DNA from: Fastidiosibacter lacustris
GTDB taxonomy: Bacteria > Pseudomonadota > Gammaproteobacteria > Francisellales > Francisellaceae
DNA length: 32,000 nucleotides
Assembly (NCBI RefSeq): GCF_003428155.1
Contig: NZ_QLIR01000005.1
Span: 30,001 to 62,000, forward strand
Direction of reading: 5' to 3'
The notes under the pieces were generated by a model. It worked only from the letters and a program-made list of their open reading frames with translations, had not been told where the DNA came from and made no database searches. Of the stretch, positions 1 through 32,000 are shown one piece after another (positions within the stretch are counted from its first letter, which is position 1; each line of letters opens with the position of its first letter). A program made the position numbers and the translations under genes.

Positions 1-70
1 GCGTTTAAGCTAAGTAAAGCTTTAATGGGTAAAAGGTGCAAAAGTAAAGTAAAAATGAAGGAAGGTTAGC

Positions 71-2476
71 TTGAGCTTGTCATTGAGAAGAACACTATTG
101 TTAACGATGCTGGGGCTTATCCCTTTTGCAGGTAGCTATGCGCAAAATAGCTTTGTTGTTAAGAAAATCGAAGTTGAGGGTCTAGAGCGCATTTCTAAAG
201 AAACGGTCATAAATGATCTAGGTATTCAAATAGGTGAAATGGTTGATAGTACTGAAACTAACAAAGTGATTAAATCGCTTTATGATAGTGGTTTTTTCAG
301 AGATATTCAATTGTATCAAGATGGTAACACACTTATCGTTAAATTGGTTGAGCGCCCAGCAATTAGTTCAGTTGATTTTGATGGTAATGACAAAATTAAA
401 AACGACGATATGCGTAAAGTATTACGTGAAGCAGGGCTAGATGTCGGTAATATTGCTAATCCTGAGGTTTTGTTTCAAGTCAGACAATCATTGCTTATGC
501 AGTATGCATTGATGGGTTATTATTCAACAACGGTAGACATTCAGGAAGTAAAAGAATCACGTAATCGTGTTGCAATTAAAATCAATATTGCAGAAGGTAA
601 AACTGCCACAGTGAGTCGAATTAATGTTATTGGCAATAAAGCTTATTCAGAAAGTGAGTTACTTAATAACATCACTTTTAAGACGCCATCTATTTGGAAT
701 TTATGGGGCTTATTTACTTCTAAAGCGGAGTATTCACCAGTTAATATGCAGTCTTCTGTTGAGGATTTGACGAACTATTACATGAATAATGGCTATCTTG
801 ATTTCCGAGTAAGCTCCAATCAAGCGTCATTGTCACCAAACAAAGAGAACGCATTTATTGCATTTGATATCAGTGAAGGTCAAATTTATAAAATATCTAA
901 AGTTTCCTTAGAAGGGCAATTTGTGATCTCAAAAGCAGAGCTTGAGAAACTTATAACCTTTAAAGCAGGTGATATATTTTCACGTCAGAAAGTGTTTGAT
1001 AGTGCAAAATCAATTACTCAAGCATTGGGAGATAAAGGGTATGCTTTTGCAAATGTTAATCCATTACCGAAAGTTGATAAAGAAAATAGGACTGTAGCTT
1101 TAACTTTTTATATTGATCCTGGTAAGAAAGTATATATTAATCAGATTAACTTTTTAGGTAATAACGTTACCAATGATTATGTTTATCGTCGCCAGATGCA
1201 GTATTTTGAATCAGGCGTTTATAATCAAAAAATGATTGATCAATCAAAGATTAAGTTGCAAAGGATGCCATTTGTACAAGACGTCACCGTTAACAAAGTC
1301 CCTGTTCCAGGCAGTGATGACCTTGTTAATATGAATTATGATATCACAGAGCGTAGTGCCAATTCGGTAAGTGCAAGCATTGGTTACTCACAATTATATA
1401 AGTTTATGATTGGCGGTAATTTGAGTTTGCCAAATATTCTAGGTACTGGTAATCAGTTTTCAATAGGTGCTAATCTATCTAGCGTTTATCAAAGCTTAAA
1501 TATGTCTTATACCGATCCATTTTTTACGCAATCAGGTGTGAGTCAGACTATTAGTACTTATCTATCACGGACAGATTATGATAATACATCTGTTGCGAGT
1601 TATCGTTTGAATCAATATGGAGCAAATTTAGGTTACAGTATTCCAACGTCAGCCTTTGACTCCATTAGTATAGGTGGTGGCGTTGATCATACTCAAGTAC
1701 TTCAACCTAGTGGTGGACAATCTAGTATTTTACAATGGTTCGTTAACCAAAATAGTGGCAAGACCTCGTTTAATACCTTTACTGTAAATTTGGGATGGAA
1801 TCATAACTCAACAAACCGTGCTTTCTTTCCAACAGAGGGCACTACCTTAGGAATTAATAGTACCACATCGCTACCAGGAATCAGTGATTTGCAATGGTAC
1901 AAAGTAATCGGATCAGCTGGATTTTTTCATCCATTAATTGGGGATTTCACTTTATCTGTTAAAGGTGGTCTTGGGTATGGTAATGGTTATGGTAAAACAG
2001 AATATTTGCCATTTTTCCAAAATTTCTATGCTGGAGGTTGGGGCTCTGTACGAGGATTTACTCAAGGTGGTATGGGACCTATGGATACCTATATTCCAAA
2101 TGGTGGAACAGTACAACAAGGTAACGCGATTGGTGGTAACTTAAATATTTATACCAATATCGATATTTTATTTCCTATCCCTGGAATTAAAGACAGTCAA
2201 AATATGCGTTTAGGTGTGTTTTTTGATGCGGGTAATGTCTACAATACTTATAGCATGCCTGTTTACAATGCTACGACTAATCCAAATGGACCATTATGGC
2301 CAGAGCCAACTTCACCTAATTCACCGACTTTTTCCAACTTGCGTTACTCAGTTGGTGTGGAGTTTCAGTGGTTGTCCCCACTTGGACCAATGGCATTTAG
2401 CGTGGCTAAACCGTTGAATACAAAACCAGGTGATTCAACACAAGTATTCCAGTTTACGCTTGGACAAACGTTTTAG
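71..2476 (+). CDS. bamA: Outer membrane protein assembly factor BamA
   Basis: The 801-aa ORF has an N-terminal signal peptide (LIPFAGSYA/QN) and repeated POTRA-like modules. Its C-terminal beta-barrel ends FQFTLGQTF, with the terminal aromatic typical of OMPs. The TTG start follows GAAGGAAGG, and skp lies immediately downstream. Confidence 0.9.
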   Translation: MSLSLRRTLLLTMLGLIPFAGSYAQNSFVVKKIEVEGLERISKETVINDLGIQIGEMVDSTETNKVIKSLYDSGFFRDIQLYQDGNTLIVKLVERPAISSVDFDGNDKIKNDDMRKVLREAGLDVGNIANPEVLFQVRQSLLMQYALMGYYSTTVDIQEVKESRNRVAIKINIAEGKTATVSRINVIGNKAYSESELLNNITFKTPSIWNLWGLFTSKAEYSPVNMQSSVEDLTNYYMNNGYLDFRVSSNQASLSPNKENAFIAFDISEGQIYKISKVSLEGQFVISKAELEKLITFKAGDIFSRQKVFDSAKSITQALGDKGYAFANVNPLPKVDKENRTVALTFYIDPGKKVYINQINFLGNNVTNDYVYRRQMQYFESGVYNQKMIDQSKIKLQRMPFVQDVTVNKVPVPGSDDLVNMNYDITERSANSVSASIGYSQLYKFMIGGNLSLPNILGTGNQFSIGANLSSVYQSLNMSYTDPFFTQSGVSQTISTYLSRTDYDNTSVASYRLNQYGANLGYSIPTSAFDSISIGGGVDHTQVLQPSGGQSSILQWFVNQNSGKTSFNTFTVNLGWNHNSTNRAFFPTEGTTLGINSTTSLPGISDLQWYKVIGSAGFFHPLIGDFTLSVKGGLGYGNGYGKTEYLPFFQNFYAGGWGSVRGFTQGGMGPMDTYIPNGGTVQQGNAIGGNLNIYTNIDILFPIPGIKDSQNMRLGVFFDAGNVYNTYSMPVYNATTNPNGPLWPEPTSPNSPTFSNLRYSVGVEFQWLSPLGPMAFSVAKPLNTKPGDSTQVFQFTLGQTF

Positions 2477-2511
2477 TAAATAGGTAAAAATGTTAATAAA
2501 GGAGTTTAATC

Positions 2512-3039
2512 ATGAAAAAACTAGCAATCGCATTTTTAAGTAGTGTTACGTTATGTGGAATGGCACAAGCGACCAAAACTGATACTAATGAGTTTAAAAT
2601 TGGCTTAGTGAATCCAGTTGAAGTTTATCAGTCGGTTCCACAAGGAGAAGAAAGTATTAAAGCTTTACAGACCAAACTTCAGCCTAAAGCAGGTGAATTA
2701 CAAAAGCAACAAGAAGATTTAATGCAAAAAATGCAAACTTTACAAACCAACGCACCGACTTTGACAAAATTAGACTTAGACAAGCAGCAAAAAGCACTTA
2801 CAGAAGATCAAGATAAGTTTAAGCAACAAGCATTAGCATTTAGGCAGAGCCAAATGCAACAAGAACAGCAAATTGCCCAAGCTTTTCAAACGGGTTTTAA
2901 TACAGCAGTAGAAACTGTTGCAAAATCTGGAAAATACAGCTTAATTTTAAGCTCACAAGCAGTGGCTTATGCTTCACCTGATTTAAAAGTAGATATTACT
3001 GATCAAGTTGTAGTGCAAATGAAGCAGGCAATAGAATAA
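2512..3039 (+). CDS. skp: Periplasmic chaperone Skp (OmpH family)
   Basis: The 175-aa ORF has a signal peptide (…LCGMAQA) and a Q/K-rich coiled-coil body. AAAGGAG lies upstream of the ATG, and the position directly after bamA is conserved. Confidence 0.8.
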   Translation: MKKLAIAFLSSVTLCGMAQATKTDTNEFKIGLVNPVEVYQSVPQGEESIKALQTKLQPKAGELQKQQEDLMQKMQTLQTNAPTLTKLDLDKQQKALTEDQDKFKQQALAFRQSQMQQEQQIAQAFQTGFNTAVETVAKSGKYSLILSSQAVAYASPDLKVDITDQVVVQMKQAIE

Positions 3040-3081
3040 TGAAATAACGCTGTGCTCACTTAATCTAATAAGGGATTAAAT

Positions 3082-3684
3082 ATGGCAGTATTAAATTGGT
3101 TAGATTGGATTTTTATTATTATCGTATTTTGCTTTGCGGTAATTGGTTTTTCGCAAGGCTTTATTCGCGGGCTTATTTCGTTACTGACATGGTTAGTAGC
3201 AGCTATATCGGCATATTTTTTTGCCAATATATTGAGTGTAAGCGTTATCAGTAATTGGTTTAACTCACCTGAAGTAGCATTTTGGTTGTCTTTTTTTGCA
3301 ATTGTATTATTTGTTTGGATTCTAGGTGGTATAGTTCATATTATATTTGGAGTTTTTCGTAAAAATACACAAACTATCACTGATAGACTGTTGGGTTTTT
3401 TGTTTGGTATTGTCAAATCCACATTGGTTTTAAGCTTGATTATTGGTGTTCTAAGTTATAATAAAGCTTTAACTGAAGGGAAAGTTTGGCAAGATTCCTT
3501 ATTTGTATCTTGGTTAGTCAAGGGGGCAGTTTGGGTGGATCATAAATTACCAGAAGATGTACGCCAAAAGATTCATGACAACAGTATTTATAAAGGTAAT
3601 AGCAAAGAAAGATCTCTTTCCTTAGGGCAAGATAAATCAAATAACTATGAAAAAAGAGAAAAAGAATTTGATACAATTGGTTGA
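3082..3684 (+). CDS. cvpA: CvpA-family inner membrane protein with a charged C-terminal tail
   Basis: Four predicted TM helices are present, and the N-terminus LNWLDWIFIIIV..GFSQGFIRGLISL resembles the colicin V production protein family. Confidence 0.7.
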   Translation: MAVLNWLDWIFIIIVFCFAVIGFSQGFIRGLISLLTWLVAAISAYFFANILSVSVISNWFNSPEVAFWLSFFAIVLFVWILGGIVHIIFGVFRKNTQTITDRLLGFLFGIVKSTLVLSLIIGVLSYNKALTEGKVWQDSLFVSWLVKGAVWVDHKLPEDVRQKIHDNSIYKGNSKERSLSLGQDKSNNYEKREKEFDTIG

Positions 3685-3691
3685 TTTTTAT

Positions 3692-3878
3692 AGTGCTACC
3701 CATAGCTGCCGCTGCTTACATGGCTCTTGAACCCTCAAGAACCAGGTGGGTGCGTTCGCTTATTCGTTGGGCTTCTCAGTCAAACTGAGCATGCACGCTA
3801 AAATAGGCATATACGCTCCCGATACGTTATGCATCGGCTCAAGAATGTAAAGACTGGCTAACAGCACAGGCAACACTA
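3692..3878 (-). ncRNA. ssrS: 6S RNA (SsrS)
   Basis: The minus-strand sequence contains blocks matching E. coli 6S RNA as I remember it. These are GCCAGUC..UUGAGCCGAU, GUGCAUGCUCAGUUUGACUGAGAAGCC and GGGUUCAAGAGCC..GCAGCGGCAGCUAUGGGUAGCAC. The 5' GUGUUGCCUGUGCUGUUAGCC pairs, with G-U wobbles, to the 3' GCC..UAAGCAGCGGCAG..GGUAGCAC to form the closing stem. Local GC is higher than in the flanks, and the position next to ygfB matches enterobacterial synteny. The ends are approximate to within about 5 nt. Confidence 0.8.
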
Positions 3879-3891
3879 AACTTTCACTTAA

Positions 3892-3920
3892 ATCATAGAA
3901 GCATAATTGCTCAAGCGCAA
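3892..3920 (-). promoter_or_regulatory. Putative sigma70 promoter of ssrS
   Basis: On the minus strand the sequence reads TTGCGC, a 17-nt spacer, then TATGAT. This sits about 8-12 nt upstream of the predicted 6S 5' end. Confidence 0.35.
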
Positions 3921-3993
3921 GCGATTTATTGTAAAAAAATGCGGATAAAAACAAGCGACAATGATACGATAAGCACATATTTATTTTGATGAT

Positions 3994-4575
3994 TTGAAAA
4001 CAATAATGGAAATAATGAAAAATGAACAATTACCCAGTTATCAAGCGGTGACAGATGCTTTAAGAAAAATCAAAGCCTTATCCGAGGCATCAGAAGCACA
4101 TGCTCTACTATGCGCACTTTTTACTGTAGGTGCTGAAGTACGCATTCAAGCCTGGATGGATTCATTAATGGCAGAACCTATTGAATCGGGTGATATCATG
4201 GCGCAAGCAGCACTCAAAACACTGAGTCAGATGTACCAAGTGACAAAGGCTCAATTTTTATCACATAACATCCATTTTGATTTGTTATTACCTATTGATG
4301 AAGAGGTATTTTATAAGCGTATCGATGCCTTGGCAATGTGGTGTCAAGGTTATTTATCAGGTTTGGGATTGATAGAATTAGACTACACAAAGGGTTCAGC
4401 TGAAGTACAAGAAGCAATTTCTGATTTATTGGATGTGTCTCGTTTGCAATATGATGATGAAGTAACAGGTCAAGAAGATGAAGAGAAAGCTTATGTTGAG
4501 CTTGTTGAATATACCAAAGTGGCTGTATTATTGATCCATAGTGAATTTGGCTTAAAATCCTTTAATAATTTCTGA
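3994..4575 (+). CDS. ygfB: UPF0149 family protein (YgfB-like)
   Basis: The sequence is collinear with E. coli YgfB as remembered, including an acidic C-terminal third (DDEVTGQEDEEKAYVELVEYTKVAVLL). It lies upstream of ubiH as in enterics. The start is uncertain: TTG at 3994, or ATG at 4006 or 4015. Confidence 0.65.
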   Translation: MKTIMEIMKNEQLPSYQAVTDALRKIKALSEASEAHALLCALFTVGAEVRIQAWMDSLMAEPIESGDIMAQAALKTLSQMYQVTKAQFLSHNIHFDLLLPIDEEVFYKRIDALAMWCQGYLSGLGLIELDYTKGSAEVQEAISDLLDVSRLQYDDEVTGQEDEEKAYVELVEYTKVAVLLIHSEFGLKSFNNF

Positions 4576-4582
4576 TAGATTT

Positions 4583-5797
4583 ATGAATATTAAACATAAA
4601 AATCTAGTCATTGTGGGTGGTGGTGCAGTTGGTATGTTAATGGCATTAGCCTTAGCAAAGTTAGGTAGAGAAATTACTTTAATAGAAAAATTACCTAGTT
4701 GTGATGACAATTGTGTCGATGGTCGTTCAATTGCATTATCTTATACATCGATTTGTATGCTAGAGAGTCTTGGTGTGTGGGCGAGAATAAAACATGAAAT
4801 AGAGAAGATTGAACACATTCACGTTTCGGATAAAGGTCTATATGGACAAGTGAATTTATCTGCTAAAGACGAGGGATTGCCTTTTTTAGGTGTGGTTATA
4901 AAAATGCAGCATGTATTGCCTAAGCTGATTGATGCTTTATCAGTACATAAAAATATTGAACTATGGTCAAATGCAAAAGTGATTGACCTTATGGATTGTA
5001 ACGGTCAATATACCTTAATACTTAAATCAAAAGATGATATTTATAGTCTACATGCAGATCTGATTATCGCCGCTGATGGCGCAAAATCACTACTGCGGGA
5101 AAAAATGGCAATTGATAGTTATATACACGATTATGGGCAATCTGCCTTGATTTTTGATGTTTTATTACACAAGAACCACCAAAATTGTGCTTATGAGCGT
5201 TTTATTAATAATGGGGTGATGGCAATGTTGCCCGTTGGTCAAAAACGCGTTGCTTGCGTGTGGAGTGTAGCGCATCAAGCAGTATCTCAATTACGAGCAA
5301 TGGATAAAAGCGATTTATTAAAAATGCTTCAGCAAATTTTCTCATATCGCTTAGGGCGTTTTCTTGATATCACAAACATGCATAGCTTTCCATTATCTTT
5401 AGTTCAAGCAAAGACGTTGTATAAAAAAAATATTCTACTATTTGGTAACGCATCACATTTTTTGCATCCAATTTCAGGGCAGGGTTTGAATTTGAGTATA
5501 CGCGATATTGGGGTGTTACATGATCTAATGTTAGATAAGGAAAAACTCACTTCAGCAGTCGTTGCAAACTTGTTAGAAACTTATACAAGCCTTCGGGATT
5601 TTGATCACAAGCGCACAGTATGGGTGACGCATTCAATGATTAATATTTTTACCCAACAGCAGTGGGGGATAAAAAAACTAAGAAGTCTTGCACTTCATTG
5701 CTTAGAGCGTGATAAATTTCTAAAGGCAGCATTTAGTGAGCTTATGATGGGTAAGCTAAGTTATGGTTCAACTTTAATGCAACATAAGGTTTATTAA
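4583..5797 (+). CDS. ubiH: FAD-dependent ubiquinone biosynthesis hydroxylase (UbiH type)
   Basis: The ORF carries the GxGxxG motif (VGGGAVGMLMA), the ADGAKSLLRE motif and GNASHFLHPISGQGLNLSIRD. The ygfB-ubiH-ubiF/I order is conserved. Confidence 0.75.
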   Translation: MNIKHKNLVIVGGGAVGMLMALALAKLGREITLIEKLPSCDDNCVDGRSIALSYTSICMLESLGVWARIKHEIEKIEHIHVSDKGLYGQVNLSAKDEGLPFLGVVIKMQHVLPKLIDALSVHKNIELWSNAKVIDLMDCNGQYTLILKSKDDIYSLHADLIIAADGAKSLLREKMAIDSYIHDYGQSALIFDVLLHKNHQNCAYERFINNGVMAMLPVGQKRVACVWSVAHQAVSQLRAMDKSDLLKMLQQIFSYRLGRFLDITNMHSFPLSLVQAKTLYKKNILLFGNASHFLHPISGQGLNLSIRDIGVLHDLMLDKEKLTSAVVANLLETYTSLRDFDHKRTVWVTHSMINIFTQQQWGIKKLRSLALHCLERDKFLKAAFSELMMGKLSYGSTLMQHKVY

Positions 5798-6975
5798 TGC
5801 AATATGATGTTATTGTTATTGGTGGAGGGATGGCAGGACTTGCTTGTGCTTTAGGTTTAAGCCATAAAGGTTTCTCGGTAGTCGTTTTGGATGCCAAGAA
5901 AATCGCGTGTCAAATATATCTTGCCCAACAACCTAAACGAGTTAGCGCGATCAACCATGCCTCAGAGGAATTTTTAACTCAATTGGGGGTGTGGCAAGAG
6001 ATTATCCAAACTCGGGCACAACCCTATGTAGCAATGCAAGTATGGGATCAACACTCATCTGCACAGTTAAATTTACAAGCCCATGCGTTTTCACAGCCAA
6101 ATTTAGGTATGATCGTTGAAAATGATTTAATTTTATCTACGCTTAGATCCGCATTACTTAAAACCAATGTTGAAATATTTGAAGAGATAAGAATTAAAGA
6201 AATAAGTAAAGCGACATCCCAAGGCCAAAATAATATTCTTTTAGAAAATGGCAAAACACTTCAATGTAAGCTTATTATTGGTGCTGATGGAGCTAATTCA
6301 TTTGTACGAGACTATTTCCAGTTTCAATATAAAAAAACTTCTTATGAGCACCATGCAATTGTTGCCAATATTAAAACGCAAAAATCACATCAAAGCACAG
6401 CATATCAGCGATTCTTAAGCAATGGCGTTTTAGCTTTTTTGCCCTTGAGTGATCCATATTTATGTTCGATTGTTTATTCAATTCAAAGCAATAAACTCAA
6501 TGATATTTTGACACTTAGTGAAATAGAGTTTAGCAAGCATTTGTTTGTTGCATCCGAGGCAAAACTAGGGCAAATTGAACTTAAAAGTCCCAGGATGAGT
6601 TTTGAGCTTATCGAACGTCACGTTGATTGTTATTATCAAAAAGCTATTGTTGTAATTGCTGATGCAGCTCATACAATTCATCCTTTAGCAGGGCAAGGAA
6701 TTAACCTTGGTTTTGCTGATGCTAATGTATTGATTGAGGTATTAGCTCATGCAAAAGCTATTCATCGTGACATTGCAGATGTTAGCACTTTGGCGAAATA
6801 TGAGCGTAAAAGACGTGTTAAGAATCAAACCATGCTTCATACAGTACAAGGTTTAAAGCAGCTATTTTGTAATGATAACAGGTTATTAAAACCCTTGCGT
6901 GCACTGGGAATGAACTTTGTTAATGACACCTATTTATTAAAGCGATTTTTTATCGAAAAAGCAGCAGGTCATTAG
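5797..6975 (+). CDS. FAD-dependent ubiquinone hydroxylase paralog (UbiF/UbiI/VisC type)
   Basis: Motifs present are IGGGMAGLACA, GADGANSFVRD and ADAAHTIHPLAGQGINLGFAD. Its start overlaps the ubiH stop (TAATG). Confidence 0.75.
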   Translation: MQYDVIVIGGGMAGLACALGLSHKGFSVVVLDAKKIACQIYLAQQPKRVSAINHASEEFLTQLGVWQEIIQTRAQPYVAMQVWDQHSSAQLNLQAHAFSQPNLGMIVENDLILSTLRSALLKTNVEIFEEIRIKEISKATSQGQNNILLENGKTLQCKLIIGADGANSFVRDYFQFQYKKTSYEHHAIVANIKTQKSHQSTAYQRFLSNGVLAFLPLSDPYLCSIVYSIQSNKLNDILTLSEIEFSKHLFVASEAKLGQIELKSPRMSFELIERHVDCYYQKAIVVIADAAHTIHPLAGQGINLGFADANVLIEVLAHAKAIHRDIADVSTLAKYERKRRVKNQTMLHTVQGLKQLFCNDNRLLKPLRALGMNFVNDTYLLKRFFIEKAAGH

Positions 6976-7066
6976 TCGTTTCTAGATTTTCATACTTAAT
7001 ATGAAACTAAGTACAAATAAAAGAATATAACTCATGTGATAAACGGTTAAAATAAATATATTTTAT

Positions 7067-8080
7067 ATGAAAACAGATATTTTTGATTATGATTTACCGG
7101 AAAAGCTAATAGCTCGTTACCCAGCAAAAGAGCGTGATCAGAGCAGGCTTTTGGTACTTGATCGACAGACAGGTCAGCTAAGTAATCACATATTCACTGA
7201 GATTATTCATTATATTGAAGCAGGTGATTTAGTTGTTTTTAATAATTCTCGAGTGATGGCAGCACGCTTGTTTGGTCAAAAGTCAACAGGTGCTAAACTT
7301 GAATTTTTAATTGAAAAAATAATAGATGATCAAATTTTTATCTCTCATATCCGTGCCAATAAAGCACTTAAGATAGGATCCGAAATTTTGATCGCAGATG
7401 TACCAGCTCAGGTACTGAACAAGCAAAATGGACTTTATATGCTTAAGCTTCACGATAGTGATGTGTGGCAGTTAATGAATCTGCATGGTCATATACCATT
7501 GCCTCCTTATATGAAGCGCCAAGATGAAAGTTTTGATGCTGAGCGTTATCAAACGGTTTATAGTAAATTGTTAGGCTCAGTAGCAGCACCTACGGCAGGA
7601 CTTCATTTCACACAAGCTTTATTAAAAGCGATCAGAGAAAAGGGCGCTGAAACTGCTTATGTAACGTTACATGTGGGTTCAGGCACATTTAAGCCCATTC
7701 AAGCTGAAAACATCTATGAACATGTTATGCATAGTGAGTTAATCAATGTACCATCATCAATATGTGAGCTTGTCAGAAAGACAAAGGCCAATGGTAAGCG
7801 TGTCATTGCAGTGGGAACAACTTCAGTGCGTTCATTAGAATCAGCAGCTCAATCAGGCGAAATAAAGCCATTTTATGGTGAGAGTGATATTTTTATATAC
7901 CCTGGCAAAAACTTTCATGTTGTAGATGCTATGGTGACGAATTTTCATTTACCAAAATCAACCTTAATTATGTTAGTGAGTGCTTTTGCTTCTACCGATA
8001 TGATAAAACAGGCCTATCGCCATGCAATAGATGACAATTATCACTTTTATAGTTATGGTGATGCTATGTTTATTTATTGA
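7067..8080 (+). CDS. queA: S-adenosylmethionine:tRNA ribosyltransferase-isomerase
   Basis: The N-terminus FDYDLPEKLIARYP..R..SRLLVL and full-length collinearity at 337 aa match QueA. Confidence 0.9.
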   Translation: MKTDIFDYDLPEKLIARYPAKERDQSRLLVLDRQTGQLSNHIFTEIIHYIEAGDLVVFNNSRVMAARLFGQKSTGAKLEFLIEKIIDDQIFISHIRANKALKIGSEILIADVPAQVLNKQNGLYMLKLHDSDVWQLMNLHGHIPLPPYMKRQDESFDAERYQTVYSKLLGSVAAPTAGLHFTQALLKAIREKGAETAYVTLHVGSGTFKPIQAENIYEHVMHSELINVPSSICELVRKTKANGKRVIAVGTTSVRSLESAAQSGEIKPFYGESDIFIYPGKNFHVVDAMVTNFHLPKSTLIMLVSAFASTDMIKQAYRHAIDDNYHFYSYGDAMFIY

Positions 8081-8090
8081 TAGTAAATTC

Positions 8091-8597
8091 ATGGAAAGCA
8101 GAAAAATTCAGGTTTTTTCATTTATGGTGTCATTTGGGTTGATAGCTAGTTTGTTTGCTGAAACTCTACCTGAAACGACAATATCGTCTAAAAATGAGCA
8201 TATTATTAGTGATAGCACACAAAGCCATGCTCAAATGCAAGTGATCTCGGCAGGTGACGAATCTTTATCTCTTGATCAACAACTAAGAGGTGTAAAAGCA
8301 CCACAAGTGATTATGCCAGAAAATCCTGTTGCAATAGCGTATAAAGCACAGATAAATTATCCTGTTATGGTTGGTAATGAAAGTCAAATAGAGGCGATTC
8401 AATCCGAGTTATATAATATGTTTTTAAAGGTCGATCAAAACGCACATAATTTATCAAAGCCCGAACAATACATATTTTATCTATTATATAAGCAAGCACA
8501 GCAGAATCAGCTTATATTAGAGCAGAATAATAAAATGATTTTATCGTTAGAGAAAATAAGTCTTCAAAATGAAGTGTTGCTTAACAAAGAAAAATAA
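8091..8597 (+). CDS. Hypothetical secreted protein
   Basis: The track ORF was trimmed to Met21 so that it no longer overlaps queA. The protein has a signal-peptide-like N-terminus (MESRKIQVFSFMVSFGLIASLFA) and a Q/N/L-rich, coiled-coil-like C-terminus. I recognise no family. Confidence 0.45.
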   Translation: MESRKIQVFSFMVSFGLIASLFAETLPETTISSKNEHIISDSTQSHAQMQVISAGDESLSLDQQLRGVKAPQVIMPENPVAIAYKAQINYPVMVGNESQIEAIQSELYNMFLKVDQNAHNLSKPEQYIFYLLYKQAQQNQLILEQNNKMILSLEKISLQNEVLLNKEK

Positions 8598-8619
8598 CAT
8601 GTAACTAGACTAGTGTTAT

Positions 8620-9873
8620 TTAGAGCCTTTTAAACACAAGCGTACCATTTGTGCCACCAAAACCAAATGAATTCGACATTGCAATATCAATTTTCATTTG
8701 TTTTGCTTCATGTGCAGCATAGTCTAAGTTACAACCTTCATCGACGTTATCTAGGTTAATAGTTGGAGGTGCAACTTGATCACGAATTGCAAGTAATGAG
8801 AAAATCGCTTCAATAGCACCAGCAGCCCCAAGCATGTGACCTGTCATCGACTTGGTGGAACTCATAACGATATTTTTAGCGTGATTTCCCATTAACTTTT
8901 CAACTGCCTGGCTTTCTTTAACATCTCCTGCAGGTGTTGAAGTGCCGTGGGCATTGATATATTGCACTTGATCTAGATTGATTTGCGCATCCTCTAATGC
9001 AAGCTTCATACATTCATAGCCGCCTTCACCACTAGTGTTGGTAATGTGGAAAGCATCTGCATTCATGCCAAATCCAATAAGTTCGCCATATATTTTAGCA
9101 CCTCTTTTTTTGGCATGTTCATATTCTTCTAAGACCACAGCTGCGGCACCATTAGACAGCACAAAACCATCACGATCCTTATCCCAAGGGCGAGAAGCAG
9201 CTTTAGGATTGTCGTTACGAGTAGAAAGTGCACGTGCTGCGGCGAATCCACCTATCCCGATTGCTGTATTCGCCTTATCTGCGCCACCTGCGATCATTAC
9301 ATCGGCATCACCATAAGCAATCATGCGTGCTGCAATACCAATGTTATGTGTGCCTGTCGTACATGCAGTGACAATTGCAGTATTAGGACCACGTAAATTA
9401 TGTTTGATTGAGAAATTACCAGAGATCAAGTTGATGATAGTAGCTGGAATACAAAATGGAGAAATTCGGCTTGGACCTTTTTGATCAATAATAACACGAG
9501 TTTCTTCTAGCGTCCCAATACCACCTATACCAGAGGACATCGAAATACCAATTCGGCGGCAATTTTCATCGGTAACGGTTATACTCGCATCTTGCCAAGC
9601 TTCTTCAGCTGCAACAAGACCGTATTGCATGAAAGGATCGTACTTTTTAAGCTCTTTTTTGTCTAAGTGTTGTAAAGGATCAAAGTTTTTGATTGTCCCA
9701 CCAATGGTGACCTTGAATTCTGAAATGGATGGACCGCTTTCAAGGTCAAATTCAGGCAGTTTATCAATTCCACTTTGTCCTTTTAAGATCGCATCCCAAG
9801 TACTTTTAACATCATTACCCAGTGGACTTATTGCCCCCATTCCAGTAATAACAACACGTCTTGCTGATTTCAT
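8620..9873 (-). CDS. fabF: 3-oxoacyl-ACP synthase II
   Basis: KAS II catalytic context is present: ACTTGTH (Cys), NAHGTSTP (His) and KSMTGHMLGAAG (His). The gene lies downstream of acpP. Confidence 0.9.
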   Translation of the reverse strand: MKSARRVVITGMGAISPLGNDVKSTWDAILKGQSGIDKLPEFDLESGPSISEFKVTIGGTIKNFDPLQHLDKKELKKYDPFMQYGLVAAEEAWQDASITVTDENCRRIGISMSSGIGGIGTLEETRVIIDQKGPSRISPFCIPATIINLISGNFSIKHNLRGPNTAIVTACTTGTHNIGIAARMIAYGDADVMIAGGADKANTAIGIGGFAAARALSTRNDNPKAASRPWDKDRDGFVLSNGAAAVVLEEYEHAKKRGAKIYGELIGFGMNADAFHITNTSGEGGYECMKLALEDAQINLDQVQYINAHGTSTPAGDVKESQAVEKLMGNHAKNIVMSSTKSMTGHMLGAAGAIEAIFSLLAIRDQVAPPTINLDNVDEGCNLDYAAHEAKQMKIDIAMSNSFGFGGTNGTLVFKRL

Positions 9874-9911
9874 AACTCATCTATCCAAGTTTCGTAGTTA
9901 TACAAAGTATA

Positions 9912-9952
9912 CAAACAAAAAAATCAGCATTACTCTTGCGATTAATGCTGAT
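9912..9952 (-). terminator. Rho-independent terminator/attenuator between acpP and fabF
   Basis: A perfect 10-bp stem forms between ATCAGCATTA (9923-9932) and TAATGCTGAT (9943-9952) with a 10-nt loop. On the minus strand it is followed by a T-rich run (TTTTTTTGTTTGT). Confidence 0.6.
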
Positions 9953-9986
9953 TTATCGTCAATGCATTAGCTTATGAATAAGCCTT

Positions 9987-10223
9987 TTATTTGTTTTGTG
10001 CTTCAATATAGTTATAAACATCTTGCACAGTTTTGATTTTTTCTGCTTCCTCATCAGGAATTTCAGTATCAAACTCTTCTTCTAAAGCCATCACTAATTC
10101 AACAGTGTCAAGAGAATCCGCGCCTAGATCGTCAATAAAAGAGGCTTCTGCTTTTACATCCTCAGGTTTTACACCTAGCTGTTCAACGATAATAGCGTTT
10201 ACTTTTTCTTGAATATCGCTCAT
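9987..10223 (-). CDS. acpP: Acyl carrier protein
   Basis: The 78-aa sequence is near-identical in its core to E. coli AcpP ([31 protein letters not shown]), with the phosphopantetheine Ser in DSLD. Confidence 0.95.
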
Positions 10224-10305
10224 TTTATTTCCTTAGTTTTTTATTTTTGCTTAATAAAATTATTAACTGTCTTGAAGTTCTGGCATGTGCCACAATCGAG
10301 TAGAC

Positions 10306-10333
10306 ATTGTAGAGAAATGTGCCTTATTTGCAA
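10306..10333 (-). promoter_or_regulatory. Putative sigma70 promoter of acpP
   Basis: On the minus strand the sequence reads TTGCAA (10333-10328), a 16-nt spacer, then TACAAT (10311-10306). AAGGAA lies upstream of the acpP ATG. Confidence 0.4.
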
Positions 10334-10364
10334 TAAGCTTACAACAAAATTCTGCACATAAGGA

Positions 10365-11444
10365 TTAAATTCTTATATGTAGTTGACTTTTTTGGTGTTG
10401 CCATTCATATGCTAGCAGTGGGTTCCACATTGCACCTGTGGCACTCATTGCAATATCAGCGCCTATTTGTAAATAATCATCTATATCAGTTAAACTGACG
10501 ATTCCACCGACACTGCACAGCACAAAATCAAACTTATTTTGCTTGCGTATTTTATGAATACGTTTTGTCATTTCAAGAGCAAGGTTTTTAATAACACTGC
10601 CACAGATCCCACTATTTAAGCGTCCTTCACCTGGTAAGGCTTGTGAGCCATCTTTGTTACGCGCTTGCATTGAGATGGTATTAATTGCAGAAACTCCATC
10701 AATAAAAGGCGCATTGGCTTTTAATATTTCTAATACTTGGTACTCGTTGGCAATATAGCCCATTTTAATCATAAGAGGGATATCTTTAATTGCTTTTTTA
10801 ACAGCTTTAGAGATGGCACCTGACAGTACTGGATCTTGATAAATACTACCTTCTTTAGAAACAACATTCGGGCAAGAGTAGTTAAGCTCAATTGCTTTGG
10901 CGCCTGCTTCAACAGCTTTCTGTGCACAAAAGACAAAGTCATCAATAAAGTTTCTATTTTCACTGGGGGTGCCAACACATGAAACAATCATCAGTTGGTC
11001 ATCTGCCATAAATCTGTTGGCCTTTTCGATATCGGCTTGCCAGATTTCAATTGATTTACTTGGAATACCAAAAGAATTTGTAATCGCAATTTCTTGTGTA
11101 GTTTGAGGTTCATGATCAAATGGATAGATGCTGTTACCAATATCATCAACGGTTAGTTGTCTATTACTTTTGACCATAAGACAGTTTGGTGCTAAATGCG
11201 CTTTACGCTCAACCGTGCGTACAGTCTTATAAACTGGTAAGTCAAAACCAAGTGCTGCATAAAGTTTAATATATGATGAGTTTAGTAAGGGACCTGCTGG
11301 TACGCCAATTGGGGAGTTGATCTCATATCCCCAGAGCTTGATAGGCTTAAGTTTAACTCTCTTTGGGATTTCAAAATCGCACATGGGACCATTTTGATAA
11401 TTTTCATCATAAGACTTGTGAATATTGTAAGTCGGGTGAAGCAT
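10365..11444 (-). CDS. Class-1 dihydroorotate dehydrogenase / dihydropyrimidine dehydrogenase-like FMN oxidoreductase
   Basis: Motifs present are NSFGIPS, IELNYSCPNV (the Cys-containing loop of class 1A DHOD/DPD), SGICG and VGGI..D..DYLQIGADIAMSATG. The start was moved to Met32 (11444) because the upstream 31 codons look like non-coding read-through. Confidence 0.55.
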   Translation of the reverse strand: MLHPTYNIHKSYDENYQNGPMCDFEIPKRVKLKPIKLWGYEINSPIGVPAGPLLNSSYIKLYAALGFDLPVYKTVRTVERKAHLAPNCLMVKSNRQLTVDDIGNSIYPFDHEPQTTQEIAITNSFGIPSKSIEIWQADIEKANRFMADDQLMIVSCVGTPSENRNFIDDFVFCAQKAVEAGAKAIELNYSCPNVVSKEGSIYQDPVLSGAISKAVKKAIKDIPLMIKMGYIANEYQVLEILKANAPFIDGVSAINTISMQARNKDGSQALPGEGRLNSGICGSVIKNLALEMTKRIHKIRKQNKFDFVLCSVGGIVSLTDIDDYLQIGADIAMSATGAMWNPLLAYEWQHQKSQLHIRI

Positions 11445-11674
11445 ACTACTAGATACCTTAACTAGATTTACCTTATGGTAGAGAATGTTATAGAAAAAAG
11501 GAAGTGTGTAGTCAAAAAATAACAAGTAGTAATGCAAAAATAAATTGAATCAATCGCTTTAGCTCATACCTTAAAATTTGAAATCTAAGTTACAATATTG
11601 ACCTTTTATATTCATTTTGAGAAGATGCCACATCCATTTTTTACGGTTGATAATTTATAAGTACGGTAGGATTG

Positions 11675-12298
11675 ATGAAAAAAAGCATACAGTGTTGCTT
11701 ATTGATAATTTTGTTTTTTATGTCCAATGGACTGACGATAGCAGCTGGAACTAGGCATTCAAATAGTGTATCGGCAACAGTCCTTGAGTCAGAGGGAGTG
11801 GGTTCAAAAAACACTGCTAACGTTGAGCAAAACAATACAAATAGTGATGATCAAAGTGACAGCAAATCGCAACAAGGTACATCATTTTGGGAGTTCCTAA
11901 AAGGTGCTCAACCAAGTAATGGCATTTATTTGGGTATGTTTACCTGGCACTTTAACCCTGCAAGTCGATCTGATGATCGCTGGTCAAATAACTTAATTGG
12001 GGGGGTGTACAATAGTATTTTTATGGGAACACTTTTGAATTCATTTAATGATCGCGCATTTGTTATTGGTGTACAACGTAATATTTATACTGACCAGCTA
12101 TCGCAGAACAATCAGATTAACATTGGCTATCGTTTAGGACTAATATCTGGTTATGATGAACGGATGTCTGACTTTGCAAAATATTTGCCTGTTTTACCTA
12201 TTCCTGAGCTTTATATCGATTATACGTATAAAAATTTTGGAGCCGAATTTTCTTATATTGGTGTGGTTTTTACGGTAAAGTTTGTTATTCGTTTTTGA
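11675..12298 (+). CDS. PagP/CrcA-like outer membrane beta-barrel protein
   Basis: The ORF has a signal peptide, a TWH motif aligning with E. coli PagP AITWH(33), and YLPVLPIPELYIDY resembling YIPLPVLLPLASVGY. It ends in aromatic ..VKFVIRF. The assignment rests on recollection of PagP. Confidence 0.45.
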   Translation: MKKSIQCCLLIILFFMSNGLTIAAGTRHSNSVSATVLESEGVGSKNTANVEQNNTNSDDQSDSKSQQGTSFWEFLKGAQPSNGIYLGMFTWHFNPASRSDDRWSNNLIGGVYNSIFMGTLLNSFNDRAFVIGVQRNIYTDQLSQNNQINIGYRLGLISGYDERMSDFAKYLPVLPIPELYIDYTYKNFGAEFSYIGVVFTVKFVIRF

Positions 12299-12301
12299 GA
12301 T

Positions 12302-13084
12302 TTAAATTGGCAATGGTATGCGTTCTTGATCGCATTCGCGTAAATCAAACAAATTACTATCATATAGGTGGCTAGGTACGATATTATTCAATGCACTAAA
12401 TAGATTTTGCGGAACCTTTGGGTTTTGTTTGGCAAGCTCATGGATTAGGTGCTTAACTTGCTTACGTTTTAGGTTTTCTTGGCTGCCACATAAGTTACAA
12501 GGAACAATTGGAAAATCTTGTTCTTTAGCAAAACGTGCAATGTCATTTTCTTGACAGTAAACCATTGGTCGAATAACAACATTTTGTTTATCTTCTGTGA
12601 GAAGTTTAGGTGGCATGGATTTTATTTTGCCTTGATAGAGCATCGACATTAAAACTGATTCAATGACGTCGTCACGGTGATGACCTAATATGATTTTATC
12701 GATTTTATTTTCGCGTGCAAATCGATAGATGTTGCCGCGACGCAAGCGTGAGCATAATGAGCAATAGGTTTTATTTTCAGGTACCTTATTAATTACAACT
12801 GAATAAGTGTCACGTTTTTCAATCACATATTTAATGTTATGCTTTTCAAGATAATTACGCATTTTACTATCGTCCCATCCAGGTTGACTTTGATCTAAAG
12901 TATAAGCAAGAAGGTGGACGTCATAAATGCCACGTTGAACAAGATCATGCATGATTTTAACAAGGCTAAAGGAGTCTTTACCACCAGATAAGCAAATCAT
13001 CACCTTGTCATCTTGTTTTAGCATTTTGTAATCAGCAATCGCTTTAGTAATGTAAAAATGAAGTTTTTTCTCAACGGCAGTCAT
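12302..13084 (-). CDS. ttcA: tRNA 2-thiocytidine(32) synthetase
   Basis: The PP-loop SGGKDS and the Cys motifs CSLCSRLRRG and CNLCGSQ are present, at a typical length of 260 aa. Confidence 0.85.
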   Translation of the reverse strand: MTAVEKKLHFYITKAIADYKMLKQDDKVMICLSGGKDSFSLVKIMHDLVQRGIYDVHLLAYTLDQSQPGWDDSKMRNYLEKHNIKYVIEKRDTYSVVINKVPENKTYCSLCSRLRRGNIYRFARENKIDKIILGHHRDDVIESVLMSMLYQGKIKSMPPKLLTEDKQNVVIRPMVYCQENDIARFAKEQDFPIVPCNLCGSQENLKRKQVKHLIHELAKQNPKVPQNLFSALNNIVPSHLYDSNLFDLRECDQERIPLPI

Positions 13085-13089
13085 GATGG

Positions 13090-13572
13090 CTAGATACTCT
13101 TTTTAAATAATCGTTCTTTTTCACGTTTCCAATCATGCTCTCTTGATGCTTGGCGTTTGTCGTGCAGTTGTTTCCCCTTGGCAATCGCGATTTCCAGTTT
13201 AACGCGTGATCCTTGCCAATACATACAAAGAGGTACTACGGTATAGCCTTTTTGGTCTACCTTGCCTAGTAGCTTATTGATTTCTCGGCGATGTAGCAAA
13301 AGTTTGCGAGTACCACTTGGGGCAGGCACCACATGGGTTGAAGCTGAATTAAGGGGTGTAATCAGTGCATTAAAAAGCCAAGCTTCATTATTTTTAACAT
13401 GAATGTGGCTATCAATCAATTGCACGCGCCCTGCACGAATGCTTTTGACTTCCCAGCCTTGAAGAACGATACCTGCTTCAAAGCGTTCTTCGATGATATA
13501 ATCATGAAAAGCTTTTTTATTCTTGGCAATGACGTTGTCAGTTGCTGTTGATTTTGATTTTGTTTTTGCCAT
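13090..13572 (-). CDS. smpB: SsrA-binding protein
   Basis: [31 protein letters not shown] and full-length collinearity at 160 aa match SmpB. Confidence 0.95.
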
Positions 13573-13646
13573 TGTTTTGCAAATTTGTGGGTAAGCGTTA
13601 CAATAGCCGAGATTTTAACATGAACTCATGACATAAGAGAAATAAT

Positions 13647-14084
13647 ATGCCAATAATTCATCGCACGGCATTAGTTGAATATAGCGCAAAAGAGATGTAT
13701 GATCTTGTTAACGATATTGATCGTTATCCTGAATTTGTACCAATGTGCCAATCAGTTGAAGTGCATAAACATACTGAAAATGAAGCTGAAGCGACACTTA
13801 AAATTGCTAAGGGTGGGGTGAAAATAGATTTTGGCACACATAACGATATGATCAAAAATCAAGAGATAAAAATTCGTTTAATCAAGGGTCCTTTTAAGCG
13901 TTTATTGGGTGTGTGGCACTTCACTTCGTTAAATGAGAAGGCATGTAAAGTGACTTTAAACCTTGAATTTGAATTTTCTTCTAAGGTGTTTGCTTTAGCT
14001 TTAGGTGTTGTGTTTAATACTTTAGCAAATACAATGTTAGATGCCTTTTGTAAAAGGGCAAAAGTTGTTTATGGAGATGATTGA
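13647..14084 (+). CDS. ratA: SRPBCC/RatA (YfjG, Coq10-like) family protein
   Basis: The 145-aa ORF carries YPEFVP..C and is divergent from smpB and followed by rnfH, as in enterics. Confidence 0.8.
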   Translation: MPIIHRTALVEYSAKEMYDLVNDIDRYPEFVPMCQSVEVHKHTENEAEATLKIAKGGVKIDFGTHNDMIKNQEIKIRLIKGPFKRLLGVWHFTSLNEKACKVTLNLEFEFSSKVFALALGVVFNTLANTMLDAFCKRAKVVYGDD

Positions 14085-14386
14085 TGAAAGTTGAACTTGT
14101 TTATGCAACAAAAACGATACAAAAGCGATATACGCTTGAGTTGACTGAGGGTACAACAGTAGAAGATGCCATTGAACAAACTCGCGTATTAAAGGATTTT
14201 CCAGAAATTGATTTAAAAACACAACCAGTGGGAATTTTCTCAGAAATTATTGAGTTGGGGCATAGGTTAAAAGAAGGTGATAGAGTTGAAATCTATCGTA
14301 CATTAACCATTGATCCAAAAGAAGCACGTAGAATTCGTGCCGAAGAAAAACGCAAAAAAGAGGGATTAAAGTTGTTTGGGGCATAA
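14084..14386 (+). CDS. rnfH: RnfH family ubiquitin-like protein (UPF0125)
   Basis: VELVYA...TV.DAI..S and the basic C-terminal tail (RR..A...KK) match the family. The ATG overlaps the ratA stop (TGATG). Confidence 0.8.
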   Translation: MKVELVYATKTIQKRYTLELTEGTTVEDAIEQTRVLKDFPEIDLKTQPVGIFSEIIELGHRLKEGDRVEIYRTLTIDPKEARRIRAEEKRKKEGLKLFGA

Positions 14387-14529
14387 AAAATAAGGTTGAT
14401 TTATTATGTATGTAACACAAAAGAAGAAATAAAATAAGAAAATTTAGTATTTACTCCTAAATTAACATAATGTCTTTAATTTTATAATTACTTCCTATAT
14501 AAAAAATACTTTCATGTAGGGAGATCGAT

Positions 14530-14931
14530 ATGTCAAGTAATAAAGATGATTTAAAATTTCTGTTGACTAAACGTCTAAATGATTATGATGCAATTGTTAT
14601 CGCAGAAGATGACAGCACTTACATGTATGGAATTGTTGATATAGTTCAACAAGTTAATGTGGAGTTGATGTTACCAATTTATATTGCTAAAACAACAAGC
14701 CAGCTAGCTATGTTAAAAAATCAATTAGATGGGTGTGGTTTAAGAGCTATTTACATTCTAGATAATAAATATACAATTGAGGCAGCTGAACCTACAGGGC
14801 AAGAACTCATTGCGCTGTGGCATATAGAAAGTGATAGTATTCTAATAACTTCAAGTTATAGGGAGATATTAAAGGGTAAACCAGCATACCCTGTTTTTGA
14901 TAAAATAAATCCAACTTTTGATTTTTGTTAG
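14530..14931 (+). CDS. Hypothetical protein with a possible degenerate receiver (CheY-like) fold
   Basis: AGGGAG lies 6 nt upstream of the ATG. The pattern AIVIAEDD ... IYILD ... ILITSS ... K resembles the beta1 acidic pair, the beta3 Asp and the beta4 Ser/Thr of REC domains, but the spacing after beta4 is short. The region is low in GC. Confidence 0.4.
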   Translation: MSSNKDDLKFLLTKRLNDYDAIVIAEDDSTYMYGIVDIVQQVNVELMLPIYIAKTTSQLAMLKNQLDGCGLRAIYILDNKYTIEAAEPTGQELIALWHIESDSILITSSYREILKGKPAYPVFDKINPTFDFC

Positions 14932-15794
14932 TTAAACTTGTGCTTTACTTTGTGTTTTGCTTTAGGGATATAGTTAAAAAAAAATCCCACAAGGTCTTGC
15001 CATCCATGTTCTCTTACAATTACGTTAGCGTCTTTTCTTGTGCTAATATTGTTTTTGCTTTTAATTTCTGAAATATGGTAATCAACAGATTTTATAGTAA
15101 CGTTCATCATTTCAGCCATTTGTTGGCGATTGCAACCGTTTGCATATAATAGAAGATAGACAAATTCTTTTGCTGTAAGGCTTAATTTATGTCGCTCAGC
15201 TTGCAGTTCTTTATGATATTTTCTTTCTAGCTTATATGTGGGTGTAATGTAATTAGGAAGTTCGATTTTATGGCTATATGCGTCTAGTATAATTTTCTCT
15301 GCCGCAGATTGAAAATATGATGCAAATTTTAATAATTCATCCTGATGGTATATATAAAAATGAGAAACTTGATCGAAATTTTTACTACTACATCCAAAAC
15401 AAAACTGGTCAAAATAGCCGTTTCCTCTTCTCACTAGGTCAAGTTTATTACCAATATCAAATAACTGTGTGGATAGAGTTTCTGACTGAGATATTTCCTT
15501 TTCTAATTTTCTTAGGTAATTAATTCCCAATTTCATGCGACCAGCAATTTTTTCATGCATACGGTTTTGATAAAAGTATAAAATCCATTCTTTTGAAGCA
15601 GATATCGGCGTGGTTTTGTCATCTGAGGTCGTTAAATCAATACAAAACCCATCGTCAAATATTCTGGCATAGGTAAAGTAGGATATTAGGGAACTCTTCC
15701 ATAAAGGTGCACATATTTCACTTAAGGGTTCATGATTAGGCATAGTAAAGTTACGAACTTCTGCTGGTACATTACTGGCTGAATTGGTAAGCAT
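14928..15794 (-). CDS. LuxR/GerE-family HTH transcriptional regulator with an unassigned N-terminal domain
   Basis: The C-terminal LTAKEFVYLLLYANGCNRQQMAEMMNVTIKSVDYHISEIKSK matches the LuxR-type HTH. The start was set at Met8, which is preceded by GGGAGA. The gene overlaps the 3' end of the upstream MFS gene by 23 nt, which suggests an operon. Confidence 0.7.
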   Translation of the reverse strand: MLTNSASNVPAEVRNFTMPNHEPLSEICAPLWKSSLISYFTYARIFDDGFCIDLTTSDDKTTPISASKEWILYFYQNRMHEKIAGRMKLGINYLRKLEKEISQSETLSTQLFDIGNKLDLVRRGNGYFDQFCFGCSSKNFDQVSHFYIYHQDELLKFASYFQSAAEKIILDAYSHKIELPNYITPTYKLERKYHKELQAERHKLSLTAKEFVYLLLYANGCNRQQMAEMMNVTIKSVDYHISEIKSKNNISTRKDANVIVREHGWQDLVGFFFNYIPKAKHKVKHKFN

Positions 15795-17046
15795 AATTGT
15801 TCTCCCAGTTTTCACTGTTAACTTGTGGAACAGAACGAATGATAAAAATTGCTATAACGCTCATAATCAATAAATACAGACTTGGAGCGTAGTATATATT
15901 AAGAGTTGATTGTAAATACGTATTAACCATAGGCGTTGTTCCTCCAAATATTGCAATTGCAATATTTAAACCTAGCCCAATTGTTGATGCTCGTAAGTGA
16001 TTACTACTTTGTTTTGCAACAAGTAAAGCATACTTTGGCAAATACATCGAAAGGAAAAAGCATATAGAGATCATTGAGATAATAATTCCACAAATTGATT
16101 GTGATTGAACAAATTTAAATGCTAAAAAACTTGTTAAACACATTCCCATCAAAGCTGTACCAACTTGATATAAAACATGTAAGTTTTTCGCAATCTTAAT
16201 CATCAACGGCAAGAACAATAGCAATATGATTAAAGAAATAGAAAGTAATGTTAACGATCCTAAAATTGAGAAACCCATTAAGTCTTGCAAAACATTTGGC
16301 AAGTAAAATGTCAATGTATAGAAACAGATGCTTAAGGGTGATTCTATTAGCATAATTCTTAAAACACTTTTCCATTGGTATTTAAGAGCACTAAATACTG
16401 GAAAATTTGTGACTTTATGATTAATTTTAGGTAGTGTTTCTAATGCTATACTACGTATGTAACCAAGATAGATAATTATTGCTACTGATATGGCAAAAGG
16501 TATTCTCCAACCCCAATTTTGAAACATTGATTGAGGCATTATCCACGTGAATAACAGAACGATTAAGCACGCAGTAACCGCTCCAGTGACTGTGCTAATT
16601 TCAGAATAGCTTGTGTATCTGATTTTTTGACCAGATGGTGCAATTTCGTATAATGCGGCTCTTGAAGTTGGCATTTCACCAGCGTATGCCAGCCCTTGAG
16701 TTACTCTGCATACTAATAAAATTAATGGGGCTATCATGCCAATACTATTGTAGGTTGGTAGTATTGCTATAATCGTTGCTGAAATTGCCATTAGTGAAAT
16801 TGTGATTATTAAAACAGGTTTTCGCCCTCTTTTGTCTGCTATATGCCCCCATAAGAACACTCCAAGTGGTCGAATGATATAGCCTACCGCAATTAAGGTA
16901 TATGCCATTAATAAGCTGATAAAATGATTATCATGTGGGAAAAATAGAGGGGCAAAAATAGGTGCCAAAATTCCATACAGCATAAAGTCATAAAATTCTA
17001 GCCCGTTTCCAAGAGCAATAACCAGTGCTTTTTTCTCTATCACCAA
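15772..17046 (-). CDS. MFS transporter, metabolite:H+ symporter (ProP/KgtP-like) family
   Basis: About 12 TM segments are predicted. GNGLEFYDFMLYG and GHIADKRGRKPVL are characteristic of MHS-family MFS proteins. The TTG start follows AGGATGA. Confidence 0.8.
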   Translation of the reverse strand: MVIEKKALVIALGNGLEFYDFMLYGILAPIFAPLFFPHDNHFISLLMAYTLIAVGYIIRPLGVFLWGHIADKRGRKPVLIITISLMAISATIIAILPTYNSIGMIAPLILLVCRVTQGLAYAGEMPTSRAALYEIAPSGQKIRYTSYSEISTVTGAVTACLIVLLFTWIMPQSMFQNWGWRIPFAISVAIIIYLGYIRSIALETLPKINHKVTNFPVFSALKYQWKSVLRIMLIESPLSICFYTLTFYLPNVLQDLMGFSILGSLTLLSISLIILLLFLPLMIKIAKNLHVLYQVGTALMGMCLTSFLAFKFVQSQSICGIIISMISICFFLSMYLPKYALLVAKQSSNHLRASTIGLGLNIAIAIFGGTTPMVNTYLQSTLNIYYAPSLYLLIMSVIAIFIIRSVPQVNSENWENNYAYQFSQ

Positions 17047-17380
17047 ACTTCATCCTTCACTATCACCTTGATAGCATAATTGTCACCCAGAACCATGAAA
17101 ATATGTATTTCATTTCTTGTATTGAAATATATTTAATTTGAAGCGAATGTAACAAGGAATCTAATAATTAAATTTTAATAAGGGAGTGCTGCTCACAAAT
17201 CTTTTTCCAAATATCTTCAACTATGTAATAATTCATCTTGCGATTCTTTTGTTGTTTTTGCAAACAATGTTTCAGCTTAAGGATTGTAAGCTTTCAAATC
17301 ATATTTTGATTAAAACAATTTAAGTTCAAATCATGTAGTGTTGTAGGTTTATAGAACATAGAGTCATTAAGGGATAGAGA

Positions 17381-17803
17381 ATGAATATTTGGAAAACGTC
17401 AGTAACAATCAAACAAATAAATGAGCGTGGTGAAGGTTTATTTTCAGATTTATTAGGCATTCGGTTTACTGAGTTAGGTAATGATTATTTGCTTGCAGAA
17501 ATAACACTTCAGCAGAAACATAAGCAACCACTTGGGATTATGAATGGAGGGGTTTCATGTGCAATTGCTGAAACGGTAGGCAGTACAGCTGCAAATTATG
17601 CAGTGGATTTAACTACGCAATATTGCGTAGGTTTAGACATCAACACTAATCATATTCGACCTGCTACTTCTGGTATATTAACGGCTAAAGCCTATCCACA
17701 TCATATCGGACGCACGACACAGGTTTGGGCAATTGAGATAAAAGATGAGCAAAATCGTTTAATTTCAATCAATCGCTTAACAATGGCTGTTAAGGATCGC
17801 TAA
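17381..17803 (+). CDS. PaaI/YbdB-type hotdog-fold thioesterase
   Basis: The 140-aa ORF carries GIMNGGVSCAIAETVGS, matching the GxxHGG-like motif region of PaaI family thioesterases. Confidence 0.7.
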   Translation: MNIWKTSVTIKQINERGEGLFSDLLGIRFTELGNDYLLAEITLQQKHKQPLGIMNGGVSCAIAETVGSTAANYAVDLTTQYCVGLDINTNHIRPATSGILTAKAYPHHIGRTTQVWAIEIKDEQNRLISINRLTMAVKDR

Positions 17804-17804
17804 T

Positions 17805-19760
17805 TTGCAATATGCTAAATTAAGCTGGCAAGCTACAGGAGAACCTATATCTTCTGAATTCGGTGATGTCTACTTTTCTAAAAGTAATGGTTTGGCGGAA
17901 AGCAAATATGTGTTTTTGCAAGGCAATCGCCTTAGAGAGCGCTTCGAAAACTTAACAGATAATGCTCATTTTATTGTTGCTGAAACAGGTTTTGGGACAG
18001 GATTAAATTTTTTAGCATTAGTTTCTTTATGGCATAAGGTAGCCCCTAAATCTGCAAAACTCACTTTTATTAGCTGTGAAAAATACCCATTAACCCGATC
18101 TGATCTTATCCAATCATTATCTTTATGGTCAAGCTTAGAACAAGAAAAAAGGAGCTTAATAGCAAGTTATCCAGAAATTTTTTATACAGGACAAACTTTA
18201 TTAACAATTGCTGAAAATATCAGCCTTAATTTGTTAATAGGTGATGCTGCAATGTCACTTGCAAAAATTGATACCTCGGTTGATGCGTGGTTTTTAGATG
18301 GTTTTGCCCCATCTAAAAATCCTGATATGTGGAGTGATGCGCTTTTTAGTGAAACTTATCGTTTAAGTCATGCTAAGACAACGTTAGCAACCTTTAGTGC
18401 GGCAGGTTTTGTGAAACGCGCACTTGAAAATAATGGTTTTCAAGTAAAAAAGCAAAAAGGTTTTGCTTATAAGCGTGAAATGCTTACAGCAACTGTTAAA
18501 GACATTCATAAAAACCCTATAAATCGTATTAAACCTTATTTTTCTAAGCCTTATGTAAAAACTAATAAAAATAACCCTATTGCTGTTATAGGCGCAGGTA
18601 TGGCTGGTTGTGCTGTAGCTTATGAGTTAACACAAAAAGGGTATGAGGTTCATTTATATGAGCAAAAAAAAGACATTGCACAAGCAGCTTCAGGTAATCC
18701 TTATGGCATCTTAAAACCTTATCTTACTGCTGATGCGAATGTTTCAGACATATTTCATACGCAGGGCTTTTTATCTACACGAGAGTATATATTAAAGCAT
18801 CAGGCTAAGATTGATTTTATTGAATGTGGCGCGCTTGAGTTATTGAGTGACGATAAGTCCTATTTGCGCTTTAGCAATATTGTCAAAAAGCGTGCAGTTG
18901 ATCCAAGGATTCTACGGCTTGTGGATAAAACTTATGCCTCAGAAATTGCAAGTATAAATATTGAATATCCATGTGCTTATTATCCAACTGCGATGATGGT
19001 AAATCCTTATTCGTTATGTAAAGCTCTTATGAATCATGCAAGTGAAAAACTACAGCTGTTTTTAGAACATAAACTTAAATATTGTTTGAAAAACGGTAAC
19101 AAATGGCAATTAGTCTTTGAACAAAAAACAAATTACTATCAACAAGTAATATTTGCTGGTAATGCTTCGTTGATAAATACATTGGAAATTTTACAAAAAC
19201 TTAAAGTTTATCCTTCCTATGGACAAATCACATTGTTAAAACCTGCATTAGCAAATAAAACAATTTTATTAGACAAAGGTTACTTTTTGCCCATTCATAA
19301 TAACGTGCAGCTGATTGGTGCAAGTTTTCGCGATAATATTGATTTAGCTGGAGATAGGCGAAATGAAGATGATCAAAGCAATATTCTACAATTACAAAAC
19401 GTATTTAAAAATAGTGATGATGTCAGCTTAGAAATTATCACAAATAGAGTAGGGCTTCGCTGTGTGACAAGTGATCATGTACCAATAATAGGTGCGCTTG
19501 CAAGTTACGATGAATTTTATCAACAGTATTACCATAAACTGCAAAAGGGCATGATTTTAAAAGCACTACCAGAGCCACAGTATCTAACAGGTTTATATGT
19601 ACTAAGTGCTTTTGGTTCTAAAGGTTTATGCTCAATGATTTATGGTTCTAAAATTCTAGCTTGTTTGATCGAAAATGGTCGTCATTTTGCGTTGGCAAAT
19701 CATTTACTTGAAGCGTTGCATCCGCTTAGATTTTGGGTAAGAGAATTGAAGCAAAGATAG
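17805..19760 (+). CDS. mnmC: Bifunctional tRNA mnm5s2U34 methyltransferase / FAD-dependent cmnm5s2U34 oxidoreductase
   Basis: The N-terminal methyltransferase domain carries ETGFGTGLNF and DAWFLDGFAPSKNPDMW. The C-terminal DAO domain carries IGAGMAGCAVA. The gene uses a TTG start right after the thioesterase stop. Confidence 0.85.
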   Translation: MQYAKLSWQATGEPISSEFGDVYFSKSNGLAESKYVFLQGNRLRERFENLTDNAHFIVAETGFGTGLNFLALVSLWHKVAPKSAKLTFISCEKYPLTRSDLIQSLSLWSSLEQEKRSLIASYPEIFYTGQTLLTIAENISLNLLIGDAAMSLAKIDTSVDAWFLDGFAPSKNPDMWSDALFSETYRLSHAKTTLATFSAAGFVKRALENNGFQVKKQKGFAYKREMLTATVKDIHKNPINRIKPYFSKPYVKTNKNNPIAVIGAGMAGCAVAYELTQKGYEVHLYEQKKDIAQAASGNPYGILKPYLTADANVSDIFHTQGFLSTREYILKHQAKIDFIECGALELLSDDKSYLRFSNIVKKRAVDPRILRLVDKTYASEIASINIEYPCAYYPTAMMVNPYSLCKALMNHASEKLQLFLEHKLKYCLKNGNKWQLVFEQKTNYYQQVIFAGNASLINTLEILQKLKVYPSYGQITLLKPALANKTILLDKGYFLPIHNNVQLIGASFRDNIDLAGDRRNEDDQSNILQLQNVFKNSDDVSLEIITNRVGLRCVTSDHVPIIGALASYDEFYQQYYHKLQKGMILKALPEPQYLTGLYVLSAFGSKGLCSMIYGSKILACLIENGRHFALANHLLEALHPLRFWVRELKQR

Positions 19761-19877
19761 TTTTTTCTACATATATAGTTTTTGAAAACTTATTTTATAC
19801 TCTATACAAATCATCCGTGACCTATAAGCATCCATTTGTTATGATTAGGCAGAGTTCTATGTCTAAGCTATGAGAAT

Positions 19878-22115
19878 ATGGATCAGTTAAGTCTATCTTT
19901 TGAGGATAATGAAAAGCAAACCATTAGCCAATTTACGCGTCAAGCTTATTTAAATTATTCCATGTATGTGATTTTAGATCGTGCACTACCACATATTGGT
20001 GATGGTCTAAAACCTGTGCAAAGAAGGATTATTTATGCAATGTCCGAAATTGGATTATCAGCATTAAGTAAGCATAAAAAATCCGCGCGTACCGTAGGGG
20101 ATGTGTTGGGTAAATATCATCCACATGGTGATAGTGCTTGTTATGAGGCAATGGTGCTTATGGCACAAGATTTTTCATATCGATATCCTCTTATTGATGG
20201 TCAAGGTAACTGGGGATCTCAAGATGATCCAAAATCGTTTGCAGCAATGCGTTATACTGAGTCACGGCTATCAAAGTATGCAGAAGTACTCTTAAGCGAA
20301 TTGAAACTTGGTACGGTTGATTGGACCACAAATTTTGATGGTACGCTTCAGGAGCCAAAGATATTGCCTGCACAAGTACCAAATGTATTGTTAAATGGGA
20401 GTATGGGCATTGCAGTTGGAATGTCAACGGATATCCCTTCACATAATTTAAATGAAGTAGTACAAGGATGTTTATATTTACTAGCGGATAAAAATCATGA
20501 TTTAGATGGATTGATGGATCATATTCCAGGACCAGATTATCCAGGTGGTGCTGAGATTGTTACCCCTTTTGAAGAGCGAAAAAGAATTTACGAAACAGGC
20601 ACAGGTAGCATTAAACTACGTGCGGTTTTTCATGTTGAGGATGGAAATATCATTATTACACGTTTGCCACACCAGGTGTCTAGTGCTAAGTTGATTGAAC
20701 AGATTGCATCTCACATGCACGGTAAGAAAATTCCGTGGTTAAGTGATATTCGAGATGAATCAGATTACAATGACCCTGTTAGAATTGTACTGGTTCCACG
20801 ATCCAATCGTATTGATACAAATCTGCTGATGAGTCATTTGTTTGCAACAACTGATTTAGAGAAAAGCTATCGTATTAATTTAAATATAATTGGTCTAAAT
20901 GGCAAACCTCAAGTTAAATCATTAATCCAAATTTTAACTGAGTGGTTAGAGTTTAGAACACAAGTAACAACTAAACGCTTAGAGTTTCAATTGGATAAAA
21001 TATTAGAGCGATTACACATCCTAGATGGTTTTTTGATTGCATTTTTAAATATTGATGAAATCATTGCCATTATTCGTTATAAAGATGATCCAAAAGATGA
21101 GCTTAAAAAACGCTTTGAACTTACAGATGCAAAAGCAGAAGCAATATTGAATTTACGCTTGTGTAATTTGGCTAAGCTTGAAGAAATTGCCCTTCAAAAG
21201 GAAAAACATGAATTAGAAATAGAGCGTGATGTGATAATGGGTTATTTAGATGATCCAGCTAAGCTTAAAACGCTTATTAAGAAGGAACTAGAACTTGTTC
21301 AGCAAAAGCATGGAGATGCACGTAAATCTGCTTTAATTGTACGCCCTGAAGCCAGAGCGCTCAAAGATTCTGATTTGCAACCTGTGGAAAGCGTAACTAT
21401 CGTTTTATCTAAGCAAGGTTGGGTGAGAGTTGCTAAAGGGCATGAAGTAAACGTTGAAGGTTTAAGTTATAAGGTGGGCGATAGCTACTTTGCTTCTAGT
21501 GTGGGTAAAACTAATCAACCTTGTTTATTTTTTTCAAGCCTAGGTAAAGTTTATAGTTTACTAAGTACAGATCTGCCTTCAGCAAGAGGGCAAGGTGAGC
21601 CAATTACTGGACATTTGAAATTAGAAAAAAATGAGACAATAATAGGTTTAAGTTTTGTGAGGACTGATGATCAAGTGCTTTTTGCCTCAAGTGCGGGCAA
21701 TGCTTTTTTAGCACAATCAGAAGGTCTTATCACCAAAAGCAAAGTCGGTAAACAGGTGATTACACTAGGTGATGATCGCATTGTACCTCCTGTTAATATT
21801 AAAGAAAATGAAGATGCCTTTGTTGTTGCTATTTCTAATCAAGGCAGGCTTTTGGCAGTAAAGAAATCAGAGATCCCAAACTTAACTAAAGGTAAAGGCA
21901 ATCGCTTAATTAATATGCCAAGTCATCTTGCAACAGGCGAAATGCTTAAGTTTGTTGCAGTTGTTCTTAAAGGTGAAACATTGACTATCTTCTCAGGTAA
22001 ACGCCATATGCGTTTAAGCTTTTCTGATTTAAAGGATTATGAAGGTAAGCGGGCAACAAGGGGTAAGCTCCTCCCTCGTGGGTTTCAGAATGTTGATCGG
22101 GTGATTGTGCTATAG
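19878..22115 (+). CDS. parC: DNA topoisomerase IV subunit A
   Basis: [33 protein letters not shown] is present, along with [13 protein letters not shown] (QRDR with wild-type-like Ser and Glu) and the active-site Tyr in AAMRYTE. Confidence 0.9.
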
Positions 22116-22116
22116 A

Positions 22117-22226
22117 TTAAAAAGTGGGTAATGTTGTCATCTAGCGCATTTGTTTTTATAATCAAAAATAGAAAAAATTGATATACGTTGCAGGAATTGC
22201 AACTCAATAAAAACAGTTAAAGCAGG
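22117..22226. repeat. Left arm of a long imperfect inverted repeat (pairs with 25701-25813)
   Basis: The reverse complement aligns by hand with 25701-25813. About 93 of 111 aligned positions match, with one 7-nt indel. The arm starts 2 nt after the parC stop. Confidence 0.8.
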
Positions 22227-22308
22227 TAAGAACCAATTGAAATCTAGTCCAAATGGTGCACAAAGATATCCCTGTCAAATTGAATATAAAGCACTAGGTC
22301 GGCTGCCT

Positions 22309-22819
22309 GAGAACCTGTTCAAAAATTTTTTTAATTTGCTAAAATCTACGTTTTTAAATTCCAAAAGTGGGGAGTTGAAATGCGAAAACGCTATCCCATT
22401 GATATTACACGCGCACAGTTTGCAGTAATTGAACCCATTCTTTTAAGTGCTAGAAAAAAGACAGCACCAAGAGAACTAGCTTTTGTATTGTGGATGCGCA
22501 AAGTGTGAAAAATACAGATACTGCTGAAAATAAAGGTTATGACGCAGGTAAAAGAGTTTCTGGAATTAAGCGATATATTGCTGTGGATACACAAGGCTTG
22601 CCGCATGCTATCCATATTACAACAAATTAGCTAAACGAAGTGAACTGCATAAGTTTGCTGTGATCCCAAAGAGTTGGGTGGTTGAACGCTCTTTTGCTTG
22701 ATTAGAAAAATAAAATGTCGGCGTTTATGGAAAAACTGTGAAAGAAAAAATAATACCAGTTTGCAAATGGTTGTACTTGCTTTCATTAGGCTAATAGCAC
22801 AGAGACTTTGAACAGGCTC
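22309..22819 (+). mobile_element. Internally deleted IS5-family (IS427/IS1031-like) insertion sequence remnant
   Basis: The terminal IRs are GAGAACCTGTTCAAA (left) and the reverse complement of TTTGAACAGGCTC (right). Flanking TGA/TAA may be a degenerate TNA target duplication. The element encloses transposase fragments. Confidence 0.8.
22380..22811 (+). pseudogene. IS5-family DDE transposase pseudogene (three fragments, two internal deletions, one stop, one frameshift)
   Basis: The fragments MRKRYPIDITRAQFAVIEPILLSARKKTAPR, VDAQSVKNTDTAENKGYDAGKRVSGIKRYIAVDTQGLPHAIHITT and AKRSELHKFAVIPKSWVVERSFA*LEK / KCRRLWKNCERKNNTSLQMVVLAFIRLIAQRL lie in different frames. Each matches conserved blocks of this transposase family as I remember them. 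Confidence 0.8.
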
Positions 22820-22921
22820 TAAGGTCTCATCTGCCTGACAAAATTAATGAGACGGTGTACTAGTTACACTAATCTCTGTGTGTTATTATTTTGCTTTAAT
22901 TTGAGTTTGGGAGTTTAATTA

Positions 22922-25666
22922 ATGGGATATATTAACTATAGAAAAATAGAGAAAAAATGGAATATTAAATGGAATGATGACAATGTATATAAAGTTCACC
23001 CCGACTCTACAAAGAAAAAATTTTATTGCATTGACATGTTCCCATATCCTTCTGGTAGCGGTCTTCATGTTGGACATCCTCTAGGATACATTGCTACTGA
23101 TATTACATGCCGCTATAAACGCTTGAAAGGATATAATGTTTTGCATGCTATGGGATTTGACTCATTTGGATTGCCAGCAGAACAATTTGCAATAGAGACA
23201 GGGCAAAACCCAAAAAAAACAACTGAAGAAAACATATGTAACTTTAATTCCCAAATAAGTAGAATGGGACTGTGCATTGATAAATCTAGAGAAATTAGAA
23301 CATCAGATAAAGAATACTATAAGTGGACTCAATGGATCTTTATTAAGTTATTTAATTCTTGGTACGATACAGAAAAAAATCAAGCTAGAGACATAAAAGA
23401 TTTAATTTTATGTTTTGAAAAAGGTGGTTCTTTTGGAATTAATGCAGCTAAGGACAATAATGCTGCTGATTTCTCAGCAAATGATTGGACAAATTTTTCT
23501 GAACTTGAAAAATCAGAAATCCTTATGCAATATAGACTGACTTATCTGTCTTATGCGACAGTGAATTGGTGTCCAAAACTAGGAACTGTACTTGCGAATG
23601 ATGAAGTTATTAATGGGGTATCTGAAAGAGGGGGGCACCCGGTAGAAAAACGGAAGATGAAACAATGGATGATGAGAATAACAGCATATGCAGATCGTTT
23701 GCTATCTAACTTAAATTCTCTGGATTGGCCAGAATCTTTAAAAGAAACACAGAAAAATTGGATAGGGAAATCTCAAGGTATTGTAATTAATTTCAATATT
23801 GACAACTCAAGTGAAACGATAGATATATATACTTCTAAACCTGAAACTATATTTGGCGTAACATTTTTATGCATTTCCCCAGAGCATCCATCTTTGCAAA
23901 GCTTTATAACAAATGAGAATAAGTTAAAAGTAAATGAGTATGTTGAAAAAACTTCCAAAGATAGCGAGCTAGAAAGAGTTTCTAATCTTAACCAAATAAG
24001 TGGAATCTTTACTGGTAAATATGCCATAAACCCTGCAAATAACCAGAAAATACCTATTTGGATTGGAAACTACGTTCTATCAAGTTATGGAACGGGAGTT
24101 GTAATGGGAGTTCCAAGTGAAGATGCAAGAGATAGCGAGTTAGCAAAAAAATATGACTTAAATTTTATTGATGTACTAGATAAAAACACAAATAAAATAA
24201 TAAATTCAAACTTCTTAAATGGAATGTCTACTTATCAAGCAAACGAATCAATATGCCAATATTTATGCAATTTAAAGATTGGAAAGAAAAAAACTAATTT
24301 CAAATTGCGTGACGCAATATTTGGTCGTCAAAGATACTGGGGTGAACCGATCCCAATTTATTATGAAGATGGCATCCCTAAAGCTATTAAAGAATCTGAA
24401 CTCCCTTTAGAACTTCCAGAGATAAATAACTACCTTCCAACAAAAGATGGAACACCACCTTTAGGTCGTGCTAAAGAGTGGTTGTATAAAGGTAAATTTA
24501 AATATGAACTAACTACAATGCCAAGCTGGGCAGCTTCAACTTGGTACTTCTTAAGATATATGTCACCTAATAATGAAAACCATCTTGTAAACAGCGAAGA
24601 CAGTTCTTACTGGGATCAAGTTGACTTATATATTGGTGGCAGTGAACATGCAACGGGACATCTTTTATATTCAAGATTTTGGAATCTTTTTTTATATGAT
24701 ATAGGAGTTATAAGCTTTGCTGAACCTTTTAAAAAAATTATTAATCAAGGGATGCTCCAAGGAAGATCATCCTTTATTTATCGTATAAAAGGAGAAAATA
24801 CTTTTGTTTCAAGTGAGTTAAAAAATAATTATGACGTTCAAAAACTTCATGTTGATATTAAATATATTAACTCAGATGACTCTCTCAATATTAAAGAATT
24901 TAAAACATGGAGAAATGAAAATAAAGACAGTAAGTTTATCTACGATGGTAAACATTTTTACTGCGATTGGACAATAGAAAAAATGTCTAAATCAAAATAC
25001 AATGTAGTCAATCCAGACGATATAATTCAACAATTTGGATCAGATGTCTTTAGAATTTACGAAATGTTTTTAGGTCCAATACAGCAGTCAAAACCTTGGA
25101 TGTTAAATGGTATTGAAGGTGTCAGCAAATTTATCAATAAGCTGTGGCGCTTGTTTTATAATGATAAAGGAGAGCTTATAGTTAGTCATAACGCAGCAAC
25201 ACATCATGAGTTGCATATCCTGCATACTATGTTGCAAAAAGTAGCTAGCGATATAGATCGCTTCTCCTATAACACAGCTATTAGCGCCATGATGATTTGT
25301 GTCAATGAACTAACTGCCATTAAATGCCATAGTACTCACATCCTGAAGGATTTACTTATCGCTGTTTCTCCTTTTGCTGTGTATATATCACAAGAACTTT
25401 GGCAACAAGCTCTTAAACAGAATGATTACATCGTTGACCAAAGTTATCCTGAAATCAAAGATCAATATCTAGACATTAAAGTTATTACATACCCAATTAC
25501 TATAAATGGAAAGTTAAAACTACACATGGATTTTGATTCACAAGATGATAATGAAACCATAAAACAAAAGACTATAAGTGAAGAAAAAATTAAAAGGTTA
25601 ATAAAAAATCAAGAAATCAAAAAATTTATACATGTTCCTGGGAAAATAATTAATATTGTTATTTGA
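22922..25666 (+). CDS. leuS: Leucyl-tRNA synthetase, long (914 aa) non-gammaproteobacterial type
   Basis: The ORF carries HIGH (LHVGHP), KMSKS (EKMSKSKYN) and a CP1 editing domain (TSKPETIFGVTF, GTGVVMGVPSEDARD). SERGGHPV replaces the Zn-binding Cys motif of E. coli LeuRS. GGGAG lies 8 nt upstream of the ATG. Confidence 0.9.
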   Translation: MGYINYRKIEKKWNIKWNDDNVYKVHPDSTKKKFYCIDMFPYPSGSGLHVGHPLGYIATDITCRYKRLKGYNVLHAMGFDSFGLPAEQFAIETGQNPKKTTEENICNFNSQISRMGLCIDKSREIRTSDKEYYKWTQWIFIKLFNSWYDTEKNQARDIKDLILCFEKGGSFGINAAKDNNAADFSANDWTNFSELEKSEILMQYRLTYLSYATVNWCPKLGTVLANDEVINGVSERGGHPVEKRKMKQWMMRITAYADRLLSNLNSLDWPESLKETQKNWIGKSQGIVINFNIDNSSETIDIYTSKPETIFGVTFLCISPEHPSLQSFITNENKLKVNEYVEKTSKDSELERVSNLNQISGIFTGKYAINPANNQKIPIWIGNYVLSSYGTGVVMGVPSEDARDSELAKKYDLNFIDVLDKNTNKIINSNFLNGMSTYQANESICQYLCNLKIGKKKTNFKLRDAIFGRQRYWGEPIPIYYEDGIPKAIKESELPLELPEINNYLPTKDGTPPLGRAKEWLYKGKFKYELTTMPSWAASTWYFLRYMSPNNENHLVNSEDSSYWDQVDLYIGGSEHATGHLLYSRFWNLFLYDIGVISFAEPFKKIINQGMLQGRSSFIYRIKGENTFVSSELKNNYDVQKLHVDIKYINSDDSLNIKEFKTWRNENKDSKFIYDGKHFYCDWTIEKMSKSKYNVVNPDDIIQQFGSDVFRIYEMFLGPIQQSKPWMLNGIEGVSKFINKLWRLFYNDKGELIVSHNAATHHELHILHTMLQKVASDIDRFSYNTAISAMMICVNELTAIKCHSTHILKDLLIAVSPFAVYISQELWQQALKQNDYIVDQSYPEIKDQYLDIKVITYPITINGKLKLHMDFDSQDDNETIKQKTISEEKIKRLIKNQEIKKFIHVPGKIINIVI

Positions 25667-25700
25667 TATAGATAGATTGGCAGTGTTTTACTTTAGCGTT

Positions 25701-25813
25701 CCTGCTTTAACTGTCTTTATTGAGTTGGAATTCCTGCAATCTACATCAATTTTCGTCATTTTTGATTTGAGATTATAAAAAGGGATGTGCTAGATGACAA
25801 CACTGCCTAATTA
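25701..25813. repeat. Right arm of the long imperfect inverted repeat (pairs with 22117-22226)
   Basis: See the left arm for the alignment. This arm ends at the base before the rluD stop codon (25814-25816). Confidence 0.8.
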
Positions 25814-26911
25814 TTAATATTCAAACCTTAGTTGATCTAAATCGTTGTCATCATCGTTATCATATTCCTCGTCGTCATAATCTTCATAGTCATCAACAAA
25901 GTCAAAATAGTCATCATTAAAGTCATCTTCATCATAACTGTACAATTGCTGAGCGTCGTAGCGGAGCGTTTTAATTAAATTTTGTAGATCTGTAGGTGGT
26001 TTGGCAATAAACTCAATATGCTTTTCAGTATCAGGGTGAATAAAGGCAAGTTTATAAGCATGTAGTGCTTGACGTTTGAAAGCTTTTAATACTTCTTGTG
26101 CTTCATCTGATAAGCCTTTAACCAGTTTTAAACGTGGGTTATAGATAGGATCACCTACAAGAGGTGCTTTAATATGCGCCATATGCACGCGAATTTGATG
26201 AGTTCTACCCGTTTCAAGTTTACATCTAATTCGCGTGTGCCCACGATAACGCTCAAGTACTACAAAATGAGTAATTGCCTCTTTACCAGTTGGTGTTACA
26301 GCCATTTTCAAACGGTTATGAGGGTTTCGACCTATTTTTGTTTTAATGGTACTACCAACGGTGATATATCCTGTTACAATTGCTTCATATTCACGCTTTA
26401 CTTGTCGCTTAGTTAATTGTTCAATTAACGAAGTATGAGCTTTAAGACTTTTAGCTATAACCATTATGCCTGAAGTATCTTTGTCCAATCGATGAATAAT
26501 ACCTGCCCTTGGTAGTGTTGAAAAAGCAGAATCGTGTGCAAGTAGCGCATTGGATAGAGTCCCAGAATAGTTTCCAGCTCCTGGATGGACAGTAAGACCA
26601 GCTGGTTTGTTAATAATGATGATATGATCATCTTCAAAAATAACATCAAGTGCTATTGGCTCGGCTTGCCAGTTGTTTTGTTGTTCTAATTGTGTATTAA
26701 GAGTAATTTCTTCACCGCCGATAATTTTATCTTTAGCTTTACGTTGTTCACCGTTTACGAGAATATCGCCTTGTTTTAACCATTTTTGTAATTGTGAACG
26801 TGAATAGTCTCTAAATAGGATGGATAAACATTGGTCAAGTCTTTTTCCAGCTAGTGTTTCTGGTGCAATAACATTTTGATGAATATTTTTAAATACGGTA
26901 TGATGTGACAC
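25814..26911 (-). CDS. rluD: 23S rRNA pseudouridine synthase RluD with a C-terminal extension of about 45 aa rich in D, E and Y
   Basis: The ORF has an S4 domain (LAGKRLDQCLS...LVNGE) and the catalytic motif HRLDKDTSG. It is divergent from bamD as in E. coli. The start was reassigned to the GTG at 26911, which has AGGA about 9 nt upstream. The longer track ORF would overlap the bamD start. Confidence 0.85.
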   Translation of the reverse strand: MSHHTVFKNIHQNVIAPETLAGKRLDQCLSILFRDYSRSQLQKWLKQGDILVNGEQRKAKDKIIGGEEITLNTQLEQQNNWQAEPIALDVIFEDDHIIIINKPAGLTVHPGAGNYSGTLSNALLAHDSAFSTLPRAGIIHRLDKDTSGIMVIAKSLKAHTSLIEQLTKRQVKREYEAIVTGYITVGSTIKTKIGRNPHNRLKMAVTPTGKEAITHFVVLERYRGHTRIRCKLETGRTHQIRVHMAHIKAPLVGDPIYNPRLKLVKGLSDEAQEVLKAFKRQALHAYKLAFIHPDTEKHIEFIAKPPTDLQNLIKTLRYDAQQLYSYDEDDFNDDYFDFVDDYEDYDDEEYDNDDDNDLDQLRFEY

Positions 26912-26999
26912 AAGTAAAATCCTATAAAAGACGCCTTTTAATCTGGGTATTATTGTAAACAATAAATGACAAAGGCGGTAATGAATCAAAGGAAAATAA

Positions 27000-27800
27000 A
27001 TGAAAAAGATTTTATTGAGGATGTATTGTCTTGGTGTGTTTGCTTTGCTTTCAGCGTGTGCTACCACCACAAACAAGCCTTTACCTTATCAAGGTGAAAG
27101 TGCAGAGTATATTTATGCTAAAGGGCATGAACAAGTTAAAAATGGTGAGTACTATAAAGCGATCGATACATTTCGCTCATTAAATTCTCAATATCCTTTT
27201 CAAAAATATTCTGAGTTGGGAAATCTTGAGCTTATTTACGCTTATTATGAAGATGGTCAATCAGAAATGGCATTAGGTTTGGCTCAACAGTTTTTAAGAG
27301 CCTATCCTACTTCTAAAAATTTGGGCTATGTCTACTATATGATGGGAGTGATCAATTACGATAATGGTCGTGGATTTTTGCAACGCAGATTGCCTTATGA
27401 TATGGCCCAACATGATCCATCTGCTTATATCCAAGCATTTAATGATTTAAAGCGTGCAGTACTGTTAGATCCAGAAAGTTCATTCGTTGGCGATGCAAAG
27501 CGTAGAATGGTGCATATCAACAATGTGGTTGCGGAATATGAATATAATATCGCCAAGTTTTATTTTGACCATGAGGCTTATGTGGCAGCAATTAACCGCG
27601 CTAAGCTTGTGGTTGAGAGTTACCCGCAAAGTAAATCTATTGAAAATGCATTGGTATTGATCATTCGTGCTTATGATATATTAAAACTACCGATGTTAGC
27701 AGAAAAATCGATGGAAGTATTAAAAACAAACTATCCAAATAATGCATATTCAAAATCTTTAGAAGATGCAGCTAAGCGACCAACGGTGGTTTTTAAATAA
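27000..27800 (+). CDS. bamD: Outer membrane protein assembly factor BamD (YfiO) lipoprotein
   Basis: A lipobox is present (LLSAC) and the body is TPR-like. The pairing with divergent rluD is conserved. Confidence 0.85.
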   Translation: MKKILLRMYCLGVFALLSACATTTNKPLPYQGESAEYIYAKGHEQVKNGEYYKAIDTFRSLNSQYPFQKYSELGNLELIYAYYEDGQSEMALGLAQQFLRAYPTSKNLGYVYYMMGVINYDNGRGFLQRRLPYDMAQHDPSAYIQAFNDLKRAVLLDPESSFVGDAKRRMVHINNVVAEYEYNIAKFYFDHEAYVAAINRAKLVVESYPQSKSIENALVLIIRAYDILKLPMLAEKSMEVLKTNYPNNAYSKSLEDAAKRPTVVFK

Positions 27801-27876
27801 GTTAAAGTACTTACAGCCTATCCTTTAAAGGCAGAGAAGTAATTGATTCAGATAAGTAAAAAAAAAAGGTAAGAAA

Positions 27877-28926
27877 ATGTGGTTTAAGAATTTAGCATTG
27901 TTTCAGTTCACAGAAAAATTTGAGTTAAGCGTTGAAGAAGTAGAGAAACAGCTAACCAAACATGCTTTTGTACCATGCTCAACAAGTGCACCTCTTTCAA
28001 TGGGTTGGGTGTCGCCTTTAGCTGGAGATGCTCCGATTATTCATGCAGCAAGTGGTTTTATGATGATAGCATTTCAAATTCAAGAGAAAATTGTACCTGC
28101 TGGTGTAATTAAAGAAATTTTGGATGAAAAGGTCGAAGAAATTGAGCTAAGAGAATCACGCAAAGTTAAAAAGAAAGAAAAGGATACCTTAAAAGAAGAG
28201 ATTTATCAAAATTTGTTACCACGAGCATTTACCAAAAATAGTATGATTTATGCTTATATCGATACATCTTCTGGCTGGTTAGTTGTCAATGCTTCTTCGG
28301 CTAAAAAAGCAGAGCTGTTGACTGTGAATTTGCGTAAAGCTTTGGGAAGTTTGAAAATACGCATTCCAGAAATATTACCCATTTCGATCTTGTTAACACA
28401 ATGGTTGCAAACCAATCAATATCCCCAGGAGTTAACGATTGAAGATCAATGTGTGCTGCAAGATAACAAAGATGCTTCAGGAATTATTCGCTGTCAGCGT
28501 CAGAATTTATTTACTGAGGATATTTTGTCATTAATTGCGTCAGGACGAGAAGTGATTCAGCTTGGACTTTCCTGGCAAGATCAATTGAGTTTTGTAATCA
28601 ATGATGAATTTATGATTAAATCCTTAAAGTTTCTTGAGATAATTCAAGATAAGGCAAGTGATATTGTTTCTGAAACAAAAACCGAACGCTTTGATGCAGA
28701 CTTTATTATTATGGCAGAGACTTTACGAGAGTTTATTACCTTTCTTATGCAAATTTTTGCTAAAGAAAGTAAAAGTGTAGAGCATAATGATAAAGTTAAT
28801 ACTCAACAAACAGTTATTTCAGCTGATATTGCTGATGATTATGCACCTTGGGACGGAGAGGATAAAGAGGACGATATGACTCATGTATTAAATACTAATA
28901 CTACACTTGATCAAGTCGATAAGTAA
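27877..28926 (+). CDS. rdgC: Recombination-associated protein RdgC with an extended acidic C-terminus
   Basis: The N-terminus MWFKNLALFQF and collinearity over about 300 aa match RdgC. About 45 extra C-terminal residues are present. Confidence 0.85.
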   Translation: MWFKNLALFQFTEKFELSVEEVEKQLTKHAFVPCSTSAPLSMGWVSPLAGDAPIIHAASGFMMIAFQIQEKIVPAGVIKEILDEKVEEIELRESRKVKKKEKDTLKEEIYQNLLPRAFTKNSMIYAYIDTSSGWLVVNASSAKKAELLTVNLRKALGSLKIRIPEILPISILLTQWLQTNQYPQELTIEDQCVLQDNKDASGIIRCQRQNLFTEDILSLIASGREVIQLGLSWQDQLSFVINDEFMIKSLKFLEIIQDKASDIVSETKTERFDADFIIMAETLREFITFLMQIFAKESKSVEHNDKVNTQQTVISADIADDYAPWDGEDKEDDMTHVLNTNTTLDQVDK

Positions 28927-28937
28927 AAGGGTCTATA

Positions 28938-30338
28938 ATGTATCCAGATGAAGCTATATCTCTAACACATCAACTAGAAAATATCAAGCGACCACCCTCT
29001 TCAATTGATGCTGAACGCTCTGTCATTGGTGGACTTATTTTAGATAATGAAGCATGGACCAAGGTTGAAGAAATCTTAATTTCTGATGATTTTTACAGCA
29101 CACAACATCGTATTATCTTCCATCAAATGCAAAAGCTGATTCAGCAAGGAGTACCGTTTGATATTATCACCCTCAGTGATGCACTTTCAAATGAAAAACT
29201 GTTAGAACAGGCAGGTGGCTTGCACTATTTAGCTGAAGTTACTAAAAACACACCTACTGCTGCCAACATTGTTGCCTATGCTGAGATTGTTAAAGAACGT
29301 GCAAAATTACGCGTGTTATTAAATACTGCAACTGATATTGCTAATATGGTTTACACGCCACAAGGACGTAAGGTAGGTGAGATTTTAGATGTCGCTGAGC
29401 AAAAGATTTTAGCAATTGCTGAAACCGACATTCAAAAAGGTGATGGACCAAGGGCGATTCGTGAGATCATTCCAAGTGTAATTGATCGGATTGATGCAAT
29501 GATGGAAGCAAGTGATGGTATTACTGGCATTTCAACTGGGTTTACTGATTTAGATGAATTGACTTCTGGTCTGCATTCAGCAAATTTAGTTATCGTCGCT
29601 GGTCGCCCATCGATGGGTAAAACGACGTTTGCTATGAATTTAGCTGAAAACGTTGCCAGAGGCGCAGAAAAACCAGTGCTTGTATTTAGTTTAGAGATGC
29701 CAGCAGAAGACATTGTATTAAGAATGATTTCATCACTGGGTCGTGTGGAACAGAATGCACTTAGAAATGGTCGTTTAGAAGATGAACATTGGGCAAAAAT
29801 TACAACAGCAATGGAAGTGTTATCAAAAGATTTTAATATGCACATTGATGATAGTGCTGGTCTTTCGCCTTCGGAAATGCGTTCGCGTGCTCGTAGAGTT
29901 TATAAAGAACATAATGGGCTTAGCATGATTGTGGTTGACTATTTACAGCTGATGAAAGTACCAGGTTATGAGAATAATCGAACACAAGAGGTTTCCGAGA
30001 TTTCACGCGCCTTAAAATCACTTGCTAAAGAGCTGCATGTGCCAGTAGTTGCGTTATCTCAACTTAATCGTGGGGTAGATGATCGTGCGGATAAGCGTCC
30101 AATGATGTCAGATTTACGTGACTCTGGAGCAATTGAGCAAGATGCTGATGTGATTATGTTTGTGTATCGCGATGAAGTCTATCACAAGGATAAAGAGGAT
30201 AATAAAGGATTAGGAGAAATAATTATTGGTAAACAGCGTAATGGTCCTATTGGCAGCATCAAAGTTCACTTTGAGGGTCGTTTTTGTCGCTTTGCTGACC
30301 TTACATTTGAGCAAGCCGTGCCAATAGGAATTTATTAA
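28938..30338 (+). CDS. dnaB: Replicative DNA helicase
   Basis: The N-terminal ERSVIGGLILDN, Walker A GRPSMGKTTFA and the motifs ALSQLNR and IIGKQRNGP are present. No intein is seen. Confidence 0.95.
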   Translation: MYPDEAISLTHQLENIKRPPSSIDAERSVIGGLILDNEAWTKVEEILISDDFYSTQHRIIFHQMQKLIQQGVPFDIITLSDALSNEKLLEQAGGLHYLAEVTKNTPTAANIVAYAEIVKERAKLRVLLNTATDIANMVYTPQGRKVGEILDVAEQKILAIAETDIQKGDGPRAIREIIPSVIDRIDAMMEASDGITGISTGFTDLDELTSGLHSANLVIVAGRPSMGKTTFAMNLAENVARGAEKPVLVFSLEMPAEDIVLRMISSLGRVEQNALRNGRLEDEHWAKITTAMEVLSKDFNMHIDDSAGLSPSEMRSRARRVYKEHNGLSMIVVDYLQLMKVPGYENNRTQEVSEISRALKSLAKELHVPVVALSQLNRGVDDRADKRPMMSDLRDSGAIEQDADVIMFVYRDEVYHKDKEDNKGLGEIIIGKQRNGPIGSIKVHFEGRFCRFADLTFEQAVPIGIY

Positions 30339-30432
30339 CCTATTGTATCTGTTTTCAAGATGAAGCTGCTTATAAAGGCACTCTAACTTATATTCTTTAA
30401 GGGTGCTTTAAAACTATATCTAACGTAGTCGC

Positions 30433-31797
30433 TTAAGCAAACCACAATAAAACGGTGTCTTTCAATCGTTGCCATAATGAACCGGTTGAATCGCCTTTTA
30501 ATGTTAAAACTGGGAAGGTTTGAATTACTTTCCCTTTATATGTCATATCAACACTACCTGCTGGTGTGCCAGCTTGGATGGGTGCTACCAAACCTTTAGG
30601 GTTTTTGTGTAATACAAATTGAATATCCTTGGCATTCACATCATGTGGGAAGCTGACCGTAATTGGTTGTTGTACTCCAATGTCAACCATGCCTTCAGCA
30701 CCTTTATAGACACGAATATCACCAAGTACATAATAGGCAGGATAAAAAGTTTTTGTTTGAAAATTAGAGAAACCATACTCTAATAGCGTTTGGCTATCAC
30801 GTGCGCTTTGCAGTAGACTGGTTGAACCCATAACAACAGCAATCAAACGATCATGATCTGGTTTAACTGCAGAAGATACCAAGGAATCGCCAGCAGAATC
30901 GGTTGATCCTGTTTTAATACCATCAGCATAAGGGTAAATTTCTAATAATTTATTATAATTTCGCGTGACAAAACCATTCATGCTAACGCTATCCATTTTG
31001 TAATAGTGGTAGTATTGTGGGTAGTCATAGATGATATGTTGAGCCAATACAGCAATGTCACGCGCTGAGGTGTATAAGTTGGGTGCAGGTAAACCCATGA
31101 CATTGCTAAAATGAGTGTTGTTCATTCCAAGTTTATTAGCAGTGAAGTTCATAATGTTAACAAAACCTTCCTGCGTGCCTGCAATGACCATTGCAAGCGT
31201 TACCGCAGCATCATTTCCTGAGGCAACAATTGTGCCTTCAAGCAGGTCTTGAATGGTGACTTTTTGTCCTGCTTTTAAGTGCATGCTAGAGCCTGCAGTG
31301 TGCCATGCTACAGCAGGGACTTTAACCTCTTGATTGAGTTTTAAATTGCCAGAAGCAAGGCGTTGCTCAGCGATGTACAACAACATCATTTTGGTTAAAG
31401 AAGCAGGAGCTACACGCAAATTAGCATTTTTTTCGGCTAATACGTTCCCTGTTTTAGCATCGATAAGAAGATAACCTTTAACGTTTAGCATTGGTGGAGT
31501 GACTACTTGATTTTTCCAAATTTCGGTGGCAGGTGTGACATCAGGTAGTTTGAGATCACTTGGTATAGGTGGAACCTGCACTTCAAATGGTACATTCGCA
31601 CTGGAAGAAACAGCACCATAAGCATTGAGTGGAACACCCATATAATTAACTGAAGCTGCACCATAGGTATTAGGTTGAGTTGTTATTTCACCAGAGGTAG
31701 GTGGTGTATTAGTTTGATTTGCAAGTGCAGGTTTAAGCTGAACCATAAATGAAGCAGAAAGCAGAAATACGGAGACTTTTTTAATATTAAACATCAT
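30433..31797 (-). CDS. D-alanyl-D-alanine carboxypeptidase (PBP5/6 family)
   Basis: The ORF has a signal peptide and the SxxK (ASLTKMM), SGN (VASGND) and KTG (IKTGST) motifs. An N-terminal linker of about 80 aa precedes the PBP domain. Confidence 0.85.
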   Translation of the reverse strand: MMFNIKKVSVFLLSASFMVQLKPALANQTNTPPTSGEITTQPNTYGAASVNYMGVPLNAYGAVSSSANVPFEVQVPPIPSDLKLPDVTPATEIWKNQVVTPPMLNVKGYLLIDAKTGNVLAEKNANLRVAPASLTKMMLLYIAEQRLASGNLKLNQEVKVPAVAWHTAGSSMHLKAGQKVTIQDLLEGTIVASGNDAAVTLAMVIAGTQEGFVNIMNFTANKLGMNNTHFSNVMGLPAPNLYTSARDIAVLAQHIIYDYPQYYHYYKMDSVSMNGFVTRNYNKLLEIYPYADGIKTGSTDSAGDSLVSSAVKPDHDRLIAVVMGSTSLLQSARDSQTLLEYGFSNFQTKTFYPAYYVLGDIRVYKGAEGMVDIGVQQPITVSFPHDVNAKDIQFVLHKNPKGLVAPIQAGTPAGSVDMTYKGKVIQTFPVLTLKGDSTGSLWQRLKDTVLLWFA

Positions 31798-32000
31798 TAT
31801 TACCTATAGGAAATTGACATGCAGTGATTTTTGAAGGCATTATATACCACTCACAACCCATTTTACAGATTTTCTTGCTTTGCATTTTATGTGTTTTTAT
31901 ATGGGATATACCCTAAAAATTCCCCAAAAATTCAAACAATTTTAGAAATTTGAGATGTGTTTTTTGTAAGAAATTTTAGAGTTAAAATAACTAATAATTA

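Follow-up and report, generated by a model that had tools for sequence, protein, structure and literature searches.

The segment between the convergent genes parC and rluD is best read as what remains of a transposon of ordinary type, not as a novel means of carrying an essential gene. We consider it reasonably probable that these 3.68 kb (22127-25807), lying within the 32-kb stretch of Fastidiosibacter DNA analysed here (the window), represent a composite transposon of IS1 type, now dead, whose inverted copies bound a putative second leuS, or else an IS1-bounded island between parC and rluD. Two inverted IS1-family relics bracket leuS (Table 1). As the original prediction had it, an IS remnant and leuS are enclosed by the arms: the foreign DNA lies wholly inside the outer left inverted repeats (IRLs) of the relics, and the native spacer outside them is down to 11 + 6 nt.

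Table 1. Features of the parC-rluD interval and its flanking genes
Feature	Coordinates	Strand	Description
parC (topoisomerase IV subunit A)	19878..22115	+	left backbone gene, 745 aa, full length; NCBIfam TIGR01062, E 1e-298
Left IS1-family relic	22127..22311	+	cut at about 22311; 79-80% DNA identity to L070/L071/L045, E 4e-36 to 3e-38
Left IRL	22127-22149		GGTAATGTTGTCATCTAGCGCAT
Left promoter-like site	-35 TTGTCA from 22134, -10 TATAAT ending 22162		
Decayed IS5-like (DDE_Tnp_1) element	22306..22824	+	inserted into left IS1 copy
Spacer upstream of leuS	22825..22921	+	GGGAG 8 nt before ATG
leuS	22922..25666	+	intact 914-aa leucyl-tRNA synthetase, Bacteroidota type; NCBIfam leuS_bact, E 1e-262
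Right IS1-family relic	25679..25807	-	129-bp internal-deletion (MITE-like) derivative, both ends kept; 80-81% DNA identity to L070/L071/L045, E 1e-21 to 2e-26
Right IRR	25679-25701		GGCAGTGTTTTACTTTAGCGTTC
Right insA start	25688-25759	-	ATG at 25759, then 23 codons (MTKIDVDCRNSNSIKTVKAGTLK, then stop), fused directly to IRR
Right promoter-like site	25800-25772	-	
Right IRL	25785-25807		minus-strand GGCAGTGTTGTCATCTAGCACAT
rluD (23S rRNA pseudouridine synthase)	25814..27076	-	right backbone gene; NCBIfam PRK11180, E 1e-119

The inverted repeat that had been proposed from inspection of the sequence is real. Gapped local alignment and blastn paired 22116-22226 with the reverse complement of 25701-25818, with 93 of 118 columns matching (78.8%) and one 7-nt indel. 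Within the window, blastn gave E 7e-25 for this pairing, against about 0.01 for the second-best match. The count of 93 matches, the indel and all five identical runs listed earlier were recovered, the number of columns being 118 and not 111. A repeat finder split the arms into 22160-22226/25701-25767 (67 nt, 87%) and 22116-22175/25759-25818 (60 nt, 78%), the offset between the two pairs equalling the one indel. The elements proper start with GG at 22127 and end with CC at 25807, and the A/T-only similarity of the flanks beyond these positions was not significant. The arms had been described as touching the parC and rluD stop codons; they lie near them, but spacers of 11 nt (parC stop, 22113-22115) and 6 nt (rluD stop, 25814-25816) intervene. 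No further copy of the arm was found in the window, in an additional 3.7 kb of the 99.7% identical sister genome ('Ca. Nebulobacter yamunensis', L037) or in ~0.75 Mb of other loci.

Comparison with elements from other samples showed that each arm is the worn left end of an IS1-family insertion sequence, the two sequences being oppositely oriented. The layout is the same in both, namely a terminal repeat starting GGnnnTG, an overlapping promoter-like site, a leader and the first insA zinc-ribbon codons pointing inward. The terminal bases are GGTAATG at the left end and GGCAGTG at both the outer and the inner right ends; ISfinder gives GGnnnTG as the terminal bases of the IS1 family. The IRLs matched that of a complete 806-bp element (L071) at 17-18/23 positions, and the left IRL shared 15/23 bases with the IRL of E. 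coli IS1A (NC_000913.3). The arms were 79-81% identical in DNA to complete or near-complete IS1-family elements (top-scoring match 79.6% over 162 columns, E 2.6e-38), and L070, L071 and L045 aligned across the IRL, leader and insA start. L071 encodes both insA (HTH_Tnp_IS1) and insB (DDE_Tnp_IS1), ends in terminal repeats and is flanked by a 7-bp duplication. A putative promoter, TTGTCA-17-TATAAT (11/12 consensus matches), starts 8 nt into the IRL at the equivalent position in both arms; the two best sigma-70-like sites in a 4.2-kb region (11/12 matches) are those overlapping each IRL. The promoter of IS1 likewise lies partly inside its IRL (PMC12428005).

Protein comparisons pointed to the same family. 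The left insA fragment was 75% identical to the InsA of L071 over 55 aa (E 5e-32); to IS1 InsA of Xenorhabdus-like and Providencia origin its identity was 42-48%. A phmmer search of 1.8 billion proteins returned two matches, and the one on a Pfam-annotated contig has HTH_Tnp_IS1 beside DDE_Tnp_IS1; the sole plasmid match in tblastn carries the annotation 'IS1 family transposase'. Pfam Zn_ribbon_InsA was the top match of the left zinc ribbon, though it scored under the threshold for that model (E 0.008). Both copies have lost the HTH part of InsA, which is present only in homologues. No insB sequence was found in either copy, though the homologous elements L044, L070 and L071 have it; since none survives, the copies are relics of IS1-family members and not functional members. 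Both nevertheless contain insA codons and so derive from an autonomous IS. The earlier observation that no transposase lies inside thus holds for intact genes, but not for gene fragments, since both arms carry the start of a transposase gene reading inward.

E. coli IS1 is 768 bp long and has insA and insB with a programmed -1 frameshift. The arms share with the IS1 family the GGnnnTG termini, the promoter overlapping the IRL and an InsA CxxC...CxxC zinc ribbon starting about 40-50 nt inside the end, and their closest full-length relatives have HTH_Tnp_IS1, DDE_Tnp_IS1 and an A-run at the insA/insB junction. They differ in belonging to a distant, rarely sampled subfamily of 806 bp, whose InsA shares only about 42-48% identity with that of enterobacterial IS1, and in that both copies are dead fragments (185 bp and 129 bp) in which insB, the frameshift site and a target duplication were not found.

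The left relic has decayed in several ways. Its leader bears a 7-nt deletion, the insA start codon is mutated to ATA (22168-22170), and the zinc-ribbon codons (CRNC...CQ[NC]) have a 21-bp in-frame deletion after 22279, which the sister genome lacks, reading CRNC...CQNC. The IS5-like element that interrupts this copy is bounded by 18-nt terminal inverted repeats (22306-22323/22807-22824); three-frame translation showed its transposase frame to be in at least 3 pieces with internal deletions, and the stitched fragments matched Pfam DDE_Tnp_1 (E 5.5e-15) and DDE_Tnp_1_2 (E 8e-6). The spacer that follows contained no IS1 sequence that could be recognised, its local alignment to the 806-bp L071 being no better than shuffles; the left copy therefore lacks insB, its right inverted repeat (IRR) and the HTH portion of insA. 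The right relic retains both ends. Its inner end matched the IRRs of L071 and L070 at 17/23 positions and their closest IRLs at 14/23, and only 2 of 20000 shuffles attained 15/20. The whole right-hand spacer folds as RNA at -36.2 kcal/mol (z -2.9), the hairpin being IRL paired with IRR.

These details bear on the two readings offered at the outset, in which the ~110-bp arms were either the recombination substrates of a long-armed non-autonomous cassette (mobile insertion cassette or foldback type) or the halves of a ~220-bp palindromic, MITE-like element split at its centre. The length and inversion of the arms, the lack of an intact transposase inside and the long hairpin of the right-hand spacer would suit either. 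The arms are, however, co-linear with the IRL, promoter, leader and 5' insA of 806-bp IS1-family elements, whose ordinary terminal repeats measure about 23-28 nt; they are long because part of each IS copy survived. Nor does weaker arm similarity continue inward, as had been suggested: the right arm switches at 25701 to its own IRR, and the left runs on as insA codons to about 22311, which makes them two copies and refutes the split palindrome. We rejected both readings, and hold it very improbable that either applies.

The cargo is not the essential translation gene it was taken for; it is a xenologous gene, probably an additional copy, and in the sister strain it has become a pseudogene. LeuS retains both the HVGH and the KMSKS motifs. 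Its nearest homologues (58-63% identical) are from Photorhabdus viridis, Xenorhabdus sp. TH1 and unnamed metagenome proteins, followed by Wohlfahrtiimonas (56%), the rest being Cytophagales/Flammeovirga at 51-55%; identity to E. coli LeuS is 31% only. These affinities show a foreign, horizontally acquired gene of Bacteroidota type. In 'Ca. Nebulobacter yamunensis' leuS is frameshifted at an A8 run (23205-23212), and the authors of that genome list it as a pseudogene and name the intact Fastidiosibacter orthologue 'leuS_1' (PMC9837558 Table S2d). The gene is thus dispensable in the sister strain. The Prokka-style name 'leuS_1' is used in both genomes, and this numbering, together with the survival of a strain whose copy is frameshifted, implies another leuS elsewhere in the genome.

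ParC has the same length as its Cysteiniphilum/Caedibacter orthologues and is alignable through residue 744, so parC was not truncated by insertion; the true start of rluD is probably internal, a 365-aa product being called in the sister genome. Relatives likewise have a convergent gene 0-40 nt after parC, which in Cysteiniphilum/Caedibacter is a conserved gene of 198 aa. No empty parC-rluD site was found among the GTDB representatives or JGI metagenomes examined, because the nearest genomes (82-84% ParC identity) have no synteny on either side of parC. Synteny with Cysteiniphilum/Caedibacter breaks exactly at the parC stop codon and the 198-aa gene is absent from the window, as might follow from an IS1-driven rearrangement. 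In that case a single IS1 copy would have transposed replicatively within the molecule (duplicative inversion), or two copies would have recombined, leaving inverted copies at a breakpoint that joins the parC side to the rluD side; the segment between them would be rearranged chromosome and not an insert. Replicative transposition is possible for IS1 (PMC12428005), and duplicative inversion would not be expected to leave a direct target duplication. But upstream of parC, where there is no IS, synteny breaks as well, so that the breakpoint is not IS-specific, and between the copies lies only foreign or mobile DNA (the xenologous leuS and the IS5-like relic), with no native chromosomal genes. 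We regard such a rearrangement as distinctly improbable.

A stronger competitor is that two independent IS1-family insertions flank leuS without ever having formed a composite. Here leuS would have entered by another path, for instance when a larger island recombined homologously or illegitimately; different IS1 isoforms would have landed on each side later, or one would have been there already, and deletions would have compacted the whole. The arms are 85% identical to each other and 77-80% identical to L045, an element from an unrelated metagenome; at 15% divergence they are hardly closer to each other than to it, and would be either very old duplicates or copies that were never identical. 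No 8-10-mer with at most 1 mismatch flanked the whole unit or the right relic (best 6/8, at shifted offsets), a result that after about 15% divergence is uninformative and not contradictory to transposition, though it also suits separate insertions. The arms were absent from the five leuS-homologue loci searched (the sixth, L069, was not among these), and no second locus with the same leuS unit was found. An IS1 of a different subfamily beside the Xenorhabdus-like homologue (L040) shows that IS1 lands near this gene independently, and this genome lineage is rich in IS elements and pseudogenes (PMC9837558). Against this, two landings would be needed just outside the two backbone stop codons, both with the IRL outward and with no foreign DNA outside them, and the arms remain each other's closest known relatives. 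On balance we think independent insertion unlikely.

Under the composite-transposon reading, which we prefer, an IS1-IS1 unit with inverted copies would first have captured the Bacteroidota-type leuS. IS1 transposase (InsAB') acting on the two outer IRLs would then have carried the whole unit jointly into the very short spacer between parC and rluD, where it would have been fixed as both IS copies decayed. The left copy would have lost its start codon, been interrupted in insA by the IS5-like element and lost all sequence beyond that point; the right would have lost about 680 bp internally, yielding a 129-bp relic with both terminal repeats. The unit is now immobile from within, and only an intact relative could mobilise it in trans. 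The suggestion of a non-autonomous cassette with a synthetase passenger is therefore borne out as to its present state and its passenger, and fails as to type.

Composite transposons of this design are familiar. Tn10 and Tn5 are IS-flanked with inverted copies, and Tn1681 and Tn9 are flanked by IS1. As in these, two copies of one IS surround a passenger gene that would confer a selectable trait, and the outermost repeats define the mobile unit; there the passenger is classically a resistance or toxin gene, whereas here it is an aminoacyl-tRNA synthetase, and mobility is inferred, no target duplication, second locus or empty site having been found. The course proposed resembles that of ISApl1-mcr-1-ISApl1 (Tn6330), which decays to immobile remnants (PMC5821093), losing one or both IS copies and fixing its cargo after delivery. 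That process is recent and removes whole copies; here fragments of both persist, and the event would be old, given the 15% divergence of the arms. IS-derived MITEs and the composite units they bound, such as TIME-COMPs (PMC13367494) and MITEAba12 (PMC6382973), are also comparable, since pairs of MITEs can bracket and mobilise genes. The right relic, an internal-deletion derivative with both terminal repeats, has the usual origin of a MITE, but it is the only such relic seen in the window and the loci searched, the left copy being a truncated IS.

What the synthetase was carried for may be suggested by its homologues. These adjoin a conserved set of methyltransferase, two dCTP-deaminase-like, ATP-grasp and AlaRS-like genes at L069 and L041, and partly at L038, so that a biosynthetic-looking gene set stands beside leuS homologues in three lineages (Wohlfahrtiimonas, Photorhabdus viridis and the Xenorhabdus-like assembly). 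Within the window none of these genes occurs near leuS, which is an orphan. Self-resistance copies of synthetases include AgnB2, the LeuRS of the agrocin 84 producer, and the IleRS MupM/MupA. The present case resembles them in having what is probably a second copy, divergent and horizontally acquired, beside a presumed housekeeping one, and in the linkage of its homologues to the gene set; it differs in that leuS here has no cluster genes nearby and that the endosymbiotic sister strain already carries it in broken form. From the gene neighbours in other bacteria we speculate that the cargo is an inhibitor-insensitive LeuRS. Tentatively, and with doubt, we propose that this LeuRS would protect producers of an undescribed LeuRS-targeting antibiotic of nucleoside or aminoacyl type, made by the methyltransferase/dCTP-deaminase-like x2/DUF1826-like/ATP-grasp/AlaRS-like cluster, and that the orphan immunity gene may have been spread as a stand-alone resistance by the IS1 composite transposon into freshwater Fastidiosibacter and be undergoing loss in the endosymbiotic lineage. 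Its loss in the endosymbiont and retention in the free-living strain would fit a role in environmental defence.

Taken together, these results remove the apparent oddity of the locus, which holds neither a novel long-armed vehicle nor an essential gene on a mobile element but a decay series of nested insertion sequences of textbook kind. They document, for the Fastidiosibacter/'Ca. Nebulobacter' lineage, an IS1 subfamily that has rarely been sampled, together with a 129-bp derivative that arose by natural deletion, and point to a Bacteroidota-type LeuRS clade that is spreading among Proteobacteria and is repeatedly tied to one uncharacterised gene cluster, a linkage that offers a lead for the resistance-guided discovery of a LeuRS inhibitor.

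The feature is a decayed pair of IS1-family elements around an accessory, horizontally acquired leuS. A repeat search of the window recovered the inverted repeat in two collinear pieces that an indel sets out of register, 22160-22226/25701-25767 (87% identity) and 22116-22175/25759-25818 (78%). Gapped alignment and blastn of 22116-22226 against the reverse complement of 25701-25818 matched 93 of 118 columns with a 7-nt indel (E 7e-25), and the rest of the 32-kb window held no match to the arms better than E ~0.01. The repeat reported in the original prediction is thus real and far above background; the interpretation placed on it was supported in part.

The arms flank a broken transposase region and the 914-aa leuS, and the outward-facing pair of left terminal repeats (IRLs) encloses all of the foreign or mobile DNA. 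The outer ends had been described as touching both flanking stop codons; they are adjacent to them but not in direct contact, since spacers of 11 nt and 6 nt separate the outer IRLs from the parC and rluD stop codons, respectively. ParC is 745 aa long, equal to its orthologues, and in relatives, too, the gene after parC is convergent, at a distance of 0-40 nt. The region had no match in Rfam (E up to 1) or in a tRNA scan, so the arms represent neither a known RNA nor an att site derived from a tRNA. The longest rluD ORF, 420 aa from a TTG, reaches 77 nt beyond the start of the divergent bamD (27000); the true rluD start is probably internal, the sister-genome annotation giving a 365-aa product. 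The RluD C-terminus is a long acidic tail.

Features of the parC-rluD interval in window coordinates
Feature	Coordinates	Strand	Remarks
parC	19878-22115	+	left flanking gene
left IS1 copy	22127 to ~22311		
IS5-like relic	22306-22824		519 bp, 18-nt inverted repeats, nested in left IS1 copy; DDE_Tnp_1, E 5.5e-15
leuS	22922-25666		914 aa, between the arms
right IS1 copy	25679-25807		
rluD	25814-27076	-	right flanking gene

Translation showed that both arms encode the start of one small gene, reading inward (left arm, + strand, ...KIDIRCRNCNSIKTVKAGKNQLKSSPNGAQRYPCQ...; right arm, - strand, MTKIDVDCRNSNSIKTVKAGTLK*). The encoded peptide is the zinc ribbon (CxxC...CxxC) of IS1 InsA. Its best Pfam match was Zn_ribbon_InsA, below the curated threshold, pairwise BLASTP against two enterobacterial IS1 InsA proteins gave E 6e-10 and 5e-12, and the sole tblastn match among 72,556 plasmids was annotated 'IS1 family transposase'. 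The 52-aa insA fragment had no match in a word-index homology search, and a degenerate pattern derived from the arms had none in viral contigs; phmmer, run in full over 1.8 billion proteins, gave two matches (66% and 60% identity). IS1-family elements were present on both phmmer-match contigs and on two contigs from a later search. One of these elements, L071, is complete at 806 bp; it comprises insA (HTH_Tnp_IS1), insB (DDE_Tnp_IS1) and terminal inverted repeats, and is bordered by a 7-bp duplication.

At the DNA level, the arms were 79-81% identical to IS1-family elements from the terminal repeat via the leader into insA (top-scoring alignment 79.6% over 162 columns, E 2.6e-38), and the left insA fragment, taken in the sister-genome version without a 21-bp deletion, was 75% identical to L071 InsA over 55 residues (E 5e-32). 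The terminal sequences are GGTAATG and GGCAGTG, and the left IRL shares 15 of its 23 bases with that of E. coli IS1A (NC_000913.3). Among the sigma-70-like sites of the 4.2-kb region, the top two (TTGTCA-17-TATAAT, 11/12) overlap the two IRLs at equivalent positions, in agreement with the published IS1 promoter arrangement (PMC12428005). The arms are almost certainly IS1-family relics. They had been taken for oversized terminal repeats; each is instead an IRL, a leader and an insA start, collinear with IS1-family elements, and its length of ~110 bp reflects the extent to which the left end can still be aligned.

The left copy has lost its start codon (ATG to ATA, 22168-22170) and 7 nt of its leader; these 7 nt are retained in the right copy and in the elements L045, L070 and L071 from other samples. 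A 21-bp in-frame deletion at 22279/22280 has cost the insA zinc ribbon its second CxxC (NCGKYFQ); the sister genome keeps this sequence (L037:9002-9022). The relic went on decaying after the two strains had diverged. Downstream of the nested IS5-like relic, no IS1-like sequence was found. The segment 22831-22860 (LPDKINETVY*), considered as continued insA, was rejected, since its alignment to the complete element was no better than those of shuffles. It follows one copy of an 8-bp direct repeat, CTGCCTGA, located at 22303-22310 and 22831-22838. A 5-bp AAAAT insertion (22707-22711) also distinguishes the window from the sister genome.

The right copy has a different anatomy, with 23 codons of insA followed by direct fusion to a second terminal repeat, GGCAGTGTTTTACTTTAGCGTTC. 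This inner repeat matched the right terminal repeats (IRRs) of L071 and L070 at 17/23 positions and their closest IRLs at 14/23; only 2 of 20,000 shuffles attained its match level. Since the insA start is fused to the element's own second terminal repeat, the right copy is a 129-bp internal-deletion (MITE-like) derivative. The whole leuS-rluD spacer is predicted to fold into a long hairpin (-36.2 kcal/mol, z -2.9) because the right copy pairs IRL with IRR; despite this stable fold, no terminator-like site was called in either arm, and a classical terminator was discounted. The anatomy of both copies, insA on the left and a second repeat on the right, refutes the proposal of a single palindromic element split mid-way.

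In the simplest account, an IS1-IS1 composite transposon with its copies inverted would have entered the very short convergent parC-rluD spacer and decayed after insertion. We rate movement of the whole unit as a composite transposon slightly above an even chance. Against it weigh the low identity of the arms, only 85% to each other compared with 77-80% to a metagenomic element from an unrelated source, and the three negative results given next (target-site duplication, empty site, arms at other loci). The original prediction had pointed to target-site duplications outside the arms as a check; at 8-10 bp and offsets of +/-3, none was found around the whole unit or around the right relic alone. 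Stepwise assembly by independent IS1 insertions is a possible alternative, as is an IS1-mediated rearrangement. No empty site was found through ParC in GTDB species genomes and JGI metagenomes, because gene order around parC is not conserved in the closest genomes: the nearest ParC relatives (82-84%; Cysteiniphilum, Caedibacter taeniospiralis and one metagenome contig) are unlike the window on both sides. Five of the six leuS-homologue loci, a set that excludes L069, were searched for the arms, and none carried them.

Comparison of window 17381-22115 with loci L001-L007, L016 and L046 showed completely different parC surroundings in Cysteiniphilum/Caedibacter, where a conserved convergent 198-aa gene follows parC, other genes precede it, and neither mnmC nor rluD lies close by. 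The genomes of this family have undergone heavy rearrangement. On the marine metagenome contig L070, two different isoforms of the IS1 subfamily seen in the window (1622-2426 and 4007-4405) lie in direct orientation around a 478-aa ORF without a Pfam hit, possibly another composite arrangement.

The cargo gene encodes a bacterial-type LeuRS, 31% identical to E. coli LeuS and not of the gammaproteobacterial type. Its closest homologues (58-63%) are scattered proteobacterial copies (Photorhabdus viridis, Xenorhabdus sp. TH1 and metagenome proteins); the Wohlfahrtiimonas homologue is 56% identical, and hundreds of Cytophagales/Flammeovirga enzymes form the next tier (51-55%). Over 18.7 kb, the window and the 'Candidatus Nebulobacter yamunensis' contig JAMBMW010000003.1 (locus L037) are 99.7% identical and have the same structure. 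The leuS of this contig is broken into 111 + 800 aa, an A8 run (23205-23212) of the intact window gene being A7 there (L037:9942-9949). These pieces are listed as a pseudogene and the intact Fastidiosibacter lacustris orthologue is named 'leuS_1' (PMC9837558, Table S2d). The gene was lost in the obligate endosymbiont and retained in the probably free-living strain. The number in the gene name, and the fact that a strain survives although its copy is broken, imply a further leuS at another place in the genome. Given this second leuS, which we infer, and the frameshifted orthologue, the passenger is an accessory, horizontally acquired xenologue and not the essential translation gene originally assumed.

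The neighbourhoods of LeuRS homologues suggested a function. In Wohlfahrtiimonas chitiniclastica the homologue is the last gene of an operon encoding a methyltransferase, two dCTP-deaminase-like proteins, a DUF1826-like protein, an ATP-grasp ligase and an AlaRS-like protein. Five operon homologues (all but the ATP-grasp ligase) adjoin the LeuRS homologue on a Logan contig, where a separate ATP-grasp gene runs off the contig end, and two (ATP-grasp ligase and AlaRS-like protein) lie beside it in Photorhabdus viridis. A Bacteroidota-type LeuRS xenologue thus neighbours a conserved uncharacterised set in three lineages (L069:1919-10718, L041:1942-11461 and L038:401-8089), the methyltransferase being of the SAM type and the AlaRS-like protein ~380 aa long.

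In Xenorhabdus sp. TH1 the LeuRS gene stands alone between gcvP and an MFS transporter. A near-identical Xenorhabdus-like assembly carries an unrelated IS1 (L040:10840-11560; IRL GGTCATGTATTTAATCC, insA/insB) ~90 nt downstream of the leuS homologue and reading away from it; the corresponding place in the complete TH1 genome (L039:10749-12102) is 1.35 kb without a called gene.

The neighbourhood pattern resembles that of self-resistance synthetase genes, and the conserved set looks like a biosynthetic cluster with such a synthetase. Resistance determinants are a typical kind of cargo for composite transposons. By this analogy, the window leuS may, speculatively, be an orphan resistance determinant, and the main interest of the feature would lie in this possible resistance role of its cargo gene.

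Follow-up and report, generated by a model that had tools for sequence, protein, structure and literature searches.

Resistance to inhibitors of aminoacyl-tRNA synthetases (aaRS) is known to arise by target duplication, in which a divergent copy of the enzyme spreads horizontally and is sometimes found away from the producer cluster, as with mupA. Resistant copies of this kind include MupM, MupA and MupB (IleRS, mupirocin), AbmK (SerRS, albomycin) and ObaO (ThrRS, obafluorin). Leucyl-tRNA synthetase (LeuRS) has been validated as a target against bacteria and fungi, as agrocin 84 and the benzoxaboroles tavaborole and epetraborole exemplify. Composite transposons flanked by IS1, such as Tn9 and Tn1681, are also known. 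A second, self-immunity LeuRS, AgnB2, is encoded in the agrocin 84 cluster on plasmid pAgK84 of Rhizobium rhizogenes K84, and this enzyme provides an inhibitor-insensitive bypass that is mobile with the biosynthetic cluster (PMC5059758, PMC8323819). In AgnB2, the KMSKS motif reads KQSKS and a miniloop takes the place of the Leu-specific domain (PMC5059758). Substrate supply and immunity are combined in AbmK (PMC8323819).

The leuS gene examined here lies in a window of 32,000 nucleotides, the whole stretch of DNA that was analysed. Exact protein matches, including WP_116963684.1 and WP_116963683.1, identified the window as Fastidiosibacter lacustris, which is described as a lake- and ciliate-associated gammaproteobacterium, and so bore out the gammaproteobacterial backbone recognised in an earlier note on this DNA. 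The gene and the remnants of insertion sequences (IS) occupied the gap between parC and rluD, with bamD and dnaB also among the surrounding core genes (Table 1). The open reading frame (ORF) was intact, started with ATG and encoded a protein of 914 aa.

Table 1. Features of the leuS region, with positions in the window, and loci of operon-linked relatives
Feature	Position	Strand	Basis
Left inverted repeat, IS1-family-like left (5') end	22116..22233	+	Inverted-repeat pairs
Sigma-70-like promoter, TTGTCA-17-TATAAT	22134..22162	+	Consensus match only, 11/12; reads towards leuS
Degenerate IS5-family IS	22306..22824	+	ORF fragments; Pfam DDE_Tnp_1 (E = 3e-8) and DDE_Tnp_1_2 (E = 5e-5)
Shine-Dalgarno sequence, GGGAG	22909..22913	+	Read from the sequence; 8 nt 5' of the leuS ATG
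leuS, Bacteroidota-like LeuRS of the accessory clade	22922..25666	+	ORF, profile, alignment, tree
A8 homopolymer, codons ~97-100 of leuS	23212..23219	+	A7 in 'Ca. Nebulobacter yamunensis'
Right inverted repeat, second IS1-like left-end fragment, inverted	25697..25820	-	Repeat pairs, alignment
Operon-linked loci: B. lata L009, Wohlfahrtiimonas L007, Providencia L133, Pantoea L006/L054, P. viridis L005			

The leuS product matched the NCBIfam leuS_bact profile (TIGR00396) over its full length at 874 bits, compared to a cut-off of 548.4. HVGH (residues 49 to 52), the Thr-rich editing motif TSKPET (residues 304 to 309) and KMSKS (residues 687 to 691) were present, and the conserved Asp (D345 in Escherichia coli) was retained in GTG..DARD (residues 390 to 404, with DARD at 401 to 404). 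Both the profile and the motifs placed the protein among bacterial-type LeuRS. Its identity to E. coli LeuRS was 34.8%, while identities of 51 to 55% were detected with Bacteroidota LeuRS. Alignment with the E. coli enzyme showed a 58-aa insertion after ...KLFNSWY (residues 148 to 205, nt 23363 to 23536), GVSERGGHP at the position of the Zn-binding cysteines of GCCWRCD, and a Leu-specific domain, the stretch preceding KMSKS, that exceeded its E. coli counterpart by ~27 aa. The earlier note had listed the loss of the Cys-rich Zn module, an insertion of about 55 aa and a long insertion ahead of KMSKS, all of which were present, and its label of 'Bacteroidota-type' was correct at the level of the LeuRS subfamily, given these signatures and an identity to Bacteroidota LeuRS that was higher than that to proteobacterial LeuRS. 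The housekeeping LeuRS of Bacteroidota also have the insertion, a Zn module without cysteines and a long Leu-specific domain, so that these features mark the subfamily and do not set this gene apart. The NCBIfam models for MupA and MupB matched the protein only weakly (41 and 36 bits, respectively, against a cut-off of 1900). Assignment as an AgnB2-type LeuRS was ruled out, KQSKS and the miniloop both being absent. An Rfam scan of positions 21900 to 26000 and a tRNA scan of the window found nothing, and hence no attachment site or leader RNA.

In a neighbour-joining tree of LeuRS sequences with one distant outgroup, the window LeuRS fell within a monophyletic clade of 10 sequences (95.5% bootstrap) that was separate from the sampled Bacteroidota. 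The other members were from Photorhabdus viridis, Xenorhabdus sp. TH1, Pantoea agglomerans (P0003 cluster), Providencia spp. (P0022 cluster), Wohlfahrtiimonas and Burkholderia lata, together with three metagenomic sequences. The window LeuRS was 56 to 63% identical to the named relatives, with a value of 51% for Burkholderia lata, and the closest Bacteroidota LeuRS were those of Cytophagales (Flammeovirga and relatives; 53 to 55% identity). A long-branch effect could account for the placement of this clade as sister to Bacteroidota. All 10 members had D251E (E. coli numbering), which in the window LeuRS lies in the Thr-rich editing motif, at a site where 20 Bacteroidota LeuRS and the E. coli enzyme all agree; T248S, R249K, A262S, P76A and the loss of W121 were further clade-specific changes at such invariant sites. 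These substitutions were conservative, and full-length ORFs were retained by clade members across distant hosts. A search of PLSDB detected no close relative of the window LeuRS, the best matches being Bacteroidales records with 48% identity. Because the closest relatives of leuS are LeuRS genes of other Proteobacteria, a mobile proteobacterial gene pool is more likely to have been its proximate source. The suggested donor, an AT-rich intracellular member of the Bacteroidota sharing an amoeba host, found no support in this tree.

Codon usage also set leuS apart. AGA accounted for 16 of 27 Arg codons (59%), compared to 50 of 291 in 21 core genes (Fisher p = 5e-6), and ATA for 34 of 88 Ile codons (39%), compared to 94 of 569 in the same 21 genes (p = 8e-6). 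The GC content of leuS was 31.9%, whereas 26 other ORFs averaged 36.1% (z = -1.6); for GC3, the corresponding values were 24.4% and 27.0% (z = -0.95). The compositional argument of the earlier note was therefore sound with regard to AGA and ATA (p ~1e-5) but overstated with regard to GC, for which the shift was modest.

The gene was bracketed by two inverted repeats of ~115 nt with 85% identity. Within the left repeat lay the terminus GGTAATGTTGTCATC (from 22127), a promoter-like site directed inwards and the decayed start of an insA-like zinc-ribbon frame, which ran on to ~22305. The right repeat read MTKIDVDCRNSNSIKTVKAG before breaking off 35 nt from the stop codon of leuS, and it abutted the stop codon of rluD (25814 to 25816). 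Termini of the GGTAATGTTGTCATC type in both repeats aligned with the terminal repeat of E. coli IS1A. The InsA-like peptide matched Pfam PF03811 at sub-threshold levels (E = 0.0066 to 0.064), and a BLASTP comparison with E. coli InsA detected 12/37 identities (E = 4e-4). On this sub-threshold similarity, the flanking repeats are read as IS1-like ends. The promoter-like site had a mirror copy in the right repeat (25800 to 25772, minus strand) that read in the antisense direction into leuS from its 3' end, and the number of sigma-70-like sites in the region was not above that expected from shuffling. The insA-like frame was interrupted by a degenerate IS5-family element, in which the transposase was broken by stop codons and frameshifts and which had its own 18-nt terminal inverted repeats (22306 to 22323 and 22807 to 22824). 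An IS remnant and flanking repeats had been noted previously; the former was substantiated by the DDE_Tnp_1 matches and 18-nt repeats and the latter by the inverted pair. No surviving transposase ORF was found at the leuS locus, nor was a target-site duplication detected, as the 9-nt flanks TAAAAAGTG and TAATTATTA agreed at only 5 of 9 positions. Neither the flanking repeats nor the IS5 remnant had a match in the other loci compared. Genome contigs were scanned with ParC for synteny indicative of a clean insertion, F. lacustris itself not being among the matches. In the closest relatives, Cysteiniphilum and Caedibacter (82 to 84% ParC identity), parC was not preceded by mnmC or followed by rluD, and no empty site was identified. 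Overall, the lateral acquisition of leuS proposed in the earlier note was well supported by the phylogeny, the codon usage and the IS-bounded surroundings.

The LeuRS gene was linked to a conserved operon in 5 of the 10 clade members (Table 1). This operon consisted of two dCTP-deaminase-like (DCD) genes, an AlaRS-like (catalytic-domain) gene, an ATP-grasp L-amino-acid-ligase-like gene and a SAM methyltransferase gene, with a PLP decarboxylase, an aldehyde dehydrogenase and an efflux pump being added in some versions. A metagenome scan detected one further close context only (L054), with the Pantoea-type operon. The same operon was present in Pseudomonas batumici (L014) and in GCA_001269725.1 (L015), whose AlaRS-like protein clustered at an identity of at least 90% with one from Pseudomonas sp. 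SWRI154, and was accompanied there by a different type of LeuRS, 34% identical to the window LeuRS and 36 to 38% identical to that of E. coli. A variant of the operon in Vibrio campbellii was without the AlaRS-like gene and was also without LeuRS. Operon linkage was not visible for the Xenorhabdus clade member, in which leuS was followed by a DHA2 drug-efflux MFS gene and for which a sister contig carried IS1, or for a JGI contig (L004), in which leuS adjoined GNAT, IS3 transposase and integrase genes. No operon homologues were found in the window, nor in L001 over the 3.7 kb by which it extends past the right end of the window, and the P. viridis AlaRS-like protein gave 17 matches, none of which was in F. 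lacustris. Among the matches listed for a DCD query (at least 58% identity) was Facilibium subflavum, a member of the same family as F. lacustris. Literature searches identified no described LeuRS-linked cluster like this operon, and an operon of this kind was not among the entries of a 2021 review of natural aaRS inhibitors.

The DNA of the endosymbiont 'Ca. Nebulobacter yamunensis' is 99.7% identical to that of F. lacustris. A 1-nt deletion, producing an A7 tract, splits the Nebulobacter leuS gene into ORFs of 111 and 800 aa, and all other indels between the two assemblies were non-coding or in-frame. This frameshift could be a homopolymer assembly error or could be rescued by slippage. In addition, the conserved proline of the editing motif is replaced in Nebulobacter (P307S). 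Both substitutions between the two leuS genes were non-synonymous; as the neighbouring genes were likewise rich in such changes (7 non-synonymous versus 4 synonymous), this pattern gave no conclusion. The Nebulobacter gene is entered as a pseudogene in Table S2d of PMC9837558, in which the F. lacustris counterparts of split Nebulobacter genes have names without a suffix (clcA, glpF, radA and recN), but split leuS is paired with 'leuS_1', a Prokka name. Such a suffix implies at least two leuS coding sequences in F. lacustris, and together with the frameshift it is indirect evidence for a second leuS. No second leuS was found in the ~36 kb of F. lacustris sequence examined. In E. coli, leuS adjoins lptE-holA.

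The combined evidence suggested that leuS is, on balance, probably a horizontally acquired auxiliary LeuRS of the immunity type that is now an orphan. A Bacteroidota-like LeuRS lineage would circulate among Proteobacteria as the LeuRS gene of one conserved operon and, by analogy with AgnB2, MupM and AbmK, the operon-linked enzyme may be a toxin-insensitive copy of the target. Such a copy would keep tRNA-Leu charged while the inhibitor blocked the housekeeping LeuRS. The gene may have reached Fastidiosibacter without the operon, on a composite transposon, since decayed, in which two inverted IS1-like ends would have enclosed the IS5 remnant and leuS. As no cluster lies beside the window gene, it is at best an orphan immunity copy, and might act as a resistance gene against a LeuRS-directed compound of other bacteria; it would be dispensable without inhibitor pressure, as its frameshifted state in the intracellular sister strain may reflect. 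The insensitivity of the leuS product, the nature of the inhibitor and the existence and type of a native leuS are all points that we infer. Two scenarios, an auxiliary resistance or immunity LeuRS and xenologous replacement, had been offered previously. The first is favoured because of the operon linkage, the independent recruitment in Pseudomonas, the break in Nebulobacter and the 'leuS_1' name, and the second is disfavoured.

It is unlikely, though worth serious consideration, that leuS is a neutral passenger, brought in by a transposon, still functional yet redundant, of no benefit to its host and heading for decay. The degenerate state of all the flanking IS elements, the lack of a nearby operon and the broken, P307S-bearing gene of Nebulobacter are consistent with such a fate. 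The 2.7-kb ORF is, however, intact in F. lacustris amid stop-riddled IS remnants that have decayed to 85% identity between copies, which suggests that selection has maintained it, and full-length ORFs persist throughout the accessory clade. Xenologous replacement, in which this gene would be the sole functional LeuRS and the ancestral gammaproteobacterial leuS would have been displaced, is improbable. An intact ORF that lacks none of the catalytic and editing motifs and follows a good Shine-Dalgarno sequence, a position amid core genes and the absence of another leuS from the ~36 kb are as this explanation would predict, but an obligate endosymbiont with a frameshifted leuS would still require charging of tRNA-Leu, 'leuS_1' implies another leuS in F. 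lacustris (PMC9837558), the rare codons of leuS are unlike those of core genes, and the nearest relatives occupy accessory contexts in hosts that are expected to own a native proteobacterial leuS. Finally, although an operon-linked LeuRS could be biosynthetic instead of an immunity enzyme, supplying Leu-AMP or Leu-tRNA for the operon product alongside the AlaRS-like and ATP-grasp amino-acid-ligating enzymes, with AbmK as a precedent for a joint role (PMC8323819), and although F. lacustris has many ddaF- and rizA-like ATP-grasp ligase genes (PMC9837558) that might belong to a cluster served by leuS from elsewhere in the genome, we consider this very unlikely, since a housekeeping LeuRS could supply such substrates, recruitment of two unrelated LeuRS types to one operon fits target immunity better, the AlaRS-like query found no F. 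lacustris homologue, and isolated copies beside efflux pumps or IS elements would make little sense.

With leuS regarded as an orphan immunity gene, we tentatively propose the accessory clade as the marker of an undescribed family of natural products directed at LeuRS, whose immunity gene is already spreading alone on IS elements. Either an aminoacyl-nucleotide or a dipeptide acting as a leucine antimetabolite could then be the product of the DCD, AlaRS-like and ATP-grasp operon of Pantoea, Providencia, Photorhabdus, Wohlfahrtiimonas, Burkholderia and Pseudomonas, and the Fastidiosibacter, Xenorhabdus and JGI copies would be free-standing resistance determinants for an essential drug target. 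That this LeuRS lineage recurs in one unstudied operon suggests a new natural inhibitor of LeuRS, a case that is strengthened by the second, unrelated LeuRS type in the same operon, and the clade LeuRS would offer a ready-made resistance marker for finding the putative inhibitor. A putative immunity gene moving without its operon on IS elements, as proposed for Fastidiosibacter, would represent a route from self-resistance to environmental resistance. The picture of the locus is also corrected, to that of a probable accessory gene which the intracellular sister strain may already be losing, and which would represent neither a direct transfer from Bacteroidota to a symbiont nor a replaced housekeeping gene.

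Like Tn9 and Tn1681, the locus has a gene bracketed by two IS1-family-like ends, inverted and with their outside ends intact; unlike them, it retains only ~115 to 190 nt per IS, no transposase or recognisable target duplication and a weak similarity to IS1. The architecture of the enzyme is that of the housekeeping LeuRS of Flammeovirga, Sphingobacterium and Pontibacter, but its clade is separate, faster-evolving and found in proteobacterial hosts, has fixed D251E and A262S and has replaced P76 and W121. MupM, MupA, MupB, AbmK and ObaO differ in having an amino-acid specificity other than leucine. AgnB2 shares the specificity for leucine and, as in 5 of the 10 clade members, an association with a biosynthetic-type cluster. 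It resembles alphaproteobacterial LeuRS (K84 LeuRS chain 5ah5, 822 aa), whereas the window LeuRS is Bacteroidota-like, keeps KMSKS, has a lengthened Leu-specific domain and is ~36% identical to an Agrobacterium plasmid LeuRS. The clade operon has no described gene in common with agn, and AgnB2 lies within its inhibitor cluster, whereas the window leuS stands without an adjoining one.

Lateral acquisition of the window leuS gene of Fastidiosibacter lacustris (Gammaproteobacteria, Thiotrichales, Fastidiosibacteraceae) was very strongly indicated. The product of this ORF exactly matched WP_116963684.1, the neighboring ParC, DnaB, and QueA were exact F. lacustris proteins, and the NCBIfam leuS_bact model scored the ORF at 874 bits against a cut-off of 548. 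Besides HVGH and KMSKS, the protein has a CP1 editing domain with both its Thr-rich motif and its conserved Asp. Alignment with Escherichia coli and Bacteroidota LeuRS located a 58-aa insertion at residues 148 to 205, close to the ~55 aa at ~146 to 205 read in the earlier note, and GVSERGGHP where E. coli has the zinc-binding cysteines GCCWRCD, which are indeed absent. The long insertion noticed before KMSKS corresponded to a Leu-specific region ~27 aa longer than that of E. coli. As these three features are common to housekeeping Bacteroidota LeuRS and identity was 51 to 55% with Bacteroidota versus 34.8% with E. coli, the label "Bacteroidota-type" is right at the subfamily level.

The low GC content had been overstated (31.9% versus a mean of 36.1% in other ORFs; z = -1.6), and GC3 was not distinctive; the published genome value is 36.3% (PMC9837558). 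The suspected codon enrichment, in contrast, was significant, with AGA at 59% in leuS and 17% in 21 core genes (p ~5e-6) and ATA at 39% and 17% (p ~8e-6). A second patch of the window also looked foreign by composition, having its lowest GC (0.31 to 0.33) and AGA (0.33 to 0.62) and ATA (0.32 to 0.36) fractions similar to those of leuS; its three products are of 133 aa (unknown), 295 aa (a LuxR/GerE-type regulator), and 424 aa (a metabolite/H+ symporter of the MFS).

Positions of features in the window and in loci of relatives (L numbers)
Feature	Position	Strand	Remarks
smpB indel	window 13557		N-terminal region
Second foreign-looking patch	window 14400-17100
parC	window 19878-22115	+	core gene flanking leuS
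Left inverted repeat, ~115 nt	window 22116-22233		85% identical to right repeat
IS5-family element, degenerate	window 22306-22824		own 18-nt inverted repeats; interrupts left InsA-like ORF at 22306
Shine-Dalgarno GGGAG	8 nt upstream of leuS start		read from sequence
leuS	window 22922-25666	+	914-aa product
Right inverted repeat, ~115 nt	window 25697-25820
Promoter-like site in right repeat	window 25800-25772	-
rluD	window 25814-26911	-	core gene flanking leuS; then bamD, rdgC, dnaB
Acidic RluD C-terminus	window 25817-25940	-
Nebulobacter leuS	L001 9660-12403
Xenorhabdus sp. TH1 islet	L002 9700-15700
Xenorhabdus sister contig IS1	L003 12901-13557
JGI metagenome contig	L004 1261-12322
Photorhabdus viridis operon	L005 401-8089		partial contig
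Pantoea agglomerans operon	L006 1942-13557		L054 at 99-100% identity
Wohlfahrtiimonas operon	L007 3919-12718
Burkholderia lata operon	L009 1678-13635
Pseudomonas batumici operon	L014 1-11119
GCA_001269725.1 operon	L015 1-11164
Vibrio campbellii cassette	L052 8678-15037		IS-rich island
Providencia operon	L133 196-9015

The best non-self matches were LeuRS of other Proteobacteria and not of Bacteroidota: Photorhabdus viridis (63% identity), a Pantoea agglomerans cluster (P0003; 61%), Xenorhabdus sp. TH1 (60%), JGI and Logan contigs (P0005 and P0006; 58 to 59%), Wohlfahrtiimonas chitiniclastica (56%), a Providencia huaxiensis/rettgeri cluster (P0022; 53%), and Burkholderia lata (51%). A neighbor-joining tree (200 bootstraps) was built from ten such accessory sequences, including the window gene, and 20 Bacteroidota housekeeping sequences, with E. 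coli as the sole outgroup. The accessory LeuRS formed one clade (95.5% support) with longer branches beside the Bacteroidota sequences, and this clade may be either sister to Bacteroidota LeuRS or nested inside them, the single distant outgroup fitting both. These relatives and the AGA/ATA bias support lateral acquisition as proposed, but the matches argue against an intracellular Bacteroidota donor; the proximate source would instead be operon-linked LeuRS genes of Bacteroidota-like type that form a mobile pool among Proteobacteria. A native proteobacterial leuS is expected in Enterobacterales and Burkholderia, the E. coli gene order is leuS-lptE-holA, and the leuS in a Providencia alcalifaciens record shares only 31% identity with the window gene; the accessory LeuRS of these taxa are therefore most likely extra copies. 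The accessory leuS had a GC content of only 30 to 36% in Photorhabdus, Wohlfahrtiimonas, and Xenorhabdus, which fits the mild AT shift of the window gene. The surrounding operon DNA was equally AT rich in Photorhabdus and Wohlfahrtiimonas (28 to 31%), and the flanking chromosomal DNA in Xenorhabdus was 44% GC.

In five of the ten clade members (B. lata, Wohlfahrtiimonas, Providencia, Pantoea, and P. viridis), LeuRS was the terminal gene of one common operon. Its parts are two paralogous dCTP-deaminase-like (DCD) proteins, a ~375-aa AlaRS-like protein with similarity to the N-terminal catalytic region of AlaRS (TIGR00344, E = 6e-14; PDB AlaRS, E = 2e-6), a SAM methyltransferase, a ~250-aa DUF1826-like protein, and an ATP-grasp enzyme similar to BacD and DdaF, which are L-amino-acid ligases; a PLP enzyme similar to DAP decarboxylase, an aldehyde dehydrogenase, and transporters of the MFS or AbgT type are optional. 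A literature search found no description of this DCD/AlaRS-like/ATP-grasp operon. The DCD-B family is large (>1,700 matches) and includes Facilibium subflavum, of the same family as Fastidiosibacter. A search with the AlaRS-like protein yielded only 17 homologues, and the two examined, from Pseudomonas batumici and GCA_001269725.1, lay in the same operon, here beginning with a LeuRS of a different lineage (34% identical to the window protein and 36 to 38% to E. coli). A passage of an earlier paper discusses this P. batumici "alternative LeuRS" in relation to batumin (PMC9951906, citing Klochko 2016); in the P. batumici locus it directly adjoins the operon. A cut-down relative in V. campbellii (methyltransferase, two DCD genes, APH-like kinase, PLP decarboxylase, MFS, and ATP-grasp) had the kinase in place of the AlaRS-like gene and had no LeuRS. 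One operon family has taken up two unrelated LeuRS types, and LeuRS co-occurred with the AlaRS-like gene among the versions examined. The simplest explanation of both, by analogy, would be that the operon product targets LeuRS and that the linked copy is an immunity gene.

Three clade members, from Xenorhabdus, a JGI contig, and the window, had no visible operon link; no operon homologue was found within the window or within the 3.7 kb by which the Nebulobacter locus continues past the right end of the window. The Xenorhabdus gene follows gcvTHP in a low-GC islet and precedes a DHA2 (LfrA/QepA-like) drug-efflux MFS pump, and on a sister contig an IS1 (InsA plus DDE_Tnp_IS1) lies immediately 3' of leuS. 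On the JGI contig, the neighbors of leuS encode a small acetyltransferase of the GNAT family, transposases of the IS3 family, and an integrase of the phage type. Aminoacyl-nucleotides are detoxified by GNATs of the MccE/RimL kind, to which the one on the JGI contig may belong.

The IS remnant and flanking repeats of the earlier note were both recovered, in gaps of 806 bp after parC and 147 bp before rluD. The repeat termini (left, GGTAATGTTGTCATC; right, GGCAGTGTTGTCATC) aligned with the E. coli IS1A terminal repeat GGTGATGCTGCCAAC, and ~57 nt into each repeat an InsA-like zinc-ribbon ORF starts (right, MTKIDVDCRNSNSIKTVKAG; left, ...CRNCNSIKTVKAGKNQLKSSPNGAQRYPC), with weak matches to Pfam PF03811 (E = 0.007 to 0.06) and, by BLASTP, to E. 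coli InsA (E = 4e-4). Most economically, the entire parC-rluD interval would be a decayed composite transposon in which the IS5 remnant and leuS are enclosed by an IS1-like end on the left and an inverted one on the right; this is probable rather than proven, as the IS1 similarity is weak and no target duplication was found. No further copies of the repeats were found within the sequence available. Each repeat contains a TTGTCA-17-TATAAT site; the near-consensus promoter of the left fragment recurs on the right, facing the 3' end of leuS, where it could drive antisense transcription. The rluD stop codon falls among the final bases of the right repeat, and the RluD C-terminus is an unusually acidic ~40-aa tail (...DEDDFNDDYFDFVDDYEDYDDEEYDNDDDNDLDQLRFEY) outside the RluD-model match.

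The other public assembly with this locus, GCA_024208055.1 (JAMBMW), is from "Ca. Nebulobacter yamunensis," which lives in Euplotes as an obligate endosymbiont and is in effect conspecific with F. lacustris (PMC9837558). Its locus was 99.7% identical over 18.7 kb, and its leuS has A7 versus A8 at window positions 23212 to 23219, giving ORFs of 111 and 800 aa, as well as P307S within the conserved TSKPET editing motif. The other indel events (6/6) were noncoding or in frame; smpB differs by a 6-nt in-frame indel. That leuS is simply a neutral, decaying passenger is unlikely. Prokka adds a suffix to a gene name only if the name recurs in the genome. Nebulobacter leuS is given as a pseudogene (PMC9837558, Tables S2b and S2d), and Table S2d pairs the broken leuS_1/leuS_2 with F. 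lacustris "leuS_1," while clcA, glpF, radA, and recN, single copy and split in Nebulobacter, have unsuffixed F. lacustris names. Another leuS should thus exist in F. lacustris. Both indirect lines, frameshift and naming, favor a dispensable, auxiliary gene, which the window leuS probably is; of the two scenarios put forward earlier, they leave xenologous replacement of the housekeeping leuS quite improbable and favor an auxiliary resistance or immunity LeuRS. A biosynthetic LeuRS is very improbable.

An orphan immunity or resistance LeuRS is the best-supported function, the whole chain leading to it having slightly better than an even chance of being correct. D251E (E. coli numbering) was present in 10/10 accessory LeuRS, and most also had A262S, P76A, and a replaced W121, all positions invariant in the 20 Bacteroidota sequences and E. 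coli; the editing Thr-rich motif, which contains D251E, was T(S/T)(K/R)PET versus TTRxDT. These substitutions are compatible with, but no proof of, altered handling of an inhibitor or substrate analogue.

The synthetase copies AgnB2, MupM, and AbmK, linked to the agrocin 84, mupirocin, and albomycin clusters, are models for the operon-linked LeuRS as an immunity copy (PMC5059758, PMC8323819), and the window leuS may work like AgnB2. Neither AgnB2-specific determinant is present, however: the window protein has KMSKS where AgnB2 has KQSKS, and it keeps the Leu-specific domain that AgnB2 has lost. The gene does not belong to the AgnB2 lineage. The accessory LeuRS lineage, its operon, and the free-standing IS-borne copies appear not to have been described before, while a duplicated insensitive aminoacyl-tRNA synthetase is an already known kind of system.
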